Below are positions 1 through 64,000 of a stretch of DNA of 64,000 bases, piece by piece. The notes beneath the pieces are model-generated. The model had not been told where the DNA came from. It worked only from the letters and a program-made list of their open reading frames with translations, and made no database searches. The DNA is taken from assembly GCF_988242995.1 (NCBI RefSeq), contig NZ_OZ547043.1. The stretch is one strand, 5' to 3'. Both the position numbers and the translations under genes were made by a program. Positions within the stretch are counted from its first letter, which is position 1; every line of letters starts with the position of its first letter.

Positions 1-795
1 ACTCCAGTAACGGGCGGTCTCGTCATGAATCGTGAACGGGCGCAGTTCCGCCACATTTGGGCAAAAAATCAGGCGTAGTACAGCTTTGAAAAATTCAATC
101 AGGGCAAAGGCGTTGAGAAACAAACTTTGTTGGAAAGCGATGGTGCGACTGCCCGCATTCAGGTTGTCGCTTAATACCTGGCCGACAAACAATGTCAGCG
201 CCAGTAACAGCAGGTCGATAATAAACGCCCCGATAATCATCGCCGGAAGCTGCAACCAGTTACTGCGCTCACGATTTTTTTGCCGCGCCCACTGACCCAT
301 TTTGCGATACAGCGGCAGTGCACACAGGCGAATCAGCCAGTAAAAACCAAACACTAATACCGCTAACATTGAAAAATGGGTCAGCGCATTGCTGAAGGTT
401 TGTGGATTAAACGGCTTATGCGGGGAGCCGGTGATATTGCGATAAAGTTGCCCGAAGCGGGCGGAAAGGGCTTCACCATAATGGCGGCTGACTTCGGTGA
501 CCTTTTGCAGCACGGTTTGCTCTTCAACCAGCGTCGGCGGCACGATCTTTGGTACGGGTTCCGCAGGGGGCGTAGCGGCGACGGTGCGCAACTGGTCGAT
601 CAACTCTTTACGCGAGGTGTCATTATCCAGCACATCCGCCAGTGCGCCATAGGCCGCTTTTTTTTGTTCGATATCCGGTTCCGGGGCCGGTTCAGTCGTT
701 GAGTCCGTTGTCGTTGTGGTTGTAACGCCGGGTATGGATACCGCGTGGGCAGGTGCGCCCAGCAGGCAGAAGAGGATGAACAGGATCCACCGCAT
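1..795 (-). CDS. ybiO: Mechanosensitive channel YbiO, N-terminal part only (gene runs off the window start)
   Basis: Minus-strand frame from the ATG at 795 reads MRWILFILFCLLGAPAHA..., matching the YbiO N-terminus (signal peptide then Thr-rich stretch). The 3' end lies beyond position 1. Confidence 0.85.
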   Translation of the reverse strand, partial: MRWILFILFCLLGAPAHAVSIPGVTTTTTTDSTTEPAPEPDIEQKKAAYGALADVLDNDTSRKELIDQLRTVAATPPAEPVPKIVPPTLVEEQTVLQKVTEVSRHYGEALSARFGQLYRNITGSPHKPFNPQTFSNALTHFSMLAVLVFGFYWLIRLCALPLYRKMGQWARQKNRERSNWLQLPAMIIGAFIIDLLLLALTLFVGQVLSDNLNAGSRTIAFQQSLFLNAFALIEFFKAVLRLIFCPNVAELRPFTIHDETARYWS

Positions 796-911
796 GACTC
801 CTCCAGTGAGAAAACAGAGCAAAAAGATAAGTATAGATGCTGGGGGAGGGGCGATTTTAAATGAGAGGAATCTGGTGTGCCTCCCTTTCGGGGGAAAGGG
901 AGGCTGAGAAG

Positions 912-1634
912 TTAAGAGACGTGCTGCAAAAATTCCTGCAAGCGCTGGCTCGGTGGGTTCTTGATCAACACCTGCGGATCGCCATCTTCCGCAATCCGGC
1001 CTTTGTCGATAAAGATCAGGCGCGAAGCTACTTTCTCGGCAAAACCGATTTCGTGGGTCACGATCACCATCGTCATCCCTTCTTCAGCCAGATCCTGCAT
1101 AACCTTCAGCACTTCATGGCGCAGTTCCGGGTCAAGAGCGGAAGTCGGTTCATCAAACAGCATCATTTTCGGCTTCACCGCCAGCGCGCGGGCGATGGCC
1201 ACACGCTGCTGTTGACCACCAGAAAGTTCGGAAGGGTAGTGATGTGCACGTTCTGCCAGACCGACTTTCGCCAGCAGCTCACGTGCCAGTTTTTCCGCCT
1301 CTTCTTTGTTCGCGCCACGCACGCGTAGCGGACCAAACATCACGTTTTCCAGCGCCGTCAGATGCGGGAAGAGGTAAAACTGCTGGAACACCATACCCGC
1401 TTCCTGGCGAATCAGGCGCTCGTCAACTTTCGGATCGTTAACCTTCAGGCCATCGACAATCAGATCGCCGGAGGTGATTTCTTCCAGTTTGTTGATGCAG
1501 CGCAGCAGGGTCGATTTACCGGAACCGGACGGCCCGATAATCACCACGACTTCGCCCTGAGCAATGTTCAAATCGATATTGTGCAGCACCTGGGTTGGAC
1601 CAAAATGCTTGGAGACGTTTTTAAATTCAATCAC
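912..1634 (-). CDS. glnQ: Glutamine ABC transporter ATP-binding protein
   Basis: 240-aa ORF with Walker [13 protein letters not shown] signature LSGGQQQR and Walker [12 protein letters not shown]; matches GlnQ. Sits immediately downstream of glnP. Confidence 0.95.
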
Positions 1635-2290
1635 AGGATTTTCATCCTTCTTTCCAGACGACGCAGAATAAAGCTCAGCACCAGGGTAATAATCAGATAG
1701 AACACCGCCACGGCGCTCCAGATCTCAAGGGCGCGGAAGTTACCGGCAATAATTTCTTGCCCCTGACGGGTCAGTTCCGCCACGCCGATCACAATAAACA
1801 GCGAGGTGTCTTTAATGCTGATGATCCACTGGTTACCCAGCGGCGGCAGCATACGACGCAGTGCCAGCGGTAAAATGACGTAGCGAATGGTTTCCCAACG
1901 TGAAAGACCGAGCGCCAGTCCTGCTTCACGAAAACCTTTGTGAATAGACAGCACCGCACCACGCGTGATTTCCGCAATGTACGCGCCGGAGTTGATCATG
2001 ATGGTGACCACCGCCGCAGTAAACGGGTCGATGCGTAAGTCGTTAAACGCCATCGGCAGGGCGAAATAGATAAACATCACCTGGACGACGATAGGTGTGC
2101 CGCGGATCACTTCAATAAAGACCAGCGCGACGTGGTTGGCTATCCAACCACCGAAGGTGCGTGCAAAACCTGCCAGCAATCCGATCACCAGGCCGCCAGC
2201 CAGACCGAGGACCGAGATCCACAGGGTCATTTTGGCACCTTCAATCAGAAGCGGAATGGCAGGCCAGATGGCACTCCAGTCAAACTGCAT
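1631..2290 (-). CDS. glnP: Glutamine ABC transporter permease
   Basis: 219-aa polar amino-acid permease; stop overlaps the glnQ start by 4 nt, consistent with translational coupling. Confidence 0.95.
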
Positions 2291-2374
2291 ATGTTGTTCC
2301 TGTTACCGTGGTGTAAATAATCAAATTCAGGGTAATTAATGGCCCCGGAGCGGGTTTGCGCCCCTCACCCTAAT

Positions 2375-2395
2375 CCTCTCCCCAGAGGGGAGAGG
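2375..2395 (-). other. Intercistronic GC-rich stem-loop between glnH and glnP (perfect 9-bp stem CCTCTCCCC/GGGGAGAGG, 3-nt loop)
   Basis: Read directly from the sequence. On the glnHPQ mRNA it lies about 35 nt after the glnH stop. No U-run follows, so it is not a canonical intrinsic terminator; more likely an mRNA-stabilising or attenuating hairpin. Confidence 0.5.
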
Positions 2396-2428
2396 GAACT
2401 GCCAGTGCGCCTTACAGGCGTAGCGTTA

Positions 2429-3190
<762 letters not shown>

Positions 3191-3229
3191 CTATCCACGG
3201 GACGATCCCCTGCGTGACATTCACATATA

Positions 3230-3245
3230 TGAAAAAATCGTGCCA
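3230..3245 (-). promoter_or_regulatory. Sigma-54 promoter glnHp2 (-24 TGGCAC, N5, -12 TTTCA)
   Basis: Minus strand reads TGGCACGATTTTTTCA with the GG and GC elements at correct spacing, about 55 nt upstream of the glnH ATG. glnHPQ is an established NtrC/sigma-54 operon. Confidence 0.6.
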
Positions 3246-3318
3246 GTTTTGCAACTCATTGATTTATCGAGATGCGGCAAAAACGTGATGCACGATTTAT
3301 AGGGCAATACCCTGAAGA

Positions 3319-3347
3319 TGCACCATTCTGGGGCACCAAACTGGTGC
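3319..3347. promoter_or_regulatory. NtrC-type enhancer sites (GCACCA-N3-TGGTGC palindrome and an overlapping TGCACCA half-site)
   Basis: tgcaccattctggggcaccaaactggtgcgc contains the dyad GCACCAaacTGGTGC, about 90-115 bp upstream of the sigma-54 element. Confidence 0.5.
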
Positions 3348-3507
3348 GCTAAAATTGTGCACTCAACACAGTGATTATTTAGCGTAAAACCTGATGAAAA
3401 AACAATCTTTATGTAACGATTGTGTGATGATGTGGATACAAAAAATTTACTTAATCAGCTGGAGATAGCAGATGGATGCACTAAATAAGTGCGTTGAGGT
3501 GGGCTGC

Positions 3508-3538
3508 AAAACAAAACGGCCTCCTGTCAGGAAGCCGC
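3508..3538 (-). terminator. Rho-independent terminator downstream of dps
   Basis: Minus strand forms the hairpin GCGGCUUCC-UGACA-GGAGGCCGU followed by UUUUGUUUU, about 40 nt after the dps stop. Confidence 0.55.
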
Positions 3539-3578
3539 TTTTATCGGGTACTAAAGTTCTCCACCATCAGCGATGGAT

Positions 3579-4226
<648 letters not shown>

Positions 4227-4342
4227 TTAGTTATATTGATAAGAACAATTCTTATTTATTGGCTCGCCAGGAATTTTCGGAATAAATATGCTTTTGCATA
4301 ATTCGATACATAAAGACGGTGTAGAGGAAAAGTAGCGAAAAA

Positions 4343-4372
4343 TTCTGCATGGTTATGCATAACCATGCAGAA
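4343..4372. terminator. Perfect 30-bp palindrome (TTCTGCATGGTTATG/CATAACCATGCAGAA); probable rhtA terminator
   Basis: Exact reverse-complement symmetry read from the sequence. It starts 9 nt downstream of the rhtA stop on the minus strand and is followed there by UUUUUCGC. Confidence 0.6.
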
Positions 4373-4380
4373 ATGTAAAT

Positions 4381-5268
4381 TTAATTAATGTCTAATTCTT
4401 TTATTTTGCTCTCTTTGCGTACTGTCAGCGTAGACCCCATTGAAGCGGCGATGATAGCGCCGAGCGCCAGCAGCTGTATGGGTGTCAGTGTTTCTCCGAG
4501 GAAAATCATCCCGGAAACGGCAGCCAGCGCCGGTTCCATGCTCATCAGCGTACCAAATGTCCGTGTTGGCAAACGGGTGAGGGCAATCATTTCCAGCGAA
4601 TAAGGCAGAGCGGTCGAGAGAATAGCGACCGCCAGACCCAATGGAATAACCGACCAGTGCCAGAGTGCTTCACCAGCCTGAAGCGCTCCAATTGGCACGA
4701 AAATTAACGCTGCAATCAACGAACCAATTGCCACCGTCGCAGGGCCATGTTCCGCTCCTGCGCGTTGCCCACTTAAAATGTAAATAGCCCAACAAGCCCC
4801 GGCCCCCAGAGCCAGCGCACAGCCGGTTAAATCGACATGGGAAACGTCTTGCCCCAGCGGTAGCAGGAACCACAGACCAAGAACCGCCAGAACAACCCAG
4901 ACGAAATCTACCGGGCGACGAGAAGAGAACAGCGCCACCGCCAGTGGTCCGGTGAACTCCAGCGCCACCGCAATACCCAGCGGTACCGTCTGAATAGAAA
5001 GATAAAAAAGATAATTCATCCCCCCCAGCGAAACGCCGTAAAACAACAGCGGTAACCGCTGCTCTTTGGCAAAGCGCAGTCGCCATGGCTTAAAGAACGC
5101 GATGAGGATCAGCGTTCCTAATGCCAGACGCAGCGCAGTGACACCCGGTGCGCCCACCAGAGGAAAAAGTGACTTAGCTAACGAGGCTCCACCCTGAATA
5201 GACGCCATGGCAACGAGCAATATGACTATTGGTAACCAGACCGGCATTTTACGTAATGAACCAGGCAT
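4381..5268 (-). CDS. rhtA: Threonine/homoserine exporter (DMT superfamily)
   Basis: Multi-pass membrane ORF; start taken at MPGSLRKMPVWLPIV... (295 aa), the second Met of the track ORF. Matches RhtA. Confidence 0.9.
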   Translation of the reverse strand: MPGSLRKMPVWLPIVILLVAMASIQGGASLAKSLFPLVGAPGVTALRLALGTLILIAFFKPWRLRFAKEQRLPLLFYGVSLGGMNYLFYLSIQTVPLGIAVALEFTGPLAVALFSSRRPVDFVWVVLAVLGLWFLLPLGQDVSHVDLTGCALALGAGACWAIYILSGQRAGAEHGPATVAIGSLIAALIFVPIGALQAGEALWHWSVIPLGLAVAILSTALPYSLEMIALTRLPTRTFGTLMSMEPALAAVSGMIFLGETLTPIQLLALGAIIAASMGSTLTVRKESKIKELDIN

Positions 5269-5620
5269 CCTTTCTCCCACAAATATCTAGACTTAAGTAA
5301 AGCGTGGAGTGTACTGGATATACCCAATGCTGGTTGAGCATTTGTTGAAAAAATTTTCCCCCGTTTTGACTAAAATGCGCCAGGATTGATGGAATCATTA
5401 GTCTGGTGATTAGGAATAATCTGGATGAATGACAGGGAAAACATGCGTAATACTTACGCAGTTCTCTGAAAAAGTGATTTAAATTTAGATGGATAGCGGC
5501 GTATGGAAACGTTCTGTTACATGAAATGGCCCGTTAGACATCACAAATCGCGAAGAGTTTCCCATTAATTTTTGATATATTTAAAACTTAGGACTTATTT
5601 GAATCACATTTGAGGTGGTT

Positions 5621-6136
5621 ATGAAAAAAATTGCATGTCTTTCAGCACTGGCCGCAGTTCTGGCTTTCACCGCAGGTACTTCCGTAGCTGCGACTTCTAC
5701 CGTAACTGGCGGTTACGCACAGAGCGACGCTCAGGGCCAAATGAACAAAATGGGCGGTTTCAACCTGAAATACCGCTATGAAGAAGACAACAGCCCGCTG
5801 GGTGTGATCGGTTCTTTCACTTACACCGAGAAAAGCCGTACTGCAAGCTCTGGTGACTACAACAAAAACCAGTACTACGGCATCACTGCTGGTCCGGCTT
5901 ACCGCATTAACGACTGGGCAAGCATTTACGGTGTAGTGGGTGTGGGTTATGGTAAATTCCAGACCACTGAATACCCGACCTACAAACACGACACCAGCGA
6001 CTACGGTTTCTCCTACGGTGCTGGTCTGCAGTTCAACCCGATGGAAAACGTTGCTCTGGACTTCTCTTACGAGCAGAGCCGTATTCGTAGCGTTGACGTA
6101 GGCACCTGGATTGCCGGTGTTGGTTACCGCTTCTAA
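5621..6136 (+). CDS. ompX: Outer membrane protein X
   Basis: MKKIACLSALAAVLAFTAGTSVA signal peptide followed by a beta-barrel sequence ending ...GVGYRF; 171 aa. Confidence 0.95.
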   Translation: MKKIACLSALAAVLAFTAGTSVAATSTVTGGYAQSDAQGQMNKMGGFNLKYRYEEDNSPLGVIGSFTYTEKSRTASSGDYNKNQYYGITAGPAYRINDWASIYGVVGVGYGKFQTTEYPTYKHDTSDYGFSYGAGLQFNPMENVALDFSYEQSRIRSVDVGTWIAGVGYRF

Positions 6137-6151
6137 TCACTTCGGTGATAT

Positions 6152-6185
6152 AAAAAATCCGCCTCTCGGGGCGGATTTTTTGTTT
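6152..6185. terminator. Bidirectional rho-independent terminator between ompX and opgE
   Basis: AAAAAATCCGCC-tctcg-GGGCGGATTTTTTGTTTT: 8-bp GC stem flanked by an A-run and a T-run. Confidence 0.75.
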
Positions 6186-7768
6186 TAAGGTTTCGGGTCG
6201 AAAATATCGGTTCCGAGATGGTTGTAATCCACCTTCTGTAACTGGAAGTTGGTGATGTATATCGGCCCGGCTTTCTTCTCAGATATAAACGGGTATTTGA
6301 TGTTAATTTCCTTCGCTTTAATTCCCGTCCACTGGGAGAAAAAGCCTAAGAAGTCATTGGCAGAGCGGCGGGCTTTAATCACCCGATGCGCTTTATCGTC
6401 GCTCGAAATGACCATAAAAGGCACCTGGAAATTTTGCTGATATTTATCATCATGGGCAAGGTATTGCACGTCTTTGCCGCGCTCTTTAAAGGCCAGACCG
6501 TGGTCAGAAAAGTAAACCAGCGAGAAGCTACTGCCGCTGTTGCGTAACTGATCGTACAGCTTACGCAATAAATCGTCCGTTTGCGTCATGGTATAGAGAT
6601 AGCACGACGTTTCTTTCGATTGCACAAAGGTTTCGTATTTGCCTTGTGTCCGGTCGCAAGCTTGCGGATGTGAGCCCATCAGATGTAAAACAATCAGCTG
6701 CGGTTGCGAGTGCTCTTGTGCCAGCACTTGAGCGGTCATATCCAGTAACGCTTCGTCTTTCGTGTTTTTATCTGCTTCAAAATTACCTTCTTTCAGGAAG
6801 TACACTTCATCTGCACGTTTGGCGATGCTGGCGATGGCTGTATCGTATTCGCCGATTTGGCCCTGGTTGGAAAACCACCAGGTCTGGAAGCCCGCGCGAT
6901 TTGCCAGGGTGACAAAGTTATCCTGAAACTGTGGTTTGCCATCGACTACGCGATTGAGCGTTAAGCCAAGCGATTTCTGCGTGGAGCCACTGGCGGCAAT
7001 GTAGTCAGCAAATATCAAACCGTTAACGCTGCTGGCAAACGGGGTATTGTCCCAGTGACCGCCAAAGGCACCGAGGGCATCGCGACGCGCGCTTTCACCG
7101 ATCACCACCACATAGGTCTGATACTTCGGCTTAACGGCAGTGACCGTCCAGGTATCTTTCATTCCGGAAAGTTTTGCCATCCGTTCTTGCTCTTCAATCA
7201 CCTCGTTATTATTGACGATGACATCCTTAGCAAAACGAAATACCGGATAGCCAGTATCTTTCAGTTTAAATACGCCGCCCCAGGCCAGGTTTTGCACGGG
7301 AGCAACAAAAAATGTCGCCACACTGAATACCAGACACAGGCTATCGAAGGTATTCCAGCGCGCTTTTTCACTCTCTTTTTTTCGCCGGATTGCTATTACG
7401 CCGAGCGCAAAAATAAATAAGCCGACCAGGTAGCTGTACCACGGAAAAATCGTCAGGATTTCGGTCGACTCTTCCATATTGGTGGAGTGCAATGCCAGCA
7501 ATGTATTGAAGTTAGGCGCGCCGTAGGCCTGAGCAAAAGGGAAATAACAAGCCGCCACCAGCGAACTGACACCGACCAGAACTTTTTGTACGCGAGGCAA
7601 TGTTCGCCATAGCAAAAGCAAAATAGCCGTAAACGCAGCGGTGTAAAGCAAACTGAAGGGATAACCTAAGCCGAGGTTAATTAATAGCGACTGTAAAAAG
7701 TAGAACGCAGTCCACGGGCTAAATACCCGGCTACGGGTAACAAGCGATTCTTTGAGGGTTAAATTCAT
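6185..7768 (-). CDS. opgE: Phosphoethanolamine transferase for osmoregulated periplasmic glucans
   Basis: 527-aa ORF with an N-terminal multi-TM domain and a C-terminal sulfatase-like domain; matches YbiP/OpgE. Confidence 0.9.
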   Translation of the reverse strand: MNLTLKESLVTRSRVFSPWTAFYFLQSLLINLGLGYPFSLLYTAAFTAILLLLWRTLPRVQKVLVGVSSLVAACYFPFAQAYGAPNFNTLLALHSTNMEESTEILTIFPWYSYLVGLFIFALGVIAIRRKKESEKARWNTFDSLCLVFSVATFFVAPVQNLAWGGVFKLKDTGYPVFRFAKDVIVNNNEVIEEQERMAKLSGMKDTWTVTAVKPKYQTYVVVIGESARRDALGAFGGHWDNTPFASSVNGLIFADYIAASGSTQKSLGLTLNRVVDGKPQFQDNFVTLANRAGFQTWWFSNQGQIGEYDTAIASIAKRADEVYFLKEGNFEADKNTKDEALLDMTAQVLAQEHSQPQLIVLHLMGSHPQACDRTQGKYETFVQSKETSCYLYTMTQTDDLLRKLYDQLRNSGSSFSLVYFSDHGLAFKERGKDVQYLAHDDKYQQNFQVPFMVISSDDKAHRVIKARRSANDFLGFFSQWTGIKAKEINIKYPFISEKKAGPIYITNFQLQKVDYNHLGTDIFDPKP

Positions 7769-8039
7769 ATGCCACTATCGTAACAAACGCCATGTGCTTA
7801 CCCTGGCGTCAAGGGTCAATACCTGCAAGAGTGCGTGGAGAGGGGAAAGGGGTCCGCATCCGCGAGCCGCAATATACGCAGGGCTGCAAGAAGATAGAGC
7901 GAGCTGCCGTTCAGGTCAACTACTGACGAACAAATCTTTTGCGAAGGGGATTGCAAATCCGACAAAAAGTGGGGTTTTTCAGACCAAAACGCGTCGTGCC
8001 TGCATAAAAGCAGGAGTGAAGCGGCGTACCGCGACGCCG

Positions 8040-8168
8040 CTATTTATCGGAAGGTTTATCTTGCTGCGGTTTGTTGTTGACCATATCGCACAACATAGAG
8101 AGCAGCATTAACCGTACTTTAAAGGGAGAATGACTAAACACGCGCATACACCTCTTGAACTCATTCAT
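8040..8168 (-). CDS. mntS: Small protein MntS (42 aa), manganese homeostasis
   Basis: Minus-strand translation gives MNEFKRCMRVFSHSPFKVRLMLLSMLCDMVNNKPQQDKPSDK*, preceded by a strong SD (AGGAGGTC). Too short for the ORF track. Confidence 0.9.
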   Translation of the reverse strand: MNEFKRCMRVFSHSPFKVRLMLLSMLCDMVNNKPQQDKPSDK

Positions 8169-8226
8169 AAGACCTCCTGACTTGCTAATCCCGTCGATCC
8201 TTGAGGGATGATTGCATTACATACAG

Positions 8227-8260
8227 ATATAGCACAGGCTATATTATATAGCTATTGCTA
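8227..8260. promoter_or_regulatory. MntR operator boxes upstream of mntS
   Basis: ATATAGCACAGGCTATAT (palindromic arms ATAGC/GCTAT) and an adjacent ATAGCTATTGCTA, 60-90 bp upstream of the mntS ATG; resembles the MntR box (ATAGC-N4-GCTAT). Confidence 0.6.
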
Positions 8261-8353
8261 AAACGTTAATTTTTTGTACCTTCGCAACTCTGGTTTACAA
8301 TGTGCGCACGAAATGAGAACGCTATGTATGCGTCACCATAATGAGGAAGCACA

Positions 8354-8821
8354 ATGAGTCGTCGCGCAGGTACGCCAACAGCAAAAAAAGTGACGCAGTT
8401 AGTGAACGTGGAAGAGCACGTTGAAGGGTTCCGCCAGGTCAGAGAGGCGCATCGGCGCGAGCTTATTGATGATTACGTTGAGCTGATTTCTGACTTGATC
8501 AGGGAAGTGGGGGAAGCTCGTCAGGTAGACATGGCTGCTCGTTTGGGAGTTTCGCAACCGACGGTGGCTAAAATGCTTAAGCGACTGGCAACCATGGGGC
8601 TGATTGAAATGATCCCCTGGCGTGGCGTGTTTTTAACGGCAGAAGGAGAGAAGCTGGCGCAGGAAAGCCGCGAGCGACATCAGATAGTCGAAAATTTCTT
8701 GTTGGTGTTGGGCATCAGTCCGGAAATCGCCCGTCGCGACGCGGAAGGCATGGAGCACCATGTTAGTGAAGAGACGCTCGACGCTTTTCGTTTGTTTACC
8801 CAGAAACACGGTGCCAAATGA
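8354..8821 (+). CDS. mntR: Mn(II)-responsive transcriptional regulator (DtxR family)
   Basis: 155-aa [48 protein letters not shown]...; matches MntR. Confidence 0.95.
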
Positions 8822-9936
8822 GCCTGCCTTTTTTACGCACGCTGCAAGGCGATCGTTTTTTTCAGTTATTAATTCTTGTTGGTATCGGATTAAGCTTTTT
8901 CGTGCCTTTTGCACCGAAATCCTGGCCTGCTGCTATCGACTGGCACACCATCATCACCTTAAGCGGCCTGATGCTGCTGACCAAAGGTGTGGAGTTAAGC
9001 GGTTATTTTGATGTGCTGGGGCGCAAAATGGTGCGTCGCTTTGCTACGGAGCGTCGGCTGGCGATGTTTATGGTGCTGGCGGCGGCGCTGCTTTCTACCT
9101 TTCTGACCAACGATGTCGCGCTGTTTATTGTTGTTCCGCTGACTATCACGCTAAAAAGACTGTGTGAGATCCCGGTTAATCGGCTGATTATTTTTGAAGC
9201 GCTGGCAGTCAACGCTGGTTCGCTACTGACGCCAATTGGCAACCCGCAAAATATTCTTATCTGGGGACGTTCTGGTCTTTCGTTTGCCGGATTTATTGCC
9301 CAAATGGCACCGCTGGCTGGCGCAATGATGCTGACACTCCTGCTGTTGTGCTGGTGTTGTTTCCCTGGAAAGGCGCTGCAATACCATACGGGGGCGCAAA
9401 CGCCGGAGTGGAAACCGCGGCTGGTGTGGAGTTGTCTGGGGCTGTATATCGTTTTTCTGACGGCGCTGGAGTTAAAACAAGAGCTGTGGGGACTGGTGAT
9501 TGTGGCGGTGGGCTTTGTGCTGCTGGCACGTCGCGTGGTGCTCAGTGTGGACTGGACGCTGCTGCTGGTGTTTATGGCGATGTTTATCGACGTCCATTTA
9601 CTGACCCAGCTTCCAGCGTTGCAAGGTGTGTTGGGTAACGTGAGTCATTTATCTGAACCCGGGTTATGGTTAACGGCAATCGGTTTATCGCAGGTGATCA
9701 GTAACGTGCCGAGTACCATTTTGCTGCTCAATTATGTACCGCCGTCTTTATTAATGGCATGGGCGGTAAACGTGGGGGGCTTTGGTTTATTACCCGGATC
9801 GCTGGCAAATTTGATTGCGTTACGGATGGCGAACGATCGCCGTATCTGGTGGCGTTTCCATCTCTATTCAATACCGATGCTGTTGTGGGCGGCGCTGGTG
9901 GGATACGTTTTGTTGGTTATGATCCCGGCCTGGTAG
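8818..9936 (+). CDS. ybiR: Putative anion transporter (ArsB/NhaD-type permease)
   Basis: 372-aa polytopic membrane ORF overlapping the mntR stop (ATGA); matches YbiR. Confidence 0.9.
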
Positions 9937-9945
9937 GGTCTGGCA

Positions 9946-9984
9946 AATAAAAAAGGCGGATGATGAGTCCGCCTCTGTTTTACG
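9946..9984. terminator. Bidirectional terminator between ybiR and ldtB
   Basis: AAAAAAGGCGGA-tgatgag-TCCGCCTCTGTTTT hairpin with flanking A-run and T-run. Confidence 0.7.
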
Positions 9985-9993
9985 TTTTGACGA

Positions 9994-10914
9994 TTAATTC
10001 AGACGAACCGGCATCCCGGAACGATTTTTGATCGCTTCATCCAGAACAACCTGGTCAACATCTGGCTGACCGGTCACTGTCTGCACGCTCTTCGTCAGGG
10101 TAATTGGCACAATTTCCTGACCTTCAAACTGGGCTTCTGTGGTAGACAGCGGGTTATGGACTTCAATGTAACGGCTGCCGTCTGGCTCGGTGGTCGCTTT
10201 TACCGGCTCATCAATAAACTGTACGCGAGTACCGACCGGCACTTTCTCGAACAGGAATTTGATGTCTTCGTTACGCAGACGCACACATCCATGACTTACG
10301 CGCAGGCCGATACCGAAGTTGGCGTTGGTGCCATGGATAGCGTACAGGCGACCGATGTAGAGTGCATACAGCCCCATCGGGTTATCCGGACCAGCCGGAA
10401 CGACCGCCGGAAGCGGTTCGCCCGCAGCGCGGTACTCTGCGTGCATTTTGGCGGTCGGCGTCCAGGTCGGGCCTGCTTTCTTACGCTCAACTTTGGTGGT
10501 CCAGTTGATAGGCGTGTCTTTGCCTAACTGACCAATGCCGATCGGCAGCACGATAACGGTGTTGGTCCCTTTCGGATAGTAATACAGACGCATCTCTGCA
10601 CTGTTAATGACGATGCCTTCATGAACGGTATCCGGCAGGATCAGCTGCTGCGGAATGTTCAGTACAGTACCGCCTTTCGGCAGGAAGGTATCCACACCCG
10701 GGTTCGCTTCCATCATATTGGAAAGCCCCATCTGGTACTCGGCGGCAAAATACTCCAGCGGCTGAGTGTTACCTTCAGGAATGGTGATCACCTGATTCTG
10801 ACCAACCAGGCGACTCCCGTCGGTTGGCAGAGGATAAGTTACCGCAGAGGCGGTACTGCAAAAGCCGACAACAGCGAAGGCCGCTGCGAATAATGTTTTC
10901 AATTTCATATTCAT
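9994..10914 (-). CDS. ldtB: L,D-transpeptidase (YkuD domain), links Braun lipoprotein to peptidoglycan
   Basis: 306-aa ORF with signal peptide; catalytic motif read as SHGCVRL; matches YbiS/LdtB. Confidence 0.95.
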
Positions 10915-11132
10915 GTTAAGCGAGATTTTGTGCCTGGCAGGCCATTGGGTTGAGAATATTAGAGTATTGGAAGCGCATTATAAGTTCATTCCAGCTCACA
11001 GTGAAATCAGATGTGTACGAAATCACATTTTTTGCCTTTGGCTTGAGTGTAGACCTTAAGCGAGGAGCAGGATCTTCTTTCAGACTTATGGCATAATGCG
11101 CGGTTTGTCATATCTCTTTTCAGGATACGCCT

Positions 11133-12728
11133 GTGTTAGTTTCCAGTAACGTCACCATGCAGTTCGGCAGTAAGCCGTTGTTTGAAAACATTTCCGTCAA
11201 ATTTGGCGGCGGCAACCGTTACGGCCTGATTGGCGCGAACGGTAGTGGTAAATCCACCTTTATGAAGATTCTCGGCGGCGACCTTGAGCCGACGCTGGGT
11301 AACGTTTCCCTCGATCCCAACGAGCGCATTGGTAAGCTGCGTCAGGATCAGTTTGCCTTTGAAGAGTTCACTGTGTTGGATACGGTGATCATGGGGCATA
11401 AAGAGTTGTGGGAAGTGAAGCAGGAGCGCGACCGCATCTATGCTTTGCCGGAAATGAGTGAGGAAGACGGCTATAAAGTGGCCGATCTGGAAGTGAAATA
11501 CGGCGAAATGGACGGTTACTCTGCGGAAGCTCGCGCCGGTGAACTGTTGCTTGGCGTGGGAATTCCAGTGGAACAGCACTACGGCCCGATGAGTGAAGTT
11601 GCTCCTGGCTGGAAGCTGCGTGTGCTGCTGGCGCAGGCGCTGTTTGCTGATCCGGACATTCTCCTGCTCGACGAACCGACCAACAACCTCGACATCGACA
11701 CCATTCGGTGGCTGGAACAGGTGCTGAACGAGCGTGACAGCACCATGATCATCATCTCGCACGACCGTCACTTCCTTAACATGGTTTGTACCCACATGGC
11801 GGATCTGGATTACGGCGAGCTGCGCGTTTATCCAGGTAACTACGATGAGTACATGACGGCGGCGACCCAGGCGCGTGAACGTCTGCTGGCTGATAACGCC
11901 AAGAAGAAGGCGCAGATTGCTGAGCTGCAATCTTTCGTTAGCCGCTTTAGCGCCAACGCCTCGAAATCTCGCCAGGCAACTTCGCGCGCGCGCCAGATTG
12001 ATAAAATCAAACTGGAAGAGGTGAAAGCCTCCAGCCGTCAGAACCCGTTCATCCGTTTTGAACAGGATAAGAAACTGTTCCGTAACGCGCTGGAAGTGGA
12101 AGGTCTGACCAAAGGGTTTGATAACGGTCCACTGTTTAAAAATCTCAACCTGCTGCTGGAAGTGGGTGAAAAACTGGCTGTACTGGGTACCAACGGCGTC
12201 GGTAAATCAACGCTGCTGAAAACGCTGGTGGGCGATCTGCAACCGGACAGCGGCACCGTAAAATGGTCTGAAAACGCACGCATTGGTTACTACGCCCAGG
12301 ACCACGAATATGAGTTTGAAAATGATCTGACCGTGTTCGAATGGATGAGCCAGTGGAAGCAGGAAGGCGATGACGAGCAGGCGGTACGCAGCATTCTCGG
12401 TCGTTTGCTGTTCAGCCAGGACGACATCAAAAAGCCAGCGAAAGTGCTTTCCGGTGGAGAAAAAGGGCGGATGCTGTTTGGTAAGTTAATGATGCAGAAG
12501 CCGAACATTCTGATCATGGACGAACCGACCAACCACCTGGATATGGAATCCATTGAGTCGCTGAACATGGCATTGGAACTGTATCAGGGCACGCTGATCT
12601 TTGTTTCTCACGACCGTGAGTTTGTAAGCTCCCTGGCGACCCGCATTCTGGAAATCACCCCGGAACGCGTGATCGACTTTAGCGGTAATTACGAAGATTA
12701 CCTGCGTAGTAAAGGGATCGACGGTTAA
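11133..12728 (+). CDS. ybiT: ABC-F family ATPase (two ATP-binding cassettes, no TM domain)
   Basis: Two Walker A motifs ([18 protein letters not shown]) and two ABC signatures; matches YbiT. The start is a GTG at 11133 and is not certain. Confidence 0.9.
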
Positions 12729-12865
12729 TTTCCCGCCGTCTTTCATGCGGCAGATGCATTGGCTTCACCTGTTCACCCCGGTCACTTACTTATTTAAGCT
12801 CCCGGGGTTTACAGGTTTGCTGCCTTCCTGCAGCGTGAAATACTGAGGTAAAGGATTCGATGGCT

Positions 12866-12896
12866 GGACCGGGTAAGGCGCAGTCGCCTCCCGGCC
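12866..12896. repeat. REP-like palindromic element (diverged)
   Basis: GGACCGGGTAAGGCGCAGTCGCCTCCCGGCC resembles the REP consensus (GCCGGATAAGGCG...CGCC..TCCGGC) with several mismatches. Confidence 0.35.
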
Positions 12897-12907
12897 CCGG
12901 TAATGAT

Positions 12908-15283
12908 TTAACGCATCCATTCACTCCCTTCAACACCATTGACCAGCAGCGTGCGTTTTTCTTCCACTGGTAATGACACTTTCAGTGCACTCCATGCAGG
13001 TCGATAATCCCCGCGCGCGTTGACTTTCAGGTTGATGGTCGCCCCATCGCAAACCATTTCCCATTCCACCCAAAGCGCATTACCAGTTTGGTAGCCCCAG
13101 CTTTCGCCATCGTCTTCAAACAGCAGGCCGGACGTTGTGCCCACACCTTTCAGCGGGAACAGTTTCAGTTCGCGGGTATCGTCTTGTTCTGCGCTCACAT
13201 AGGTGATGCGTTTGCTGAGCGGTAGACCAGCCCCGGCACGCACCATCAGCGGCAGTTTCTCCAGCGGTGCGTCGAGGGTGATCCACTGACCGCCACTGAA
13301 CCATTCGCCGTTGTAGAAATCGTACCAGCCAGTTTCGTTATCTGGCAGCCATACACGGCGCTGGCGCTCGCCTTGCTCTACGACGCTGGCAACCAAAATA
13401 TCGCGACCAAGCAGGAAGTCATCACACTCTTCAAAAGTCTGAACGTCGTGCTCGTGGTCAAGGAAAGTCGGACGTAGCATTGGTTCATCATCGGCGTATG
13501 CCTGCCACATCAGGGTATAAAAGTAGGGCAGCAGGCGATAGCGCAACTCAATAGCGCTGCGGATCGCCGGAGTGACGCCCGGATACATCCACGGTTCGTT
13601 TACGGTATGGTCATCGTTCCACGAGTGAATCGTAAAGCGCGGATGCATCACGCCGTTTTGTACCCAGCGTACAAACAGTTCCGGGTCCGGCTTATCACCG
13701 GAGAAACCGCCGACGTCGTGACCGAGGTTATACAGCCCGGAGAGGCTCATCCCCAGACCCATGCGGGTGTTGTAGCGCAGAGTGTCCCAGCTAGTGCGGT
13801 TATCGCCACTCCAGGTCTGCACGTAGCGCTGCATTCCCGCGCAGCCGGAGCGGGAGATCAAGTACGGACGTTTTTCCGGAGCGAAACGCTGCTGGGCTTC
13901 CATCGAGGCTCGCATCATCAGCAGTGGCATCACTGGGCGAATATGTTTGATCGCGATCGTCTGACCAAAGCCGTGACAGCGTGCTTCACCGTCCCATACT
14001 TCGAATTCGTTGTTGTCGTTCCAGGTGGAGTCGATACCCATCTCCAGAAGCTGTGTGGTCACGCCTTCCTGCCACCACTGGATGGTCTGCGGATTAGTAA
14101 AGTCGAGGTTAGAACCTTCGTCATCCCAGAAGCTGGAACGTTCTGGTTCATCTGTTTCTGAATCACGGATGAACAGTCCTCTTTCTGCCACTTCGTTATA
14201 GCGTGGGTGATCCTGCAACAGGCACGGCTTGATATTGGCGGCCAAGTGCAAACCAGCATTGTGAAATGCCTGGCTCATCACTTTCGGCTGCGGCACTTTG
14301 TCGTAATTCCAGTTGAACACATAGCGCTTGCCGTTAATTGAGGTATAACCGGAAGAGAGCTGGAACGAATCGCAGGGAATCGCATGTTCTTCACACAGGC
14401 GGATAAAGTTCATCAACTGATTTTGTGCGTCCGGCGCATCGGTGTAGTGCATAGTTGAACCGCTGTAGCCCAGGCTCCATTTCGGTCCGAACAGGGTTTT
14501 GCCGGTCAGGCGTACGAAGGCTTTGGTGATATCAAGTACGCGTTCGCCGGTAAACAGGTAGTAGTCGATATCACCCGCTTCCGCCTGCCAGCGGCGATAG
14601 GCGGTGTGGTAGTTGTCGATCTCGTTGCCCAGATCCAGCCAGCAGCTGCTGAGGTTGTCATAAAACAGGCCGAAGCTAACGTCATCGCGGCGGGTGATGG
14701 TGAATGGAATGTGTTTGTACAACGGGTCAGTACTAACGGCGTTGTAGCCCATCGCGTCGAGGTTACGCATCTCGTAACGTTTACCGTTGCGTTGCAGGTC
14801 GCCGGCTTTATCTCCGAGGCCATAAAAGCGTTCATCTTTACGACGGCTCTGATAGTGCGCCACGCCGTCGCCGTGGGCATTCAGCAGATAAGCGCTGGTC
14901 GGGCGGTCATTCACCAACGGCAGCCATTCGCCTTCGTTGTTACGATAGTGCCACTCCAGCCACAGCGGCTGGTGAACGGTGGCACGCAGTGACTCGGTGG
15001 CGATAACCACGGTGTCGTCGTGCTGGATCAATGTCCACGCGGGCAGGCTAAAGCCGCTGAGATCTTCGCGGCTGCGCCCTTCCCATGGCACATCCTGCGC
15101 CGGAGCAATGCTCCAGGTGCGATCCAGCGCCAGCTCGCCTTTGCGTTTTAACAGCACGCGGAACAGATTTTCTTCCAGCACGTACAGGCACAGGATATGC
15201 TGGCCATCGACCAGCAGTTCAACGTGGTGGGCAGACTGTTTGTGCAGGGTCCAGTTTTTCAGCGTTTTCATGTTTACATCCAT
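12908..15283 (-). CDS. Glycoside hydrolase family 31 alpha-glycosidase, cytoplasmic, substrate unknown
   Basis: 791-aa ORF with a GH31 nucleophile-region motif (GIDSTWNDNNEF, compare WIDMNE) and acid/base-region motif (VQTWSGDNRTSW). No signal peptide. Start may be the ATG at 15283 or 15271. Confidence 0.85.
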   Translation of the reverse strand: MDVNMKTLKNWTLHKQSAHHVELLVDGQHILCLYVLEENLFRVLLKRKGELALDRTWSIAPAQDVPWEGRSREDLSGFSLPAWTLIQHDDTVVIATESLRATVHQPLWLEWHYRNNEGEWLPLVNDRPTSAYLLNAHGDGVAHYQSRRKDERFYGLGDKAGDLQRNGKRYEMRNLDAMGYNAVSTDPLYKHIPFTITRRDDVSFGLFYDNLSSCWLDLGNEIDNYHTAYRRWQAEAGDIDYYLFTGERVLDITKAFVRLTGKTLFGPKWSLGYSGSTMHYTDAPDAQNQLMNFIRLCEEHAIPCDSFQLSSGYTSINGKRYVFNWNYDKVPQPKVMSQAFHNAGLHLAANIKPCLLQDHPRYNEVAERGLFIRDSETDEPERSSFWDDEGSNLDFTNPQTIQWWQEGVTTQLLEMGIDSTWNDNNEFEVWDGEARCHGFGQTIAIKHIRPVMPLLMMRASMEAQQRFAPEKRPYLISRSGCAGMQRYVQTWSGDNRTSWDTLRYNTRMGLGMSLSGLYNLGHDVGGFSGDKPDPELFVRWVQNGVMHPRFTIHSWNDDHTVNEPWMYPGVTPAIRSAIELRYRLLPYFYTLMWQAYADDEPMLRPTFLDHEHDVQTFEECDDFLLGRDILVASVVEQGERQRRVWLPDNETGWYDFYNGEWFSGGQWITLDAPLEKLPLMVRAGAGLPLSKRITYVSAEQDDTRELKLFPLKGVGTTSGLLFEDDGESWGYQTGNALWVEWEMVCDGATINLKVNARGDYRPAWSALKVSLPVEEKRTLLVNGVEGSEWMR

Positions 15284-15285
15284 TC

Positions 15286-16593
15286 TCAGGCGCGTTTTGC
15301 GCGACGTTCAGCAATAAAGGTGACCAGGAAGAAAGCACCAATCAGGTCAAAGAAGCCCATGGCGATAAACAGGGGGTTAAAGCCGATTTTGTCAGCGGTA
15401 ACCCCGATAATCAGGGAGAACAGGAAACTTGCGATCCACGCGGCAGAACCGCGCATGCCGTTAACAGTGGCCATCTGACCTTTGTCGAAGGATTCCACCA
15501 CCAGTGCGCTCAGCATGCAGGAGATGATCTGGTGACCGAAGCCGCCGATGGAAATAAGGACGATGGCGATATACGGGTTATTGGTAAAGGCCATCACCGC
15601 CAGCGAAACCATCAGGAATGCGCCACTGACCGATGATGCGACAACGGAGTTCACACGACTCAGCCCAAACAGGCGGGTGTAAAGTTTGGTCAGATAGCCG
15701 CTGGCAATACTGCCAAGATCAGCGGCGAGGAACGGCAACCAGGCGAATAATGCGATCTGCTTAAGGTCCATGCCATAGGTTTTGGACAGGTATAGCGGAA
15801 CCCAGAAACTCATCACCGCCCACGCCGGTTCTGCCATAAAGGCCGGGATAGCGATACCGTAAAAGCGTTTATTTTTGCCTACGGTTTTCAGTGCGGTCAG
15901 AAAGGGTAACTTGACAGGGGGCGCTTCGTTATCCTGGCGGATAAAGTCCAGCTCGGCTTTGCTGAGGTTAGGATGCTTATCCGGGTTGTGATAGAACGCC
16001 CACCACAGCACCACCCACAGCATCGCCAGGATGCCAGTGAACATAAATGCACCCTGCCAGCCGAATGAAGCGTGGGCAAAATAGATAATCGGTGGGGCCA
16101 GCATGGCACCGATGGAAAAACCGACGCCTGCCCAGCCTGCGGCGATCGGGCGTTCTGATTTTGGAAACCATTCACCGATGGTTTTGGCGTTTGCTGGGGT
16201 TGCCGCGGCTTCCGCACCGCCCATAAAGAAGCGCAACAGCGCCAGATGTACCCAGTTTCCCGCCCCCGCATGCATCAGACAGGCCAGCGCCCACAGTCCC
16301 GCGCAGATCATAAAGCCCAGTTTGAGGCCAATGACGTCAATCAGCCATCCACACAACGGTTGGAATAGGGTATAGGCGAGCTGGAAAGCACCTACAATCC
16401 AGGAATATTGTTCGGTGGTAATCCCCAGGCTGCTTTTCAGTTCGGGGGCGAGAATACCCAGCGAGTTACGCGTGATGTAGTTGACAGTAACACCGAGCAA
16501 AAAAAGGACCAGTATCCACCAACGCAGATTTTTGACGATATGGCGCGGTTTACTGGCAGTCATATCGTTATTGATACCCTGACTCATATGCAC
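15286..16593 (-). CDS. MFS transporter, anion:cation symporter (ACS) family-like
   Basis: 435-aa 12-TM-type ORF with an ACS-like N-terminal signature (RWWILVLFLLGVTVNYITRNSLGILAPE...). Its stop lies 2 nt upstream of the GH31 ATG, indicating an operon. Confidence 0.85.
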   Translation of the reverse strand: MHMSQGINNDMTASKPRHIVKNLRWWILVLFLLGVTVNYITRNSLGILAPELKSSLGITTEQYSWIVGAFQLAYTLFQPLCGWLIDVIGLKLGFMICAGLWALACLMHAGAGNWVHLALLRFFMGGAEAAATPANAKTIGEWFPKSERPIAAGWAGVGFSIGAMLAPPIIYFAHASFGWQGAFMFTGILAMLWVVLWWAFYHNPDKHPNLSKAELDFIRQDNEAPPVKLPFLTALKTVGKNKRFYGIAIPAFMAEPAWAVMSFWVPLYLSKTYGMDLKQIALFAWLPFLAADLGSIASGYLTKLYTRLFGLSRVNSVVASSVSGAFLMVSLAVMAFTNNPYIAIVLISIGGFGHQIISCMLSALVVESFDKGQMATVNGMRGSAAWIASFLFSLIIGVTADKIGFNPLFIAMGFFDLIGAFFLVTFIAERRAKRA

Positions 16594-16881
16594 TCCACAG
16601 AATGGTATAGGGTTTGTGCGGCAACGTCAGAATGGAGTTGTCACACCACTTTTAACTTTTTGATAAATAAAGTCTTTATTGTTCGTTTTTCCATTATTTT
16701 TGTATGGAAGTTGTTCTACCAATTCACAGTAAGAGACCCTAAAAGCGAAAGAAAGCGGGTTTTGTGCACGTTTTTCCATGAGTGACTGATATACATTACT
16801 GAAATGGATTTAATGCCAGACAGAATGGGCTTTTTTGCTCATGAAAATTCTGTCATTTCCGAATTAGAGGCAGATCACAAA

Positions 16882-17985
16882 ATGGACAAGAAGCTGAAAA
16901 TCGCCGATATCGCCGCACGTACCGGGCTATCGCCGAGTACGGTTTCGCGGGTGCTGGCTGGCAAAGCGAATACCAGTGCACGCGCTCGCGAACAGGTGCT
17001 GGCCTGCGCGCGTGAGTTGGGCGTGATGGATGGCATGGCAGCAGGTCGTATGTTGCTGAACAACCTGATTATTTTCGCGCCGCAACGCGCTTTTGACCAA
17101 CGATCTGATATCTTTTATTACCGTGTGATCCAGAGCATCAGCAAAGCGTTATCGCCGCATGAAGTGCGGCTGCGTTACTGCGCGCTGGAGGAGTTTGACA
17201 GCGATCCCGCGCTATTTCTCTCGCGGATGAATGAAGCAGATACGCAGGCGGCGATCCTGCTGGGGATTGACGATCCGCACATCCATGATCTGGCCGCCGA
17301 TCTCGCTAAGCCTTGTGTGCTGATCAACTGCCGTGATGAACGAATGCGCCTCCCGGCGATTGCGCCGGACCATCGGTTAATTGGCGCGTTCGCCGCCCGC
17401 TATCTGTTTGAAATGGGTCACCGGGAGGTGATGAATGTGATGTGCCTGCGCCGCTACACTATGGAGCAGCGGTTTGCAGGGATTAAAGAATCATGGCGTC
17501 AGCATAATCTGGCCTTTCACCATGACCGTCATTTGCTGAATATCAGCAGTTTTAGCGCTAAAGAAGCGGAAGAAAAGGTCGGAGCGTGGCTGGATGCCGC
17601 CAATGGCAAGACGTTGCCGACGGCGTTTCTGGTCGGCGGGGATTTTATGGCGGCGGGAACGGTAAATGCGCTACATCGTCGTGGTCTGCGCGTACCACAG
17701 GATGTCTCGGTGATGAGTATCGACGGCTTTAACCTTGCGGCAATCGAGGATGTTCCCCTGACGGCTGTGCATGTGCCACGCGATGAGCTAGGCAATGAAG
17801 CGGTGCAAATGTTGCAACAGCGGCTGATTCGCCCGGATGCTCCGGTGGGCTCGCTGCTGCTGCACGGACGATTGGCGGTGCGGGAGTCAGTGCGGCGGGT
17901 TCGCCCAGGAAAAGGGAACACCGCCGTGGAACGGGAAGGGCTGTACGACACTCAGCTGTCGATTCCCAACGCTCGCTTACCGTGA
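16882..17985 (+). CDS. LacI-family transcriptional regulator, divergent from the MFS-GH31 operon
   Basis: N-terminal HTH KIADIAARTGLSPSTVSRVL followed by a periplasmic-binding-protein-like sugar-binding core. Start chosen at MDKKLKIADI; upstream in-frame ATGs exist, so the start is uncertain. Confidence 0.8.
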   Translation: MDKKLKIADIAARTGLSPSTVSRVLAGKANTSARAREQVLACARELGVMDGMAAGRMLLNNLIIFAPQRAFDQRSDIFYYRVIQSISKALSPHEVRLRYCALEEFDSDPALFLSRMNEADTQAAILLGIDDPHIHDLAADLAKPCVLINCRDERMRLPAIAPDHRLIGAFAARYLFEMGHREVMNVMCLRRYTMEQRFAGIKESWRQHNLAFHHDRHLLNISSFSAKEAEEKVGAWLDAANGKTLPTAFLVGGDFMAAGTVNALHRRGLRVPQDVSVMSIDGFNLAAIEDVPLTAVHVPRDELGNEAVQMLQQRLIRPDAPVGSLLLHGRLAVRESVRRVRPGKGNTAVEREGLYDTQLSIPNARLP

Positions 17986-19217
17986 ATGTTGAGGTCGGCA
18001 AGCGTAAAGCGTCCTTCCCAGTTTGTTTCATAGTCCTCGCGCGGGAAGTCGCCCGGCGATGCGCCTTTTTCCAGTGCGGCCTTCACCTTGTGCGCGTAGG
18101 CAAGATTTTTCTCGCACATCGGTGCCGCAGGAATGTACATCACGTTGCCCCAGCCCTGTTGATTTTCAACGGGGGCAACGGAATGGATGACGTCGCAGTG
18201 CCACCAGACGGAGTCTCCGGCTTCGAGTTTTGGAATGCTGGTTAACGCCTCAATCAACAGTGGATGCCATTGCTCTGATACCGGCAATACTCTTCCGGGC
18301 GCTACGCCGCACAGTTCATCCTCCGGCACATCATCAAGCAGCGGACGTAACAGTACGTACGCCATGGCTTCAGGAATGGGCACGACGTGCAGCAGCCCCT
18401 GACCAGGCAGCATATCAGAGAGCGCTGTCCAGCCCTGGAATGTCCGAAACACGGAACATTTGGTGGTGTTGTCCACCGTGTACTCTTCAACTTCCGTACG
18501 ATGTGCCGCATGCCAGGGATCATATTGCGCCAGATTGCCATTAAAGACGTTGGCGAAAACGCGCTGATACGCTGGAAGCAGCCAGCGTTCCAGTGCCCCG
18601 GAGTCGGTATGCGCTCCAAGACCTTTGGAGGTCGTTCCGGGCGGACGGCGGCGGATACGGTCAGGGTAGATGACGCTCACATCCGGGTTAAACCATTGCT
18701 TTCCATCACTTTCAAATGTCCACAGACGATTGAGAAACGACTGCGCATTCGCCATTTCTTCACTCTGGCGAGCCTGCATTTGCGCCTGCGACCAGTAGAT
18801 GGGGTAAATCTCGGGACGTGAAGCGCTGAGCGTCCCGAAGAAATTATCGCCGGGGCCTTTGTAGACCTCGTCAAAGCGGTTGCGGTCCAGATAGTCCAGC
18901 ATCGACTGATCCCAGCCTAGCGCTTGTTCGCGGGGGAAATGGCCTTTTATCACCGCACAACCGCGACGTTTAATCTGTTCGCGCTGCTCTGCAGTAACAT
19001 GACCTGCTTTGATATCGGCATAAGACAGCACCGGCCAGATGGCATCGCCCTGTGCTTTGAGTGCGTTGATTTCAGCCACTCGCGTAGCAATGTCATCGCT
19101 TAGCTGATTAAAGATCTGCTGGACGTCGCCAAGCTGTGCCCGCAGCGCGTGCTTCATCTGACGGATAGCTGCTTTGTGATCGGCAGGCAATGTGTCGCTG
19201 GTAAAAGTAGAAGCCAT
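17952..19217 (-). CDS. ybiU: DUF1479-family protein
   Basis: Start MASTFTSDTLPADHKAAIRQ... preceded by SD GAGGTGG; matches YbiU. Its 3' end overlaps the convergent LacI-family gene by 34 bp. Confidence 0.85.
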   Translation of the reverse strand: MASTFTSDTLPADHKAAIRQMKHALRAQLGDVQQIFNQLSDDIATRVAEINALKAQGDAIWPVLSYADIKAGHVTAEQREQIKRRGCAVIKGHFPREQALGWDQSMLDYLDRNRFDEVYKGPGDNFFGTLSASRPEIYPIYWSQAQMQARQSEEMANAQSFLNRLWTFESDGKQWFNPDVSVIYPDRIRRRPPGTTSKGLGAHTDSGALERWLLPAYQRVFANVFNGNLAQYDPWHAAHRTEVEEYTVDNTTKCSVFRTFQGWTALSDMLPGQGLLHVVPIPEAMAYVLLRPLLDDVPEDELCGVAPGRVLPVSEQWHPLLIEALTSIPKLEAGDSVWWHCDVIHSVAPVENQQGWGNVMYIPAAPMCEKNLAYAHKVKAALEKGASPGDFPREDYETNWEGRFTLADLNIHGKRALGIDS

Positions 19218-19326
19218 AACCACCTCGCATTAACTTTCATTCGAAACTATAATGATTTGCATGTGACAATATAAGTTATAAATAAGTTAATGCAAGTTTA
19301 ATGATTTGATGTGATGTACAGGATGT

Positions 19327-19360
19327 AAAAAGAAGGGAAAACCGGAGCGCATGGCTCCGG
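19327..19360 (-). terminator. Rho-independent terminator downstream of ybiV
   Basis: Minus strand: ACCGGAGC-catgc-GCUCCGGU followed by UUUUCCCUUCUUUUU. Confidence 0.65.
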
Positions 19361-19368
19361 TAGAGAGG

Positions 19369-20184
19369 TCAGCTGTTAAAAGGGGATGTATTATCCAGCA
19401 CCGCCTGAATCACATTCAGCGCGCCTTCATGATTATTATCATCGGTAGCGTAACGGGCGATTTGTTTAATGTTTTCCGCAGCATTGCCCATCGCAAAGGA
19501 ATAACGCGCCATTTTCAGCATCTCCGCATCGTTACCGCTGTCGCCAATCGCTACCACATTTTGCGGCGACAGATCCCAGCGTTTCAGTAACCGCGAAATA
19601 CCATTCGCTTTATGCAGGCCAGGAATAATCAGGTCGATAAAGCCAAAACCACTGGTGACGGGTTTCATAATGCCATCCAGCGCTATGTGCAGTTTGTCGA
19701 TCACTAACGGGATTTGTTCATCCGGCAGGTTGAGCGAAAACTTGAACAGTACGTCGTCAATCTCCTGATAATCTTTTACAGGTTTCAGGCGATGGTAGTG
19801 TTTTGCCATCAGTGCGACGAATGCTTCGGGGGCATTTTCGCTGACATATGCACTTTGCAGACCGCAGGCGACAAAATTGAGTTGCTTATCTTTTAGCAAC
19901 TCGCCAATTACAATCCGCGATTCATGTCGGGTCAGTTCGCCGTGGAACAGTTGCTTGCCATGTTCGTAAACCAGTGCGCCGTTTTCCGCGACAAAAGAGA
20001 TCTCATCCTTTAGCTCAGGAAAGAATGAAATAAGCTGGTAATACTGATTACCGCTGGCGACAACGAACTCAATGCCGCGCTTTTTCAGTTCCTGATATTG
20101 CGCCATAAAACGTGGTTGGTTGTACGTTTTGGCGTCGTTAAGAAAAGTACCGTCCATGTCTGTGACGATAACTTTTACGCTCAT
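19369..20184 (-). CDS. ybiV: Sugar phosphatase, HAD superfamily (Cof-type)
   Basis: 271-aa ORF with the HAD motif VTDMDGTFL near the N-terminus; matches YbiV. A paralogue, ybjI, is also in this window. Confidence 0.9.
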
Positions 20185-20329
20185 AGGTGTGCTCCTGGCT
20201 CGAAAATGAAACCGTAACAGTGTAATAACAATGTGACGCAGAGCACAAATTATATTTCGAATGAAAGCGAGGCTGAAATTGATGATGTGAATGATTTGGC
20301 CCGGCGACGCCGCCGCCGGGCTGAGGGGA

Positions 20330-22762
20330 TTACAGCATATGTTCAGTACGGGCGATGATATCGTCCTGTGCGTCTGGAGAGAGCGCGGTGAAGAAGGCGG
20401 AATAGCCCGCGACGCGCACTACCAGATCGCGATACTGATCGGGATGTTTTTTCGCCTCCAGCAGCGTTTCGCGGGAAACGATGTTGTACTGAATATGCCA
20501 GCCTTTATGCACCTCGAAGAAGGTGCGCAGCAGGATCATCAGTTTCTGCTTGTCAGATTCGTTCTCCAGTGTTGCTGGATTCAGTTTCTGGTTGAGCAAC
20601 ACGCCGCCGAGAATCGCTGCCGTAGGCAGTTTACCCACCGAGCCAATGACCGCAGTAGGGCCAAGATGATCAGTACCGGAAGCCGGGCTTGCGCCTTCTG
20701 CCAGCGGGGTGTGGGCTTTACGCCCGTCCGGTGTTGCCATAGTCTGCGCGCCAAACGGTACGTTAGCGGAGATAGACGACGTACCCGCGTAATAGTTGCC
20801 GCCAACCGGACCACGACCGTAGCGTGGGTTATGGTACTGTTTCAGTTCGTCGATATAGGTCTGATAAGCGCGAGCCAGCAGCGTATCGACGGTATCATCG
20901 TCGTTGCCGTACTTCGGCGCACCGTTAATCAGCCGCTGACGCAGTTGCTCATGAGTCAGGCCATCGAAGTCATCCGCCAGTGCGGCAGCCAGCTGTTGCT
21001 GACCAATCGCGCCCTGTTCAAACACCAGTTTCCTCACTGCCGCCAGGCTGTTGCCAAGGTTGGCAATGCCGACCTGCAGGCCAGAAACCCAGTCATATTT
21101 CGCGCCGCCTTGCTTGATACTTTTTGCTCGCTCAATACAGTCATCCACCAGCGCCGAGCAGAGAATATCGTGCACGTTCTCCTCCAGCATGGTGTCAACG
21201 ACATATTCGATTTCGATTGATTTGCGGGTGTAGTAACGGATTTGCGTGTCCCACGCGTCCATTACTTCATCGAAATTGTTAAAGTTACCTGCCGACAACG
21301 CTTTTTCTTGTGGCAGGAACACTTTGCCGCTGGTGGCATCACGACCGCCTTCCAGCGCCGCCAGCATCACACGGGCGAAGTTGATAAAGCTCATGCCGGT
21401 ACAGCGATAGCCCCATTTGCCACCGACGGCGGTTTCGATACAACCAATCGCTGCATAGTCGTAAGCGTCCTGCGGTTCAATACCGAGTTTAATAAATTCC
21501 GGGATCACGATTTCGTCGTTGTTGAACGCCGGCATCCCGAAGCCGCAACGGATCACCTGTACGCAGGCGTCGAGGAAATCGTTGCTCATTCCTGCATGGT
21601 AACGCACGCTGAGGTTAGGCTGAGTGGAACGCAGGCGACCGCAGGATTCGAGGATCGCGTAAGAGAGGGGATTCACCGCGTCCATTGGTTGACCATCAAC
21701 CAGATTTTGCCCGCCAATAGTGACGTTCTGATACAGCGGACTTCCCGCAGAGGCTTTCGAGTGCGAGCCGGAGCGGATTTTGTTCACTTCCAGCAGTTTC
21801 AACCAGCAGCTATGCAGCATCTCGATGGCGTGTTCGCGATCCAGTGTCTGGTTCAGTTCAACGTCGCGGCGATAGTACGGGTAGAGATACTGGTCCATAC
21901 GACCAAACGATACCGAGTGACCGTTAGATTCGATCTGCAATATCAACTGGATGAAGTAACACAGTTGCAGCGCCTGCCAGAAAGTCTGCGGCGGCTGGTG
22001 GGCGATAAGATCGCAGTTTTCTGCCATCGCCAGCAGTTCATCGCGACGGCTTTCGCGGGTTTCGGTCGCGGCCATTTCACGCGCCAGGGCAGCGAAACGT
22101 TCAATGTGTTCACTGACTGCTACCAGCACGATATCAATCGCTTTCAGGAATTGCTCACCGTGTAAATCTTCCAGCACCGTCAGGTTGATGCGCGAGCGAC
22201 GTTCCGCTACTTTCTCGCGCAGACCATCAAGCCCTTTTTCCAGCAGCAGCGGGAAATTGACCGCCAGGTGCGCATCGCCGGAGGTCATATTGCCTTCCGC
22301 TTTAATGATGCCGGTCGCCAGCAGACCTTTTTGCTCATCGGTAAACATGCCGTAGCAGCGATCCTGTACGGTCTGACCGCGCCACCAAGGGCACACTTCA
22401 TGCAGAACACGTTTGTTCTCTTCGCTCACCGCAAAACCAGCACCGGGACGATCTGCCAGATCATCAATCTCTTTTTCGATCCACGAGACGGTATATTCCG
22501 GGAAGATCGGCGCGGCGCGAACTTCGCTTGCCTGGTTGCCAATGATCAACTCATCGTGCTTGATCCAGATAGTGCGATTCGCCAGGTGATGCGCCAGCGC
22601 CAGCGCGCGACGTACCGGGATCGGCTTATCGAGATGTTGTTGATACATCTCAGTATAGTGCTGCGCGCGCTCGGTACAGACCGGCGGTTTCACAATATGC
22701 ACCAGCGCATTTTTGTGCGCTTTAATGCGGTCGCTGAGCGTGTCCAGTTTCAGTGTGGTCAT
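20330..22762 (-). CDS. ybiW: Glycyl radical enzyme (pyruvate formate-lyase-like), substrate unknown
   Basis: 810-aa ORF with the C-terminal glycyl-radical motif RVAGYSAFF; matches YbiW (PflF). Confidence 0.95.
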
Positions 22763-22767
22763 GGTTG

Positions 22768-23667
22768 TTATCCTCGTAAGGTCGCGGTTAACCCTTTCTG
22801 GCAGGCATACTGCTGGGCAAAGTCGAGCAGTTCTGGCGCATCAAGCGGTTTTTCCGGGGCGTCATAGGGCAGATTAAGTAAGTGATATTTGTTGATGCCC
22901 AGCGTGTGGTAGGGCAGGAAATGAATTTCGCCAACGTGCAGCTCGTCGGCGGCAAAATCGGTAATGGCTTTTACAGAGGTTTCGTCGGCATTAAAGCCCT
23001 GAATCAGCGGCACGCGGATAATGATTTTTTTGCCCGCTGCGGCGAGTTTTTTCAGGTTATCCAGCACTCTGGCGGCGTTACCGTCGGTCCACTGTTTAAA
23101 CGGCGCGTCGGCAACGTGTTTTAAATCGGCAAGAAACAGATCGATATAGGGCAGAGAAGGGGCGATATATTTCCACGGCACATGCAGACAGGTTTCTACC
23201 GCAGTATGAATACCTGCCTCGTGGCTGGCTTGCAGTAGCGCCATCGCCATTTCCGGCTGCATAAACGGTTCACCGCCAGAAAGCGTTAAGCCGCCGCCAC
23301 TGCGATCGTAAAACGGTTTATCGCGCAGAACGGTCGCCATGATCTCCTCAACGCTTTTCACTTCACCACACACGGTTAACGCCTGTGTCGGGCAGCAGTC
23401 GGTTAGCGCCGTCAGATGCTCCGGGGTTAACTTTTCCCGATGAATAAGCAAACCATTCAACGCGCGCTCAATCACGTCCGGCGCGGCCTTAGCGCACAGC
23501 TCGCAGCCTTCCAGACAGAGTCGTGGGTCATACAGCAGATCCTGCGTGCGGGCGCGGCTTTCCGGGTTCTGACACCAGCGGCAGCCCAGCGAACAGCCTT
23601 TAAGAAATACGACCGTGCGGATACCGGGGCCATCATGGGTCGAGTAGCGCTGAATATTGAAAATCAT
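22768..23667 (-). CDS. ybiY: Glycyl-radical-enzyme activating enzyme (radical SAM)
   Basis: CxxxCxxC radical-SAM motif (CSLGCRWC) plus a second Cys-rich cluster; start taken at [18 protein letters not shown] (299 aa). The track ORF extends 9 codons upstream. Confidence 0.9.
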
Positions 23668-23720
23668 AGTTGCCTCTCTGTTTCGTTCAAACATTAAAAT
23701 ACTTTCGAATGAAAGTTAGA

Positions 23721-23734
23721 TTGATGTACGTCAA
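23721..23734. promoter_or_regulatory. FNR/CRP-family half-site dyad TTGAT-GTAC-GTCAA in the divergent ybiY/fsaA region
   Basis: 9 of 10 matches to the FNR consensus TTGAT-N4-ATCAA, centred about 60 bp upstream of the ybiY ATG and about 70 bp upstream of the fsaA ATG. Anaerobic control would fit a glycyl radical enzyme operon. Confidence 0.45.
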
Positions 23735-23797
23735 CTGTTCAGAGAGTTTTCCCGTGATAGTCTACATTCAGACAAAAAGTACATTTTGAGGATGGTT

Positions 23798-24460
23798 ATG
23801 GAACTGTATCTGGATACTTCAGACGTTGTTGCGGTGAAGGTGCTGTCACGTATTTTTCCGCTGGCGGGTGTGACCACTAACCCAAGCATTATCGCCTCGG
23901 GTAAAAAACCGCTGGAGGTTGTGCTTCCGCAACTTCACGAGGCGATGGGCGGTCAGGGGCGTCTGTTTGCCCAGGTAATGGCTACCACTGCTGAAGGGAT
24001 GGTGAATGACGCACGTAAATTGCGTTCTATTATTGCGGATATCGTGGTGAAAGTTCCTGTGACCGCTGAGGGGCTGGCAGCTATTAAGATGTTAAAAGCG
24101 GAAGGGATTCCGACGCTGGGAACCGCGGTATATGGCGCGGCACAAGGGCTGCTGTCGGCGCTGGCAGGTGCGGAATATGTTGCGCCTTACGTCAACCGTA
24201 TTGATGCTCAGGGCGGTTGCGGTATTCAGACTGTGACCGACTTACACCAGTTATTGAAAATGCATGCGCCGCAGGCGAAAGTGCTGGCAGCGAGTTTCAA
24301 AACCCCGCGTCAGGCTCTGGACTGCTTACTGGCAGGATGTGAATCAATTACTCTGCCGCTGGATGTGGCACAACAGATGATTAGCTATCCGGCGGTTGAT
24401 GCCGCAGTGGCGAAGTTTGAGCAGGACTGGCAGGGAGCGTTTGGCAGAACGTCGATTTAA
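23798..24460 (+). CDS. fsaA: Fructose-6-phosphate aldolase 1
   Basis: [14 protein letters not shown]... 220 aa, transaldolase-like fold family; matches FsaA. Confidence 0.9.
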
Positions 24461-24486
24461 CCGGACGTTCTGCATCCTCATAAATT

Positions 24487-24526
24487 GCTGATGACGTGGC
24501 GGAGTGCCGCGTCTTATCAGGCCTGG
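24487..24526. repeat. REP element between the convergent fsaA and moeB
   Basis: GCTGATGACGTGGCGGAGTGCCGCGTCTTATCAGGCCTGG resembles the Z-type REP consensus (GCCTGATGCGACGCT...GCGTCTTATCAGGCCTAC). Confidence 0.5.
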
Positions 24527-24535
24527 AGGTGGCAA

Positions 24536-25285
24536 TTACCGCCCGCACACCTCACACCCCGGGTTACGCATCAGTTTCATTTCGCGAAACTGACAGGTCA
24601 TCGCATCGTACATGACGATTTTCCCGCTGGCCGGTTTGCCATAACCTGCCAGCAGTTTGATCGCTTCCATTGCCTGCAACGAACCAATTACGCCGATCAA
24701 CGGTGCCATCACGCCTGCTTCTACGCAGGTTAACGCGTTCTCGCCAAACAAACGGCTAAGGCAGCGATAGCAAGGCTCGCCGTCCTGATAAGTGAAGACC
24801 GTGATTTGACCTTCCATACGAATTGCCGCGCCGGAAACCAGCGGCACCTTCGCGGCAAAACAGCCTGCGTTCAGTTGATTGCGTACCGCAACGTTATCCG
24901 TACAGTCGAGCACCAGATCGTGTTCAGCAATCAATGCTGCAAGTTCTGCGTCATCTAGCAGTGCATTGACGGGTGTAATCGCGATATGTGGGTTGATCCG
25001 CGTCAGGGCGTCACGGGCGGATTCCACCTTCGGTTGCCCGACCGTGGCATCGCTGTGCAGCGTCTGGCGTTGCAGATTCGAGAGCGAAACCGTGTCGAAG
25101 TCGAGCAGCGTCAGGTTGCCGACACCGGCGCTTGCCAGATACTGCGAAGCTGCACAGCCGAGTCCACCGAGGCCGACGATCAGCACACGAGAATCTTTTA
25201 GCGCCTCCTGACCGTCAAAATCAAAACCGCGCAGAATGATTTGCCGGTTGTAGCGCAGCATCTCCTGATCGCTGAGTTCCGCCAT
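24536..25285 (-). CDS. moeB: Molybdopterin-synthase adenylyltransferase
   Basis: 249-aa ORF with the ThiF/MoeB nucleotide-binding motif GLGGLGC and C-terminal Cys pairs; matches MoeB. Confidence 0.95.
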   Translation of the reverse strand: MAELSDQEMLRYNRQIILRGFDFDGQEALKDSRVLIVGLGGLGCAASQYLASAGVGNLTLLDFDTVSLSNLQRQTLHSDATVGQPKVESARDALTRINPHIAITPVNALLDDAELAALIAEHDLVLDCTDNVAVRNQLNAGCFAAKVPLVSGAAIRMEGQITVFTYQDGEPCYRCLSRLFGENALTCVEAGVMAPLIGVIGSLQAMEAIKLLAGYGKPASGKIVMYDAMTCQFREMKLMRNPGCEVCGR

Positions 25286-26520
25286 TACAGGCCTCCGAAC
25301 AACGCGTTAAACGGTTCTACTTCCACCCATTCGCCCGCTTCAACATTGCCGCGATCGCGCTCCAGCACGATAAAGCAGTTACCGAGGCTAAAGGAGCTAA
25401 ATATATGTGAACCCTGATGTCCGGTGGTCGTCACTTCCAGTTCGCCATCGGCGTTGCGTTGCAGCACGCCGCGCTGGAAATCAAGGCGTCCTGGCGATTT
25501 CTTCAGAGGCGATGCCGTGCGCACACGCTGGCGCGCGGGCAGGCCGCTGGCGGTATTGCCGCTTAGTTTTGCCAGCAAAGGCTGTACCAGTTGATAGAAG
25601 GTCAGCGTCGCTGAAACCGGGTTGCCCGGCAGGCCGCAGAACCAGCTATTAGAAAGTTTTCCGAACGCGAACGGTTTACCTGGTTTAATCGCCAGCTTCC
25701 AGAAGGCGATCTCCCCCAGCTCTTCAAGAATGGTTTTGGTGTAATCCGCTTCACCCACTGAAACACCGCCGGAACTGATCACCACATCCGCCTGGCTGTC
25801 GGCTTCAATAAAAGCGGCGCGCAGGGCATGGGGATCGTCGCGGATAATCCCTAAGTTGATTACCTCGCATCCCAGCTGTTCTAACATCAGGTGTACGGCG
25901 AGACGGTTGGTATCGTAGATTTGGCCGTCGCCCAGCGGCTGGCCTGGCAACTGGAGTTCATCACCGGTAGAAAAAAGCGCTACACGCACTTTACGAATCA
26001 CCGGAACTTCGGCAATCCCTAGCGAAGCAATCACTGGCAGTTCAGCGGTAGTCAGGCGAGTCCCCGCCGGGAAAACAACCGCACCTGCAGAGATATCTTC
26101 ACCGCGACGGCGAATATTTTGCCCGCTACGCACTTCAGCAGTAAAACGCACGCCATTGTCCGTTTGTTCAGTCTGCTCCTGCATCACCACCGCTTCGCAG
26201 CCTTCTGGTACCGGCGCACCGGTCATAATACGAATGCAGGTACCCGCAGGCCATTCACCATGGTACGGCTGACCGGCAAAGGATTTACCGGCAACGGGCA
26301 GCGGTTGCCCGGAGGCAATATCGGCTAAACGCACCGCGTAGCCGTCCATAGCGGAGTTATCAAACCCCGGGACATCCAGTGGCGAAACGACATCGCTCGC
26401 CAGAATACGACCAAAACACTGTACCAGTGGCAGCGTTTCCTGGGCGGTCAGTGGGGTAACGCGAGAAAGCATCTCATTAAGCGCGGTGTCGAGCGACATC
26501 AATCCGGTGGTAAATTCCAT
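25285..26520 (-). CDS. moeA: Molybdopterin molybdotransferase
   Basis: 411-aa ORF matching MoeA; stop overlaps the moeB start. Confidence 0.95.
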
Positions 26521-26723
26521 GAAAACACTCCTGCGGAGGCAAAATCGAATTTGCCTATTATGTCAGAAAAACGCCACAGACTGTATGCCACCTCGGGCGT
26601 AGCGCTGGCTCCTGCCTTTACATGCCATATCCATCTTTCTATATTCAAAAATTGAATGAGTAATTCATAAAAATTCTGATATTTATAGCAAAAGTGGCGA
26701 GCCACCCTTAATGGACGAATACT

Positions 26724-27689
26724 ATGGGCAAAGCAGTCATTGCAATTCATGGCGGCGCAGGTGCAATTAGCCGCGCGCAGATGAGTCTGCAACAGGAATT
26801 ACGCTACATCGAGGCGCTGTCTGCCATTGTTGAAACCGGGCAGAAAATGCTGGAAGCGGGCGAAAGTGCGCTGGATGTGGTGACGGAAGCGGTGCGTCTG
26901 CTGGAAGAGTGTCCACTGTTTAACGCCGGAATTGGCGCTGTCTTTACGCGTGATGAAACCCATGAACTGGACGCCTGTGTAATGGATGGTAACACCCTGA
27001 AAGCCGGTGCGGTGGCGGGCGTTAGTCATCTGCGTAATCCGGTTCTTGCCGCCCGGCTGGTGATGGAGCAAAGCCCGCATGTGATGATGATTGGCGAAGG
27101 GGCAGAAAATTTTGCGTTTGCTCATGGCATGGAGCGCGTCTCACCGGAGATTTTCTCCACGCCTTTGCGTTATGAACAACTACTGGCAGCGCGCGAGGAA
27201 GGGGCAACAGTCCTCGACCATAGCGGTGCGCCACTGGATGAAAAACAGAAAATGGGCACCGTGGGGGCCGTGGCGTTGGATTTAGACGGCAATCTGGCGG
27301 CAGCCACGTCCACAGGCGGAATGACCAATAAATTACCCGGACGAGTTGGCGATAGTCCCTTAGTGGGGGCCGGATGCTACGCCAATAACGCCAGTGTGGC
27401 GGTTTCATGTACCGGCACGGGCGAAGTCTTCATCCGCGCGCTGGCGGCATATGACATCGCCGCGTTAATGGATTACGGCGGATTAAGTCTCGCGGAAGCC
27501 TGCGAGCGGGTAGTAATGGAAAAACTCCCTGCGCTTGGCGGTAGCGGTGGCTTAATCGCTATCGACCATGAAGGTAATATCGCGCTACCGTTTAACACCG
27601 AAGGAATGTATCGCGCCTGGGGCTACGCAGGCGATACGCCAACCACCGGTATCTACCGTGAAAAAGGGGACACCGTTGCCACACAGTGA
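26724..27689 (+). CDS. iaaA: Isoaspartyl peptidase / L-asparaginase (Ntn hydrolase)
   Basis: 321-aa ORF; autoproteolytic Gly-Thr site read as GTVGAVA; matches IaaA. Confidence 0.9.
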
Positions 27690-29547
27690 TGAACTTGATG
27701 CCGGTGATGTGCTGGCGGTTGAAAATCTGAATATTGCCTTTATGCAGGACCAGCAGAAAATAGCTGCGGTCCGCAATCTCTCTTTTAGCCTGCAACGCGG
27801 TGAGACGCTGGCAATTGTTGGCGAATCCGGCTCCGGTAAGTCAGTGACTGCGCTGGCATTGATGCGTCTGTTGGAACAGGCGGGCGGTTTAGTACAGTGC
27901 GATAAAATGCTGTTGCGGCGGCGCAGTCGCGAAGTGATTGAACTTATCGAGCAGAGCGCTGCACAAATGCGCCATGTGCGCGGTGCGGATATGGCGATGA
28001 TATTTCAGGAGCCGATGACATCGCTGAACCCGGTATTTACTGTGGGTGAACAGATTGCTGAATCTATTCGTCTGCATCAAAACGCCAGTCGTGAAGAAGC
28101 AATGGTCGAGGCGAAGCGGATGCTGGATCAGGTACGCATTCCGGAGGCACAAACCATTCTTTCACGTTATCCGCATCAACTCTCTGGCGGGATGCGCCAG
28201 CGAGTGATGATTGCGATGGCACTGTCATGCCGCCCGGCGGTGCTGATTGCCGATGAGCCAACCACCGCGCTGGATGTCACTATTCAGGCGCAGATCCTGC
28301 AATTAATCAAAGTATTGCAAAAAGAGATGTCGATGGGCGTTATCTTTATCACGCACGATATGGGCGTGGTGGCAGAGATTGCCGATCGGGTACTGGTGAT
28401 GTATCAGGGCGAGGCGGTGGAAACGGGTAGCGTCGAACAGATTTTCCATGCACCGCAACATCCTTACACCCGTGCGCTATTAGCTGCTGTTCCGCAACTT
28501 GGTGCGATGAAAGGGTTAGATTATCCCCGACGTTTCCCATTGATATCGCTTGAACATCCAGCCAAACAGGAACCACCCATCGAGCAGAAAACGGTGGTGG
28601 ATGGCGAACCTGTTTTACGGGTGCGTAATCTGGTCACCCGTTTCCCTTTGCGCAGCGGTTTGTTGAATCGCGTAACGCGGGAAGTGCATGCCGTTGAGAA
28701 AGTCAGTTTTGATCTCTGGCCTGGCGAAACGCTATCGCTGGTGGGCGAGTCTGGCAGCGGTAAATCCACTACCGGGCGGGCGTTGCTGCGCCTGGTCGAA
28801 TCGCAGGGCGGCGAAATTATCTTTAACGGTCAGCGAATCGATACCTTGTCATCCGGTAAACTTCAGGCATTGCGCCGGGATATTCAGTTTATTTTTCAGG
28901 ACCCTTACGCTTCGCTGGACCCACGTCAGACCATCGGTGATTCGATTATCGAACCGCTGCGCGTACACGGTTTATTGCCAGGTAAAGAAGCGGCTGCACG
29001 CGTTGCGTGGTTGCTGGAGCGCGTGGGCCTGTTACCTGAACATGCCTGGCGTTACCCGCATGAGTTTTCCGGCGGTCAGCGCCAGCGCATCTGCATTGCT
29101 CGCGCGTTGGCATTGAATCCAAAAGTGATCATTGCCGACGAAGCCGTCTCGGCGCTGGATGTTTCTATTCGCGGGCAGATTATCAACTTGTTGCTCGATC
29201 TCCAGCGTGATTTCGGCATTGCGTATCTGTTTATCTCCCACGATATGGCCGTGGTAGAGCGGATTAGTCATCGTGTGGCGGTGATGTATCTCGGACAAAT
29301 TGTTGAAATTGGTCCACGGCGCGCGGTCTTCGAAAACCCGCAGCATCCTTATACGCGTAAATTACTGGCGGCAGTTCCGGTCGCTGAACCGTCCCGACAA
29401 CGACCGCAGCGTGTACTGCTGTCGGACGATCTTCCCAGCAATATTCATCTGCGTGGCGAAGAGGTGGCAGCCGTCTCGTTGCAATGCGTCGGGCCGGGGC
29501 ATTACGTCGCACAACCACAATCAGAATACGCATTCATGCGTAGATAA
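27676..29547 (+). CDS. gsiA: Glutathione ABC importer ATP-binding protein (two fused ABC domains)
   Basis: Two Walker A motifs (GESGSGKS twice); start assigned to the TTG giving [10 protein letters not shown]... (623 aa), overlapping the iaaA stop. The start-codon choice is an inference. Confidence 0.85.
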
Positions 29548-29566
29548 CATTCAGGCGGAGAATAAA

Positions 29567-31105
29567 ATGGCAAGAGCTGTACACCGTAGTGGGTTAGTGG
29601 CGCTGGGCATTGCGACAGCGTTGATGGCATCTTGTGCATTCGCTGCCAAAGATGTGGTGGTGGCGGTAGGATCGAACTTCACCACGCTCGATCCGTATGA
29701 CGCAAATGACACGTTATCTCAGGCCGTAGCGAAATCGTTTTACCAGGGGCTGTTCGGTCTCGATAAAGAGATGAAACTGAAAAACGTACTGGCGGAGAGT
29801 TATACCGTTTCCGATGACGGCCTTACTTACACCGTGAAACTGCGGGAAGGAATTAAATTCCAGGATGGCACCGATTTCAACGCAGCGGCGGTAAAAGCGA
29901 ATCTGGACCGGGCCAGCGATCCGGCGAATCATCTTAAACGCTATAACCTGTATAAGAATATTGCCAAAACGGAAGCGATCGATCCGACAACGGTAAAGAT
30001 TACCCTCAAACAGCCGTTTTCAGCGTTTATTAATATTCTTGCCCATCCGGCGACCGCGATGATTTCGCCGGCAGCGCTGGAAAAATATGGCAAGGAGATT
30101 GGTTTTCATCCGGTGGGAACCGGGCCGTATGAACTGGATACCTGGAATCAGACCGATTTTGTGAAGGTGAAAAAATTCGCGGGTTACTGGCAGCCAGGAT
30201 TGCCCAAACTGGACAGCATAACCTGGCGTCCGGTGGCGGATAACAACACCCGCGCGGCAATGCTGCAAACCGGTGAAGCGCAGTTTGCTTTCCCCATTCC
30301 CTACGAGCAGGCCGCACTGCTGGAGAAAAACAAAAATATCGAGTTGATGGCCAGTCCGTCAATTATGCAGCGTTATATCAGTATGAACGTGACGCAAAAG
30401 CCGTTCGATAACCCGAAGGTCCGTGAGGCGCTGAATTACGCCATTAACCGCCCGGCGCTGGTGAAAGTGGCCTTCGCGGGCTATGCAACGCCAGCTACTG
30501 GTGTGGTACCGCCGAGTATCGCCTACGCGCAAAGTTATAAACCGTGGCCTTACGATCCAGTGAAAGCGCGCGAATTACTGAAAGAGGCGGGATATCCCAA
30601 CGGTTTCAATACCACGCTGTGGTCGTCACATAACCACAGCACCGCGCAGAAAGTGCTGCAATTTACCCAGCAGCAGTTAGCGCAGGTCGGGATTAAAGCC
30701 CAGGTGACTGCGATGGATGCCGGACAGCGGGCGGCAGAAGTCGAAGGTAAAGGGCAAAAAGAGAGCGGCGTGCGGATGTTCTACACTGGCTGGTCGGCTT
30801 CAACCGGCGAAGCTGACTGGGCACTATCGCCGCTGTTTGCCTCGCAAAACTGGCCACCGACGCTGTTTAATACCGCGTTTTACAGCAATAAACAGGTGGA
30901 TGACTTCCTGGCTCAGGCACTGAAAACTAATGATCCGGCGGAAAAGACCCGTTTATATAAGGCGGCGCAGGATATCATCTGGCAAGAGTCGCCGTGGATC
31001 CCGCTGGTGGTAGAAAAACTGGTGTCGGCACACAGTAAAAACCTGACCGGTTTTTGGATCATGCCAGACACCGGTTTCAGCTTTGAAGACGCGGATTTGC
31101 AATAA
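29567..31105 (+). CDS. gsiB: Glutathione-binding periplasmic protein
   Basis: [26 protein letters not shown] signal peptide; 512-aa substrate-binding protein (family 5). The track's upstream extension is rejected. Confidence 0.9.
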
Positions 31106-31122
31106 GCAACGCAGGGAGTGGA

Positions 31123-32043
31123 ATGCTTAATTACGTTATCAAACGCTTACTGGGGTTGATTCCAACGCTGTTTATCGTCTCGGTGCTGGTGTTTTTATTT
31201 GTGCATATGCTGCCCGGCGATCCGGCGCGATTGATTGCCGGGCCCGAAGCTGATGCGCAGGTTATAGAACTGGTGCGTCAGCAGCTGGGGTTGGATCAGC
31301 CGCTGTATCACCAGTTCTGGCACTATATCAGCAATGCTGTGCAGGGGGATTTTGGCCTGTCGATGGTGTCGCGTCGTCCGGTTGCCGATGAGATTGCCAG
31401 CCGCTTTATGCCAACGCTGTGGCTGACCATAACCAGTATGGTCTGGGCGGTGATATTTGGTATGGCGGCGGGAATTATCGCCGCCGTCTGGCGTAACCGT
31501 TGGCCGGATCGATTGAGTATGACCATTGCGGTGTCGGGGATCTCGTTTCCAGCATTTGCGCTGGGGATGCTTTTAATTCAGGTATTCTCCGTTGAACTTG
31601 GCTGGCTGCCTACCGTGGGAGCAGACAGTTGGCAGCACTACATTTTACCCTCCCTGACGCTCGGCGCGGCAGTGGCAGCCGTGATGGCGCGCTTTACCCG
31701 CGCGTCGTTTGTCGATGTTTTAAGCGAAGATTATATGCGTACCGCGAGGGCGAAAGGGGTGAGCGAAACCTGGGTTGTCCTCAAACACGGGCTACGCAAC
31801 GCGATGATCCCGGTAGTGACCATGATGGGCTTACAGTTTGGCTTTTTGCTCGGTGGTTCCATCGTGGTGGAGAAAGTTTTCAACTGGCCCGGACTTGGAC
31901 GCTTACTCGTTGACTCCGTAGAAATGCGCGATTACCCGGTGATTCAGGCGGAAATTCTGCTTTTCTCGCTGGAATTTATTCTTATCAACTTAGTGGTGGA
32001 TGTGCTTTACGCCGCCATTAACCCGGCTATCAGGTACAAGTAA
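31123..32043 (+). CDS. gsiC: Glutathione ABC transporter permease
   Basis: 306-aa permease; matches GsiC. Confidence 0.9.
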
Positions 32044-32045
32044 GG

Positions 32046-32957
32046 ATGCGACTATTTAACTGGCGACGTCAGGCGGCGTTAAACGCCATGCCACTGGTCA
32101 AACCTGACCAGGTACGTACACCGTGGCATGAATTCTGGCGACGATTTCGCCGTCAGCATATGGCGATGACCGCCGCATTATTCGTTATTTTATTGATTGT
32201 AGTGGCCATTTTTGCACGCTGGATCGCTCCCTATGACGCCGAAAATTATTTCGATTATGACAATCTGAATAACGGACCTTCTTTGCAGCACTGGTTTGGC
32301 GTTGATTCACTGGGGCGTGACATTTTCAGCCGTGTCCTGGTTGGTGCACAAATCTCGCTGGCGGCGGGCGTGTTTGCCGTGTTTATCGGTGCGGCGATCG
32401 GGACGTTGCTGGGCTTGCTGGCTGGATATTATGAAGGCTGGTGGGATCGGCTGATCATGCGCATTTGCGATGTGCTGTTTGCCTTCCCGGGTATTTTACT
32501 GGCGATCGCTGTTGTTGCGGTGTTGGGAAGCGGCATTGCTAACGTGATTATTGCAGTCGCCATTTTTTCCATCCCCGCGTTTGCCCGACTGGTGCGCGGC
32601 AACACGCTGGTGTTGAAACAGCAAACCTTTATTGAGTCAGCACGCAGTATTGGTGCCAGCGATATGACCATTTTATTGCGTCATATCTTGCCCGGGACCG
32701 TCTCGTCTATCGTGGTGTTTTTCACCATGCGCATCGGTACCTCGATTATCTCTGCCGCCAGCCTGTCATTTCTCGGCCTCGGTGCGCAGCCGCCGACACC
32801 AGAGTGGGGAGCAATGCTCAATGAGGCACGAGCGGATATGGTTATCGCGCCGCATGTCGCTATTTTTCCGGCCCTGGCTATTTTTCTGACTGTACTGGCG
32901 TTCAATTTGTTGGGTGATGGTTTACGCGATGCGCTGGATCCGAAAATTAAAGGATAG
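32046..32957 (+). CDS. gsiD: Glutathione ABC transporter permease
   Basis: 303-aa permease; matches GsiD. Confidence 0.9.
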
Positions 32958-33134
32958 TTACGTTTGAATATTGCTTGAAAGGGTAATCACCTCACAGGAA
33001 ATTATTGCCCTAAGCAAGTGTTGTAACTTTCTGCTGATTTTGTAGAATCGGGTAATTTGGTTAAAAAGCCGCAGCAAGGGACTGTTTTTGCAGCGGCACA
33101 GCGTTCAGACAGTTATTTTGTTAAATGTATTAAC

Positions 33135-35483
33135 ATGCTGAGTTTATACGAAAAGATAAAGATAAGGCTGATAATTTTATTTTTATTGGCAGCACTGTCA
33201 TTTATTGGCCTTTTTTTCATCATTAACTATCAACTGGTATCGGAACGCGCGGTAAAACGTGCCGATAGCCGCTTTGAACTTATTCAGAAAAACGTTGGCT
33301 ATTTCTTTAAAGATATTGAACGTTCGGCCCTGACATTAAAGGACTCACTGTATTTATTAAAAAATACAGAGGAGATTCAACGCGCTGTGATCCTTAAAAT
33401 GGAAATGATGCCATTTTTAGACTCGGTGGGACTGGTACTTGATGATAATAAATATTATCTCTTTTCGCGGAGGGCGAATGATAAAATCGTTGTTTATCAT
33501 CAGGAAGAAGTAAATGGACCGCTTGTCGACGAGTCAGGGCGGGTTATTTTTGCCGATTTTAATCCATCGAAACGACCATGGTCGGTGGCTTCAGATGACT
33601 CTAACAACAGCTGGAATCCGGCCTACAATTGCTTTGATCGTCCGGGTAAAAAATGTATCTCTTTTACGCTACGCATCAACGGCAAAGATCACGATTTGTT
33701 AGCGGTGGATAAAATACATGTCGATTTAAACTGGCGATATCTGAACGAGTATCTTGATCAAATCAGCGCTAATGATGAAGTTCTATTTTTGAAACAAGGC
33801 CATGAGATCATTGCCAAGAATCAACTCGCGCGTGAAAAACTGATTATTTATAATAGCGAAGGTAATTATAATATTATTGATTCTGTCGATACTGAATATA
33901 TTGAAAAAACATCAGCGGTGCCAAACAACGCATTATTCGAAATCTATTTTTATTATCCTGGCGGTAATTTATTGAACGCATCAGATAAACTTTTTTATCT
34001 GCCGTTTGCTTTCATTATTATCGTATTGCTGGTGGTTTATTTAATGACCACTCGTGTGTTCCGTCGGCAATTTTCTGAAATGACCGAGCTGGTTAATACG
34101 CTGGCGTTTTTGCCCGACTCAACGGATCAGATCGAGGCTCTGAAAATTCGCGAAGGCGATGCGAAAGAGATTATCAGCATCAAAAATTCGATCGCGGAAA
34201 TGAAAGATGCTGAAATTGAACGGGCAAATAAATTGCTCTCGCTGATCTCTTACGATCAGGAAAGCGGTTTTATTAAAAATATGGCGATTATTGAGTCCAA
34301 CAATAATCAGTATCTGGCTGTGGGGATCATCAAACTGTGTGGTCTGGAAGCTGTGGAAGCGGTGTTTGGTGTTGATGAACGCAATAAAATCGTCAGGAAA
34401 TTGTGTCAGCGAATTGCCGAGAAATATGCGCAATGCTGCGATATCGTGACATTTAATGCCGATCTCTATTTACTCCTGTGCCGGGAAAATGTACAGACGT
34501 TTACCCGTAAGATAGCGACGGTAAACGATTTTGACAGCAGTTTTGGCTACCGCAATCTGCGCATCCATAAGTCTGCTATTTGTGAACCTTTGCAGGGGGA
34601 AAACGCCTGGAGTTACGCAGAAAAGCTGAAACTGGCGATTTCCAGTATCCGCAACCATATGTTCTCAGAGTTTATTTTCTGTGATGACGCGAAACTCAAC
34701 GAAATAGAAGAGAATATCTGGATTGCGCGTAATATTCGCCATGCAATGGAAATTGGCGAACTATTCCTCGTCTATCAACCGATCGTTGATATTAACACCC
34801 GCGCCATTCTGGGCGCGGAGGCGTTGTGCCGTTGGGTGTCTGCGGAGCGGGGGATCATTTCACCGCTAAAGTTCATTACCATTGCTGAAGATATCGGGTT
34901 TATCAATGAGCTGGGTTATCAGATTATTAAAACGGCAATGGGTGAATTCAGACATTTTAGTCAGCGTGCGTCGCTGAAGGATGATTTCTTACTGCATATT
35001 AATGTTTCGCCCTGGCAGTTAAACGAACCACACTTTCATGAGCGTTTTACCACCATCATGGAAGAAAATGGCCTGAAGGCGAACAGCCTCTGTGTTGAGA
35101 TCACTGAAACCGTGATCGAGCGAATTAATGAACATTTTTATCTCAATATTGAACAACTGCGTAAACAAGGAGTACGGATATCGATTGATGACTTTGGCAC
35201 CGGTTTGTCAAACCTGAAACGTTTTTATGAAATTAATCCAGATAGCATAAAGGTGGACTCACAATTTACCGGCGATATTTTCGGTACTGCGGGAAAAATT
35301 GTGCGCATTATTTTCGATCTGGCACGCTATAACCGGATCCCGGTGATTGCGGAAGGCGTAGAGAGCGAAGACGTTGCGCGCGAATTAATCAAATTAGGAT
35401 GTGTTCAGGCTCAGGGGTATCTGTACCAGAAACCCATGCCGTTCTCCGCCTGGGATAAAAGTGGAAAATTAGTAAAAGAGTAG
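33135..35483 (+). CDS. pdeI: c-di-GMP phosphodiesterase (periplasmic sensor domain, degenerate GGDEF, EAL)
   Basis: Start [15 protein letters not shown]...; EAL-domain motifs near the C-terminus (ELF, DDFGTG); matches YliE/PdeI (782 aa). The track ORF extends 26 codons upstream. Confidence 0.85.
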
Positions 35484-35490
35484 TTTACGT

Positions 35491-36819
35491 ATGTCCAGAA
35501 TCAATAAGTTCGTACTTACAGTCAGTCTGCTGATTTTTATCATGATTTCAGCAGTTGCCTGCGGGATCTACACTCAAATGGTAAAGGAACGGGTGTATGG
35601 CCTGAAACAGTCCGTTATTGATACTGCTTTTGCGGTGGCAAATATTGCTGAATATCGGCGTAGCGTGGCAATTGATCTCATCAACACGCTAAACCCCACG
35701 GAGGAACAGCTGTTGGTTGGTTTGCGCACAGCTTACGCCGACTCGGTTTCACCCTCTTATTTGTACGATGTCGGTCCTTATCTGATTTCCAGTGACGAAT
35801 GTATTCAGGTAAAGGAGTTCGAGAAAAATTATTGTGCAGATATTATGCAGATTGTGAAGTATCGACATGTCAAAAATACAGGGTTTATCTCTTTTGACGG
35901 TAAAACCTTCGTCTATTACCTCTATCCGGTAACTCATAATCGTAGTCTGATATTTTTGCTTGGTCTGGAGCGTTTTTCTTTACTGTCAAAATCGCTGGCG
36001 ATGGATAGCGAGAACCTGATGTTCTCTCTGTTTAAGAACGGTAAACCGGTGACCGGTGATGAATATAATGCTAAAAACGCCATCTTCACCGTTTCGGAAG
36101 CGATGGAGCACTTCGCCTATTTGCCGACCGGATTGTACGTATTTGCGTATAAAAAAGATGTTTATTTGCGGGTCTGTACATTGATTATTTTCTTTGCCGC
36201 ATTGGTGGCAGTGATATCGGGTGTCAGTTGCCTCTATCTGGTACGCAGAGTGATTAATCGTGGTATTGTGGAGAAAGAAGCCATCATTAATAACCATTTT
36301 GAACGCGTACTGGATGGCGGGCTTTTCTTTTCAGCTGCCGATGTCAAAAAACTCTACAGTTTGTATAACTCGGCGTTCCTGGATGACCTGACCAAAGCAA
36401 TGGGCAGAAAATCCTTTGACGAAGATTTAAAAGCGCTGCCGGAAAAAGGCGGTTATTTGTGCCTGTTTGACGTCGATAAATTCAAAAACATCAACGACAC
36501 CTTCGGTCATTTGCTGGGCGATGAAGTGTTGATGAAAGTGGTGAAAATCCTTAAATCACAGATCCCCGTAGATAAAGGTAAAGTCTACCGCTTCGGCGGT
36601 GACGAATTTGCGGTGATTTATACGGGTGGAACGCTGGAAGAGTTGCTATCGATTCTAAAAGAAATTGTTCATTTCCAGGTGGGAAGCATTAATTTAAGCA
36701 CCAGTATCGGTGTAGCGCATTCAAATGAATGTACTACCGTTGAACGCTTGAAAATGCTGGCGGATGAGCGGCTGTATAAGAGTAAGAAAAACGGCAGGGC
36801 GCAGATTAGCTGGCAGTAG
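35491..36819 (+). CDS. dgcI: Diguanylate cyclase (GGDEF domain)
   Basis: 442-aa ORF with the active-site motif RFGGDEF; matches YliF/DgcI. Confidence 0.9.
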
Positions 36820-36833
36820 AATTAGAATAGTGT

Positions 36834-36859
36834 TAGTACCCCTTAATCAAGGGGTACTA
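36834..36859. other. Perfect 9-bp-stem inverted repeat (TAGTACCCC-ttaatcaa-GGGGTACTA) at the dgcI / TA-module junction
   Basis: Read directly from the sequence; no flanking U-run on either strand, so the terminator role is uncertain. Confidence 0.4.
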
Positions 36860-36888
36860 ATGAATGTGGTAAATCATTTGCAAACATT

Positions 36889-37218
36889 TTACTTTGCAAA
36901 AACTTCCGGCCCTTTTATTGCCAATGTATTCAAAATACGTAATGCCGGGCCGCTCGGTTTTATTTCATTACGTTCCCATTTCGAGACACTTTCTTTTGAC
37001 ATTCCCATTGTATGTGCCAGCACGGATTGTGACATGCCGTATCGGGTGCGGATGGCTTTGATCTCTTCACCCGTCATTGATTTGACTTTGGCTATACGGG
37101 CGCTGACTTCACGAGCTTTGACCATGACGGCAATGGCATCAACTTCACTATCAGACATCAGGCCCAGTGCATTCAGTTCCTTTGCATCTTCCAGCATCAT
37201 TTGTAATTTATCGCTCAT
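36889..37218 (-). CDS. Type II antitoxin, HTH-XRE family (C-terminal helix-turn-helix)
   Basis: 109-aa ORF; the C-terminal segment ...IKAIRTRYGMSQSVLAHTMGMSKESVSKWERNEIKPSGPALRILNTLAIKGPEV fits an XRE/Cro-type HTH. It overlaps the upstream toxin ORF by 11 nt. Confidence 0.7.
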   Translation of the reverse strand: MSDKLQMMLEDAKELNALGLMSDSEVDAIAVMVKAREVSARIAKVKSMTGEEIKAIRTRYGMSQSVLAHTMGMSKESVSKWERNEIKPSGPALRILNTLAIKGPEVFAK

Positions 37219-37594
37219 TTTTCACCTCAATCAAAAAGCCAGTTTCGATCAAATCCTCTATTTGCTTATTGCTAAAGGCCAGAAATGCATTTGCCATTTT
37301 TTTGTAGGCCGCCAGTTCATCATCTTCGATTTCTTTGGTTCCTTTACTGCTTAGACCACTCTTGGACCAACCATCATAAAAAAACACATGATTTGCTGAT
37401 TTAAAAAAGATAATTGTTCTGGCTCCACCACTCTTTCCTTGTTGGAGGGGTAAACGTTTTTTGATGACACCGCTACCTAAATCAGCCTCCCATATGCCCT
37501 GCATCACTTCTTCAGCGGCAGCCATGAGAACTTTATCGTGAATACCAAGTTTTTTCGTGCTTTGGCTGAATCGTCTTGCCTTATACACACCCAT
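37208..37594 (-). CDS. Type II toxin, RelE/ParE superfamily (HigB-2/Gp49-like)
   Basis: 128-aa ORF preceded by SD AGGATGG; toxin-first gene order with an HTH antitoxin downstream, as in HigBA-type modules. The family call rests on pattern resemblance (GGARTIIFF...GWSKS...KEIEDDEL), not on an alignment. Confidence 0.65.
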   Translation of the reverse strand: MGVYKARRFSQSTKKLGIHDKVLMAAAEEVMQGIWEADLGSGVIKKRLPLQQGKSGGARTIIFFKSANHVFFYDGWSKSGLSSKGTKEIEDDELAAYKKMANAFLAFSNKQIEDLIETGFLIEVKNER

Positions 37595-37609
37595 ACATCC
37601 ATCCTTGTG

Positions 37610-37635
37610 GTAATGTTTACTATAGTAACCATTAC
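37610..37635. promoter_or_regulatory. 26-bp near-perfect palindrome (GTAATG-tt-TACTATAGTA-ac-CATTAC), candidate autoregulatory operator of the TA operon
   Basis: Starts 16 bp upstream of the toxin ATG; the central TACTATAGTA is perfectly palindromic. Confidence 0.5.
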
Positions 37636-37819
37636 GCTTATTTCAAGTAATTGCGATCAAAACTTTAATTTGGTGTGAAAAAGTGAGAGTTGCCTCGAGT
37701 ACGATTCATTTTTCTCGATTTATGCGTCAGGGGATTTTGTGCGTAAGGGTAGGACATCGGGAAGGGCAGCAGAGGCAGATCGAAGAACAATATCCTTGTT
37801 AGATCTGCCTTAAGATTAA

Positions 37820-39145
37820 TTAAACCCGGCTACCCCACAAATCGTACTCATCGGCGTGCTCGACTTTCACACGCAGGATATCACCCGGCTTAACGTTGGT
37901 TTCACCATTGAGATAAACCGCGCCGTCGATTTCCGGTGCATCTGCCATGCTGCGACCAATCGCGCCTTCTTCGTCCACTTCGTCGATAATCACCAGAATT
38001 TCACGGCCCACTTTCTCTTGCAGGCGCTCGGCGGAAATCTGCTGCTGCAGCTGCATGAAACGGTTCCAGCGTTCTTCTTTCACTTCTTCCGGAACCTGGT
38101 CAGGCAGGGCATTGGCGTCTGCACCTTCAACCGGGCTGTATTTAAAGCAGCCAACGCGATCCAGACGCGCTTCTTTCAGGAAGTCGAGTAGCATCTGGAA
38201 ATCTTCTTCCGTCTCGCCAGGGAAGCCGACAATAAAGGTTGAGCGTAGGGTCAGTTCCGGGCAGATTTCGCGCCACTGTTTGATGCGCGCCAGTTGGCGA
38301 TCTACAGAACCCGGACGCTTCATCAGTTTGAGAATGCGCGGGCTGGCGTGCTGCAACGGAATGTCCAGATACGGCAGGATTTTGCCTTCTGCCATCAGTG
38401 GGATGACGTCGTCCACATGCGGATAAGGGTAAACGTAGTGCAGACGTGTCCAGATCCCCAGTTTCGATAACTGTTCGCACAGGCTGACCATGCTGGTTTT
38501 TACCGGCTCGCCGTTGTGGAAGCCAGTACGATGTTTAACATCAACGCCATAGGCGGAAGTATCCTGCGAGATCACCAGAATCTCTTTAACGCCAGCATCT
38601 ACCAGACGTTTCGCTTCACTTAACACTTCGCCAATCGGACGGCTCACCAGGTCGCCGCGCATAGACGGAATAATGCAGAAGGTGCAGCGGTGATTACAGC
38701 CTTCAGAAATTTTCAGATAGGCATAATGACGCGGCGTCAGTTTCACGCCTTGTTCTGGCACCAGGCTCAGGAATGGGTTGTGTTTCGGTTTTGGCACGTA
38801 GTGATGAACGTGCTCCAGAACCTGCTCATAGCTATGAGGCCCGGTGATTTCCAGCACTTTCGGGTGGACTTCGCGGATCTGATCTTCTTTTGCCCCCAGA
38901 CAACCGGTCACAATTACCTTGCCGTTTTCATTCAACGCTTCACCAATGGCTTCCAGTGATTCTTGTACCGCGCTGTCAATAAAGCCGCAGGTGTTGACGA
39001 TCACCATGTCCGCATCGTCATAGCTCGGTACCACGTCATAACCTTCAGTGCGTAGTTCGGTGAGAATACGCTCTGAATCAACAAGGTTTTTCGGACAGCC
39101 AAGGGAAACAAAGCCGATTTTCGGCTGGGGAGTTACTTTGCTCAT
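37820..39145 (-). CDS. rimO: Ribosomal protein S12 methylthiotransferase (radical SAM MTTase)
   Basis: 441-aa ORF with N-terminal MTTase Cys residues and the radical-SAM motif CNHRCTFC; matches RimO. Confidence 0.95.
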
Positions 39146-39357
39146 AGCTTAAAAAATATTCAGTTACAGGAAAGGTCAGGGCAGGGATTCTACAGAGTTC
39201 TGGATAAAATTTGTATCGCAATCTCATTCGCTGGCGGAGGCGAAGGAAATGTAAATTTTGTTAATTCGGCGTGAAGAATTGATCCTGGACAGCATTTTGC
39301 TCAAAAAATAGCCATACTATTTAATTGCAACAAGGCTGGAAAGAGGAGGATCGAAGT

Positions 39358-39741
39358 ATGTTCGTTGACAGACAGCGAATCGATCTGCTGAACCGGTTGA
39401 TCGACGCACGCGTTGACCTCGCCGCATACGTGCAACTGAGGAAGGCAAAAGGATACATGTCCGTCAGCGAAAGCAATCATCTACGAGATAACTTTTTTAA
39501 ACTGAATCGCGAACTGCACGATAAATCGCTGCGGTTGAATCTTCATCTGGATCAGGAAGAGTGGAGTGCTCTTCATCATGCTGAAGAAGCATTAGCGACA
39601 GCCGCAGTATGTTTGATGAGTGGGCACCATGATTGCCCGACTGTTATTACCGTCAACGCCGATAAGCTTGAAAATTGTCTGATGAGCTTAACGCTGAGTA
39701 TCCAGAGCCTGCAGAAGCACGCCATGCTTGAGAAGGCCTGA
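39358..39741 (+). CDS. bssR: Biofilm regulator BssR
   Basis: Start MFVDRQRIDLLNRLIDARVDLAAYVQ... with SD AGGAGGA; 127 aa. The track's upstream extension is rejected. Confidence 0.9.
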   Translation: MFVDRQRIDLLNRLIDARVDLAAYVQLRKAKGYMSVSESNHLRDNFFKLNRELHDKSLRLNLHLDQEEWSALHHAEEALATAAVCLMSGHHDCPTVITVNADKLENCLMSLTLSIQSLQKHAMLEKA

Positions 39742-39851
39742 AAACTAAGGGGGAGAAAGCGTCTCCCCCTTCATGTTTAAGTTTTTGTAAAAATGAATTT
39801 GTTATCTCCTCCACTGACTACGCTTTAAGCCAGAGTCAATCCGGAGGCGTT

Positions 39852-40912
39852 ATGCATCGACAATCCTTTTTCCTTGTGCCCCTTATTTGTCTTTCTTCCG
39901 CTCTCTGGGCGGCTCCTGCAACGGTAAATGTCGAAGTACTGCAGGACAAACTCGACCATCCCTGGGCGCTGGCCTTTTTACCCGACAATCACGGTATGTT
40001 AATCACTCTGCGCGGCGGCGAGTTGCGTCACTGGCAAGCAGGAAAAGGATTATCTGCGCCGCTTTCCGGAGTGCCGGAAGTTTGGGCGCACGGGCAGGGT
40101 GGCCTGCTGGATGTGGTTTTAGCGCCTGATTTTGCTCAGTCTCGCCGCATCTGGTTAAGTTATTCCGAAGTTGGCGATGATGGCAAAGCCGGAACTGCTG
40201 TGGGTTATGGCCGCTTAAGTGATGATCTCTCAAAGGTGACCGACTTCCGCACCGTCTTTCGCCAGATGCCAAAACTGTCTACCGGCAACCATTTTGGCGG
40301 GCGGCTGGTATTCGACGGTAAAGGTTATCTTTTTATTGCTCTGGGCGAAAACAATCAGCGCCCGACGGCGCAGGATCTGAATAAATTACAGGGCAAACTG
40401 GTGCGTCTGACCGACCAGGGCGAAATCCCGGATGATAATCCTTTTATAAAGGAATCCGGTGCGCGCGCCGAGATCTGGTCTTATGGCATTCGTAATCCGC
40501 AAGGAATGGCGATGAAATTAATATCCCGCAAAAAGGCAAAAACTACGGCTGGCCGCTGGCAACCTGGGGAATCAACTATTCAGGCTTTAAGATACCGGAA
40601 GCGAAAGGGGAGATCGTCGCCGGGACCGAGCAACCTGTTTTTTACTGGAAAGATTCGCCCGCCGTGAGCGGCATGGCCTTCTATAACAGCGATAAATTCC
40701 CCCAGTGGCAGCAAAAATTATTTATTGGCGCGCTGAAAGATAAAGATGTCATTGTGATGAGCGTCAACGGCGACAAAGTGACAGAAGATGGCCGTATTTT
40801 AACGGACAGAGGGCAGCGAATTCGTGATGTTCGCACTGGACCCGACGGTTATTTATACGTTCTCACCGACGAGTCCAGTGGGGAATTACTTAAAGTTAGC
40901 CCACGCAATTAG
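39852..40912 (+). pseudogene. yliI: Soluble aldose sugar dehydrogenase (PQQ-dependent beta-propeller), disrupted by a frameshift
   Basis: N-terminal 218 aa (signal peptide ... NPQGMAM) are in one frame (ORF 39852..40667), and the C-terminal portion (GDEINIPQKGKNYGWPLATWGINYSGF...KVSPRN) continues in another frame (to 40912). The first frame degenerates into low-complexity sequence after position 40514. Confidence 0.75.
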
Positions 40913-41535
40913 CTAACGGGAATCATCACCACTTTGCGCACTGCTGGGCGTTCAGTGAGTTGCTGATACCAGCGTTGCAGATTTGGACGCGGTGTCCAGG
41001 TCAGGCCAACGTTAAACAAATTGTAGATGAACGGAGCGATAGCGATATCGCCCACACCAAACTCGTCGCCAGAGAACCATTTTACTTTTGCCAGTTCCGC
41101 ATCGAGCAGGGCAAACAGGGCGTCGCACTCTTTACAACTGGCATCAATGGCGGCCTGATCGCGCTCTTCCGGTGGTGTTCTGACTAATCCCATCAGGATC
41201 CCGCGATGAGCATTACTGAGCGTCTGGTTTGCCCAGTCCATCCATTTTTCTGCTTCCGCACGACGTGCCGGTGAGTCGATCCACAGGCGTTTTTGCCCGT
41301 ACTGTGCCGCCAGATAGCGGACAATGGCGTTTGATTCCCAAAGAATGAGATCACTTTCGTCGTCACGCAACAACGGCACCAGCCCGTTAGGGTTCATCGC
41401 CAGAAAATCAGCATCGTGATTTATCCCAAACTCACGGCCCGCGAGAATTTGCTCATAAGGTAGTTCCAGTTCTTCGAGCGTCAGCAATACTTTTTTTACG
41501 TTGGTTGAATTATTCCGACCCCACAGCGTAATCAT
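40909..41535 (-). CDS. gstB: Glutathione S-transferase
   Basis: Start [28 protein letters not shown]...; 208 aa; matches GstB/YliJ. Confidence 0.9.
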
Positions 41536-41781
41536 ACTCACCCCTTTTCCGACAGGCAGCCACAGGCTGAACAGGACTCCGATGGTGAAGTAAAGTTAAC
41601 TTTTAAGCAACAGCTGGCAAAAAAATGACACCAGAAGCAGCGAAGCGGCAGGATATTGCATAAACTTTAAAAACTTTACCAACTTACGGTTTCTTTAAGT
41701 TTGTGTGTGCGTTATTAATCACCGAACTTATCATACGGCGATATAACGTATTTTTTTTGAATGGATACTCGGGTGGCATTT

Positions 41782-42984
41782 ATGACGCAATACTCCTCTC
41801 TCCTTCGTGGTCTTGCAGCGGGTTCTGCATTTTTATTCCTTTTTGCCCCAACGGCATTCGCGGCGGAACAAACCGTTGAAGCGCCGAGCGTGGATGCGCG
41901 TGCATGGATTTTAATGGATTACGCCAGCGGTAAAGTGCTGGCAGAAGGCAATGCGGATGAAAAACTGGACCCCGCGAGCCTGACTAAAATCATGACCAGC
42001 TATGTGGTTGGGCAGGCGCTTAAGGCCGATAAGATTAAACTCACCGATATGGTGACGGTCGGTAAAGATGCCTGGGCGACGGGAAATCCGGCACTGCGTG
42101 GTTCATCGGTAATGTTCCTTAAACCGGGCGATCAGGTTTCAGTGGCAGACCTGAACAAAGGTGTGATTATCCAGTCCGGTAATGACGCCTGTATTGCGCT
42201 GGCCGATTACGTTGCCGGGAGCCAGGAGTCATTTATTGATCTGATGAATGGTTATGCCAAAAAACTGGGTCTGACCAACACTACCTTCCAGACGGTGCAC
42301 GGTCTGGATGCGCCGGGGCAGTTCAGTACCGCGCGCGATATGGCATTGCTGGGTAAAGCATTAATCCACGATGTGCCGGAAGAGTACGCCATTCATAAAG
42401 AGAAAGAGTTCACCTTCAACAAAATTCGACAGCCTAACCGTAACCGTCTGCTATGGAGCAGCAATCTGAATGTTGATGGCATGAAGACAGGAACCACGGC
42501 AGGCGCGGGATATAATCTGGTTGCTTCGGCTACCCAGGGCGATATGCGTTTGATCTCCGTAGTACTGGGTGCGAAAACTGACCGTATCCGTTTTAATGAG
42601 TCTGAGAAATTATTGACCTGGGGTTTCCGCTTCTTTGAAACCGTGACGCCAATTAAACCTGATGCCACCTTTGTGACTCAGCGCGTCTGGTTTGGTGATA
42701 AGAGCGAAGTGAATCTCGGGGCAGGTGAAGCGGGCTCAGTGACCATACCGCGTGGGCAGCTGAAAAACCTGAAAGCGAGCTACACGTTAACGGAACCGCA
42801 GCTTACCGCACCGCTGAAAAAAGGTCAGGTTGTCGGGACCATTGATTTCCAGCTTAACGGTAAATCCATTGAGCAGCGTCCGCTGATCGTGATGGAAAAT
42901 GTGGAAGAGGGCGGATTCTTTGGGCGGATGTGGGATTTCGTTATGATGAAATTCCATCAGTGGTTCGGCAGCTGGTTCTCTTAA
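41782..42984 (+). CDS. dacC: D-alanyl-D-alanine carboxypeptidase (PBP6)
   Basis: Start [27 protein letters not shown]; active-site motifs SLTK, SGN and KTG are present; 400 aa. Confidence 0.9.
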
Positions 42985-42995
42985 TCTTCTGATAA

Positions 42996-43020
42996 CCGGA
43001 TGGCGCGAAACGTCATCCGG
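42996..43020. other. Inverted repeat (CCGGATG ... CATCCGG) between the convergent dacC and deoR
   Basis: 7-bp stem with an 11-nt loop, read directly; possible terminator or REP fragment. Confidence 0.35.
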
Positions 43021-43030
43021 TAATACGTCA

Positions 43031-43789
43031 TTAATACATCAACTTAATACGCTGCGTCTGCGCGTACTTCACATACTCATCTTCCGGGCAACAATCGCTC
43101 ACCACAATATCAAAGCGTTTCAGGTCACCCATGCGTGCCGGACGCACCTTGCCAAATTTACTGTGGTCGACAACCAGCACATGCTTTTGCGCCATCGACA
43201 TGGCCCAGTGTTTTACCGGCAACTCTTCAAGATTAAAACAGGTAGCGCCCTTACTGACATGCACCCCCGCCGCGGAATAAAAAGCGATATCCGGGCAAAA
43301 ATTATTCAGCGTTTGCTGAAAATCGATGGGTTTGAAAATGGCGTTACTGGCGTGAAATTCACCACCGCAAAGAAACGCGCGGCAATGGGGTTTCTCTTTC
43401 AGCGCCAGAAAGGTATTTAGCGAATAACAAACGGCGGTGAAAGGGATTTCATTATCAATCGCTTCAATAATCCACGGTGTGGTGGTGCCACAGTCAAAAA
43501 AGAGGGTCTGATCGGGTTCTACCAGCGTCGCAGCCAGTTTTGCCGCCCGACGTTTTTCTTCCACCAGGCGGGATTTTTGATCGCTTAACAGGTAATGGCT
43601 GGCGCTGCGCGGTTCCAGAACAATATAGCCGCCGAGCAAAACGACGGGCGCACTGTGGTTGTTCAGATCGCGACGAATCGTCATCTCCGAAACCCCAAGC
43701 AGGGCGGCGGCGTCTTTAAGATGTAACTTATCGCTGCGTTTTAATTCTTGCAGCAGCTGCCCGATACGCTCTTCGCGACGTGTTTCCAT
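43031..43789 (-). CDS. deoR: Deoxyribose operon repressor
   Basis: 252-aa ORF METRREERIGQLLQELKRSDKLHLKDAAALLGVSEMTIRRDLN...; matches DeoR. Confidence 0.95.
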   Translation of the reverse strand: METRREERIGQLLQELKRSDKLHLKDAAALLGVSEMTIRRDLNNHSAPVVLLGGYIVLEPRSASHYLLSDQKSRLVEEKRRAAKLAATLVEPDQTLFFDCGTTTPWIIEAIDNEIPFTAVCYSLNTFLALKEKPHCRAFLCGGEFHASNAIFKPIDFQQTLNNFCPDIAFYSAAGVHVSKGATCFNLEELPVKHWAMSMAQKHVLVVDHSKFGKVRPARMGDLKRFDIVVSDCCPEDEYVKYAQTQRIKLMY

Positions 43790-43846
43790 AATCCCTCTGA
43801 ATAGTTATTGAAGCGAGCCGCTCAATACTACACTTTTTAGCAGAGA

Positions 43847-44443
43847 TCAGTCACGCACCCAGCCTTTGCGGATCGGTAATGCAAAACAGAAACGATACCA
43901 CGATTGCAGACGTTGATAGAGTTTATGCCCCATCGCTTGCCAGATAATCTGGGCGCTAAGGCAGCCAATCATACCTGCCAGCAATCCACCGAGCATATCC
44001 AGCGGCCAGTGGACGCCAAGATAAACGCGCGACCAGGCAATGACGACGGCCAGCACCATTAAAAGTGAGCCGGACCACAGGCGATGCCAGCATAAAAATG
44101 CCAGTGCAAAGGTGAAAATCACCGTACCGTGATCGCTCGGGAATGAGTCATCCGCCGCATGATGCAGGAAGTTATAGCCGATGTTTTCGACAAAGGGTCG
44201 GTCGTGCGGAAAAAGATGCCCCATCGTCCAGGACACAAACAGGCTGACCGCCAGCGCGATAGCGATTTTTATGACCAGTTGCCGTTGTGCTGTAACCCCC
44301 CACAGCCAAAGTACCGCGGCCAGCAACGGCACCACGGTAATCAAATCTTTAGCAATAAAAATCGCCAACGAGATCATCCACGGCGCAGAGTCTGGCGTCG
44401 CGTTAATAAGAGAGAATAGAGAGAGATTCAAATTTTCCAGCAT
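43847..44443 (-). CDS. ybjG: Undecaprenyl-diphosphate phosphatase (PAP2 family)
   Basis: Start MLENLNLSLFSLINATPDSAPW...; 198 aa; PAP2 motifs PSDH/SFPSDHG present. Confidence 0.9.
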   Translation of the reverse strand: MLENLNLSLFSLINATPDSAPWMISLAIFIAKDLITVVPLLAAVLWLWGVTAQRQLVIKIAIALAVSLFVSWTMGHLFPHDRPFVENIGYNFLHHAADDSFPSDHGTVIFTFALAFLCWHRLWSGSLLMVLAVVIAWSRVYLGVHWPLDMLGGLLAGMIGCLSAQIIWQAMGHKLYQRLQSWYRFCFALPIRKGWVRD

Positions 44444-44727
44444 AACTTCCCGACGCAAAGTGATTAAAAGGGAGCCAATACAGGCAAGTCGTTGAGAATA
44501 AAGTGCAGGTTAAACTGGGTAAAGCGGCATCGTCTTATTTCCCTCAAGCGGCCTGTTTACGGTGGGTGATTGTAACGGGCATAGGTTAAATAAAACTTAA
44601 AGAAAGCGTAGCTATACTCGCGATAATGTAAGAATGTGCTTAACCGTGGTTTCAGCTACAAAATTCGCTTTCTCGTTAGCTGCGCTTTTATTAAACTTTG
44701 CGCGATTATTATTGGCGAAGAAATTGC

Positions 44728-45960
44728 ATGCAAAATAAATTAGCTTCCGGTGCCAGGCTTGGACGTCAGGCGTTACTTTTCCCTCTCTGTCTGGTGCTTT
44801 ACGAATTTTCAACCTATATCGGCAACGATATGATTCAACCCGGTATGTTGGCCGTGGTGGAACAATATCAGGCGGGCATTGATTGGGTTCCTACTTCGAT
44901 GACTGCGTATCTGGCGGGCGGGATGTTTTTACAATGGCTCCTGGGGCCGCTGTCGGATCGTATTGGCCGCCGTCCGGTGATGCTGGCGGGAGTGGTGTGG
45001 TTTATCGTCACCTGTCTGGCAATATTACTGGCGCAAAACATTGAACAATTCACCCTGTTGCGCTTCTTGCAGGGCATAAGCCTCTGTTTCATTGGCGCTG
45101 TGGGATACGCCGCAATTCAGGAATCCTTCGAAGAGGCGGTTTGTATCAAGATCACCGCGCTAATGGCGAACGTGGCGCTGATTGCTCCGCTACTTGGTCC
45201 GCTGGTGGGCGCGGCGTGGATCCATGTGCTGCCCTGGGAAGGGATGTTTGTCTTGTTTGCTGCATTGGCAGCGATCTCCTTTTTCGGTCTGCAACGAGCT
45301 ATGCCTGAAACCGCCACGCGTATAGGCGAGAAACTGTCGCTGAAAGAACTCGGTCGTGACTATAAGCTGGTGCTGAAGAACGGCCGCTTTGTGGCGGGGG
45401 CGCTGGCGCTGGGATTCGTTAGCCTGCCGTTGTTGGCGTGGATCGCCCAGTCGCCGATTATCATTATTACCGGTGAGCAGTTGAGCAGCTATGAATATGG
45501 TTTGCTGCAAGTGCCTATTTTCGGGGCGTTAATTGCGGGTAACTTGCTGTTAGCGCGTCTGACCTCGCGCCGCACCGTACGTTCGCTGATTATTATGGGC
45601 GGATGGCCGATTATGATTGGTCTGTTGGTCGCTGCTGCGGCAACGGTTATCTCATCGCACGCGTATTTATGGATGACCGTCGGGTTAAGTATTTATGCTT
45701 TCGGCATTGGTCTGGCGAATGCGGGACTGGTGCGATTAACTCTGTTTGCCAGCGATATGAGTAAAGGTACGGTTTCTGCGGCGATGGGAATGCTGCAAAT
45801 GCTGATCTTTACCGTCGGTATTGAAATCAGCAAACATGCCTGGCTGAACGGGGGCAACGGACTGTTTAATCTCTTCAACCTTGTCAACGGAATTTTGTGG
45901 CTGTTGCTGATGGTTATCTTTTTAAAAGATAAACAGATGGGAAATTCGCACGAAGGATAA
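44728..45960 (+). CDS. mdfA: Multidrug efflux MFS transporter
   Basis: Start [40 protein letters not shown]...; 410 aa; matches MdfA/Cmr. Confidence 0.9.
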
Positions 45961-45964
45961 AAAA

Positions 45965-45993
45965 ATGCCTGATTGCTTTGTGCGATCAGGCAT
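45965..45993. terminator. Hairpin between the convergent mdfA and ybjH (GCCTGAT ... ATCAGGC)
   Basis: 7-bp stem with a 5-A run on the plus-strand 5' side, giving a U-run for the minus-strand transcript. Confidence 0.5.
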
Positions 45994-46000
45994 TCTCAAA

Positions 46001-46285
46001 TTAATGGTGATGGTCGTCAATCTGGTGTTCGATAACCATCCCTTCACCTACGCTGGCAAGATGGCGAACATAAGGATGCGGGCGGTAAGCCGGAGCTGGC
46101 GCGGGAGCCACATAGACGGTTTGCGGCACAGTCGCGACGCTGACCGCTTGTGGAACGCTGACTGAATCAGGAACCACAACCACTTTGTATCCACTCGGCA
46201 CATCGACGGTGACACTTTGCGCCATCGCCACACCAGTAAAGCCCATTAAAAGCGCGCCCAACAGTAGACAATTTTTCATAATCAT
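46001..46285 (-). CDS. ybjH: Small periplasmic protein (DUF1471-like), signal peptide
   Basis: 94-aa ORF MIMKNCLLLGALLMGFTGVAMA...; matches YbjH. Confidence 0.85.
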   Translation of the reverse strand: MIMKNCLLLGALLMGFTGVAMAQSVTVDVPSGYKVVVVPDSVSVPQAVSVATVPQTVYVAPAPAPAYRPHPYVRHLASVGEGMVIEHQIDDHHH

Positions 46286-46369
46286 TTCGCCTGAAATAAT
46301 GCAGCGGGTTAATTTGCGCGAATTATGCAGCCTTCATTCAGGTATTGTGTTGCCGGGCGTGCTGCCGTT

Positions 46370-47185
46370 TTATTGGTTAAATGGCGCTTCGTGTTTAAGC
46401 ACTTTATCGATCACATCCAGTACGCCTTCACGGTTATTGGAGCCTGCCCGGTATTTTGCCGCTGCGACGACCGCGCTGCCGGCATTTTCCATTGCAAAAC
46501 TAAAGCCTGCCTGACGCAGCATCTCAATATCGTTACCGCCATCGCCAAAGACCACCACTTCGCTGTCGTCTATTCCCCATAATTTCTGCAGTTGGCGAAG
46601 GCCATTGGCTTTATGTACGCCGGGGATAATCAGATCGATACTGCCGTTGCCGGTGTGGACCGGCACCATAATATCGCCGATGGCCTCATGTAATGCTTTT
46701 TGTACTTGTGGAATCAGTTCATCGGAAAGATTCAGACCAAACTTAAAGAAGATATCTTCTAAGTTGTCAAAGTTATCGACGTATTCCAGACGGTGATAAT
46801 ACATTTCCGCCACCGTTTTCATGGCATCGTCATATTTTTTGAGGGTATAGGCGCTATTTTTTCCGCAGGCAATAATTTCCACTTCCGGGCGCGTCAGCAA
46901 ATGTTCCACGACAGTAGCAAACGCATCCTTCGACAGCTCGCCATTAAAAACATCTTTGCCTTCGCTCACTACCCAGCCGCCGTTTTCAGCCACAAAGGCT
47001 ATTTCATTAGCAATTTCCGGAAAGAAAGAGATCAACTGATAATATTGATTCCCGCTGGCGACCACAAAGCGAATGCCTTGTGCTTTCATTTGCTGATACT
47101 GAGCCATAAACCGCTCACGGTTATAGGTTTTTTGATCGCTTAAGAAAGTACCATCCATGTCTACCGCAATTAATTTAATGCTCAT
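46370..47185 (-). CDS. ybjI: HAD-superfamily phosphatase (5-amino-6-(5-phospho-D-ribitylamino)uracil phosphatase)
   Basis: Start [15 protein letters not shown]; 271 aa; paralogue of ybiV. Confidence 0.9.
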   Translation of the reverse strand: MSIKLIAVDMDGTFLSDQKTYNRERFMAQYQQMKAQGIRFVVASGNQYYQLISFFPEIANEIAFVAENGGWVVSEGKDVFNGELSKDAFATVVEHLLTRPEVEIIACGKNSAYTLKKYDDAMKTVAEMYYHRLEYVDNFDNLEDIFFKFGLNLSDELIPQVQKALHEAIGDIMVPVHTGNGSIDLIIPGVHKANGLRQLQKLWGIDDSEVVVFGDGGNDIEMLRQAGFSFAMENAGSAVVAAAKYRAGSNNREGVLDVIDKVLKHEAPFNQ

Positions 47186-48393
47186 CAACTATTCTCCATC
47201 GCCGTCTGCGTTTTGGTATCGGGTTTGGCGACGGCTTTCGCGACAATAGCCGCGAGAATAACCAGCGCCAGTACAACCAGCATTGCACTACGTAATCCAT
47301 AATGTTCGCCGAGATAGCCCAGCAGTGGCGGCCCGACGAGGAAAGCCAGATAACCGGTCGTTGCTACCACACTGACGCGGGTTGGTGCATCGGGGCCGGT
47401 ATCGCTGGCGGCAGAAATGGTCAGCGGGAAGCCCAGCGAGGCACCCAGTCCCCAAAGTACAACAGACACCCCAGCGACCCAGGCGCTATCGACAAAAATA
47501 ATCAGCCCAATACCCAACGCTCCCATTAGTGCACTGGCCCGAACCACGGCAACGCGACTGTAACGGTCGATGAACCAACCGCCGGTAAAGCGTCCAACAG
47601 TCATCCCCAGGGTAAAACCGGCATAAATCAGCGAGCCGGAAGTAGGGCTAAAACCGTGACCGTCAACCATTAATAAGGGTAACCAGTCGTTGGCAGAACC
47701 TTCGGCAAAGGCCATCGCCAGCACCACAACACCAATCAGCAGCAACTGGATATCGCGATAAAAAGGTACGCCTTTTTCACCATGCTGGGTGCCATCGGCA
47801 GCATTTTTGCCCGTACCGTCAGGGATTGCCTGAATGGCGATATAAATAGGCGCGATGCCTACCAGCGCCGCCAATAAAATGTGCACCGTTGCCGGAACGC
47901 CAAAGGCCGTCAGTGCCATCCCGACACCAGCGCCTGCCAGCGTGCCCAGGCTATAAAAACCGTGCATCATCGGCAAAACCGTCTTATTCATTTCTCGCTC
48001 AACGGCAGCACCTTCAACGTTTATCGCCACTTCCGCAGAACCAAAACTTGCCCCAAAGACGCCGAGGCCAACCGCGAAGAGCAGGGGCGATGTCAGCCAG
48101 AGTGCCAGACTTAGTATCATCATCCCGATCAATGCGCAGGACATCGTGACCAGGATGACATTACGCGTCCCAAAGCGTTTCACTAACCACGCCGAGCAGA
48201 GAATACCGCTCATTGAACCGATCGACAGACCAAAGAGGACTCCGCCCATTTCAGCGATCGAAACAGAAAGAATATCGCGGATAGCAGGCGTACGGGTTGC
48301 CCAGGACGCCATTAACAGGCCCGGCAAAAAGAAGAACATAAACAGCGCCCAGGTTCGGCGTTTCAATGCATTACGTGAAGAATTTACGGTCAT
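47185..48393 (-). CDS. ybjJ: MFS transporter
   Basis: 402-aa polytopic ORF; matches YbjJ. Confidence 0.9.
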
Positions 48394-48476
48394 AGATCAC
48401 GTCAAAATAAGAAGAGGGAAGACAACATTAGCAAGGTTGTGTACATTTGTACACAATTGCAGAGAGAGGAAATGAC

Positions 48477-49013
48477 ATGCGTCGCGCTAACGATCCGCAA
48501 CGGCGAGAAAAAATTATCCAGGCCACGCTGGAGGCGGTGAAACTTTACGGAATACATGCTGTTACGCACCGCAAAATTGCTACCCTTGCCGGGGTACCGT
48601 TGGGGTCGATGACCTACTATTTTTCAGGAATTGATGAGTTGTTGCTGGAGGCGTTCAGCAGTTTTACTGAGATCATGTCCCGGCAATATCAGGCATTTTT
48701 TAGCGATGTTAGTGATGCTCAAGGCGCATGCCAGGCTATCACCGATATGATCTACAGCTCACAGGTTGCAACGCCGGATAACATGGAGCTGATGTACCAG
48801 CTCTACGCGCTGGCTAGCCGAAAACCGCTATTAAAAACGGTAATGCAAAACTGGATGCAGCGCAGTCAGCAAACGCTCGAACAATGGTTTGAACCCGGAA
48901 CCGCCCGCGCGCTTGATGCGTTTATTGAGGGGATGACGCTGCATTTTGTCACCGACCGTAAGCCGCTATCGCGCGAGGAGATTTTGAGGATGGTTGAGAG
49001 GGTTGCAGGGTAG
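48477..49013 (+). CDS. rcdA: TetR-family transcriptional regulator
   Basis: Start [49 protein letters not shown] (TetR HTH); 178 aa. Confidence 0.9.
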
Positions 49014-49032
49014 TAGATAAATTATAGGCAAC

Positions 49033-49111
49033 AAAAAACCCACCAACCTTGAACCGAAATGGCGGGGTTGATGGGCTCCACAAAATGGGGACATCAAAGA
49101 AAAGCAGTGGC
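49033..49111 (-). ncRNA. rybB: RybB small RNA (sigma-E-dependent, represses OMP mRNAs)
   Basis: Minus strand reads GCCACTGCTTTTCTTTGATGTCCCCATTTTGTGGAGCCCATCAACCCCGCCATTTCGGTTCAAGGTTGGTGGGTTTTTT, which is the RybB sequence as I recall it, ending in a terminator hairpin plus U-tract. Confidence 0.9.
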
Positions 49112-49146
49112 ACTAATTAAGACTGATGCCCTGCGGAAAAGTTCTG
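49112..49146 (-). promoter_or_regulatory. Sigma-E-type promoter of rybB (-35 GAACTT, -10 TCTTAA-like)
   Basis: Minus strand upstream of the RybB 5' end reads GCAGAACTTTTCCGCAGGGCATCAGTCTTAATTAGT. Confidence 0.6.
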
Positions 49147-49187
49147 CGGTTGTGCAAAAAAATTTCATTTTCAGGGCAACTTCAGTT

Positions 49188-50873
49188 TTATCCTAATCCT
49201 GGCCATACCATGACGATGATTGTCCCTGCCAGCGTCAGCAGGACGTTGGCGATTGCGTAAGTGCCCGCATAGCCCAGCGCCGGGATATTACTGCGAGCTG
49301 TATCACTGATGATCTCCATTGCCGGCGCGCAGGTGCGTGCGCCCATCATTGCGCCGAACAACAGTGCGCGGTTCATTCGCAATACATAAGCACCGAACAA
49401 GAAGCAGATAACCACTGGCACCAGACTGACAATCAATCCGGCAATCAACATCTGACCGCCAATCGCGCCCAGGCCGTTATTAATACCGCTACCAGCGCTC
49501 AGACCAACGCCTGCCATAAACACCATCAAGCCGAACTCCTTCACCATGCTTAATGCGCCCTGCGGAATGTAACCGAAGGTCGGGTGGTTAGCACGCATAA
49601 AGCCCAGCATAATTCCGGCGAATAACAACCCGGCAGCGTTTCCCATGCCGAAACTGAATGTGCTGAACTGGAAGGTGATCATCCCGATCATCAGCCCAAT
49701 AACAAAGAAGGCGCAGAATGCCAGCAAGTCAGTGACCTGGCTGTGAATCGAGATAAAGCCGATGCGATCGGCGATGGTTTTTACGCGACGGGCATCGCCG
49801 CTGACTTGTAAAACGTCACCTTTGTTAAGCACGACGTTGTCATCAATCGGCATCTCAATCTGGCTACGAATGACGCGGTTAAGGAAGCAACCGTGATCGG
49901 TCAACTTCAGTTGTGCCAGGCGTTTGCCAACAGCGTTATGGTTTTTAACGACCACTTCTTCAGTGACGATACGCATGTCGAGAAGGTCACGATCGAAAAC
50001 TTCTTTGCCATTACGGAAGCTGGGATCGAGTCGGGCGTGGGCGTCGGGGTAGCCTACCAACGCTATTTCATCGCCCATTTGTAGCACGGCATCACCGTCT
50101 GGATTTGCCAGAATCCCGTTACGCCGAATACGTTCAATGTAGCAGCCGGTTTGTCGATAAATACCCAGTTCACGCAGATTTTTGCCGTCGGTCCAGGCTA
50201 CCAGCTCCGGGCCGACGCGGTAGGCGCGGATCACCGGCAAATAAACCTTACGGTTGGCATCTGTGTCCAGGCCACGTTCGCGGGCGATTTGCTGGGCGCT
50301 GGTCTGTAAGTCCTGATGCTGCAATTTCGGCAAGTAACGCGCACCAACAATCAAACTCACCAGACCGATTAAATAGGTTAAGGCATACCCGAGGCTCAGA
50401 TTATCCAGTGCCAGTGAGAGCTGCCTGCTTTCCATGCCGGAATGACGCAGTGTATCGCCAGCACCGACCAAAACCGGTGTTGACGTCATAGAGCCTGCTA
50501 ACATACCGGCCGTCAGGCCAATATCCCAGCCAAACAGCTTACCTAACCCTAAGGCGATCACCAGCGCACTGCCAACCATCACCAGTGCTAACATTAGGTA
50601 ATTTTTCCCATCGCGAAAAAAAATGGAAAAAAAGTTCGGTCCGGCTTCGACCCCGACGCAGAAAATAAACAGCATAAAGCCAAGATTAAGCGCGTCGGTG
50701 TTAATGCTGAAATGTTGTTGGCCTAATAACAGCGATACGACTAAAACGCCAATGGAATTACCCAGTTGGATCGAACCAAGTCGTAATTTCCCGAGACATA
50801 GCCCAAGCGCGAGGACCACAAATAATAACAGAATGTAATTCCCATTTAACAATTCGGCGACGTTTATATTCAC
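49188..50873 (-). CDS. ybjL: Putative transporter with two TrkA-C (RCK C-terminal) domains
   Basis: 561-aa membrane ORF; matches YbjL. Confidence 0.9.
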
Positions 50874-51142
50874 GGAGGCTAACTTCTTGTTTACTAGTAA
50901 GCTGTTGAAAGAAATGGTAATTTACGATAATGTTTTTTACCAGAATTCAGGGCGCAGATTCATTCAGCGCACCTAAACGATAGTAAAGTAACAATATATT
51001 TTACTAGTGTAATCACATTAGGTATCAACGGCTATATGAATTGCGTTGGCCTATATTAGCATGGAATGCGAAGCGGCTTTATCTTACTGAACGCCACACT
51101 GGCGAAAAATGTGTTCGATAGACGCAGTGTCAGGAGGAACGA

Positions 51143-51520
51143 GTGAAACATAAACAACGTTGGGCGGGGGCAATCTGCTGTTTTGTCCTCTTCATTGTGG
51201 TGTGCCTTTTTCTGGCGACGCACATGAAAGGCGCTTTTCGGGCTGCCGGGCATCCTGAAATCGGCTTGCTGTTTTTCATTCTTCCTGGAGCAGTTGCCAG
51301 CTTCTTTTCACAGCGTAGAGAAGTCCTGAAACCTCTGTTTGGCGCAATGCTGGCGGCACCCTGTTCAATGCTTATTATGCGGCTGTTTTTTTCACCGACC
51401 CGCTCATTCTGGCAAGAGCTGGCATGGTTACTAAGCGCGGTGTTCTGGTGTGCGCTGGGGGCACTGTGTTTCTTATTTATCAGTAGTTTGTTTAAACCAC
51501 AGCACAGAAAAAATCAGTAA
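51143..51520 (+). CDS. ybjM: Inner membrane protein
   Basis: 125-aa hydrophobic ORF starting at a GTG with SD AGGAGG; matches YbjM. Confidence 0.85.
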   Translation: MKHKQRWAGAICCFVLFIVVCLFLATHMKGAFRAAGHPEIGLLFFILPGAVASFFSQRREVLKPLFGAMLAAPCSMLIMRLFFSPTRSFWQELAWLLSAVFWCALGALCFLFISSLFKPQHRKNQ

Positions 51521-51549
51521 AGCCCTCAACGCGAGGGCTTGTCAGACGA

Positions 51550-51807
51550 TCAGGCGTCCAGATTTTCTTTCACCCATGCAGCAAAATCGGTATAGCCGCC
51601 GATATGTTGCTGATCGACAAAAATCTGCGGCACGGTTTCTACGGGTTTACCTGCCTTTTGTTGTAGATCTTCTTTAGTGATCCCTTCCGCACGAATATCT
51701 ACATACTGATACTGAAAATCATCGCGTTCATTGCTCAATTTCTCAGCCAGATCTTTTGCACGCACACAGTAAGGGCAACCCGGACGACCAAAAATAACGG
51801 TTTGCAT
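51550..51807 (-). CDS. grxA: Glutaredoxin 1
   Basis: Start MQTVIFGRPGCPYCVRAKDLAEKL (CPYC active site); 85 aa. Confidence 0.95.
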   Translation of the reverse strand: MQTVIFGRPGCPYCVRAKDLAEKLSNERDDFQYQYVDIRAEGITKEDLQQKAGKPVETVPQIFVDQQHIGGYTDFAAWVKENLDA

Positions 51808-51966
51808 TATTTCTCTCCTCATAGATTTATGCCTGTAATGATCACGCTAAAATGTATTCGCTGAAAGTAGGTTTAACCTGTTGCATTAATTGCTAAAAGC
51901 TATAACTGTTAAACACAATACAGTGAAAAGTTTTAGACTGAAGGCTCACTTTGCAGAGGGAAGCGT

Positions 51967-52254
51967 ATGCGCGCGATCGGTAAATTGCCTAAAAGCGTGT
52001 TGATACTGGAATTTATCGGAATGATGTTGCTGGCGGTGGCGCTGCTGTCGGTAAGCGACTCCCTGTCGCTGCCTGAGCTATTTTCTCGGCCAGAAGTGCA
52101 GATTCTGATGATTTTTCTCGGTGTTTTGCTCATGCTTCCCGCTGCGGTGGTGGTTATTTTTCAGGTGGCAAAACGTCTTGCCCCACAGCTGATGAACCGT
52201 CCACCGCAATATTCACGTTCAGAAAGAGAAAAAGATAATGACGCCAACCATTGA
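51967..52254 (+). CDS. ybjC: Small membrane protein
   Basis: 95-aa ORF upstream of and overlapping nfsA; matches YbjC. Confidence 0.85.
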   Translation: MRAIGKLPKSVLILEFIGMMLLAVALLSVSDSLSLPELFSRPEVQILMIFLGVLLMLPAAVVVIFQVAKRLAPQLMNRPPQYSRSEREKDNDANH

Positions 52255-52960
52255 ACTTATTTGTGGCCATCGCTCCATTCGCCATTTCACTGATGAACCC
52301 ATTTCCGAAGCGCAGCGTGAGGCGATTATTAACAGCGCCCGTGCGACGTCCAGTTCCAGTTTTTTGCAGTGCAGTAGCATTATTCGCATTACCGACAAAG
52401 CGTTACGTGATGAACTGGTGACGCTGACCGGCGGGCAAAAACACGTAGCGCAAGCGGCGGAGTTCTGGGTGTTCTGTGCCGACTTTAACCGCCATTTACA
52501 GATCTGTCCGGATGCACAACTTGGCCTGGCGGAACAACTGTTGCTCGGTGTCGTTGATACGGCAATGATGGCGCAGAATGCATTAACCGCAGCGGAATCG
52601 CTGGGATTGGGCGGGGTATATATCGGCGGCCTGCGCAATAATATTGAAGCGGTGACGGAACTTCTGAAATTACCGCAGCATGTTCTGCCGCTGTTTGGGC
52701 TGTGCCTTGGCTGGCCTGCGGATAATCCAGATCTGAAGCCGCGTTTACCGGCCTCCATTTTGGTGCATGAAAACAGCTATCAACCGCTGGATAAAGACGC
52801 ACTGGCGCAGTATGACGAACAACTGGCGGAATATTACCTCACCCGTGGCAGCAATAATCGCCGGGATACCTGGAGCGATCATATCCGCCGAACAATCATT
52901 AAAGAAAGCCGCCCATTTATTCTGGATTATTTGCACAAACAGGGTTGGGCGACGCGCTAA
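52238..52960 (+). CDS. nfsA: Oxygen-insensitive NADPH nitroreductase
   Basis: 240-aa ORF MTPTIELICGHRSIRHFTDEPISEAQREAIINSARATSSSSFLQ...; matches NfsA. Confidence 0.95.
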   Translation: MTPTIELICGHRSIRHFTDEPISEAQREAIINSARATSSSSFLQCSSIIRITDKALRDELVTLTGGQKHVAQAAEFWVFCADFNRHLQICPDAQLGLAEQLLLGVVDTAMMAQNALTAAESLGLGGVYIGGLRNNIEAVTELLKLPQHVLPLFGLCLGWPADNPDLKPRLPASILVHENSYQPLDKDALAQYDEQLAEYYLTRGSNNRRDTWSDHIRRTIIKESRPFILDYLHKQGWATR

Positions 52961-53020
52961 AACCGCCACATCGATGTATGATACGCGGGCTTTTGACCAG
53001 GTCTGACAGAGAGGTGCAGG

Positions 53021-53923
53021 GTGAAAATTGCCATATTGTCCCGGGATGGAACGCTCTATTCGTGTAAGCGGCTGCGTGAAGCCGCTATACAGCGCGGTCA
53101 CCTGGTTGAAATTCTTGATCCGCTTTCTTGCTACATGAACATAAATCCTGCGGCGTCTTCTATTCACTACAAAGGCCGCAAGTTACCCCATTTTGACGCA
53201 GTGATCCCGCGTATTGGCACCGCCATTACCTTTTATGGGACGGCGGCACTGCGCCAGTTCGAGATGCTGGGGAGCTATCCGCTCAATGAGTCGGTCGCCA
53301 TTGCCCGGGCGCGTGACAAATTGCGTTCCATGCAACTGCTGGCGCGTCAGGGCATCGACCTGCCTGTCACGGGCATTGCGCATTCGCCGGATGATACCAG
53401 CGATTTAATCGACATGGTCGGTGGTGCGCCGCTGGTGGTCAAGCTGGTTGAAGGCACGCAGGGAATTGGTGTCGTGCTGGCGGAGACGCGCCAGGCGGCG
53501 GAAAGCGTGATTGACGCTTTCCGCGGTCTGAACGCGCATATTCTGGTGCAGGAATATATCAAAGAGGCGCAAGGGTGCGATATCCGCTGTCTGGTTGTTG
53601 GCGATGAAGTGGTCGCTGCGATTGAACGGCGGGCGAAAGAGGGCGATTTTCGTTCCAATTTGCATCGTGGCGGCGCGGCAAGCGTCGCCAGTATCACACC
53701 ACAGGAGCGTGAAATCGCGATAAAAGCCGCGCGAACGATGGCGCTGGACGTTGCTGGTGTGGATATTCTGCGTGCTAATCGCGGGCCGTTGGTGATGGAA
53801 GTGAATGCGTCGCCGGGGCTGGAAGGAATAGAAAAAACCACCGGTATCGACATCGCGGGTAAAATGATCCGCTGGATCGAACGCCACGCTACGACAGAAT
53901 ATTGCCTGAAAACGGGTGGTTAG
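53021..53923 (+). CDS. rimK: Ribosomal protein S6 glutamate ligase (ATP-grasp)
   Basis: 300-aa ORF starting at a GTG ([18 protein letters not shown]...); matches RimK. Confidence 0.95.
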
Positions 53924-54010
53924 TCGCAATCACATTACTGATCATGGTTTTGCCTGCGCTTTTTGCGTAAGCTGTGCCGGTCTTTTTATCGAAAGAGGTT
54001 GTACAAAATT

Positions 54011-54487
54011 ATGACATCGCTGGTCGTTCCTGGTCTGGATACGCTGCGTCAATGGCTCGATGACCTGGGGATGAGTTTTTTTGAATGTGATAACTGTCAG
54101 GCTCTGCATCTGCCCCATATGCAGAATTTCGACGGTGTCTTTGATGCCAAAATCGATCTGATCGATAACACGATCCTGTTTTCTGCCATGGCGGAAGTCC
54201 GACCTTCAGCCGTATTGCCCCTGGCGGCAGATTTATCTGCCATCAATGCCAGTTCGCTGACCGTGAAAGCATTTCTTGATATGCAGGATGATAATCTGCC
54301 AAAGCTGGTGGTTTGCCAGTCTTTATCCGTTATGCAGGGCGTAACCTATGAGCAGTTTGCATGGTTCGTGCGTCAGAGCGAAGAGCAGATTTCGATGGTC
54401 ATTCTTGAAGCTAATGCCCATCAACTGCTGTTACCGACTGACGATGAAGGGCAAAACAACGTTACCGAAAACTATTTCCTCCACTGA
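54011..54487 (+). CDS. ybjN: YbjN-family protein (putative sensory transduction regulator)
   Basis: Start MTSLVVPGLDTLRQWLDDLGMSFFECDNC...; 158 aa. Confidence 0.9.
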   Translation: MTSLVVPGLDTLRQWLDDLGMSFFECDNCQALHLPHMQNFDGVFDAKIDLIDNTILFSAMAEVRPSAVLPLAADLSAINASSLTVKAFLDMQDDNLPKLVVCQSLSVMQGVTYEQFAWFVRQSEEQISMVILEANAHQLLLPTDDEGQNNVTENYFLH

Positions 54488-54761
54488 TAACTCCTTTCGA
54501 GTACGCAGTCGCTGCCGCAGTGACTGCGTGCTGCAAAATTATCTGCTGTTTTTAACCTTTTCTTAAAGATTATTTCACTTCTCTTGTGCCGATTTGGCTT
54601 TATCACATAGAGCAAATACGCATAAAAATTTGTTAAATACCGTTTTTTAATCCGAGCTATAGTCTCAAACCCTGGCTAAAGTTATTCTTGCGATGCTTTT
54701 ATATAGCGAGCAGTGCTGGCCGGGAGAGAGTTCTCTTTTCTTACACCGCGCCGATAAAAAA

Positions 54762-54781
54762 TATGCACGTTTATTGCATAT
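54762..54781 (+). promoter_or_regulatory. Sigma-54-like element upstream of potF (TGCACG-N4-TTGCA)
   Basis: atatGCACGtttaTTGCAtat has correct spacing and the -12 GC, but one G of the -24 GG is missing (TG). It lies about 55 bp upstream of the potF ATG. Weak call. Confidence 0.3.
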
Positions 54782-54837
54782 CTTTCAGTGTGACAACTTT
54801 TGTTCGTTTGTTAACGAACTTTCAGAAGGAAAGAGAT

Positions 54838-55950
54838 ATGACCGCCTTAAATAAAAAATGGCTATCGGGTCTGGTTGCGGGTGCTCTGATGGCCGTCTCT
54901 GTCGGCACGCTCGCGGCTGAACAAAAAACACTCCACATTTATAACTGGTCTGATTATATCGCCCCGGACACGGTGGCCAATTTTGAAAAAGAAACCGGTA
55001 TTAAAGTCGTCTACGATGTTTTCGACTCTAACGAAGTACTGGAAGGCAAATTAATGGCGGGTAGCACCGGCTTTGACCTGGTGGTGCCGTCAGCAAGCTT
55101 TCTTGAACGCCAGTTGACTGCGGGAGTTTTCCAGCCGCTGGATAAAAGCAAATTGCCGGAGTGGAAGAATCTCGACCCGGAACTGCTGAAGTTGGTTGCC
55201 AAACACGACCCGGATAATAAATTTGCTATGCCCTATATGTGGGCGACAACCGGGATTGGCTATAACGTCGATAAAGTCAAAGCGGTGCTGGGCGAAAACG
55301 CGCCCGTCGATAGCTGGGACTTGATCCTCAAACCTGAAAATCTGGAAAAACTGAAAAGCTGCGGCGTCTCTTTCCTTGATGCACCGGAAGAAGTGTTTGC
55401 TACCGTGCTGAATTATCTCGGCAAAGATCCCAACAGCACTAAAGCGGATGATTACACCGGACCGGCAACCGATCTGCTGTTAAAGCTGCGCCCGAACATT
55501 CGTTATTTCCATTCATCTCAATACATTAACGACCTGGCAAACGGCGATATTTGCGTCGCTATCGGCTGGGCAGGTGATGTCTGGCAGGCGTCAAACCGCG
55601 CGAAGGAAGCGAAGAATGGCGTTAATGTCTCGTTCTCGATTCCGAAAGAAGGGGCGATGGCGTTCTTTGATGTCTTCGCCATGCCTGCGGATGCCAAAAA
55701 TAAAGACGAAGCCTATCAGTTCCTGAATTACCTGCTGCGCCCGGATGTGGTGGCGCATATTTCCGACCATGTGTTCTATGCCAACGCGAACAAAGAAGCT
55801 ACGCCGCTGGTAAGCGCGGAAGTGCGTGATAATCCAGGGATTTATCCTCCGGCGGACGTTCGTGCGAAGTTGTTCACTCTGAAAGTGCAGGATCCAAAAA
55901 TAGACCGTGTGCGCACCCGCGCGTGGACCAAAGTGAAGAGCGGAAAATAA
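54838..55950 (+). CDS. potF: Putrescine-binding periplasmic protein
   Basis: Start MTALNKKWLSGLVAGALMAVSVGTLAAEQKTLHIYNW...; 370 aa. The track's 50-codon upstream extension is rejected. Confidence 0.95.
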   Translation: MTALNKKWLSGLVAGALMAVSVGTLAAEQKTLHIYNWSDYIAPDTVANFEKETGIKVVYDVFDSNEVLEGKLMAGSTGFDLVVPSASFLERQLTAGVFQPLDKSKLPEWKNLDPELLKLVAKHDPDNKFAMPYMWATTGIGYNVDKVKAVLGENAPVDSWDLILKPENLEKLKSCGVSFLDAPEEVFATVLNYLGKDPNSTKADDYTGPATDLLLKLRPNIRYFHSSQYINDLANGDICVAIGWAGDVWQASNRAKEAKNGVNVSFSIPKEGAMAFFDVFAMPADAKNKDEAYQFLNYLLRPDVVAHISDHVFYANANKEATPLVSAEVRDNPGIYPPADVRAKLFTLKVQDPKIDRVRTRAWTKVKSGK

Positions 55951-56044
55951 TCCGCAGTCGTAGATGCCGGACGGGCGCACCACGCCCGCCGGCAATTCGC
56001 ACCATTATGGTGCGCTTGCACACATTCAATGCCGGAGAGCAGCC

Positions 56045-57178
56045 GTGAATGACGCTATCCCTCGCCCGCAGGCGAAAACCCGTAAGGCGCTGACGCCGCT
56101 ATTAGAAATCCGTAATCTGACTAAATCTTACGATGGTCAGCATGCGGTCGATGATGTCAGCCTGACCATCTATAAAGGCGAAATCTTCGCGCTGCTGGGC
56201 GCATCCGGCTGTGGCAAGTCCACGCTGCTGCGTATGCTGGCAGGTTTCGAACAACCTTCTGCCGGGCAGATTATGCTCGATGGCGTCGATTTGTCACAGG
56301 TTCCGCCTTACCTGCGCCCCATCAATATGATGTTTCAGTCTTACGCGCTGTTTCCGCATATGACCGTGGAACAGAACATCGCTTTTGGCCTGAAACAGGA
56401 CAAACTACCGAAAGCGGAAATTGCCAGCCGGGTCAATGAGATGCTCGGCCTGGTGCATATGCAGGAGTTCGCCAAACGCAAACCGCATCAGCTTTCCGGC
56501 GGTCAGCGACAGCGTGTGGCACTGGCCCGAAGCCTTGCCAAGCGCCCGAAACTATTACTGCTCGATGAGCCTATGGGCGCGCTGGATAAAAAGCTGCGTG
56601 ACCGGATGCAGCTTGAAGTGGTGGATATTCTGGAGCGTGTCGGTGTGACCTGCGTGATGGTTACTCACGATCAGGAAGAGGCGATGACCATGGCGGGGCG
56701 CATCGCCATTATGAATCGTGGGAAATTTGTCCAGATTGGCGAACCGGAAGAGATCTATGAGCATCCGACCACCCGCTATAGCGCTGAATTTATTGGCTCG
56801 GTTAATGTCTTTGAATGTGTACTCAAAGAGCGCCAGGAAGATGGTCTGGTGCTTTATTCGCCGGGGCTGGTGCATCCACTGAAAGTCGATGTAGATGCTT
56901 CGGTGGTCGATAACGTGCCGGTGCATGTGGCGCTTCGCCCGGAAAAAATCATGCTTTGCGATCAACCGCCTGCTGACGGCTACAATTTTGCGGTGGGGGA
57001 GGTGATACACATTGCCTATCTCGGCGATCTTTCGGTGTATCACGTTCGTCTGAAAAGTGGGCAAATGATTAGCGCCCAGCTACAAAACGCCCATCGTCAT
57101 CGTAAAGGGTTACCGACCTGGGGCGATGAAGTGCGTTTGTGCTGGGAAGTGGACAGCTGTGTGGTGCTGACGGTTTAA
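56045..57178 (+). CDS. potG: Putrescine ABC transporter ATP-binding protein
   Basis: GTG start giving MNDAIPRPQAKTRKALTPLLEIRNLTKSYDGQ...; Walker A GASGCGKST; 377 aa. Confidence 0.9.
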   Translation: MNDAIPRPQAKTRKALTPLLEIRNLTKSYDGQHAVDDVSLTIYKGEIFALLGASGCGKSTLLRMLAGFEQPSAGQIMLDGVDLSQVPPYLRPINMMFQSYALFPHMTVEQNIAFGLKQDKLPKAEIASRVNEMLGLVHMQEFAKRKPHQLSGGQRQRVALARSLAKRPKLLLLDEPMGALDKKLRDRMQLEVVDILERVGVTCVMVTHDQEEAMTMAGRIAIMNRGKFVQIGEPEEIYEHPTTRYSAEFIGSVNVFECVLKERQEDGLVLYSPGLVHPLKVDVDASVVDNVPVHVALRPEKIMLCDQPPADGYNFAVGEVIHIAYLGDLSVYHVRLKSGQMISAQLQNAHRHRKGLPTWGDEVRLCWEVDSCVVLTV

Positions 57179-57187
57179 GGAGCAAAA

Positions 57188-58141
57188 ATGAGTACACTTG
57201 AACCTGCTGCCCAGTCGAAACCGCCGGGCGGATTTAAGCTGTGGTTGTCGCAGCTGCAAATGAAGCATGGGCGCAAACTGGTGATTGCGCTGCCGTATAT
57301 CTGGCTAATCCTGCTGTTTCTGCTGCCATTTCTGATTGTCTTTAAAATAAGCCTGGCGGAGATGGCGCGCGCTATTCCACCTTATACCGAACTGATGGAG
57401 TGGGCTGACGGGCAACTTTCCATCACTCTTAATCTCGGTAATTTCCTGCAACTGACCGACGATCCGCTCTATTTCGATGCTTATCTCCAGTCGTTACAGG
57501 TGGCGGCGATTTCGACTATTTGCTGTTTACTGATCGGCTATCCGCTGGCGTGGGCGGTGGCGCACAGTAAGCCTTCGACCCGTAATATCTTATTACTACT
57601 GGTGATCCTGCCGTCGTGGACCTCGTTTCTGATTCGTGTCTACGCCTGGATGGGAATATTAAAAAATAACGGCGTGCTGAATAACTTTCTGCTGTGGCTG
57701 GGGGTTATCGATCAACCGCTGACAATTCTTCATACCAATCTGGCCGTTTATATCGGCATTGTTTACGCCTACGTGCCGTTTATGGTGCTGCCGATTTATA
57801 CCGCGTTGATTCGTATTGATTATTCGCTGGTGGAAGCAGCACTGGATCTCGGTGCACGACCGCTGAAAACGTTCTTTACTGTGATCGTGCCGCTGACCAA
57901 AGGGGGGATTATTGCCGGATCGATGCTGGTATTTATCCCGGCTGTGGGCGAGTTTGTGATCCCGGAACTGCTCGGTGGCCCGGACAGCATCATGATCGGG
58001 CGCGTGCTGTGGCAGGAGTTCTTTAACAACCGCGACTGGCCGGTGGCCTCGGCGGTAGCGATCATCATGTTGCTGCTGCTAATTGTGCCGATAATGTGGT
58101 TCCACAAACACCAGCAAAAAAGCGTGGGAGAACACGGATGA
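57188..58141 (+). CDS. potH: Putrescine ABC transporter permease
   Basis: 317-aa permease; matches PotH. Confidence 0.95.
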   Translation: MSTLEPAAQSKPPGGFKLWLSQLQMKHGRKLVIALPYIWLILLFLLPFLIVFKISLAEMARAIPPYTELMEWADGQLSITLNLGNFLQLTDDPLYFDAYLQSLQVAAISTICCLLIGYPLAWAVAHSKPSTRNILLLLVILPSWTSFLIRVYAWMGILKNNGVLNNFLLWLGVIDQPLTILHTNLAVYIGIVYAYVPFMVLPIYTALIRIDYSLVEAALDLGARPLKTFFTVIVPLTKGGIIAGSMLVFIPAVGEFVIPELLGGPDSIMIGRVLWQEFFNNRDWPVASAVAIIMLLLLIVPIMWFHKHQQKSVGEHG

Positions 58142-58983
58142 ATAATTTACCGGTAGTTCGTTCGCCCTGGCGGATTGTGATTTTGCTGCTGGGCTTCACC
58201 TTTCTCTACGCGCCAATGCTGATGCTGGTGATCTATTCATTCAACAGCTCGAAGCTGGTGACGGTGTGGGCCGGCTGGTCAACGCGCTGGTATGGCGAAT
58301 TATTGCGCGATGACGCGATGATGAGTGCGGTTGGTTTAAGCCTGACAATTGCGGCCTGTGCGGCGACGGCGGCGGCGATCCTCGGGACGATTGCGGCGGT
58401 GGTGCTGGTGCGCTTTGGCAGGTTTCGCGGATCAAATGGTTTTGCCTTTATGATCACCGCGCCGCTGGTGATGCCAGATGTCATCACGGGCTTGTCGCTA
58501 TTGTTGTTATTCGTCGCGCTTGCTCATGCCATTGGCTGGCCTGCGGACCGCGGTATGCTCACCATCTGGCTGGCGCATGTCACTTTCTGTACGGCTTATG
58601 TGGCAGTCGTTATTTCGTCGCGTCTGCGGGAACTGGATAGCTCGATAGAAGAAGCAGCGATGGATCTTGGTGCGACGCCACTGAAAGTGTTTTTCGTCAT
58701 TACGCTACCGATGATCATGCCCGCGATCATTTCTGGCTGGTTACTGGCTTTTACTTTGTCGCTTGATGATCTGGTTATCGCCAGCTTTGTTTCCGGGCCG
58801 GGAGCCACCACGTTACCGATGCTGGTCTTTTCCAGCGTGCGGATGGGGGTGAATCCGGAAATCAACGCCCTGGCAACATTGATCCTCGGTGCGGTCGGAA
58901 TTGTCGGATTTATCGCCTGGTATCTGATGGCTCGCGCAGAAAAACAGCGGATACGCGACATCCAGCGTGCAAGACGTGGCTGA
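58138..58983 (+). CDS. potI: Putrescine ABC transporter permease
   Basis: Start MNNLPVVRSPWRIVILLLGF... overlapping the potH stop (ATGA); 281 aa. Confidence 0.95.
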   Translation: MNNLPVVRSPWRIVILLLGFTFLYAPMLMLVIYSFNSSKLVTVWAGWSTRWYGELLRDDAMMSAVGLSLTIAACAATAAAILGTIAAVVLVRFGRFRGSNGFAFMITAPLVMPDVITGLSLLLLFVALAHAIGWPADRGMLTIWLAHVTFCTAYVAVVISSRLRELDSSIEEAAMDLGATPLKVFFVITLPMIMPAIISGWLLAFTLSLDDLVIASFVSGPGATTLPMLVFSSVRMGVNPEINALATLILGAVGIVGFIAWYLMARAEKQRIRDIQRARRG

Positions 58984-59042
58984 AGACACTAAAATTTGCC
59001 AACCTGGCTACATAATGCCGCGCATGTCGCGGCATTGTTTTC

Positions 59043-59531
59043 ATGGAAGACGAAACGTTGGGATTTTTTAAGAAAACATCTTCATCTCATGCTCGCCTGA
59101 ATGTGCCTGCGCTGGTGCAGGTGGCGGCGCTCGCCATTATTATGATCCGTGGCCTCGACGTGCTGATGATTTTCAATACGCTGGGCGTGCGCGGTATTGG
59201 CGAGTTCATTCATCGCAGCGTACAAACCTGGAGTCTAACGCTGGTCTTTTTAAGCAGTCTGGTGTTGGTTTTTATTGAGATCTGGTGTGCGTTTTCACTG
59301 GTGAAAGGGCGTCGCTGGGCGCGCTGGCTGTATCTGTTGACACAAATCACGGCCGCAAGTTACTTGTGGGCGGCTTCGCTGGGGTATGGTTATCCGGAGC
59401 TGTTCAGCATTCCCGGTGAATCAAAACGTGAAATCTTCCATAGCCTGATGCTGCAGAAGCTGCCGGATATGCTCATCCTGATGCTGCTGTTCGTTCCCTC
59501 GACCAGTCGGCGGTTCTTCCAGTTGCAATAA
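59043..59531 (+). CDS. ybjO: Inner membrane protein
   Basis: 162-aa hydrophobic ORF; matches YbjO. Confidence 0.85.
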   Translation: MEDETLGFFKKTSSSHARLNVPALVQVAALAIIMIRGLDVLMIFNTLGVRGIGEFIHRSVQTWSLTLVFLSSLVLVFIEIWCAFSLVKGRRWARWLYLLTQITAASYLWAASLGYGYPELFSIPGESKREIFHSLMLQKLPDMLILMLLFVPSTSRRFFQLQ

Positions 59532-59571
59532 TGTGTATAATCGTCGCCCCTGATGATGTGAAGGTCAATGT

Positions 59572-60699
59572 ATGCAGTGCGCACTTTACGACGCGGGTCG
59601 CTGTCGTTCCTGTCAGTGGATAACGCAGCCGATTCCAGAGCAACTCTCCGCTAAAACCGCCGATCTTAAAAATCTGCTCGCCGACTTTCCGGTTGAGGAA
59701 TGGTGCGCGCCGGTGTCAGGCCCGGAACAAGGGTTTCGTAATAAAGCCAAAATGGTGGTGAGTGGTAGCGTTGAAAAAACACTGCTCGGTATGCTGCATC
59801 GAGACGGCACACCAGAAGACCTTTGTGACTGCCCGCTTTATCCTGACTCATTTGCGCCCGTTTTTGCGGCGCTAAAACCGTTTATCGCCCGAGCGGGGTT
59901 AACGCCCTACAACGTGGCGCGTAAGCGTGGCGAACTGAAATACATTCTGCTGACTGAAAGCCAGAGCGATGGCGGCATGATGCTGCGCTTTGTACTGCGT
60001 TCTGATACCAAGCTGGCGCAACTGCGTAAGGCGCTGCCGTGGTTACAGGAACAACTACCGCAGCTGAAAGTTATTACCGTCAATATTCAGCCGGTACATA
60101 TGGCGATTATGGAAGGGGAGACGGAGATCTACCTGACTGAACAACAGGCGCTGGCAGAGCGTTTTAATGACGTACCGCTGTGGATCCGTCCGCAAAGTTT
60201 CTTCCAGACTAATCCGGCGGTCGCCAGCCAGTTGTACGCCACCGCGCGCGACTGGGTACGACAGCTGCCGGTTAAACATATGTGGGATCTGTTCTGCGGC
60301 GTGGGGGGCTTTGGTTTACACTGCGCGACGCCTGACATGCAGTTAACCGGGATCGAAATTGCACCAGAGGCCATTGCCTGTGCGAAGCAGTCAGCCGCTG
60401 AACTGGGCTTAACGCGTTTGCAATTTCAGGCGCTGGACTCCACTCAGTTTGCCACCGCCCAGGGGGAAGTGCCTGAGCTGGTGCTGGTTAACCCGCCGCG
60501 CCGCGGCATTGGTAAACCGCTGTGTGATTATCTCTCAACGATGGCACCGCGTTTTATTATCTACTCCAGCTGTAACGCCCAAACCATGGCGAAAGATATC
60601 CGCGAACTGCCAGGTTACCGCATCGAACGGGTACAGCTTTTTGATATGTTCCCGCACACCGCGCACTATGAAGTGCTGACGCTGCTGGTGAAGCAATAA
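59572..60699 (+). CDS. rlmC: 23S rRNA (uracil747-C5)-methyltransferase
   Basis: N-terminal Fe-S Cys cluster ([14 protein letters not shown]) and a SAM-dependent methyltransferase fold; 375 aa; matches RlmC/RumB. Confidence 0.9.
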
Positions 60700-60721
60700 A
60701 AAAGCCGCAGGTGCGGCTTTC
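60698..60721. terminator. Bidirectional rho-independent terminator between rlmC and artJ
   Basis: AAAAAAGCCGCA-gg-TGCGGCTTTCT hairpin directly after the rlmC stop. Confidence 0.75.
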
Positions 60722-60727
60722 TGAATC

Positions 60728-61459
60728 TTACTGCGGGAACCACTGGTCATTGATTTTCTGATATGTACCGTCAGCTTTAATTGCTGCCAGCGCATTATTC
60801 AGTTTTTCCAGCAGAGCTTTGTTATCCGGACGTACAGCGATACCCAGGCCGGTGCCGAAGTACTGCGGATCGGTCACTTTCTCAGTCGCAACGCCCAGTT
60901 GTGGATTGGTTTTCAGCCATTCGTTTACCACCGCTGTGTCACCAAATACCCCATCAATACGACCATTTTTCAGGTCGATAAAGGCATTCTGATAACTGTC
61001 ATAGGAGACAGTTTTCACTTCCGGGTGCTGATCCTGAATATATTTCTGGTGCGTGGTGCCGTTTTCCATCCCAATACGTTTGCCTTTCAGATCGGCAAAC
61101 GTTTTGTAGGTATCTTTTTTGGCAATCACGACGGCTGAGTTTTCATAGTAGGGCGTGGTAAAAGATACCTGTTTGCTACGCTCCGGGGTGATATCCATAC
61201 CGGAGATTACGGCGTCATATTTTCTGAATTTCAGTGACGGGATCAGGCTGTCGAACGCGTGATTAGTAAAAGTACATTCTGCCTGCATTTGTTTGCACAA
61301 GGCTTTTGCCAGATCGATATCAAAGCCGACAATCTCATTATTAGCACCTATAGATTCAAAGGGTGGATAGGTGGCTGAAACGCCAAAATTGATTTTCTCT
61401 GCGGCAGAAGCACCGAAAGTAAAGGAAGCAAGTAAAGCGGCAAGAACTAACTTTTTCAT
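60728..61459 (-). CDS. artJ: Arginine-binding periplasmic protein 2
   Basis: Start MKKLVLAALLASFTFGASAA; 243 aa; paralogue of artI, which is also in this window. Confidence 0.9.
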   Translation of the reverse strand: MKKLVLAALLASFTFGASAAEKINFGVSATYPPFESIGANNEIVGFDIDLAKALCKQMQAECTFTNHAFDSLIPSLKFRKYDAVISGMDITPERSKQVSFTTPYYENSAVVIAKKDTYKTFADLKGKRIGMENGTTHQKYIQDQHPEVKTVSYDSYQNAFIDLKNGRIDGVFGDTAVVNEWLKTNPQLGVATEKVTDPQYFGTGLGIAVRPDNKALLEKLNNALAAIKADGTYQKINDQWFPQ

Positions 61460-61528
61460 GATGGAACTCCCGTCTGTCAATCTTATGATTTTTGGCCGTG
61501 TCTGCGGCATGGGATAACAATGCCATCA

Positions 61529-61569
61529 AGTGAATTTATATGCAATAAATATGATTAAATAATTTACAT
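61529..61569. promoter_or_regulatory. Candidate ArgR operator (tandem ARG-box-like sequences) upstream of artJ
   Basis: AGTGAATTTATATGCAAT and AATATGATTAAATAATTTACAT resemble the ARG box (TNTGAAT-W4-ATTCANW) and lie 70-110 bp upstream of the artJ ATG. Confidence 0.45.
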
Positions 61570-61573
61570 GAAA

Positions 61574-61609
61574 TAAAAAAAGACGGACAACTTAGTGGGT
61601 TGTCCGTCT
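61574..61609 (-). terminator. Rho-independent terminator at the end of the artPIQM operon
   Basis: Minus strand: AGACGGACAAC-ccactaa-GUUGUCCGUCU followed by UUUUUUUAUUU. Confidence 0.7.
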
Positions 61610-61634
61610 TCATTATAAGAATTTATGCACTATG

Positions 61635-61669
61635 CAGGTCGGGTAAGACGTCCACGACGCATCCGGCAT
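61635..61669. repeat. REP element (Y-type) just downstream of artM
   Basis: Reverse complement ATGCCGGATGCGTCGTGGACGTCTTACCCGACCTG matches the REP consensus GCCGGATGCGGCGTGAACGCCTTATCCGGCCTAC at most positions. Confidence 0.55.
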
Positions 61670-61684
61670 CAGCACGAAGCCACA

Positions 61685-62353
61685 TTAATTCCGCCGTTCG
61701 AATGCCAGTGCTTTGCGCTCGATCAGACGCATCATCAGCGTCAGCAGACCGTTAACAATCAGGTAAATAATCCCTGCCGCACCGAACACCATGACATCGT
61801 AGGTGCGTCCGTACAACAACTGGCTATATCCCATCACTTCCATCAGCGTAATGGTGTAAGCCAGAGAGGTACTTTTGAACACCAGCACCACTTCGTTGGA
61901 ATAAGAAGAGAGCGAGCGTTTAAAGGCATACGGCAGCAGGATCGCCAGCGTATCTTTTTTGCTCATTCCCAGAGCGCTACAGGACTGCCACTGACCTTCC
62001 GGGATCGCACGAATTGCACCGTAAAACAGCTGCGTGGTATATGCTGCACTGTTCAGCGACAACGCAATCAGTGCGCATAACCACGGTTCTGACAACAGAT
62101 GCCACAGTGCCGGATACTTCTGCAACGTTGGGAACTGGCCCGGCCCGTAATAAATCAGGAAGATCTGCACCAGCAGCGGCGTACCGGTAAACAGCGTGAT
62201 ATAACCCCGCACCAGCCACACCAGCACCGGCGTTTTCAGCGTCAGGATGATGGTAAAAATCAACGCCAGAATCAGTGCCACAATCAGCGAGGCAACGGTT
62301 AGCGTCAAGCTGGTGTGCAGCCCTTTCATCAGTTCGGGTAAATACTCAAACAT
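61685..62353 (-). CDS. artM: Arginine ABC transporter permease
   Basis: 222-aa permease; matches ArtM. Confidence 0.95.
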   Translation of the reverse strand: MFEYLPELMKGLHTSLTLTVASLIVALILALIFTIILTLKTPVLVWLVRGYITLFTGTPLLVQIFLIYYGPGQFPTLQKYPALWHLLSEPWLCALIALSLNSAAYTTQLFYGAIRAIPEGQWQSCSALGMSKKDTLAILLPYAFKRSLSSYSNEVVLVFKSTSLAYTITLMEVMGYSQLLYGRTYDVMVFGAAGIIYLIVNGLLTLMMRLIERKALAFERRN

Positions 62354-63069
62354 TAGCTGGGCCTCCGCTCAAAACGTGTCGCGCGCAGGTCAATGCGTTT
62401 GAGAATGTACTGACTGAGCAGGGTGATCACCAGGTAAATCGCCGCCGCCACAATGTACCAGGTAAATGGTTCCTGGGTACGGGTAGCGATGCTTTTGGTT
62501 TGTAGCATTAAATCATTCACACTAATCAAACTGACCAGCGCGGTATCTTTCAGCAGCACCAGCCACTGGTTACCGAGACCAGGCAGCGCATGACGCCACA
62601 TCTGCGGCATCACCAGACGGAAAAAGATAGCCGATTTCGACAGCCCCAGCGCCTGGCCGGATTCCCACTGACCCATCGGCACCGCTTTCAACGCGCCGCG
62701 CAGCGTTTGCGAGGCATAGGCGGCATACAGCAGCGACAGAGCGATGACACCACAAAGGAACGGGCTAACGTCGAAGTTCTCAATGTCCATCTGCACCGGG
62801 ATCTGCACGAACCCAAGATTGATAGTGAAGCCATCCGAAAGCGTCAGCAGCAGCTGCGAGGAGCCAAAATAGATAAACAGCACCACCAGAATTTCTGGCA
62901 GGCCACGCAGAATGGTTACCAGCGCTGAACCTGCCCACGCGACAGGACGCCATTTTGCCGACTCCCATACCGCAAAGAACATCGCCAGCGCCAGCCCGAC
63001 AATCAATGCACAAACGGCAAGGCCGACGGTCATCCCGGCGGCGCTTGCTAAAGGAAAAAATTCATTCAT
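62353..63069 (-). CDS. artQ: Arginine ABC transporter permease
   Basis: 238-aa permease whose stop overlaps the artM start; matches ArtQ. Confidence 0.95.
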
Positions 63070-63075
63070 CAGGAA

Positions 63076-63807
63076 TTACTTCTGGAACCATTTGTTATAG
63101 ATGGTTTCGTAAGTGCCATCTTTCTTCACTTTTTCCAGCGCAGTGTTGAGTTTCTGCTGCAGTTCAGTGTTGCCCTGACGTACCGCGATGCCGAGGCCAG
63201 TACCGAAATAATCTTTATCGGTCACTTTATCGCCCACTGCCGCCAGTTTCGGGTTGTCTTTCAGCCACTCGGTGACCACTGCAGTGTCACCGAATACGCT
63301 GTCGATACGACCGTTTTGCAGATCCAGTTTTGCGTTCTGGTAGCTGTCATACGGAACGGTGGTGATTTCCGGGTGCTTATCCATAATGAACTTCTGGTGT
63401 GTCGTCCCGTTCTGAACGCCGACTTTTTTGCCTTTCAGCTGATCAACACTGGTGTATTTGCCTTGCTGACCCACAAACAGGGCAGAGTTGTCATAGTACG
63501 GCGTGGTAAACAGCACCTGCTTTTCACGCTCCGGAGTGATATCCATGCCCGCCATCACTGCTTCTACGCGACGGAATTTCAGGCTTGGGATCAGGCTGTC
63601 AAACGCCTGGTTAGAGAAAGTACAGGTTGCATCAATCTCTTTACACAGTGCCTGTGCCAGGTCGACGTCAAAACCAACGATCTGGTTGTTTGCATCAATC
63701 GATTCAAACGGAGGATAGGAGGCTTCGGTAGCAAAACGAATAGTTTCGGCAGCTGTGGCGGAAAGACTAAAACCTGCAATTAACGCGGCAATCAGAACTT
63801 TTTTCAT
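63076..63807 (-). CDS. artI: Arginine-binding periplasmic protein 1
   Basis: 243-aa ORF MKKVLIAALIAGFSLSATAA...; matches ArtI. Confidence 0.95.
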   Translation of the reverse strand: MKKVLIAALIAGFSLSATAAETIRFATEASYPPFESIDANNQIVGFDVDLAQALCKEIDATCTFSNQAFDSLIPSLKFRRVEAVMAGMDITPEREKQVLFTTPYYDNSALFVGQQGKYTSVDQLKGKKVGVQNGTTHQKFIMDKHPEITTVPYDSYQNAKLDLQNGRIDSVFGDTAVVTEWLKDNPKLAAVGDKVTDKDYFGTGLGIAVRQGNTELQQKLNTALEKVKKDGTYETIYNKWFQK

Positions 63808-63824
63808 TGTTGTTATCCCGAATA

Positions 63825-64000
63825 TTAGTGAGAGAGATAGTTTTTAAATGCTTCGGTTTGCGGCTCGGTAAAGCAGCTCGCGTCGCCTTGTTCTACGATA
63901 TGACCGTTTTCCATATACACTACTCGGCTGGCGGTTTTACGCGCCACTTCAACTTCGTGGGTGACGATCACCTGGGTAATATTCGTTTCTGCCAACTCAC
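63825..64000 (-). CDS. artP: Arginine ABC transporter ATP-binding protein, C-terminal part only (gene runs off the window end)
   Basis: Minus-strand frame ends ...[14 protein letters not shown] with the stop at 63825-63827; the upstream part contains ...[36 protein letters not shown]. Confidence 0.85.

Follow-up and report, generated by a model that had tools for sequence, protein, structure and literature searches.

The stable hairpin located between glnH and glnP in the 64-kb stretch of Escherichia coli DNA analysed in this study (the window) is, on the evidence of its sequence, the Watson-Crick stem-loop of a slightly degenerate copy of the BoxC (PIT/TMECO) repeat. An RNA 3′ end of E. coli K-12 was found to map 4 nt past the stem of this hairpin. 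We lean somewhat towards a role of the BoxC stem as a barrier to 3′-exonucleases, which would leave an mRNA containing only glnH whenever the glnPQ part of the transcript is cleaved or aborted.

Gene Layout and the Intercistronic Hairpin

The window is of E. coli origin, and its gene order and annotation were the same as those of the homologous region of K-12. The genes of the glnHPQ operon are placed as follows (ORF list; K-12 annotation):

2429–3175, minus strand: glnH CDS, periplasmic glutamine-binding protein, first gene of glnHPQ
1631–2290, minus strand: glnP CDS, permease
912–1634, minus strand: glnQ CDS, ATPase

The nucleotide identity of glnH between the window and K-12 is 98.9%. The gap between glnH and glnP corresponds to positions 2291–2428, exactly 138 bp, and the following hairpins were found in it:

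2375–2395, minus strand: the reported hairpin, a 9-bp perfect stem with a 3-nt loop (sequence, folding, perfect-hairpin scan)
2408–2420, minus strand: a small 5-bp hairpin, CGCCU-GUA-AGGCG, just 3′ of the glnH stop (folding, −8.1 kcal/mol with flanks)

An earlier note on this DNA had described a perfect 9-bp GC-rich stem in the gap after glnH, and the stem was confirmed at 2375–2383 / 2387–2395 on the transcribed minus strand. The plus strand carries CCTCTCCCC at 2375–2383, the loop AGA at 2384–2386 and GGGGAGAGG at 2387–2395, and the mRNA strand reads CCUCUCCCC-UCU-GGGGAGAGG. The folding energy of the stem-loop was −16.8 kcal/mol when it was folded alone and −18.3 kcal/mol with the neighbouring bases, and folding of the whole gap kept the hairpin in both the MFE and the centroid structures. 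The hairpin pattern occurs once in the 64-kb window, versus 0.01 occurrences expected by chance, and only about eight distinct perfect hairpins of at least 9 bp were returned by the perfect-hairpin scan of the same window. As the earlier note had stated, no U-tract follows the stem, the tail being AUUAGGGUGA, and a terminator scan of the minus strand did not call the glnH–glnP hairpin.

The interval 2340–2428, originally assigned to the feature, does enclose this hairpin but also takes in the weaker one at 2408–2420. The latter is intact in the window strain, is broken by three substitutions in K-12 (ACACCTGTAAAACGC) and varies among E. coli strains; its 3′ half overlaps the BoxC left flank GCGCAC, and it is probably non-functional.

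An Rfam scan of window positions 1–6000 at E ≤ 1 gave no match at the glnH–glnP hairpin. The sole match in this region, to ctRNA_p42d at 3506–3541 on the minus strand, was weak (26.9 bits, E = 0.011; gathering score 50). It falls on the terminator hairpin of dps, where K-12 has a Term-seq 3′ end at 848340 (window 3511), and was rejected as a chance resemblance to a terminator stem-loop.

Identification of the BoxC Repeat

The hairpin forms part of a longer unit, composed of the following elements on the minus strand:

2350–2410, minus strand: BoxC/PIT/TMECO repeat copy with left flank GCGCACTGGCAGTT, 36-nt core and right flank CGCAAACCCGC (nhmmer profile, family alignment, blastn)
2361–2396, minus strand: BoxC 36-nt core (comparison with Table 1 of Holder 2015 and with the pattern)
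2396–2387, minus strand: C block of the core
2386–2384, minus strand: loop 1
2383–2374, minus strand: G block 1
2373–2371, minus strand: loop 2, TTA
2370–2361, minus strand: G block 2

The mRNA-strand sequence of the core, CCCTCTCCCC-TCT-GGGGAGAGGA-TTA-GGGTGAGGGG, is a three-block motif, and its orientation places the blocks on the mRNA in the order C block, G block 1, G block 2. This motif was named BoxC, later PIT (potential intrastrand triplex) and later TMECO (Bachellier et al. 1990s; Hoyne/Maher 2000–2002; Holder et al. 2015, PMC4666352), and BoxC is also counted among the known stem-loop families of E. coli (PMC2267715).

A profile was prepared from an alignment of 17 K-12 BoxC copies, which came from twelve K-12 loci and did not include the glnH–glnP copy. 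Searching of the window with nhmmer and this profile gave only one significant match, at 2405–2357 (envelope 2412–2345, E = 4.1e-12, 41.5 bits). The alignment of the 17 copies also revealed that the family unit reaches past the 36-nt core into common flanks, GCGCAC..CAGTC on the left and GAACAGGCC.GCAC or GGCGCAAAC on the right, both of which are present in the glnH–glnP copy. The latter shares with the family the order C block-G block-G block, the flanking consensus, the intergenic location and the occurrence in many copies in E. coli, as well as the second loop TTA, which is that of type A BoxC. The core flanks CACTGGCAG and CTCCGGGGCC were also considered as arms of an ancestral REP split by BoxC insertion. 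This was rejected for the left side, where GCGCACTGGCAGTT is the BoxC family's own left flank; the right flank TCCGGGGCC may be such an arm.

Comparison of the core with K-12 TMECO copy no. 16 showed identity at 34 of 36 positions. Relative to that copy, the change G6→T restores a base pair and removes the internal stem mismatch typical of the commonest K-12 type ("A mm"), so that the glnH–glnP stem is perfect whereas the commonest type is not. The copy also differs from the strict TMECO pattern of Holder 2015, CCCTCNCCC-N3-6-GGGNGAGGG-N3-GGGNGAGGG, in a single base: block 2 is GGGAGAGGA, with the last base changed from G to A (G23→A), and every other position fits. The G23→A change was present in the window, in K-12 and in all the sampled E. 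coli strains, and because it breaks the strict search pattern no copy at 847 kb is listed in Holder's table of 23 K-12 copies. The glnH–glnP element can thus be classified as BoxC by homology and as one-base-degenerate by the strict TMECO expression. When applied to the spacers of other species, the strict expression missed even the E. coli and Escherichia sp. E1V33 copies; it was dropped, and the profile search was used instead.

The gap was also compared by blastn with 5,426 complete E. coli genomes, and the full gap was found in 5,401 of them (99.5%), nearly always at ≥95% identity. Altogether 21409 matching places were counted in 5425 genomes, individual genomes having a median of 4 and at most 11. 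The secondary matches, exemplified by one in the gntP–fimH spacer, covered the repeat part only (query 28–79). This limited extent and the median of four places per genome indicate that the centre of the gap is a dispersed repeat. From its sequence relationships, then, the hairpin is not a regulatory invention specific to this locus; its membership of the BoxC family had been missed in the earlier note.

The function of such repeats could in principle reside in the DNA, an intrastrand purine-motif triplex on the non-template strand acting on replication, recombination or local genome stability. TMECO consensus oligonucleotides form a stable intrastrand DNA triplex in vitro, as determined by CD and NMR, and greater variability between strains has been reported for TMECO loci (Holder 2015, PMC4666352); at the present locus the G-rich strand is the non-template strand of glnHPQ. 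We nevertheless regard a DNA-level element as highly improbable. According to Holder 2015 (PMC4666352), DMS footprinting revealed no triplex in vivo, and RNA does not form triplexes of the purine-motif type. In the glnH–glnP copy the end G of block 2 is lost and block 3 is changed in several strains, the triplex potential thus eroding while the duplex stem is intact, and the locus is very stable, as seen from the 5401/5426 genomes with the full spacer.

RNA 3′ Ends at the Hairpin

The following mapped RNA end coincides with the BoxC copy:

2371, minus strand: homologue of the in-vivo RNA 3′ end at K-12 847200 (Adams et al. 2021 Term-seq), 4 nt past the stem, tail AUUA

The Term-seq evidence was taken from a published curated supplement table and not from raw reads. 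In Supplementary file 1 of Adams et al. 2021 (PMC7815308), an "orphan" 3′ end is given at K-12 847200(−) in all three tabs, which correspond to growth conditions, with 30332, 130459 and 42295 reads. Its position was transferred to window position 2371 by the ungapped alignment of the window and K-12 (offset +844829). The printed 61-nt context of this end is ...CCCTCTCCCCTATGGGGAGAGGATTA|GGGTGAGGGG, in which the 3′ end is nucleotide 51 (format checked on thrL), so that the last nucleotide of the RNA is the A of the TTA loop, 4 nt beyond the last stem pair. The peaks are modest, the minus-strand floor in these tables being about 25000, yet reproducible, and the end exceeds the only operon-distal end listed in the same tab (42295 vs 29295 reads, the latter at 845561). 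Term-seq had been proposed in the earlier note as a check for 3′ ends at the hairpin, and the published K-12 table answers it affirmatively in three growth conditions. Direct RNase E-type cleavage at the GG|AUU motif that overlaps the stem end was rejected as the source of the RNA end, as it would leave G2375 at the terminus and the observed nucleotide is A2371.

BoxC copies with a perfect stem in the opposite orientation also have 3′ ends about 3–5 nt past the stem, one after lldD (3781065+) and one between hrpB and mrcB (164636+). For BoxC copies with a mismatched stem, no Term-seq entry of Adams 2021 contains the sense-orientation consensus. These data hint that perfection of the stem decides whether a BoxC copy marks an RNA end. 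Since the opposite-orientation copies give ends with no third block downstream, the hairpin alone seems sufficient for 3′-end formation, and participation of a triplex in that process was rejected on the same grounds. The occurrence of ends past the hairpin in both orientations, the third block not being needed, is a further point against the DNA-level element considered above. In the inverted BoxC pairs an end was observed at one member only, namely at the distal perfect-stem copy of hrpB–mrcB (L082, K-12 164547–164631) and at the proximal perfect-stem copy after lldD (L093, K-12 3781028–3781156).

An RNA 3′ end 4 nt past a strong G/C stem is also what a leaky terminator or attenuator would give, with the polymerase stopping at the hairpin in some rounds and fewer transcripts reaching glnPQ. 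Partial termination of this kind had been suggested in the earlier note, and it now appears improbable. The E. coli tail AUUAGGGUGA is devoid of a U-tract and the hairpin is not called by the terminator scan; the table of Adams 2021 contains no Rho-termination region at 8471xx or 8472xx; and in the inverted pair of hrpB–mrcB the end is at the distal hairpin, not at the first one that the polymerase meets. Moreover, according to Hoyne & Maher, as cited in Holder 2015 (PMC4666352), PIT elements neither act as terminators nor affect RNA polymerase.

The Site after glnH in E. coli and Other Enterobacteriaceae

The glnH loci of 80 other GTDB Enterobacteriaceae species were compared with that of E. 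coli, which gave 81 glnH–glnP spacers of 73–166 nt. A strong hairpin was found after glnH in 81/81 spacers, starting usually about 10–30 nt past the stop and in a few cases up to about 70 nt past it. The best 40-nt window of each spacer had a folding energy between −13.0 and −28.3 kcal/mol (median −20.4). When compared with dinucleotide shuffles, the spacers showed a median z of −3.4, and 66 of the 81 were below all 30 shuffles. In the 80 other species the hairpins were of the following types:

41/80 species: REP-like CCGG...CCGG palindromes (including E. albertii and the cryptic "E. coli" lineage L003)
25/80 species: simple GGGGCG...CGCCCC stems, 24 with U-rich, terminator-like tails
13/80 species: other hairpins
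1/80 species: BoxC (Escherichia sp. E1V33, L002)

The 24 species in which the equivalent hairpin is GGGGCG..CGCCCC with a U-rich tail have what looks like an intrinsic attenuator, and partial termination may be a common solution at the post-glnH position; this is the comparative evidence in favour of a terminator. The terminator-like hairpins of Lelliottia, Kluyvera, Kosakonia and other genera agree with that of E. coli in their position past the glnH stop and in their similar stability, but they are not repeats and have U-rich tails, whereas the E. coli element is a repeat without a U-tract.

Among all the glnH loci, the BoxC profile matched only those of K-12 and L002. The nucleotide identity of glnH to that of the window was 95.6% for L002, 94.7% for L003 and 93.0% for E. 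albertii, and from this order and the distribution of the profile matches it follows that the BoxC-type spacer is younger than the split from the L003 lineage. None of the 5,426 E. coli genomes carried the REP-type spacer of the sister lineages (L003 and L004), only its last 35 nt being in common. Lineage L003 is represented by NZ_JAATUR010000020.1, labelled E. coli strain SCPM-O-B-8794; its REP-type spacer of 94 nt was seen in 0/5426 RefSeq complete E. coli genomes, and to judge from these comparisons it probably belongs to a cryptic Escherichia clade.

The 18 stem positions were invariant in nine E. coli strains and Escherichia sp. E1V33, and the loop varied (TCT, TAT or GCC). In several strains the third block was changed to GGGTGAAGGG, GGGTGA-GGG or GGGTGAGGAG, by a substitution, a deletion or another substitution, respectively. 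The invariance of the stem in these 10 sequences is suggestive, but a selection test did not reach significance: with 10 variable columns, the chance that all of them miss the 18 stem positions is P ~0.25.

The decay of the third G block is what would be expected of an element that is not maintained whole, and it raises the question of whether BoxC is a neutral passenger, inserted or copied into a tolerant spacer, with the 3′ end a decay intermediate such as any stable hairpin gives and of no consequence for the ratio of GlnH to GlnPQ. The BoxC copies of K-12, like the intergenic one at glnH–glnP, are found between genes, in both orientations and beside genes of all classes, with no correlation with the function of the neighbouring genes (Holder 2015, PMC4666352), and glnHPQ was not flagged for differential decay (see below). 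We think neutrality rather unlikely. The site after glnH holds a strong hairpin in each of the 81 species, irrespective of the sequence that forms it; the element is retained in 99.5% of the E. coli genomes, none of which keeps the REP-type spacer of the sister lineages; and the variation in the sampled strains lies outside the stem.

Remainder of the Spacer and Operon Surroundings

Besides the BoxC copy, the following features were recognised in the spacer and at the operon end:

2317–2340, minus strand: AU-rich linker AUUAAUUACCCUGAAUUUGAUUAU with two RNase E-like RN|WUU motifs, a candidate endonuclease entry site (motif scan, inference)
2296–2316, minus strand: conserved spacer end with the GlnZ sRNA pairing site (around C-18 of glnP, window ~2308) and the glnP Shine-Dalgarno sequence AGGA
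879–904, minus strand: hairpin after glnQ, GCCUCCCUUUCCCCCGAAAGGGAGGC, without a U-tract, an operon-distal 3′-end structure (perfect-hairpin scan)

Conservation of the final ~35 nt (TTTGATTATTTACACCACGGTAACAGGAACAACAT) of the spacer extends to 5418/5426 E. coli genomes and, for the most part, to other genera. GlnZ pairs just upstream of the glnP Shine-Dalgarno sequence and represses glnP (Walling 2022, 10.1101/2022.04.01.486790; Miyakoshi 2022, PMC9731577), the pairing position being placed by a published glnP C-18G mutagenesis primer. A pulse of GlnZ in Salmonella brought glnP and glnQ down by more than 4-fold, and glnH was not among the genes listed. The spacer end with the GlnZ site is a separate regulatory feature of the same gap, which was absent from the earlier note.

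For the K-12 homologue of the hairpin after glnQ, one of the three Term-seq tabs gives a 3′ end, 845561(−), and the other two give none; the end of the glnHPQ operon may be leaky or Rho-dependent. The next ORF, ybiO, begins about 85 nt beyond this hairpin. In K-12 an insert of 144 bp, consisting of two inverted REP sequences (BIME), directly follows the glnQ stop (K-12 845597–845740, L001 ~2598–2741). The window strain is without it (window 905–911), and the glnHPQ end is thus polymorphic for the presence of a REP cluster. On the other side of the operon, Adams et al. list an RNA 3′ end at K-12 848057, corresponding to window ~3228 (minus strand), in the 5′ UTR 53 nt upstream of the glnH start; it is possibly a premature termination or processing site in the glnH leader.

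Proposed Mechanism and Decay Data

In the exonuclease-barrier model, the downstream glnPQ part of the transcript would be cut, or its transcription or translation aborted. This might be triggered by cleavage in the AU-rich linker or by what follows the pairing of GlnZ/Hfq at the glnP ribosome-binding site. Trimming of the RNA by 3′→5′ exonucleases (PNPase, RNase II) would then halt a few nucleotides beyond the 9-bp G/C stem, the product being a glnH-only mRNA ending ...GGGGAGAGGAUUA-3′. The end at 847200 would accordingly be formed by trimming rather than by termination, and it might raise GlnH relative to GlnPQ or uncouple glnH from control by GlnZ. This would be the mechanism of the malE–malF REP, carried out by another repeat family. 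The layout of the spacer, in which the AU-rich linker, the GlnZ site and the Shine-Dalgarno sequence lie downstream of BoxC, fits the barrier model.

Stable stem-loops without U-tracts are known as the steady-state 3′ ends of trimmed transcripts, in dependence on PNPase and RNase II (Dar & Sorek 2018 NAR, PMC6061677). An intercistronic hairpin behind the substrate-binding gene is the classical device by which its message outlives those of the permease genes, as in malE–malF. Another study by the same authors added four further ABC-transporter operons of this kind, and among the ABC-transporter operons flagged there it was as a rule the substrate-binding gene that was stabilised (Dar & Sorek 2018 PLoS Genet, PMC5927463). 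In this rifampicin decay screen, carried out in one growth condition, glnQ-glnP-glnH was among the 390 operons analysed (S2) and not among the 47 that decayed differentially (S3), which weakens a strong stoichiometric effect for that condition. The earlier suggestion that the hairpin protects glnH from 3′ decay is thus supported by the Term-seq end 4 nt past the stem, but not by the decay data, from whose list of 47 operons glnHPQ is missing. The same screen removed operons having an intergenic intrinsic-terminator motif or known substantial Rho-dependent termination (Dar & Sorek, PMC5927463). As glnQ-glnP-glnH was kept by this filter, partial termination at the hairpin is weakened too.

The closest known parallels are the REP/BIME stabilisers of malE–malF and hisJ–hisQ (Newbury et al. 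1987, as summarised in PMC5927463 and PMC6061677). According to these summaries, they too are intercistronic hairpins made of a dispersed repeat directly after the binding-protein gene of an ABC-transporter operon, with an RNA 3′ end at the hairpin base and no U-tract. The glnH–glnP repeat differs in belonging to another family, the E. coli spacer being without the REP consensus, and in that glnH was not flagged in the 2018 screen as differing in stability from glnPQ. The hairpin-protected 3′ ends of Rho-dependent or processed transcripts (PMC6061677) likewise lie immediately past a stable stem-loop with no uridines following, whereas the glnH end is internal to the operon, 81 nt before the next start codon, and no Rho region is listed for it. 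By analogy, the glnH–glnP element, which is neither a REP nor an intrinsic terminator, resembles in function most the malE–malF REP stabilisers and the hairpin-protected ends.

Conclusions

A hairpin that shields the binding-protein message of an ABC-transporter operon is a textbook mechanism, and the unusual part of the present case is BoxC as the element. For about 30 years, work on the BoxC/PIT/TMECO repeats has dealt with them as DNA triplex motifs; no function has been assigned to them, and tests for promoter and terminator activity were negative. In the searchable literature no paper was found on the glnH–glnP hairpin, on its half-life, on the 847200 3′ end or on an RNA-level role of BoxC. 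The reproducible 3′ end at this and at least two other BoxC copies suggests that the activity that matters may reside in the RNA and require nothing but the duplex stem. The finding of a REP-like, terminator-like, BoxC or other hairpin after glnH, depending on the genus, argues that this slot is under selection and its occupant replaceable.

We tentatively put forward the wider possibility that BoxC hairpins, like REPs, have been co-opted as modular determinants of mRNA 3′ ends and stability. At glnH–glnP, an ancestral hairpin of the REP or terminator type might have given way to BoxC at the root of the E. coli lineage, with no loss of a function that all Enterobacteriaceae species would maintain through one sequence or another; this function would be to provide a glnH-only mRNA that is spared the GlnZ-triggered loss of glnPQ. 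If true, this would be the first RNA-level function for the long-orphan BoxC/PIT family and a clean case of structural turnover under functional constraint. A barrier hairpin at this position is relevant, too, to the question of how glnPQ can be repressed by GlnZ while glnH is retained.

Follow-up and report, generated by a model that had tools for sequence, protein, structure and literature searches.

A perfect 30-bp palindrome between rhtA and dps as the probable DNA image of a conserved stem-loop at the 3′ end of the rhtA message

A perfect 30-bp palindrome located between rhtA and dps in Escherichia coli is best explained, with a probability of roughly 70%, as encoding an RNA stem-loop with which the rhtA message ends. 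The structure of the hairpin, its conservation through compensatory change, the strand bias of the mismatches it tolerates and its tight coupling to the rhtA stop codon are direct observations; from them we infer that rhtA transcripts end at the hairpin, and likewise the shares of intrinsic and Rho-dependent termination in this. In the strain considered here the anatomy of the element (stem of 13 bp, loop of 4 nt, U5 tail) resembles that of a canonical intrinsic terminator. Comparison across the Enterobacteriaceae indicates that what is conserved family-wide is the hairpin, while the U tract comes and goes, and in the family at large the hairpin is probably a 3′-end-forming and protecting structure, perhaps backed by Rho. 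It is an element of an ordinary kind.

The window, i.e. the whole stretch of 64,000 nucleotides that was analyzed, is from contig NZ_OZ547043.1 of RefSeq assembly GCF_988242995.1. Gene coordinates in it (Table 1) derive from the RefSeq annotation of identical or near-identical E. coli records. The intergenic region is 100% identical to that of E. coli strain PCN033 and 97% identical to that of K-12, and the counterpart of the hairpin in MG1655 is at 849172-849201. Eight nucleotides separate the rhtA stop codon from the start of the palindrome. With the TATACT -10 hexamer (4129-4134) as reference, the palindrome extends from approximately -222 to -251 relative to the dps start, i.e. about 235 bp upstream, and the center of the hairpin is about 225 bp upstream of the -10 itself. 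The labels ‘-10’ and ‘OxyR site’ for the conserved blocks are ones that we take from published knowledge of the dps promoter. dps is among the most tightly growth-phase-regulated genes of E. coli, and a terminator or insulator 220 bp upstream would define where its regulatory region starts. The original prediction had the palindrome lying close to that region; it is indeed upstream of dps, but at a distance that puts it beyond the IHF and Fis sites, which are within about 120 bp of the dps promoter by the positions given in PMC5553809.

Table 1. Positions, in the window, of the palindrome and of the genes and signals around it
Feature	Position	Strand	Basis
glnH	2429-3175	minus	RefSeq annotation
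dps	3579-4082	minus	RefSeq annotation
Conserved core of dps promoter	4129-4183	minus	Cross-genus alignment of intergenic region
Extended -10 of dps, GGTGCTATACT	4129-4139	minus	Conserved block
OxyR-type dyad CTATT..GATAGG..ATAGC	4153-4183	minus	Conserved block
U/C-rich, G-poor stretch after hairpin; candidate rut-like Rho-loading region/back-up terminator	4303-4342	minus	Base composition
Tail after stem, UUUUUCGCUAC / UUUUUCGC / UUUUUCGCUACUUUUCC, U5 tract	4332-4342	minus	Terminator scan and fold
Palindrome/hairpin of rhtA 3′ UTR	4343-4372	minus	Inverted repeat TTCTGCATGGTTATGCATAACCATGCAGAA
rhtA stop codon UAA (4381-4383), then 8-nt spacer AUUUACAU before stem	4373-4383	minus	
rhtA (threonine/homoserine exporter)	4381-5268 including stop; coding sequence 4384-5268	minus	ORF list and RefSeq annotation
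ompX (divergent)		plus	RefSeq annotation

A repeat finder returns the palindrome as two 15-nt arms, 100% complementary and with zero spacer, which bears out the exact self-complementarity first described for it. No other zero-spacer palindrome in the 64-kb window has arms longer than 7 nt, the next longest having 7-nt arms, and by our own arithmetic the chance expectation for perfect 30-mer palindromes is approximately 64000 x 4^-15 = 6e-5. With up to three mismatches allowed there is one match in the actual window and none in 100 shuffles. The palindrome is real and strongly non-random, far beyond chance. In the rhtA-sense (minus-strand) RNA it becomes a 13-bp stem, UUCUGCAUGGUUA / UAACCAUGCAGAA, closed by a 4-nt UGCA loop, with a minimum free energy of -18.7 kcal/mol (z = -4.2) that none of 200 shuffles equals. 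These dimensions, the position downstream of a gene and the location on its coding strand are those of an intrinsic terminator stem-loop (about 5-14 bp with a loop of 3-8 nt), and in a terminator scan the hairpin is the top terminator-like site within 3400-5700. With five G-C pairs among the 13 (38% G+C) its stem is A/U-rich for a terminator. As to the stem having been called unusually long and perfect, it is the longest among the terminator-like hairpins of the window, but no outlier since the others have perfect arms of 10-12 bp, and the DNA palindrome is perfect because the UGCA tetraloop happens to be self-complementary. Three TGCA tetramers occur at 10-bp spacing. A terminator for the opposite strand was considered and set aside: the plus-strand RNA has the same stem followed by the tail AUGUAAAU, and no gene converges on the palindrome. 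A search of Rfam with the hairpin gave only sub-threshold noise (RUF4, scaDm46E3, ctRNA_p42d and STnc70), far below gathering scores.

The sequence 3′ of the stem is where the alleles differ. A U-rich tract directly follows the stem in the window's allele only, and just 20 of about 5366 E. coli genomes contain the exact 60-mer of the window, so the U5 tail is a rare allele. In the majority E. coli allele, shared by K-12 and E. coli B, the stem is followed by UUUCUCGC (UUUCUC). B2 strains have lost the outermost A (GCAGA-UUUUCUCGC) and their tail is (A->U)UUUCUCGC, and the GTDB representative of E. coli has AAUUCUUGC. Other genera have AAUAUUC after the stem with approximately three U's among eight bases; the cross-genus context is UAUU(C/U)-stem...stem-(G/A)AAUAUUCC, U's preceding the stem and A's (AAUA) coming after it. 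When U-tail scores are calculated with the published recursion, the ompX terminator has 5.4, the dps terminator 4.3, the U5 allele of the window 3.9, the E. coli B2 allele 3.6, the K-12/majority allele 3.0, and other Escherichia, Citrobacter and Salmonella 1.4-2.0. As most E. coli have only a weak U tract and other genera have none, canonical intrinsic termination cannot be the function that is conserved family-wide. The U-run that the original prediction placed on the minus strand is therefore present here (UUUUUCGC) but is not a conserved feature, and the proposal that the element terminates rhtA divides in the same way: a hairpin at the rhtA 3′ end with intrinsic-terminator anatomy in this strain speaks for it, the lack of conservation of the U-run against it.

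Conservation of the stem is of a different order. The 30-mer is present in 5365 of 5426 complete E. coli genomes with variable flanking bases, and is under purifying selection there as judged from that comparison. It has one locus in each of the 5365 genomes (two ‘places’ being both strands of one palindrome). Among 80 rhtA loci from other species of Enterobacteriaceae, which formed the comparative set, the exact 30-mer is confined to Escherichia. Nevertheless a hairpin of 10-16 bp is present 1-15 nt past the rhtA stop codon in about 75 of the 80, with stems that differ and loops of 3-10 nt, in Escherichia, Citrobacter, Salmonella, Enterobacter, Kosakonia, Buttiauxella, Leclercia, Atlantibacter and others. 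In E. albertii the arms are TTTTGCA...TGCAAAA, a double compensatory change from C-G to U-A that leaves the palindrome perfect, and in some loci the arms are wholly different (ACCGTGG/CCACGGT, CCGCATC/GATGCGG or GCCGG/CCGGC). An RNAalifold consensus on an unguided MAFFT alignment of 48 diverse sequences has 10 pairs, all 10 with compensatory double changes. For the 13-pair stem, 91.6% of cells are paired versus a shuffled mean of 73.5% (none of 500 shuffles reaches the observed value) and 31-45% with slid partners; compensatory double changes occur in all 13 pairs tested, with 111 cells changed on both sides versus 27 in shuffles, and though these covariation figures are not to be taken as probabilities, the sequences being related, the variety of pair types is still large. 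The element thus has the compensatory base pairing of a conserved structured RNA.

The same comparison bears on whether the dyad might serve a dimeric transcription factor as its operator for control of dps or rhtA. Its perfect symmetry, the three TGCA tetramers with their 10-bp spacing and a half-site, TTCTGCATG, common to Escherichia, Citrobacter, Salmonella, Enterobacter and Lelliottia, would suit such a site. However, half-sites are separated by anything from 0 to 10 nt, and several genera (Kosakonia, Buttiauxella, Leclercia, Atlantibacter and others) have both arms swapped for unrelated but mutually complementary sequences, whereas an operator is expected to keep its half-site at a fixed spacing. 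There is also only the one locus per E. coli genome, and operators are not usually found where this dyad is, past the end of the rhtA coding sequence and 235 bp upstream of the dps start. A metagenome scan for TTCTGCATG-N(0-12)-CATGCAGAA yielded at least 120 stretches, and 8 of the 80 examined are rhtA-dps loci; in the other 72, on contigs with a G+C content of 0.35-0.72, tblastn found neither rhtA nor dps. We take these 72 to be chance hairpins in unrelated organisms, so that the scan, not a strong test, gives no evidence for further sites. An operator is accordingly a most improbable explanation, and the suggestion of a protein-binding dyad finds no backing in the variable spacing, the wholesale compensatory replacement of arms and the single locus per genome. 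A dispersed repeat of the REP/BIME type was likewise rejected, the many copies that this calls for being replaced by one locus in each of 5365 genomes and one match in the window. With REP/BIME elements the palindrome shares its extragenic position at a gene 3′ end and an ability to stabilize upstream mRNA, but it is single-copy and has no Rfam family match; it also appears to lack similarity to the REP consensus.

The element is in fact already in print, with another interpretation, as an inverted repeat upstream of dps described by the Ozoline group. A ‘30 bp inverted repeat’ of the distal dps regulatory region, footprinted by Dps, was reported by Melekhov et al. 2015 (PMC4433220) and Antipov et al. 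2017 (PMC5553809), at the center of a region 216-281 bp upstream of Pdps (PMC5553809). Those positions match the -222 to -251 computed here and the element is identical; there it is treated as a structural DNA target of Dps, while its conservation as analyzed here points to rhtA-sense RNA. The text of PMC4433220 has no occurrence of ‘rhtA’ or ‘terminator’. On the proposal of these authors the repeat would act as DNA, possibly extruded as a cruciform under negative supercoiling, and as a preferred contact of Dps would influence dps promoter topology and autoregulation. Dps does protect the region in vitro, inverted repeats are over-represented at Dps sites, and loss of dps lowers the signal of a dps promoter-gfp fusion 1.5-fold (all PMC5553809). 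The Escherichia palindrome is moreover perfect with an A/T-rich center, its DNA hairpin form folds at -13.3 kcal/mol, and the intergenic length is rather constant. On the other side, the footprints are weak, with few protected bands at 5-fold excess and mainly DNA-end binding (PMC4433220), and the authors themselves see interference with Fis, at the proximal site, as the main cause of the reporter effect (PMC5553809). A repeat of this type should be near-perfect with a very short spacer and strand-symmetric substitutions; perfection is limited to Escherichia, and outside that genus there are non-palindromic spacers of 3-10 nt.

Whether substitutions are strand-symmetric was addressed by scoring the inverted repeat in a strand-symmetric manner, every non-Watson-Crick pair being penalized equally, and only then classing the internal mismatches. 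A G:T mismatch is a wobble pair in the rhtA-sense RNA, and A:C is a wobble only in the antisense RNA. In the 80-locus set there are 29 G:T or T:G mismatches versus 4 A:C or C:A and 6 of other kinds. Counting unique arms, the numbers are 21 G:T versus 4 A:C (binomial p about 9e-4), and by our own count of independent events about 13 versus 4. A fixed 70-nt region folds better as sense in 47 loci and as antisense in 30 (Wilcoxon p = 0.03). We consider the support that this gives to strand-specific tolerance of G:U to be moderate. The excess of G:T over A:C speaks for selection on the rhtA-sense RNA, not on double-stranded DNA, a cruciform or a protein operator, and it is to this RNA that the comparative data point as the target of selection. 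For a DNA structure contacted by Dps such an asymmetry is disfavored.

The location of the hairpin with respect to its two neighbors is informative in the same regard. The gene order rhtA-dps is kept in 79 of the 80 loci, so that synteny seldom parts the two genes, and the intergenic length is fairly constant at about 300 bp. The distance from the rhtA stop codon to the hairpin varies by approximately 14 nt, whereas the hairpin is anywhere from 180 to 322 bp away from the dps -10 (median 223). The latter distance clusters at 222-226 bp but shows no helical periodicity over its full range, and the idea of phasing with the dps promoter was rejected. In one genome (L074) dps is absent and glnH is about 750 bp past rhtA, and yet the hairpin is still 8 nt after rhtA. 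In a more distant rhtA-dps pair, whose RhtA is 63% identical and whose genes are 142 nt apart, the rhtA homolog has after it a small hairpin of the canonical AAA-stem-UUU form, AAACCGGC-loop-GCCGGTTT. A search with RhtA protein for homologs in broken synteny returned close relatives only. Of several RhtA homologs in other contexts the one inspected, L212, has no obvious hairpin downstream; these are probably paralogous EamA transporters and so weak evidence. The fixed distance to the rhtA stop codon and the persistence of the hairpin without dps favor its belonging to rhtA rather than dps. Since the hairpin stays with the rhtA stop rather than with the dps promoter, and mismatches are asymmetric, a primary role as a DNA contact for Dps is unlikely. 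That the conservation can be explained by the RNA of the neighbor gene should temper the structural reading of the repeat as a Dps-binding target, and dps promoter constructs with or without the repeat are to be interpreted with an rhtA RNA role in mind.

If the palindrome is, as we favor, the image of an rhtA 3′ stem-loop, the likely course of events in this strain can be outlined. Once RNA polymerase has passed the rhtA stop codon, the nascent RNA would fold into the 13-bp hairpin with its UGCA loop, and the UUUUU directly after it would provide the standard signal for factor-independent termination. Most rhtA transcripts would then end a few nucleotides past 4343, at about 4335-4342 on the minus strand, and the hairpin left at the 3′ end would shield the message from 3′-to-5′ exonucleases. 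Transcription ended there would not run into the dps promoter about 220 bp downstream, and insulation of dps from read-through, one of the roles first proposed for the element, would be a reasonable consequence of the hairpin. In most relatives the hairpin is probably either a weak or non-canonical terminator, or a stable end for transcripts that terminate further downstream, plausibly by Rho, and are trimmed back to it.

The likeness to intrinsic E. coli terminators extends to a stem-loop just past the stop codon on the coding strand, the U5 found here, stem and loop sizes in the usual range and a location between co-oriented, independently regulated genes. Where rhtA differs is in its A/U-rich stem, in a U tract that varies among E. 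coli and is missing from other genera, in which A's occupy the place of the U tract of a terminator, and in a self-complementary loop that makes the DNA a perfect palindrome. Among the entries listed in the Term-seq tables of Adams et al. 2021 there is no mapped rhtA 3′ end near MG1655 849160-849200, the listed ones being the dps terminator at 848340 (minus) and, next, 850293 (plus); the stretch from the dps terminator to the 5′ region of ompX is empty in them. Neither was rhtA found in the supplementary tables of that work that were examined, including those for Rho-dependent (bicyclomycin) 3′ ends; low rhtA expression or incomplete tables may account for the gap. TERMITe supplements contain no match for the rhtA 3′ end, and literature searches returned no paper on rhtA together with terminator and dps, with bicyclomycin, or with ProQ, Hfq or RIL-seq.

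The frequent lack of a U tract makes it necessary to consider that Rho terminates rhtA on C-rich, G-poor RNA downstream, with exonuclease trimming back to the hairpin, which would then serve only as a protector of the 3′ end. We regard this as possible though considerably less probable; it is a serious variant for most species and less so for the U5 strain. Conservation of the hairpin even though most genera are without a U tract would fit it well. In 2018 Dar and Sorek reportedly placed Rho-dependent 3′ ends at stem-loops to which exonucleases had trimmed the RNA back. C exceeds G over the first 60 nt past the hairpin in 71 of the 80 loci, with a ratio of approximately 2:1 for about 150 nt. 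In the window, however, this skew is limited to the first 40 nt, where there are 11 C's and 4 G's, and composition is balanced thereafter; designation of the stretch as a Rho-loading region or back-up terminator is suggestive only. Here the tail is UUUUU and its score is near that of the dps terminator, for which reason intrinsic termination is expected, and a literature search found no bicyclomycin or Rho data for rhtA. The precise ends of intrinsic termination and the diffuse ones of Rho-dependent termination are contrasted by Dar and Sorek 2018 (PMC6061677). The rhtA locus resembles transcripts with Rho-dependent ends and protective stem-loops in having, in most genera, a stable gene-end hairpin that lacks a U tract, with RNA past it in which C tends to exceed G, and in that the hairpin rather than the tail is conserved; it differs in the proper U tract of this strain, and the Rho dependence of rhtA is putative.

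Some features of the stem and its flanks go beyond what the preferred reading accounts for. The base of the stem, UU...AA, is near-invariant (44 of 48), many genera have AAUAUUC past the stem, and an extra outer GGCC/GGCC helix extends the structure in some Enterobacter and Lelliottia lineages. Together these suggest a further constraint, e.g. that a protein binds there or that the termination or processing machinery favors certain sequences. As neither termination nor exonuclease protection needs the UU...AA base and the AAUAUUC tail, there could be a specific recognition site, for instance for a 3′-end RNA chaperone of the ProQ/FinO type; another thought is a bifunctional element that is a terminator as RNA and, as extruded DNA, recruits Dps. 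Such additions to the preferred reading are quite unlikely. Were the bifunctional version true, rhtA transcription would be linked to dps promoter topology via transcription-driven supercoiling, and this in Escherichia, the only genus where the palindrome is perfect and A/T-centered.

The rhtA gene is an engineering target for threonine production, and an element that ends or stabilizes its message may be of some practical use in that connection. From the perspective of terminator evolution the locus is a modest natural example of U tracts changing while the hairpin stays fixed, with three tail alleles in E. coli and none in sister genera, and these rhtA tail alleles could serve to measure what a U tract contributes to a conserved 3′ stem-loop. 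The region past the stem is also a site of mobile element insertion, as at least two E. coli strains have an IS1 between the hairpin and dps, in one of them 5 nt past the stem.

The tail that follows the rhtA hairpin, the 30-bp inverted repeat at 4343-4372, varies within Escherichia coli. The window carries a rare allele, U5: only 20 of about 5366 genomes of the species contain the exact 60-mer spanning 4323-4382, and most of the genomes have UUUCUC after the hairpin. B2 strains have UUUUCUC, in which the last A of the stem has been converted to U. These allelic differences among E. coli genomes show that the hairpin is fixed while the U tract next to it turns over. In four of the loci fetched from other species, from lineages of Enterobacter and relatives (L034, L039, L054 and L068), the hairpin is itself lengthened within the first 50 nt past rhtA by an outer GGCC/GGCC helix joined across a small internal loop, and the resulting structures reach -30 kcal/mol.

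The length of the spacer between rhtA and dps is remarkably constant, being 296-309 bp in most genera (4083-4380 in the window, compared with the 80 loci L004-L083 from other species), yet from the hairpin to about -130 of dps its sequence is mostly unconserved. Going from the hairpin towards dps, two conserved blocks precede the OxyR-type dyad of the dps promoter. GCATATTTATTCC has partial complementarity (inverted repeat I3) to the centre of the palindrome, and AATAAGAATTGTTC is immediately upstream of the 65-120 bp region of dps upstream DNA that covers the IHF site (PMC5553809). Two E. coli genomes, represented by loci L003 and L086, have independent insertions of IS1 with the rhtA hairpin on one side and dps on the other. 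In strains of this kind the hairpin and the dps promoter have been separated naturally. In L086 the end of IS1 is 5 nt past the hairpin, its inverted repeat beginning directly after GCAGAATTTCT.

Elsewhere in the window, the element between the convergent ompX and opgE is a textbook bidirectional terminator, flanked by A6 and T6, and the 3′ end of ompX has been mapped to it (Adams 2021). At the dps terminator a very strong 3′ end is recorded (848340, minus strand; Adams 2021). Its hairpin gives weak, sub-threshold Rfam matches to ctRNA_p42d (26.9 bits) and STnc70, which most likely reflect generic similarity of a hairpin plus U-tail. There are also further long perfect inverted repeats.

Features of the rhtA-dps interval and other inverted repeats (window positions unless stated)
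Feature	Position	Strand	Remarks
U5 tail of rhtA hairpin	4332-4342	minus	
Conserved block GCATATTTATTCC	4279-4291	minus	about -160 of dps
Conserved block AATAAGAATTGTTC	4243-4256	minus	about -125 of dps
IS1 insertion, locus L003	3225-3922 (L003 positions)		
dps terminator hairpin	3507-3542	minus	
AAAAAATCCGCCTCTCGGGGCGGATTTTTT	6152-6181		between ompX and opgE
Perfect inverted repeats	61580-61610, 36833-36860, 53498-53524		arms 11-12 nt, loops 4-7 nt

Follow-up and report, generated by a model that had tools for sequence, protein, structure and literature searches.

The DNA analyzed here, a stretch of 64,000 nucleotides to which we refer as the window, is part of an E. coli chromosome and carries dps, rhtA, yliM, ompX, opgE, mntS, mntR, ybiR and ldtB in this order. 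Window coordinates are K-12 MG1655 coordinates minus 844829. A 591-bp region was matched at a threshold of at least 95% identity in 5421 of 5426 complete E. coli genomes; its best RefSeq matches were 99.7% identical and, among the matches listed, the RefSeq records have mntS and mntR annotated under the match. The K-12 record holds both the coding sequence mntS (b4705) and the non-coding RNA rybA (b4416, 852725..853064).

The original prediction had placed a 42-codon ORF with a strong Shine-Dalgarno sequence on the minus strand, divergent from mntR, and had identified it as mntS. All of these features were confirmed (Table 1). The ORF begins with ATG and its translation, which is the peptide quoted in the prediction, is exactly MNEFKRCMRVFSHSPFKVRLMLLSMLCDMVNNKPQQDKPSDK. 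It shares 100% identity with K-12 MntS (b4705) and scores 96 bits, against a cut-off of 36, with the NCBIfam equivalog model NF033226 small_MntS (E = 6.3e-28, residues 1-39). No match was obtained in a Pfam search of the ORF, the local copy of which is without an MntS model; PF26599 is precomputed on every homologue. The MntS motif MNEFKRC...FSHSPFKVRLML...C(D) lies in a stand-alone ORF, within the size range of about 40-44 aa. In the alignment of MntS proteins, residues M1, N2, E3, K5, R6, C7, V10, F11, H13, S14, P15, F16, V18, R19, L20, L22, K33 and P34 are invariant; conservation reaches at least 90% at C27 and D28. The polar C-terminal tail, KPQQDKPSDK, is without an AXA cleavage site.

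Table 1. Features of the mntS-mntR locus in window coordinates
Feature	Position	Strand	Basis or remark
mntR, Mn-sensing DtxR-family regulator that would bind the boxes	8354..8821	+	NF008273, 268.8 bits vs cut-off 153
mntS CDS, 42 codons + TAG stop	8040..8168	-	identical to K-12 MntS; selection data
Shine-Dalgarno AGGAGG, 4 nt 5' of ATG	8173..8178	-	sequence and conservation
RybA transcript carrying mntS, 340 nt in K-12 annotation	7896..8235	-	rybA b4416
mntS 5' UTR, 67 nt	8169..8235	-	5' end from K-12 rybA annotation (853064)
Small 5' UTR stem-loop, tentative	8188..8209	-	covariation and minimum-energy fold
Terminator-like GC hairpin including the stop codon	8020..8041	-	fold energy and conservation
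MntR operator box 1, ATATAGC-ACAG-GCTATAT, perfect 7+4+7 palindrome	8227..8244	.	-9 to +9
MntR operator box 2, ATATAGC-TATT-GCTAAAA, imperfect	8246..8263	.	-28 to -11
-10 hexamer TATAAT of the mntS/rybA promoter	8243..8248	-	7 nt upstream of annotated 5' end

Paired MntR operators over the mntS promoter

The palindromic ATAGC...GCTAT boxes that had been predicted in the mntS promoter are real. Box 1 (ATATAGCACAGGCTATAT) follows the 18-bp pattern ATATAGC-N4-GCTATAT at every position and box 2 (ATATAGCTATTGCTAAAA) at all but two, and their centres are 19 bp apart. The same pair was found by a repeat search as two 15-nt arms, 8230-8244 and 8246-8260. The end coordinate of the original prediction, 8260, had to be corrected, as box 2 reaches 3 bp further. 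Both boxes agree with the E. coli-type MntR operator core, (A/C)ATAGC-N4-GCTAT(G/A)T. In K-12, the core TAGC-N4-GCTA is also carried by the mntH promoter (AAACATAGCCTTTGCTATGTTT) and by two sites upstream of mntP, and it is invariant when the boxes of mntS, mntH, mntP (two) and dps are aligned. When mismatches were allowed in a loose version of the pattern, five copies were found in the 64-kb window against 1.4 expected, a weak enrichment of about 3-fold; 4 of 100 shuffled sequences reached five.

We aligned the DNA of nine genera, that is, the window and eight loci from other genera, all eight of which keep the ybiR-mntR <-> mntS-opgE order. No other part of the region is as conserved as box 1, in which 16 of 18 positions are invariant (12 of 18 in box 2), compared with 46% of positions in the coding sequence and 8-37% in the flanks and other non-coding parts. 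The -10 hexamer reads TAWAAT in most of the nine genera and is combined with a poor -35; the missing good -35 accounts for the absence of a call for the mntS promoter in our consensus scan. Relative to the 5' end of K-12 rybA (8235), the boxes span -28 to +9, bracket the TATAAT hexamer and cover the start site, a geometry that would fit repression by exclusion of RNA polymerase.

The identification of the boxes as paired MntR operators agrees with PMC11275975, which credits mntS with two MntR sites overlapping its promoter (Waters et al. 2011) and places the mntP sites more than 20 bp apart; both the pairing at mntS and the spacing at mntP were found here. MntR dependence, which had also been predicted, is documented in the literature by a PmntS-egfp reporter that Mn represses in the presence of mntR but not in its absence (PMC9806134). 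In B. subtilis, according to PMC11275975, the MntR operators of mneP and mneS are likewise 18-bp inverted repeats with adjacent sites spaced as at mntS, and this similar spacing suggests cooperative binding of dimers. The B. subtilis arrays activate exporter genes from upstream, whereas the mntS pair lies over the core promoter and mediates repression.

Another palindrome with the exact MntR core, ATAGCACCGGCTAT, was observed in the dps promoter at 4132-4145 (18-bp site 4130-4147), where it precedes the start codon of dps (3579..4082, minus strand; K-12 b0812) by 50-63 bp. It is in keeping with the repression of dps by MntR that PMC5553809 attributes to Yamamoto et al. 2011 (its ref. 81). With the mntS boxes, this palindrome points to two MntR-regulated promoters in the window, about 4 kb apart.

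On the other side of the operators, we noted a candidate mntR promoter on the plus strand, consisting of TTGTAC (8274-8279), a 16-nt spacer and TACAAT (8296-8301). The consensus scan did not pick it up, its -35 matching 3 of 6 positions; the TACAAT region is invariant in the nine genera and is present in Rahnella as well. The candidate -35 and box 2 are separated by 11 bp, the two promoters stand back-to-back, and the predicted starts are about 70 bp apart. With this layout, bound MntR-Mn, or loss of RNA polymerase from PmntS, could alter transcription of mntR-ybiR, by autoregulation or by promoter competition. Downstream, mntR and ybiR overlap by their stop and start codons (ATGA, 8818-8821), an overlap kept in 8 of 8 other loci, which suggests that mntR is translationally coupled with ybiR, encoding a CitMHS-family putative anion transporter.

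Function and origin of the MntS protein

Translation of the ORF, which the original prediction had also proposed, has been demonstrated in published work. The peptide VFSHSPFKVR, corresponding to residues 10-19 of the ORF in the window, was detected by targeted mass spectrometry in low Mn only, at about 6000 copies per cell, and was absent in an mntS deletion strain (PMC12529367). Chromosomally tagged MntS was likewise seen under Mn limitation, MntS raises cellular Mn, and its overproduction is toxic when Mn is present; this overproduction phenotype is lost upon frameshift at F11 or F16 and is independent of Hfq (PMC4361602). According to a preprint by Wright et al. (bioRxiv 10.1101/2023.06.02.543501), MntS of K-12, to which the protein in the window is identical, binds the Mn exporter MntP and acts as its inhibitor; the toxicity of MntS depends on MntP, and self-association of MntS in the presence of Mn may release MntP. 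The preprint also describes MntS as less hydrophobic than ancestral signal peptides and possibly soluble. MntS resembles MgtS, AcrZ and SgrT, as described in PMC12529367 and the preprint, in being shorter than 50 aa, induced by a specific stress and bound to a larger membrane transporter. It has no sequence relationship to these proteins, and its target is MntP.

An earlier hypothesis held that MntS is a manganese chaperone or a stimulator of MntH import, rather than an inhibitor of MntP. It accommodates the rise in intracellular Mn and the aid that MntS gives to MntR repression of mntH (PMC4361602, PMC8632737), and C7, H13, C27 and D28, invariant or nearly so, could bind metal. However, the Fig. 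9 legend of Martin et al. counts against this hypothesis, and so do the MntP requirement of MntS toxicity and the direct MntS-MntP binding described by Wright et al. We therefore consider a chaperone or MntH-directed role very unlikely and retain inhibition of MntP as the function of MntS.

Wright et al. further propose that the signal peptide of a SitA linked to MntR gave rise to MntS. In our hands, a one-pass MntS profile search of 1.84 billion representatives returned 33 short proteins only and no full-length SitA. The link to SitA came solely through one match of 50 aa, P0145, the frameshifted N-terminus of a Rahnella SitA, in which FSHSPFRLRLML precedes a hydrophobic stretch and AQA; when P0145 itself was used as the query, two short proteins only were found. 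The P0145 ORF is divergent from mntR and leads, across an A9 frameshift, into a ZnuA-family ORF, after which come an ABC ATPase and two permeases.

In the Rahnella sequence (Logan SRR18067521, locus L013, 1859-2811), sitA is split into ORFs of 50 and 267 aa by a frameshift in the A9 run (GGAAAAAAAAAGT). Either an assembly error or a genuine slip in the homopolymer could account for the split; in the latter case, a SitA signal peptide would have been caught in the course of turning into a stand-alone ORF.

Intact Rahnella SitA has 317 aa, and the MntS profile aligned with its residues 5-42 with an hhalign probability of 97.4% (E = 9.6e-12), the two proteins having FSHSPF-(K/R)-(V/L)-RLML in common. 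SitA keeps a hydrophobic core, the cleavage motif AQA and a ZnuA-type mature domain of 270 residues and is followed by sitBCD, whereas the ORF in the window stops at residue 42 with a polar tail, without AXA, and is followed by opgE. We considered whether the ORF in the window is itself SitA and rejected this assignment, as there is no ZnuA-type domain or sitABCD operon and the signal-peptide region alone is homologous. With homology confined to that region, MntS would be a derivative of SitA and not SitA. The likeness extends to the DNA upstream. Between mntR and sitA, Rahnella has the box 1 core and spacer of mntS (ATAGCCTGTGCTAT), a second, degenerate box 19 bp away in the sitA promoter, as in the window, and a CATTGTAAACCA block that is also found in the window. 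From the shared core, second box and CATTGTAAACCA block, the promoter seems to have been inherited along with the peptide. At the level of sequence, the Rahnella mntR-sitABCD locus thereby reproduces the published proposal that MntS may have descended from a SitA signal peptide.

The RybA transcript and its reading frame

Seven transcript species of 205 to about 400 nt, with one common 5' end, have been described for this locus (PMC4361602). The original prediction had bounded the feature at 8040-8260; the extent of the ORF stood, and the transcript was found to run well past 8040. In the 5' UTR, the tentative stem-loop had 83% of its cells paired, and three of its six pairs were changed on both sides among the nine sequences, with compensatory changes CCC/GGG, GCC/GGC and UUC/GAA across genera. 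Its covariation score was 0.273, compared to 0.136 for shuffles, of which 5 in 500 reached 0.273. Covariation support from these nine sequences is modest.

The terminator-like hairpin folds with -21.9 kcal/mol over a 56-nt stretch (z = -3.05) and is kept in eight of nine genera. In E. coli it is followed by UUCACUCC, not by a U-run, and this weak U-tract explains why a strict terminator scan came back empty; it also fits the read-through transcripts of 205 to about 400 nt (PMC4361602). The hairpins of Klebsiella, Kosakonia, Enterobacter and Trabulsiella carry a U-run (UUCAUUUUU), whereas E. coli does not, and the missing U-run suggests that termination of mntS may be leakier in E. coli. Beyond the hairpin, the 3' part of the transcript is 8% invariant and is the least conserved stretch across the nine genera. 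Over a length of 216 nt, the transcript fold was no more stable than shuffled sequence (z = -0.54). An Rfam search of 7500-8600 at a permissive threshold found no RybA family; its sole match, a snoRNA inside mntR (E = 0.67), was rejected as chance.

The reading frame on this transcript is conserved as a protein-coding sequence. A homology search recovered 136 MntS homologues, essentially all of 38-75 aa; those with a source name are called MntS and represent Escherichia, Shigella, Salmonella, Citrobacter, Klebsiella, Enterobacter, Kosakonia, Kluyvera, Trabulsiella and Silvania. In the nine-genus alignment, a purine-rich, AGGAGG-like Shine-Dalgarno sequence occupies the same position in 9 of 9 genera, all indels within the ORF are multiples of three, and variable sites are distributed over codon positions 1, 2 and 3 as 19, 12 and 34 of 41 codons. 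This excess at the third position reproduces the published statement that silent substitutions predominate in mntS (PMC4361602). Values of dN/dS against E. coli (Nei-Gojobori) ranged from 0.085 to 0.236 across the nine genera. Selection on the encoded protein is thus clearly purifying.

These results bear on the 340-nt non-coding RNA, rybA, that the K-12 annotation places over the mntS locus. If RybA were mainly a non-coding regulatory sRNA, the 42-codon ORF would be incidental or secondary. Such a role would accord with the reported repression of aroF and aroL by RybA under peroxide stress (Gerstle et al. 2012, as cited in PMC4361602 and PMC11878033) and with the modest covariation of the 5' UTR hairpin, and Martin et al. 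allow for an sRNA role of RybA in other contexts (PMC4361602). Against it stand the protein-level selection on the ORF, the detection of MntS by mass spectrometry (PMC12529367) and the frameshift mutants, which lose a phenotype that does not depend on Hfq (PMC4361602). The poorly conserved 3' part past the hairpin, the unremarkable fold of the 216-nt transcript and the empty Rfam result likewise argue against it. We regard a mainly non-coding RybA as extremely improbable, and read the transcript as the mRNA of mntS, which may or may not have a separate sRNA role besides; our data weigh neither for nor against the latter.

By its length, the ORF is not remarkable: 80 ORFs of 20 aa or more are found over positions 6000-11000, a 5-kb stretch. 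As the loose boxes are also weakly enriched only, the case for mntS rests on other evidence: it is set above chance by its family HMM score, its conservation across genera, its codon-position pattern and the presence of the box at other MntR targets. Among ORFs of at least 30 aa, only mntS is present in all nine intergenic regions. Two other ORFs, one antisense of 119 aa (7752-8111, plus strand) and one of 49 aa with a TTG start (7816-7965, minus strand), were rejected as they are not kept as ORFs across genera. A functionless chance ORF beside a chance palindrome, which the abundance of short ORFs and the roughly 3-fold enrichment of the loose box might have suggested, is ruled out by nine-genus conservation, the curated HMM score and the published experiments.

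The consensus scan did detect a promoter-like site for opgE. Downstream of mntS, on the minus strand, we observed a promoter-like sequence with TTGACC (7919-7914), a 17-nt spacer and TATCTT (7896-7891). Its two hexamers are largely invariant in the nine genera (GTTGA and TATCTT fully so), and upstream of them lies an inverted repeat that is invariant as well, TTTGC (7957-7953)...GCAAA (7942-7938). Judged from these motifs, 7891-7957 (minus strand) is probably the opgE promoter with a putative regulator site. The annotated 3' end of K-12 rybA (window 7896) falls inside the -10 of this promoter-like sequence. It is conceivable, though rather unlikely, that the paired MntR operator acts in both directions, closing an autoregulatory loop on mntR, and, separately, that a leaky mntS terminator gives rise to Mn-dependent read-through into opgE.

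MntS in the control of manganese export

Taken together with the literature, our analysis indicates that the locus is almost certainly E. coli mntS, carried on the RybA transcript under an MntR operator, and that its product inhibits MntP. Compared with the K-12 mntS/rybA locus (Waters, Sandoval & Storz 2011; Martin et al. 2015; Wright et al. 2023/2024), the protein is identical, and the neighbours, their orientation and the paired 18-bp MntR sites overlapping the promoter are all alike. We found no difference; the window carries the K-12 gene in a different E. coli strain.

How the locus would respond to manganese can be outlined from the ORF and its Shine-Dalgarno sequence, the position of the operator over the promoter, the purifying selection and the conserved synteny, all of them observed here, and from the literature on MntR/Mn repression, the presence of the MntS protein and the MntS-MntP interaction. 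With sufficient cytoplasmic Mn(II), Mn-loaded MntR dimers would occupy the two adjacent 18-bp inverted repeats. Since these sites extend over both the -10 hexamer and the start of transcription (-28 to +9), bound MntR would block RNA polymerase, and we infer that repression occurs by such steric exclusion. When Mn is scarce, MntR would be off the DNA and PmntS would produce an mRNA of about 205 nt together with longer read-through species, from which the strong Shine-Dalgarno sequence would drive translation of the 42-residue MntS. MntS would then bind and inhibit the exporter MntP, so that the cell retains its remaining Mn. As Mn rises again, self-association of MntS is proposed to release MntP.

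The original prediction had labelled this locus as known biology, and correctly so. The gene mntS, its control by MntR and its target MntP are already published and annotated in RefSeq; there is nothing new in them, and the finding carries little weight as a discovery. Its value is that of a positive control, in which a sub-50-codon gene and its operator were recovered from sequence alone, and in which the Shine-Dalgarno sequence, the codon-position pattern across genera and the conservation of the operator separate mntS from the chance ORFs nearby.

Follow-up and report, generated by a model that had tools for sequence, protein, structure and literature searches.

A strain-variable ybiT-ybiU locus of Escherichia coli encodes a putative alpha-glucuronide catabolic module with an unusual GH31 glycosidase

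Predicted function

Three genes lying between ybiT and ybiU, which encode a LacI-family regulator, an MFS transporter and a cytoplasmic GH31 glycosidase, probably form a self-contained module for the catabolism of a small alpha-D-glucuronide that would feed the core Uxa/Uxu pathway. Each step of the pathway is derived from sequence and gene context. The ExuT-like transporter would import the anionic glycoside via proton symport, and the GH31 enzyme would split the alpha-glycosidic bond in the cytoplasm by the retaining two-Asp mechanism, with D419 as nucleophile and D490 as acid/base. The freed D-glucuronate would then enter the UxaC-UxuB-UxuA-KdgK-Eda pathway, which is encoded elsewhere in E. 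coli, while the LacI-family protein may repress the divergent promoters at TGAAAANNTTTTCA-type operators until substrate or product appears.

The ybiT-ybiU locus in E. coli

The features of the locus are listed in Table 1. The window, i.e., the whole 64,000-nucleotide stretch that was analysed (contig NZ_OZ547043.1), carries 5,237 bp (positions 12722 to 17958) in place of 251 bp of K-12 at ybiT-ybiU. As the first-pass annotation, made from the sequence alone, had stated, the two genes are adjacent in K-12 MG1655, where a 240-bp REP/BIME-rich spacer separates them and the three genes are absent; the three open reading frames that it had called in the window are all confirmed. In a BLAST comparison with the K-12 junction, homology stops at 12721 and restarts at 17959. 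Both break points are located within the last codons of the flanking genes, ybiT (GIDG-stop versus GIE-stop) and ybiU (IDS-stop versus MDV-stop); the position of the left one accounts for the altered end of ybiT relative to K-12.

Table 1. Features of the ybiT-ybiU locus (window positions)
Feature	Position	Strand	Remark
ybiT, ABC-F ATPase, left flank	11133..12728	+	left break point 12721/12722 in last codons
Dispersed ~110-bp repeat copy	12732..12841		inverted repeat with 22-nt arms, 12767-12788 / 12795-12816
GC-rich hairpin, REP-like form	12869..12894	-	14 nt past GH31 stop codon; read directly from sequence
Cytoplasmic GH31 glycosidase, 787 aa, predicted alpha-glucuronidase	12908..15271	-	nucleophile D419, acid/base D490
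MFS transporter, 433 aa, ExuT paralogue	15286..16587	-	predicted proton symporter for glucuronide
AT-rich divergent control region	16588..16881		one promoter-like match, 16722-16693, minus strand, facing MFS gene
Operator-like palindrome TGAAAATTCTGTCA	16843..16856		2 mismatches to conserved TGAAAANNTTTTCA; 26 nt upstream of LacI ATG
LacI-family regulator, 367 aa	16882..17985	+	last 34 nt overlap ybiU 3' end, opposite strand
ybiU, DUF1479, right flank	17952..19217	-	right break point 17958/17959 in last three codons

The segment is present in 577 of 5,426 complete E. coli genomes (about 10%), always on the chromosome. RefSeq genomes with the same DNA have the open reading frames annotated as GH31 protein, MFS transporter and LacI-family regulator. 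The segment is missing from MG1655 and from EC958, the latter speaking against an assumed identity of the carriers with ST131. An apparent partial third copy in strain IH5 is explained by a chimeric assembly of ~1-kb fragments and not by real transposition.

This presence/absence polymorphism within the species makes the locus accessory in E. coli, and to this extent the earlier description as an accessory island stands; the horizontal insertion implied by it does not. About 20 further species of Enterobacteriaceae carry the same LacI-MFS-GH31 block at this ybiU-ybiT site, the GC content of the segment (0.51 to 0.58) is like that of the flanks without any shift, and the breaks lie inside the flanking genes, all of which argues against an island. 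The hallmarks of horizontal acquisition, namely an integrase, borders formed by a tRNA or direct repeats, and deviant composition, are lacking here: there is no integrase or transposase among the nearby open reading frames and no tRNA in window positions 1 to 30000, the absence of a nearby integrase or tRNA having been noted before, and Rfam gave no match between 10 and 20 kb. The block represents a syntenic locus of old standing in the Enterobacteriaceae, absent from most E. coli lineages, which is retained, lost or exchanged via homologous recombination.

The GH31 enzyme

The start of the GH31 gene is at Met5 of the open reading frame called earlier (window position 15271), both in PGAP and in all orthologues. 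With this start, the gap to the MFS stop codon is 14 nt and not 2 nt as first reported, the GH31 gene still following directly after the MFS gene.

The Pfam architecture of the protein is complete, with PF13802 (1.6e-36), PF01055 (4.6e-88), PF21365 (1.4e-22) and DUF5110, and the comparison with solved structures yielded 68 GH31 chains with E < 1e-10. Together, the Pfam and structure matches cover the N-terminal beta-sandwich, the (beta/alpha)8 barrel and the C-terminal beta-sandwiches of the GH31 fold. The motifs WNDNNE (residue 417, with D419) and WSGDN (residue 487, with D490) align with the catalytic aspartates of glucosidase II and FjDex31A, and both residues are invariant in 101 to 103 of the 103 clade members. 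No signal peptide was found on the protein. The initial assignment as a GH31 hydrolase that carries both catalytic motifs and lacks a signal peptide is supported. We found no characterised member of this large clade; the search for relatives yielded at least 587.

Gene neighbourhoods across species

The locus is also found in Klebsiella, Enterobacter, Citrobacter, Serratia, Yersinia pestis, Pectobacterium, Pseudomonas syringae, Vibrio and Pasteurellaceae. Of 80 species, 68 have the MFS gene immediately upstream of the GH31 gene. About 20 species have the GH31 gene embedded in operons for glucuronate catabolism (uxaC, uxuB, uxuA, kdgK, eda, UxuR), with UxaC within 10 kb in 19 of the 80 loci, together with UxuB, UxuA, UxuR, KdgK or Eda. 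The respective NCBIfam cut-offs are exceeded by UxaC, UxuB, UxuA, UxuR and Eda, whereas KdgK falls slightly short (382 versus 400). At least five gene orders occur, in Erwiniaceae, Aeromonas, Zophobihabitans, Vibrio/Marinomonas/Pseudovibrio and Pasteurellaceae. For the latter two, the GH31 gene sits inside a TRAP transporter operon, a hexuronate-type TRAP system sometimes replacing the MFS transporter. Among solved structures, the TRAP binding protein comes nearest to the DctP set 4n8y, 4n91, 4ovr, 4n15 and 4mhf, reportedly determined with bound hexuronates in the EFI study. For the high-GC alphaproteobacterial loci L085 and L090, where crude open reading frame calling was poor, transporters were left out.

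The association extends to distant clade members, 41 to 47% identical, of which four of nine have the GH31 gene in a glucuronate catabolism context. Here, we find the orders uxaC-uxuB-eda-kdgK-GH31 (L099) and manD-kdgK-eda-dctQ-dctM-GH31-dctP (L101), and uxaC is also present in L098 and L102; three of the distant members are on short contigs without useful gene context. The module is accompanied by LacI alone, without any uxu neighbours, in 58 of the 80 species, E. coli among them, and the glucuronate link of E. coli is transferred from orthologues that are 58 to 80% identical.

The first-pass annotation had considered the pairing of this transporter with a GH31 enzyme to leave the substrate open. 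The comparative context instead points to D-glucuronate catabolism, and with the enzyme tied to this pathway an anion transporter is what would be expected.

For the aglycone, the neighbourhoods offer a hint of glycerol, as in glucuronosyl-glycerol from glucuronosyl-diacylglycerol lipids, which comes from a single genome: the GH31 gene of Zophobihabitans (L089) is followed by co-oriented genes for a glycerol dehydrogenase and a dihydroxyacetone kinase. The only other glycerol gene near the module is a weak GlpK-like kinase in L071, below cut-offs. Xylose, from the aldobiouronic acid of glucuronoxylan, is a further candidate, as are inositol-type head groups. XylA/XylB are near the module in 0 of 80 loci, a count that speaks neither for nor against an aldouronate substrate, as the xyl genes are core and located elsewhere.

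Transporter and regulator

The MFS gene probably starts at the ATG at 16587. Its product is 43% identical to E. coli ExuT over 414 residues (BLASTP, E = 4e-120), the best solved relative is DgoT (1e-38), and the best model, TIGR00893, reaches 267 bits against a cut-off of 395. R42 and E128 (numbering of the 435-residue open reading frame) align with DgoT R47, the carboxylate-binding residue in TM1, and E133 in TM4. The T-R-N motif, to which the carboxylate-binding Arg belongs, is intact, and the position of DgoT D46 is a Thr, as in ExuT. These matches are in line with the earlier placement in the anion:cation symporter branch of the MFS. The established substrates of ExuT and of the related TRAP systems are free hexuronates, so the carriers might import the monosaccharide only.

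The LacI-family protein matches the RbsR, CytR and PurR models over its full length, all below the equivalog cut-offs, and its orthologues carry PF00356 and PF13377. The start proposed at first, 16882, agrees with the N-termini of orthologues and with the position of the conserved palindrome upstream, PGAP calling 16825. A TGAAAANNTTTTCA site with at most one mismatch is found 26 nt before the LacI start in 49 of the 58 loci containing LacI, and a second operator-like site of other genera is degenerate in the window. The protein thus shows the HTH, the periplasmic-binding-like core and the palindrome near its own gene that are typical for LacI/GalR repressors.

The sugar pocket and alternative substrates

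The GH31 clade has a signature consisting of M274, S306-S307-G308-Y309, R316, K348 and N420. Residues lining the -1 subsite of human GAA include W376, D404 and M519 (PMC5653652), and in a pairwise HMM alignment at about 30% identity, on which the residue mapping is based, these correspond to M274, S306 and N420. Another canonical Asp, three residues ahead of the equivalent of GAA I441, is replaced by K348. The substituted positions are fixed in 101 to 103 of 103 clade representatives, with S, G or A and never Asp at position 306, whereas canonical GH31 relatives keep D, D and M at positions 306, 348 and 420. The Asp, Met and aromatic residue of a canonical alpha-glucosidase -1 subsite are thus replaced by S306, N420 and M274. 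The residues binding O2 and O3 (R474, D490 and H549) are kept, which places the change on the C4-C6 side of the sugar pocket. With two acids lost and one base gained, the pocket appears remodelled and more basic. Arg316 also occurs in glucosidase II and is not diagnostic.

Gene context marks glucuronate as a product of the reaction without assigning it to the -1 subsite; the same context would result if glucuronate carried an alpha-linked neutral sugar. In this alternative, the -1 subsite would bind a neutral sugar such as glucose, galactose or an N-acetylhexosamine, which the enzyme would cut from an alpha-glycosyl-glucuronate disaccharide, with glucuronate as the leaving group and uptake, regulation and the Uxa/Uxu steps unchanged. 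This would account equally for the uxu neighbourhood and the anion transporters, and is consistent with the canonical O2/O3-binding residues. Furthermore, a PIG-L-type deacetylase and a second putative glycosidase adjoin the GH31 gene in two distant clade members, suggesting multi-sugar substrates that contain N-acetylhexosamine. However, the C4-C6 glucose-recognition residues are all replaced in a more basic pocket, which would not be anticipated if the glycone were simply glucose or xylose; none of the 80 loci has catabolic genes for a second sugar alongside the module; and the small MFS and TRAP carriers favour small substrates. We regard this alternative as realistic, if improbable.

An ordinary operon for a neutral alpha-glucoside or alpha-xyloside, with an ExuT-like carrier that drifted to a neutral substrate, is considerably harder to reconcile with the data. 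The best NCBIfam matches of the enzyme are indeed the MalA alpha-glucosidase and the YicI alpha-xylosidase, glucosidase II and a GH31 dextranase are its nearest relatives among solved structures, and ExuT is named as a glucose carrier after adaptation in the title of PMC6989600. All model scores are nevertheless far below the cut-offs: 305 versus 800 bits for the MalA equivalog, 229 versus 606 for the YicI equivalog NF007940 (E = 3e-36 to YicI structures) and 138 versus 553 for the YihQ-type model. The invariant -1 subsite Asp is missing clade-wide, the transporter retains the anion-binding Arg, and the repeated embedding in glucuronate operons would be left unexplained. A plain alpha-glucosidase or alpha-xylosidase, against both of which the first-pass annotation had suggested residue scoring, is rejected on the cut-offs and the missing subsite Asp.

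We consider an alpha-galacturonide system for pectin-derived substrates, with galacturonate passing through UxaC-UxaB-UxaA, to be more doubtful still. ExuT carries both hexuronates, UxaC is common to both branches, the lost O4-binding residue could suit an axial O4, and many hosts are plant-associated. The neighbours, on the other hand, are the glucuronate-specific fructuronate reductase UxuB (803 bits) and the mannonate dehydratase UxuA under UxuR, and UxaA of the galacturonate branch is near the module in 0 of 80 loci.

That the locus is a further sulfoquinovosidase-type system, with an anionic sulfosugar glycoside as substrate, is very improbable. In its favour, GH31 holds sulfoquinovosidases, a second clade of them having been described recently (PMC12780224), such a substrate would be an anion, and Arg316 aligns with YihQ R301. 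However, of the sulfonate-binding RWY motif of the YihQ type (R301, W304 and Y508; PMC12780224) only one of three residues is kept (R316, F319 and F523), W304 and Y508 both being Phe, the YihQ-type score is that given above, the Lys two residues ahead of the nucleophile in the SqgH clade (PMC12780224) is a Trp here, and the neighbour families that recur in the 80 loci include no sulfoglycolysis genes. The sulfoquinovosidase scoring, also suggested earlier, accordingly fails.

Comparison with known systems

The predicted alpha-glucuronide module resembles several known systems of E. coli. In yihQ-yihO, a cytoplasmic GH31 enzyme likewise acts on an imported anionic C6-modified alpha-glucoside, with its own importer and repressor and a product entering a glycolysis-like route. 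However, YihQ belongs to another GH31 clade and is 28% identical over the barrel, with W304 and Y508 replaced in the enzyme described here, and its transporter is of the GPH type, whereas the present locus has an ExuT-like one and lacks sulfo-pathway genes. The yicI-yicJ pair has the same two-gene layout of transporter and cytoplasmic GH31 enzyme, but YicJ is a GPH carrier and YicI, of another subfamily, keeps the canonical Asp and matches the enzyme at only 3e-36.

In uidA-uidB-uidC (gus), a glucuronide is imported and cut in the cytoplasm, and glucuronate goes to UxaC/UxuAB, the same import-hydrolyse-catabolise logic as predicted here. UidA is a GH2 enzyme for beta-linkages with a GPH carrier and a non-LacI regulator, in contrast to GH31, a family known for alpha-linkages. 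The transporter is a paralogue of ExuT of the exuT-uxaCA-uxuAB system, and the module is in the UxuR regulon in other genera. ExuT takes up free hexuronates under ExuR control, whereas the MFS gene studied here is predicted to be co-transcribed with a glycosidase under LacI-type control in E. coli.

The alpha-glucuronidases of GH67, GH115 and GH4 catalyse the reaction predicted here, the release of D-glucuronate. Their folds and mechanisms are unrelated to GH31, GH67 and GH115 being inverting and GH4 NAD-dependent. In the literature we found no description of alpha-glucuronidase activity in GH31, and nothing relevant on glucuronosyl-glycerol catabolism, aldouronate use in enterobacteria or the ybiT/ybiU locus.

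If the assignment as an alpha-glucuronidase is correct, GH31 would gain alpha-glucuronides as a substrate class and the clade a function. A generically annotated locus of the bacteria listed above and of about 10% of complete E. coli genomes would get a role, in E. coli as a strain-variable nutrient niche trait. In 2009, Bi et al. reportedly described methylglucuronoxylose fermentation by Enterobacter asburiae JDR-1 with an unidentified intracellular alpha-glucuronidase, for which the GH31 enzyme would be a candidate.

Glucuronosyl-diacylglycerol is a phosphate-sparing lipid of plants, algae and many marine and soil bacteria. Speculatively, the natural substrate of an alpha-glucuronidase in GH31 could be alpha-glucuronosyl-glycerol, the head group of this lipid after deacylation, which would make the locus the carboxylate counterpart of sulfoquinovosyl-glycerol/YihQ and an as yet undescribed lipid-recycling route in E. 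coli, Klebsiella, Yersinia, Vibrio and Pasteurellaceae. The locus may then provide for the catabolism of glucuronosyl-diacylglycerol head groups; we found no enzyme described for this.

Intergenic elements at the left border

The hairpin downstream of the GH31 gene has no T-run and is not listed in the terminator scan; without a T-run it is not a canonical intrinsic terminator. At the left border, where a diverged REP-like element had been noted, the ~110-bp repeat next to ybiT looks ERIC/IRU-like. Matches to this repeat are found in 5,423 of 5,426 E. coli genomes, at a median of 9 places per genome and with about 77% identity over query positions 4 to 113.

Active-site pocket of the GH31 enzyme

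The Pfam architecture of the hydrolase is complete for GH31, and its nucleophile D419 and acid/base D490 align in HMMER with those of glucosidase II and FjDex31A, in agreement with the family and catalytic motifs assigned in the first-pass annotation. Among solved structures, it is closest to eukaryotic glucosidase II and a Flavobacterium GH31 dextranase (E ~1e-80), whereas YicI and YihQ are distant (E 3e-36 and 2e-31), and it widely misses every curated NCBIfam equivalog.

The -1 subsite residues of human acid alpha-glucosidase (GAA; PMC5653652) were mapped onto the query. The O2/O3-binding side is kept (GAA R600, D616, and H674 correspond to R474, D490, and H549), as is F649 (F523), and I441 is conservatively changed to L351. 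Residues W376, D404, M519, and the Asp three residues before I441 are replaced by M274, S306, N420, and K348, respectively. With D404 and the second Asp replaced, the pocket has thus lost two acidic residues and gained a lysine on the side facing C4 to C6, a remodelling that would suit a carboxylate.

When 1.84 billion representative proteins were searched, 2,861 relatives were recovered at E <= 1e-30, of which the best 118 full-length representatives, together with the query, were compared; 103 of these have the SSGY and WNDNNE motifs. All 103 carry S307, R316, K348, and N420, and 101 carry M274; position 306 is occupied by S, G, or A and in none by Asp. In the lowest-ranked relatives, which are canonical, positions 306, 348, and 420 are Asp, Asp, and Met. 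The clade signature is found in 80 of 80 orthologues and, because the best PDB match has the canonical motifs, the clade includes no solved structure.

Comparison with sulfoquinovosidase, proposed in the first-pass annotation, gave little resemblance. The positions of the motif R301/W304/Y508 (PMC12780224) read R316/F319/F523, the same as in glucosidase II, with the arginine as the only match, so that a YihQ-type enzyme is ruled out. The second sulfoquinovosidase clade uses a Lys at position -2 relative to the nucleophile (PMC12780224), whereas the clade described here has an invariant Trp.

Transporter and gene neighbourhood

The earlier placement of the transporter in the anion:cation symporter branch is supported: the nearest NCBIfam model is 2.A.1.14 (267 bits, below the cut-off of 395), and among solved structures the galactonate/H+ symporter DgoT matches best. 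The E. coli hexuronate transporter ExuT is much closer (43% identity, E 4e-120) and shares a T-R-N motif containing the Arg equivalent to DgoT R47; the Glu equivalent to DgoT E133 is also kept. These features argue that the transporter is an ExuT paralogue.

ORFs were called in 80 loci and clustered by BLASTP, and recurrent families were named by NCBIfam. In 68 loci, the MFS gene directly precedes the GH31 gene, and 58 have a divergent LacI gene. In loci without LacI, the GH31 gene stands among genes for UxaC (glucuronate isomerase; 675 bits, cut-off 387), UxuB (fructuronate reductase; 803 bits, cut-off 603), UxuA (mannonate dehydratase; 748 bits, cut-off 200), UxuR (452 bits, cut-off 442), KdgK, and Eda. 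UxaC was detected by tblastn in 19/80 loci; the galacturonate-branch dehydratase UxaA and xylose genes were found close to none of the 80. Clade members at only 41 to 47% identity (L099 and L101) show a similar gene context. A random gene would fall within 10 kb of a single uxaC in a 4- to 5-Mb genome with a probability of <1%, yet the GH31-uxaC linkage recurs in differing arrangements and is therefore not due to chance.

Gene arrangements around the GH31 gene
Source	Arrangement
Pantoea, Erwinia, Izhakiella, Klebsiella sp. BIGb0407	uxuR-uxaC-(uxuB)-uxuA, divergent from MFS-GH31
Aeromonas	uxaC-uxuB, divergent from MFS-GH31
Zophobihabitans	uxuB-uxaC-MFS-GH31
Vibrio, Marinomonas, Pseudovibrio	dctP, dctQ-dctM-GH31-uxuB-uxaC-(uxuA, kdgK, eda)
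Pasteurellaceae	eda-kdgK-uxaC-uxuB'-dctP, dctQ-dctM-GH31-uxuR-uxuA
L099	uxaC-uxuB-eda-kdgK-GH31
L101	manD-kdgK-eda-dctQ-dctM-GH31-dctP

The TRAP binding protein is nearest a set of solved DctP proteins, which reportedly carried bound glucuronate or galacturonate in the EFI study. One Paraburkholderia clade member has the order MFS-GH31-porin, and another has an ABC importer. In two distant loci (L098 and L102), uxaC accompanies the GH31 gene, as do genes for a PIG-L-type deacetylase and a second putative glycosidase, suggesting that a larger glucuronate-containing glycoside with N-acetylhexosamine is processed there. The neighbours of these clade members (L098 9001-16905, L102 1-11481) include a GDE_C/MGH1-like or unannotated protein of ~620 to 650 residues.

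Predicted function

The observed homologies, clade signature, and gene linkage are most simply read as a module that would import a small alpha-D-glucuronide and hydrolyse it in the cytoplasm by the GH31 enzyme, the released glucuronate entering the Uxa/Uxu pathway encoded elsewhere in E. coli. The pairing of an anion carrier with GH31, which the first-pass annotation called unusual, is then no paradox, because a uronic acid as the sugar would suit both. The main alternative, that the enzyme splits a neutral sugar alpha-linked to glucuronate, fits the gene context equally well but the remodelled pocket less well. We infer that glucuronate is the glycone and not the leaving group, as we infer the direction and coupling of MFS transport and the repressor function of the LacI-family protein.

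The alpha-glucuronide module would be a classic regulator-transporter-glycosidase set with a predicted new specificity within GH31. The RefSeq annotation of the locus is generic only, and a literature search, with a GH31 subfamily survey outside its scope, found no paper on the locus or on any GH31 alpha-glucuronidase.

Enterobacter asburiae JDR-1 reportedly ferments methylglucuronoxylose after uptake, via an unidentified intracellular alpha-glucuronidase, and E. asburiae has the module (L012, 89% identity). Of the 80 loci, a single one offers a clue to the aglycone: in Zophobihabitans entericus (L089, 12476-15376), genes for glycerol dehydrogenase and dihydroxyacetone kinase come directly after the GH31 gene, in the same orientation. 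This arrangement suggests glycerol as a possible aglycone and glucuronosyl-glycerol as the substrate, the head group of glucuronosyl-diacylglycerol, a lipid recorded from plants, algae, and numerous bacteria (PMC3586718, PMC4796936, among others).

Junctions and history of the locus

Features of the ybiT-ybiU region in the window
Feature	Position	Strand	Remark
ybiT	11133-12728	plus
Dispersed repeat	12732-12841		~110 bp, 22-nt-arm inverted repeat
Short REP-like hairpin	12869-12894		next after the repeat
GH31 gene	12908-15271 (or 15283)	minus
MFS gene	15286-16587 (or 16593)	minus
First candidate operator	16843-16856		2 mismatches
LacI-family gene	16882-17985	plus
ybiU	17952-19217	minus

As stated in the first-pass annotation, ybiT and ybiU are neighbours in K-12 MG1655; the spacer between them is 240 bp long and rich in REP/BIME elements. 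When the K-12 junction is compared with the window by BLAST, the break points fall at 12721/12722 and 17958/17959, within the last codons of ybiT and ybiU, so that 251 bp are replaced by 5,237 bp. The LacI ORF and the oppositely oriented ybiU overlap at their 3' ends by 34 nt (17952-17985). The final 27 nt of the LacI ORF are K-12-type ybiU sequence, so that the junction runs through the part coding for the C-terminal tail of the regulator; Klebsiella has an overlap of 4 nt. The GH31 start used by PGAP and the orthologues is Met5 (787 aa), and 14 nt therefore lie between the MFS stop and the GH31 gene instead of the 2 nt given before.

The repeat described at the left border is mainly the dispersed element, of which E. 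coli genomes carry a median of 9 copies at ~77% identity and which we take to resemble an ERIC/IRU element. It occupies the exact place of the K-12 REP/BIME spacer.

Mapping of presence and absence, also proposed earlier, located the segment in 577 of 5,426 complete E. coli genomes, chromosomal in every case, in two sequence classes (roughly 99.4 to 99.8% and 98.1% identity to the window). Only 2,687 of the 5,426 have the K-12-type spacer at >=80% coverage; the rest have other forms of the spacer. The spacer (5557-5796 in the comparison locus L002) is highly polymorphic across E. coli.

An orthologue scan with one genome per species recovered 80 species (58 to 91% identity). About 20 share the site and the order ybiW-ybiV-ybiU, LacI, MFS-GH31, ybiT-ldtB, including Citrobacter, Enterobacter, Klebsiella, Kluyvera, Leclercia, Pseudocitrobacter, Kosakonia, Pluralibacter, and Siccibacter. 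Protein identities to these species (GH31 84 to 91%, MFS 84 to 91%, LacI 71 to 92%) are within the range of the flanking core genes. The base composition equals that of the flanks and, as noted at first reading, mobility genes are absent from the locus and tRNAs from window positions 1-30000; an Rfam search of window positions 10 to 20 kb gave no match. Together, these findings make it an old locus, syntenic among Enterobacteriaceae, and not a mobile island. In E. coli, it has either been lost repeatedly or re-entered by homologous recombination via ybiT and ybiU.

The E. coli flanks (YbiT, YbiU, YbiV, LdtB) are nearest Citrobacter (93 to 96%), whereas LacI is closer to Kluyvera (89 to 92%; L023, L065) than to Citrobacter (73 to 77%; L015, L066). 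This one detail is at odds with simple vertical descent and hints at block exchange by homologous recombination.

A partial third copy, in E. coli strain IH5 (L100, NZ_CP168949.1), was rejected as an assembly artefact: a 978-bp GH31/MFS-junction piece lies amid fragments of ~1 kb, all flagged partial, that derive from unrelated genes (capsid, bla, casA, tuf). PGAP annotates its MFS part as 'involved in the transport of aldohexuronates'.

Candidate operators

Of 58 loci, 49 have the conserved palindrome TGAAAANNTTTTCA, a candidate LacI-type operator, 26 nt ahead of the LacI start (L011-L086 intergenic regions), and many loci and genera have a second copy ~77 nt further on. In E. coli, the first site has 2 mismatches and the second 4, and this degeneracy of both candidate sites may indicate altered control in this species. 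One promoter-like match faces the MFS gene.

Follow-up and report, generated by a model that had tools for sequence, protein, structure and literature searches.

The accessory island and its divergent spacer

The window, by which is meant the whole 64,000-nucleotide stretch of DNA under analysis, carries a three-gene accessory island at the ybiT/ybiU insertion site, in which a GH31 glycoside hydrolase gene and an MFS transporter gene face a gene for a LacI-family regulator (Table 1). The island is carried by 577 of 5426 complete E. coli genomes (~11%) and is absent from E. coli K-12. The closest solved relatives of the GH31 protein are alpha-glucosidases, including glucosidase II and a Flavobacterium GH31 enzyme, and its gene is found at every orthologous locus. 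The MFS transporter is 43% identical over 414 aa to the K-12 hexuronate transporter ExuT and matches NCBIfam TIGR00893, the D-galactonate transporter family. The divergent GH31-MFS / LacI cassette is present with a spacer of 255-312 bp in 80 species-level genomes, and Yersinia, Pectobacterium and Serratia also carry it, their spacers being longer at 320-393 bp. A search of the literature on LfaR, the predicted regulator discussed below, and on GH31 together with ExuT returned nothing about this island.

The limits of the spacer follow from the two start codons. The regulator ATG at 16882, the start used in the preliminary description of this region, is the first methionine in nearly all of 23 aligned orthologues and is thereby supported, while PGAP, the NCBI automatic annotation, places the start at 16825. 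For the MFS gene, the ATG at 16587, which is kept at all loci and has an invariant GGAG upstream, is preferred over the GTG at 16593, so that the spacer measures 294 bp (16588-16881) and not the 288 bp first given. The Shine-Dalgarno-like GAGG of the regulator gene lies at an unusually large distance of 11-12 nt from the ATG. Between the two is an invariant GATCACA heptamer that is also identical in Yersinia, Pectobacterium and Serratia. A coding role for the heptamer (…D-H-K-M, read from an upstream start codon) was rejected, as the upstream ATG is missing in E. coli, which has TTA, and in Pseudocitrobacter, and as the heptamer lacks synonymous variation, its would-be wobble positions being without any change. 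A short leader ORF (ATG AGC GGG AAA TAG) behind a Shine-Dalgarno-like TAAGGGAG occurs in Enterobacter-type spacers; it is missing in E. coli, Kluyvera and others and is therefore not a shared feature. No terminator was found in a scan of positions 16500-16950.

Table 1. Genes, candidate regulatory sites and repeats in and around the spacer, in order of position in the window. Aligned identities refer to 78 orthologous spacers compared with that of the window unless stated otherwise.
Feature	Position	Strand	Remarks
GH31 glycoside hydrolase gene, operon gene 2	12908..15283	-	Pfam Glyco_hydro_31 domains
MFS transporter gene, ExuT paralogue, operon gene 1	15286..16587	-	ATG at 16587
Shine-Dalgarno GGAG of MFS gene	16593..16596	-	CTCC (+ strand) identical in 78/78 orthologous spacers
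CAGAATGG, copy 1	16598..16605	+	MFS leader, just upstream of Shine-Dalgarno; identity 0.52, no orthologue identical
GGGTTTGTGCGG	16610..16621	+	variable sequence; aligned identity 0.27
CAGAATGG, copy 2	16628..16635	+	variable, gapped columns; identity 0.21; last 2 nt touch flank of box A
Box A, AAAGTGGT-GTG-ACAACTCC, ExuR/UxuR-type 8-3-8 inverted repeat	16634..16652	-	MFS leader
Box B, GAATTGGT-AGA-ACAACTTC, ExuR/UxuR-type 8-3-8 inverted repeat	16707..16725	-	directly downstream of putative −10
Putative −10 TACTGT (TAnnnT) of MFS-GH31 promoter	16726..16731	-	A....TA (+ strand) invariant in 79/79 spacers
GGGTTTTGTGCAC	16757..16769	+	left flank and left arm of O1; identity 0.98 in 10 closest relatives
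O1, GTGCACGTTTTTCCAT, candidate second LfaR operator	16764..16779	+	imperfect copy of O2, 77 bp upstream
CAGAATGG, copy 3	16821..16828	+	unconserved O1-O2 linker; identity 0.32; includes PGAP's start ATG (16825)
O2, ATGAAAATTCTGTCAT, principal candidate LfaR operator	16841..16856	+	in 79/79 spacers and 3 distant genera
Shine-Dalgarno-like GAGG of regulator gene	16867..16870	+	alignment conservation; GGAG in most orthologues
Invariant GATCACA	16873..16879	+	identical in 78/78 orthologues
LacI-family regulator gene, LfaR orthologue	16882..17985	+	Pfam LacI and Peripla_BP domains

Two conserved 16-bp sites upstream of the regulator gene

Phylogenetic footprinting was carried out on 82 Enterobacterales loci with the GH31–MFS / LacI cassette, with counts taken over 79 distinct spacers. 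The mean aligned identity of the whole spacer to that of the window is 0.54, and conservation is concentrated in discrete blocks. These include elements of the protein-binding type, which bears out the earlier description of the spacer as a divergent control region; as judged from the alignment, it is a genuine control region, and its conserved sites are two 16-bp sites, O1 and O2, and two boxes of the hexuronate-repressor type, A and B.

The O2 site has the consensus ATGAAAA-TT-TTTTCAT, a 7-2-7 palindrome, and ends 25 nt before the regulator ATG, a distance that is constant in the 79 spacers and in three distant genera; its start lies at −41 from the ATG in essentially all 82 spacers. Pairing is found at 7/8 symmetric positions in the consensus ATGAAAATTTTTTCAT and at 5/8 in the copy of E. 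coli. The palindrome of LacI type that the preliminary description had been unable to recognise does exist. The O1 site starts at −118 or −119 from the same ATG in nearly all 82 spacers and shares R-TG-M-AA…TTTYTCAT with O2. It is strongly asymmetric in Enterobacteriaceae, with 3/8 pairs in E. coli, and more palindromic in Yersinia, Pectobacterium and Serratia. These three genera have it at the same distance, and it reaches up to 6/8 pairs in Pectobacterium by manual count. The 61-nt linker between the sites is only 41% conserved. In approximately 1 Mb of loci scanned with a position weight matrix (PWM) for the sites, 253 of the 260 matches of at least 12 bits fall inside spacers.

By sequence similarity, the regulator is orthologous to LfaR, a RegPrecise entry that was predicted computationally. 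Full-length BLASTP identities are 76-78% to CKO_02295, Ent638_1314 and KPN_00854 and 55-61% to ECA1966, Spro_3600 and y3231, and the Pectobacterium, Serratia and Yersinia loci encoding the latter three have the cassette. LfaR is regulog 4996 in the supplement of Ravcheev et al. 2014 (PMC4052901), where it is assigned to 'Sugar utilization' with its effector unknown and is listed with 6 genomes and the number '23', presumably of sites. The RegPrecise collection 'LfaR – Enterobacteriales' is a computational prediction only, and its orthologous regulator and its divergent GH31 and MFS neighbourhood are found at the present locus. Its six genomes exclude E. coli because K-12 lacks the island. The O1 and O2 sites are presumed to be the LfaR sites of RegPrecise.

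Both sites can be measured against the features of the LacI family at large, whose motifs are even palindromes of 16-22 nt, with 75% of sites lying 30-140 bp upstream from a start codon and 72% of regulators autoregulated (PMC4052901). The O2 site is an even inverted repeat within this size range and O1 weakly so, and their positions at −41 and −118 from the regulated start are within the usual interval. In common with LacI/GalR operators such as lac O1 and those of PurR, Cra/FruR (TGAAAC|GTTTCA) and CcpA (cre), they are 16-bp even inverted repeats with TG…CA at the outer positions, and O2 further resembles these operators in its A/T-rich arms, its location 26-41 bp upstream of the start of its own regulator gene and the presence of an auxiliary site nearby. 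In contrast to the family, neither O1 nor O2 has the central CG. The centre of O2 is TT, its two positions being T in 73/79 and 76/79 spacers, and that of O1 is variable, whereas CG is found in 90% of family motifs (1173 of 1303, with another central pair in 49 and a degenerate one in 29; PMC4052901). As 49 and 29 of the 1303 depart from the standard, a central CG is typical and not obligatory. The regulator itself also departs from the family, as its hinge reads GVMDGMAAGR. The usual LacI-family hinge motif is Y-x-P-N-x-x-A.

Conservation of the left arm of O1, TTTTGTGCA, is independent of the rest and points to an additional constraint, for instance CRP. The O1 site could wholly or additionally be a CRP site (TGTGC-N6-TCTCA) that activates one or both promoters, leaving O2 as the sole LfaR operator, and the asymmetric conservation of the left arm, with C at position 4 in 73/79 spacers and a TTTT flank, agrees with this, as does the Enterobacter-type TTTTGTGCAAGCTTTCTCAT, which matches 8/10 core CRP positions. 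CRP sites are common in sugar operons including exuT, the K-12 exuT region containing TGTGATGGCTCTCACC, and the operon promoter described below is without a −35 element, which would suggest activator dependence. The E. coli O1, TGTGC/TTCCA, nevertheless has 3/10 mismatches (7/10 core matches), and a simple binomial estimate gives about two matches of this quality by chance per 300-bp spacer on both strands. The Citrobacter-type TATGC/TTTCA (6/10) lacks the CRP-critical first G, as do Yersinia, Pectobacterium and Serratia (TTTGA or TTTGC), in which the 16-bp O-type symmetry fits better. Furthermore, the centre of O1 at 16770.5 lies at approximately −51.5 from the inferred operon start, which is not a position of class I or class II (−41.5, −61.5 or a further helical repeat), and the invariant positions of O1 are common to O2, a poor CRP match. 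A role for CRP at O1 is thus considered unlikely.

That both sites are instead boxes of KdgR, the IclR-family repressor of the pectin/KDG pathway, and not LacI-family sites, is highly improbable. The outer half-sites of O1 and O2, ATGAAA/TTTCAT-like, do resemble the KdgR boxes of kduI, kdgK and kdgT, and the link to sugar acids would suit the hexuronate flavour of a cassette with an ExuT paralogue and ExuR-type boxes. The K-12 boxes of kduI (AATGAAACATTGTTTTATT), kdgK (ATGGAACACTGTTTTAA) and kdgT (AATAAAACAGCGTTTCAAT) are, in contrast, 17-bp sequences of 7-3-7 structure with an AAAC-AnT-GTTT core, whereas O1 and O2 are 16-bp sequences of 7-2-7 structure that lack this core. In addition, the distance of O1 and O2 to the regulator start is fixed in every regulator-bearing genome, even those with much longer spacers, which is the expected behaviour of a cognate autoregulatory operator. 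The assignment of O1 and O2 to LfaR is taken below as the most likely one.

Hexuronate-type boxes at the putative operon promoter

The leader and putative promoter region of the MFS-GH31 operon contains boxes A and B, two inverted repeats with arms of the AAATTGGT…ACCAATTT type that are characteristic of the hexuronate regulon in E. coli (exuT, uxaCA, uxaB, exuR, uxuAB and uxuR). Relative to AAATTGGT-type arms, the left arms match at 7/8 positions and the right arms at 4-5/8, the same range as in the K-12 boxes. Box A closely matches the K-12 uxaC box AAATTGGT-GTG-ATAACTTT and has its left arm AAAGTGGT in common with the box of the K-12 exuR promoter. The 3-nt centre of both boxes is that of the 8-3-8 boxes contained in the K-12 exuT, uxaC, uxaB and exuR promoters. 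With a PWM built solely from three K-12 boxes (exuT, uxaC and uxaB), box A scores 15.6 bits and box B 15.3 bits, making them two of the three best matches in the 64 kb, and the median best match in orthologous spacers is 16.7 bits versus a shuffle 95th percentile of 9.8. Scores are poor in some distant members, namely Mangrovibacter, Buttiauxella and Franconibacter.

Box A is conserved across orthologues and box B is identical in 9/10 closest relatives, with counterparts in Serratia (TTGGTATACCAA), Yersinia (TTGGTTCACCAA) and Pectobacterium (TTGGTTTACCAA). Unlike the K-12 exuT-type boxes, those of these three distant genera have a 2-nt centre, the 8-2-8 spacing being UxuR-like. The arrangement also differs from the hexuronate regulon in that the target is an accessory GH31 operon and that two boxes lie 73 bp apart. 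Repression of exuT by ExuR is established (PMC6989600), and the sequence AAATTGGTATACCAATTT functions as a UxuR operator in a biosensor (PMC8092373). The K-12 uxuB-uxuR spacer contains the native box ATTTGGTTGACCAGTTT and not the exact AAATTGGTATACCAATTT, which makes the operator of the biosensor an idealised version. The literature searched, which did not extend to the comparative hexuronate-regulon papers, yielded no report of this accessory GH31 operon as an ExuR/UxuR target.

The TAnnnT hexamer at 16731-16726 is the putative −10 element of the operon promoter, its inner bases varying among spacers while A....TA stays fixed. As in the hexuronate regulon, box B would overlap the start region of a promoter, here a putative one, driving the ExuT-like transporter. 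No recognisable −35 accompanies the hexamer, and neither a −35 nor a −10 was identified in the spacer for the regulator promoter. A consensus promoter scan of 16500-16950 returned one weak minus-strand site (TTGGTA-18-AATAAT), no more than shuffles give.

Alternatively, boxes A and B might not be protein sites but pair with each other as a conserved RNA helix within the MFS 5′ leader, acting as a cis-regulatory RNA. In spacers of the Enterobacter type, TGTCACAC of box A is the exact reverse complement of GTGTGACA of box B, and the A/B pair changes together in Kosakonia. Each box alone is an ExuR-type inverted repeat, though, and any two such boxes are therefore mutually complementary, while box B of E. 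coli and Kluyvera (TTGTTCTACCAA) is not complementary to box A. Since box B directly adjoins the −10, the greater part of it may lie before or across the start of transcription. A search of Rfam at permissive E-values gave only sub-threshold chance matches to unrelated families, none above half its gathering score, the best being an unrelated eukaryotic snoRNA at 20.8 bits versus a threshold of 45. A leader helix is accordingly given very little credence, and boxes A and B are read here as putative binding sites of the hexuronate-repressor type.

Short repeats in the spacer

The preliminary description had drawn attention to short repeats in the spacer as candidate operator half-sites. The octamer CAGAATGG does occur three times, the first two copies one base from where they had been placed, and GGGTTTGTGCGG and GGGTTTTGTGCAC, which are related to each other, are both present. 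There is local enrichment, and the whole 64-kb window has 6 copies of CAGAATGG versus 1.9 expected, a number reached in 3/100 shuffles. The excess over chance is weak and marginal, since word length and copy number could be chosen freely: when the 288 bp were shuffled 20,000 times with dinucleotides preserved, 4.5% of the shuffles had some 8-mer at least three times, as do 4/443 of the real 288-bp windows of the 64 kb. The longest exact repeat, the 11-mer CGTTTTTCCAT at 16684 and 16769, had been missed. Its copy at 16684 was considered as a third LfaR site and rejected, as the PWM for the sites gives it <6 bits and it is unconserved.

Footprinting had been proposed along with these repeats as one means of judging them, a lack of conservation in orthologous loci being taken to refute their role, and such a lack is what is found for all three copies of CAGAATGG and for GGGTTTGTGCGG. 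Their aligned identities (0.21-0.52 for the octamers) are at or below the spacer mean, 76/79 distinct spacers contain no CAGAATGG at all, and among the 79 spacers only that of the window has any 8-mer three times. In the closest relative, Escherichia sp. L075, the spacer has 9 substitutions, of which three fall in octamer copy 1 and GGGTTTGTGCGG (two in GGGTTTGTGCGG) and none in O1, O2 or boxes A and B. The exception is GGGTTTTGTGCAC, which overlaps a conserved block: columns 16758-16770, 13 positions offset one base to its right, have an identity of 0.74 across the 78 orthologues. It owes its conservation to O1, whose left flank and left arm it forms, and as GGGTTTGTGCGG is unconserved, GGGTTTGTGCGG and GGGTTTTGTGCAC are not a pair of half-sites. 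The reading of the CAGAATGG octamers and the GGGTTTGTGC-type 12-13-mers as LacI-family operator half-sites is scarcely credible, given also that the octamers are direct repeats, irregularly spaced 30 and 193 bp apart, and LacI-family motifs are palindromes. As judged from the alignment, CAGAATGG and GGGTTTGTGCGG are lineage-specific coincidences, specific to E. coli.

A model for control of the island

The model that is favoured, with reasonable though not high confidence, is that of a shared divergent control region acted upon by LfaR through O1 and O2 and by ExuR, possibly UxuR, through boxes A and B. It starts from the observed conservation, fixed geometry, box similarity and regulator orthology, from which we infer the pairing of binders with sites, where the promoters lie and in which direction regulation runs. 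The 294-bp spacer would serve two divergent units, the MFS-GH31 operon and the regulator gene. LfaR would bind O2 and O1 and so repress the gene that encodes it and probably the operon as well; as O2 ends 25 nt before the regulator start, binding there would shut off the regulator's own promoter, whose transcription start is predicted to lie within O2 or shortly after it. The operon promoter would consist of the minus-strand −10 followed directly by box B, with box A in the leader. As the boxes are of the E. coli hexuronate-regulon type, co-repression of the operon by ExuR (possibly UxuR) is expected through both of them. Release of the operon would then take hexuronate-derived inducers together with the sugar ligand of LfaR. 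The operon is predicted to be transcribed from near 16719 on the minus strand. The centre of O1 would lie approximately 52 bp upstream of this start, and a position near −52, upstream of the predicted promoter, is unusual for simple repression.

A wider reading, which is speculative and on balance rather doubtful, is that the region constitutes a two-key switch for an uncharacterised system of alpha-glycoside uptake and hydrolysis linked to hexuronate metabolism. This system, conserved across Enterobacterales, would comprise a transporter paralogous to ExuT and a GH31 enzyme whose specificity has yet to be described, with the hexuronate product sensed by ExuR or UxuR and the glycoside sensed by LfaR. 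LfaR at O1, near −52, might then act as an activator or anti-activator on the −35-less promoter and not as a simple repressor. The rigid O1–77 bp–O2–25 nt–ATG geometry and the GATCACA heptamer could reflect a further, undescribed layer of control, such as protein-protein bridging or translational control of the regulator.

Taken together, the region is a bacterial sugar switch of an ordinary kind that had been predicted before. Control of a divergent promoter by a local repressor plus a pathway repressor is textbook logic, and the value of the analysis is in annotation and the generation of hypotheses and not in concept. For this accessory sugar island, a site map backed by footprinting replaces plausible but wrong 'operator repeats', and the island is now tied to the existing, computational LfaR regulon prediction. 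The boxes suggest that the operon also belongs to the hexuronate (ExuR/UxuR) regulon, and such membership would narrow the search for the substrate of a GH31 and ExuT-like pair that is conserved across enteric bacteria.

Gene context and orthologous loci

The window is from E. coli. Its GH31 glycosidase, MFS transporter and divergent LacI-family regulator make up a block inserted between ybiT and ybiU, which 577 of the 5426 complete E. coli genomes carry. The transporter belongs to the anion:cation symporter family and is a paralogue of ExuT (43% identity), and the nearest solved relatives of the GH31 enzyme are neutral alpha-glucosidases. The GH31 enzyme does not reach the cut-off of any NCBIfam equivalog model. 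The regulator is orthologous to LfaR, with 76-78% identity to CKO_02295, Ent638_1314 and KPN_00854 and 55-61% identity to ECA1966, Spro_3600 and y3231. LfaR is the subject of RegPrecise regulog 4996, which lists six member genomes under 'Sugar utilization' and names no effector (PMC4052901 supplement).

The ATG at 16882, assumed as the regulator start in the preliminary description, corresponds to M1 of nearly every one of the 23 orthologues aligned and is, on this alignment, most likely the true start of a 367-aa protein; the RefSeq/PGAP start at ATG 16825 gives 386 aa, of which the 19 added residues are unconserved. An invariant GGAG lies ahead of the transporter's start codon, ATG 16587, and the spacer between the two start codons is therefore 294 bp long (16588-16881). 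One scan of species-representative genomes yielded 80 loci with the same cassette in Kluyvera, Citrobacter, Enterobacter, Klebsiella, Kosakonia, Salmonella diarizonae, Cedecea, Siccibacter and others, with regulators 69-97% identical and spacers of 255-312 bp. The Yersinia, Pectobacterium and Serratia loci (L082-L084) share the GH31-MFS/LfaR layout and have longer spacers (320-393 bp). The Yersinia cassette (L082, 9324-17083) adjoins a glycosaminoglycan-type cluster containing a GH88 unsaturated glucuronyl hydrolase, a sulfatase and its radical-SAM maturase, a KduD-like dehydrogenase and an aldolase, and its GH31 gene is followed downstream by another gene of the LacI family.

Features of the cassette and its divergent spacer, with the E. 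coli K-12 hexuronate boxes used for comparison
Feature	Position	Strand	Sequence or remark
GH31 glycosidase gene	12908-15283	-	
MFS transporter gene	15286-16587	-	
LacI-family regulator gene	start ATG 16882	+	
Box A	16634-16652	- (MFS strand)	AAAGTGGT-GTG-ACAACTCC, 8-3-8 inverted repeat
Box B	16707-16725	- (MFS strand)	GAATTGGT-AGA-ACAACTTC, 8-3-8 inverted repeat
Putative −10	16731-16726	- (MFS strand)	TAnnnT (E. coli TACTGT), directly upstream of box B
O1, predicted LfaR site	16764-16779		E. coli GTGCACGTTTTTCCAT
O2, predicted LfaR site	16841-16856		E. coli ATGAAAATTCTGTCAT; consensus ATGAAAATTTTTTCAT, a 7-2-7 palindrome
GATCACA	16873-16879		2 nt upstream of the regulator's ATG
K-12 uxaC promoter box			AAATTGGT-GTG-ATAACTTT
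K-12 exuT promoter box			AAAGTTGT-ATG-ACAAGTTA
K-12 uxaB promoter box			GAATTGGT-ACG-ACAGGTTA
K-12 exuR promoter box			AAAGTGGT-ATA-ACAAATAT

Short repeats of the spacer

The preliminary description had proposed short repeats in this spacer as operator half-sites. The repeats are present, with the octamer CAGAATGG on the + strand at 16598, 16628 and 16821 and the 12-13-mers GGGTTTGTGCGG and GGGTTTTGTGCAC at 16610 and 16757, and their excess over chance is small. At least three copies of some 8-mer occur in 4.5% of dinucleotide-preserving shuffles of 288 bp and in 4 of 443 real 288-bp windows of the 64 kb, and the six window copies of the octamer, against 1.9 expected, are reached in 3 of 100 shuffles. 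The PGAP start codon of the regulator falls within the third octamer copy.

Footprinting by MAFFT alignment of 79 distinct spacers places the octamers and GGGTTTGTGCGG in variable columns, with identities to the window of 0.52, 0.21 and 0.32 for octamer copies 1, 2 and 3 and of 0.27 for GGGTTTGTGCGG, against a whole-spacer mean of 0.54. The octamer is missing from 76 of the 79 spacers, and no 8-mer is present three times in any other spacer of this set. Of the nine substitutions that distinguish the spacer of the nearest relative, Escherichia sp. L075, three fall within octamer copy 1 and GGGTTTGTGCGG and none within the conserved blocks. Non-conservation, which the preliminary description itself had named as refuting, thus rejects these repeats as operators. 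The exception is GGGTTTTGTGCAC, whose supposed partner GGGTTTGTGCGG is variable but which is itself conserved because it overlaps a conserved site (identity is 0.74 for the 13 columns 16758-16770, which are shifted one base rightward from the motif, and 0.98 over 16757-16769 in a close group of relatives).

Predicted LfaR sites

Across 82 genomes the alignments reveal conserved blocks in a fixed geometry, which by sequence resemble LacI-type palindromes and the boxes of the K-12 hexuronate regulon. Two of these blocks, O1 and O2, have the common pattern R-TG-M-AA…TTTYTCAT. In 79 of 79 spacers the end of O2 lies 25 nt upstream of the ATG; the starts of O1 and O2 are 77 bp apart in 69 spacers and 78 bp apart in nine, while the 61-nt linker is only 41% identical. 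The Yersinia, Pectobacterium and Serratia spacers keep the O2 start at −41 (ATGAAAATTTTTTCAT, ATGAAAACTTTGTCAT and GTGAAAATATTTTCAT) and the O1 start at −118 or −119 (TTGAAAGAATTCTCAT, TTGAAAACATTTTCAT and TTGCAAAAATTTTCAT), with higher O1 symmetry than in E. coli. The scoring matrix (PWM) derived from these sites is specific: about 1 Mb of orthologous loci gave 260 hits that reached 12 bits or more, of which 253 are inside the spacers. In the window it also matches the ompX start codon (5621-5636, 23.5 bits; minus strand ATGCAATTTTTTTCAT), where the + strand ATGAAAAAAATTGCAT encodes the first ompX codons (M-K-K-I-A), probably a coding coincidence.

Motifs of LacI-family regulators are palindromes with an even length of 16-22 nt, with 75% of sites lying 30-140 bp upstream from a start codon, autoregulation in 72% of regulators and a motif centre that is CG in 1173 of 1303, different in 49 and degenerate in 29 (Ravcheev et al. 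2014, PMC4052901). O2 agrees with all of these rules except the central CG. Because of their co-occurrence, geometry and fit to the family rules, O1 and O2 are assigned to LfaR as predicted sites. The longest exact repeat of the spacer, the 11-mer CGTTTTTCCAT (16684-16694 and 16769-16779), was absent from the preliminary list; its second copy forms O1's right arm, and the first was rejected as an LfaR site (<6 bits, unconserved).

Occupancy of O1 by CRP, possibly as a dual-use site, would fit the asymmetric conservation of the left arm and the Enterobacter-type sequence, which matches 8 of 10 core positions, but is unlikely, as the 7 of 10 found in E. coli are what chance would give in a spacer of such length, several clades lack the critical G and the position relative to the inferred transcription start is non-canonical. 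It is highly improbable that O1 and O2 are KdgR boxes, which in K-12 are 17-bp 7-3-7 elements with an AAAC-AnT-GTTT core unlike either site.

Downstream of O2, all 78 orthologues and L082-L084 have an identical GATCACA, without synonymous-type variation, which places the constraint on the nucleotide sequence. The Shine-Dalgarno-like GGAG of the regulator is unusually distant from its ATG (11-12 nt). A Dam site (GATC) is part of GATCACA, which is also similar to a CRP half-site or to GAUCAC of the 16S rRNA 3′ tail.

ExuR/UxuR-type boxes and the predicted operon promoter

Boxes A and B share the 8-3-8 architecture of the K-12 uxaC, exuT, uxaB and exuR promoter boxes, unlike the uxuA boxes with their 2-nt centre. 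With a PWM from only three K-12 boxes (exuT, uxaC and uxaB), boxes A (15.6 bits) and B (15.3 bits) are two of the top three matches in 64 kb, and the median best and second-best matches of the orthologous spacers are 16.7 and 10.6 bits, compared with 95th percentiles of 9.8 and 7.0 in shuffles. The third match, TAACTGATCGTACAGCTTA (6545-6563, 15.8 bits), lies in opgE coding sequence and is probably due to chance. An ExuR/UxuR-type assignment fits with the UxuR operator AAATTGGTATACCAATTT that is functional in a published biosensor (PMC8092373), with the established repression of exuT by ExuR (PMC6989600) and with the identity of the transporter to ExuT. There is scarcely any likelihood that boxes A and B instead constitute an RNA element, as no Rfam family comes near its threshold and their mutual complementarity is accounted for by both being palindromes of one family.

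All 79 spacers keep the T, A and final T of TAnnnT, with variation confined to the inner bases; this is the signature of a −10 element and predicts a promoter. A −10 at this position would place the transcription start near 16719, so that box B would span it, box A would belong to the leader and O1 would sit at about −52. By our own count, the distance from box B to O1 is 39 nt in both E. coli and Serratia, and genus-level length variation therefore lies in the MFS leader rather than in the core module. Enterobacter-type spacers (L026, L043, L054 and similar) have, in the stretch from the operon −10 to O1 (columns aligned to window 16730-16756), a Shine-Dalgarno-like TAAGGGAG and after it a 4-codon ORF (ATG AGC GGG AAA TAG); E. 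coli and Kluyvera lack this ORF, and in Citrobacter-type spacers its frame is shifted.

Proposed regulation

LfaR at O2 would repress its own gene, and at O1, alone or bridged to O2, would modulate the operon promoter, where its action from −52 on a −35-less promoter could be of either sign. ExuR or UxuR on boxes B and A would block initiation and elongation of the operon transcript, and induction would then require both the ligand of LfaR and a hexuronate-derived inducer. The combination of an ExuT paralogue, a GH31 enzyme and ExuR-type boxes (window 12908-16587) hints at an uncharacterised glycoside substrate tied to hexuronate metabolism. The kind of element is a textbook one and the regulon has already been predicted computationally for sister genera, to which E. 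coli is added as a new member of the predicted LfaR regulon.
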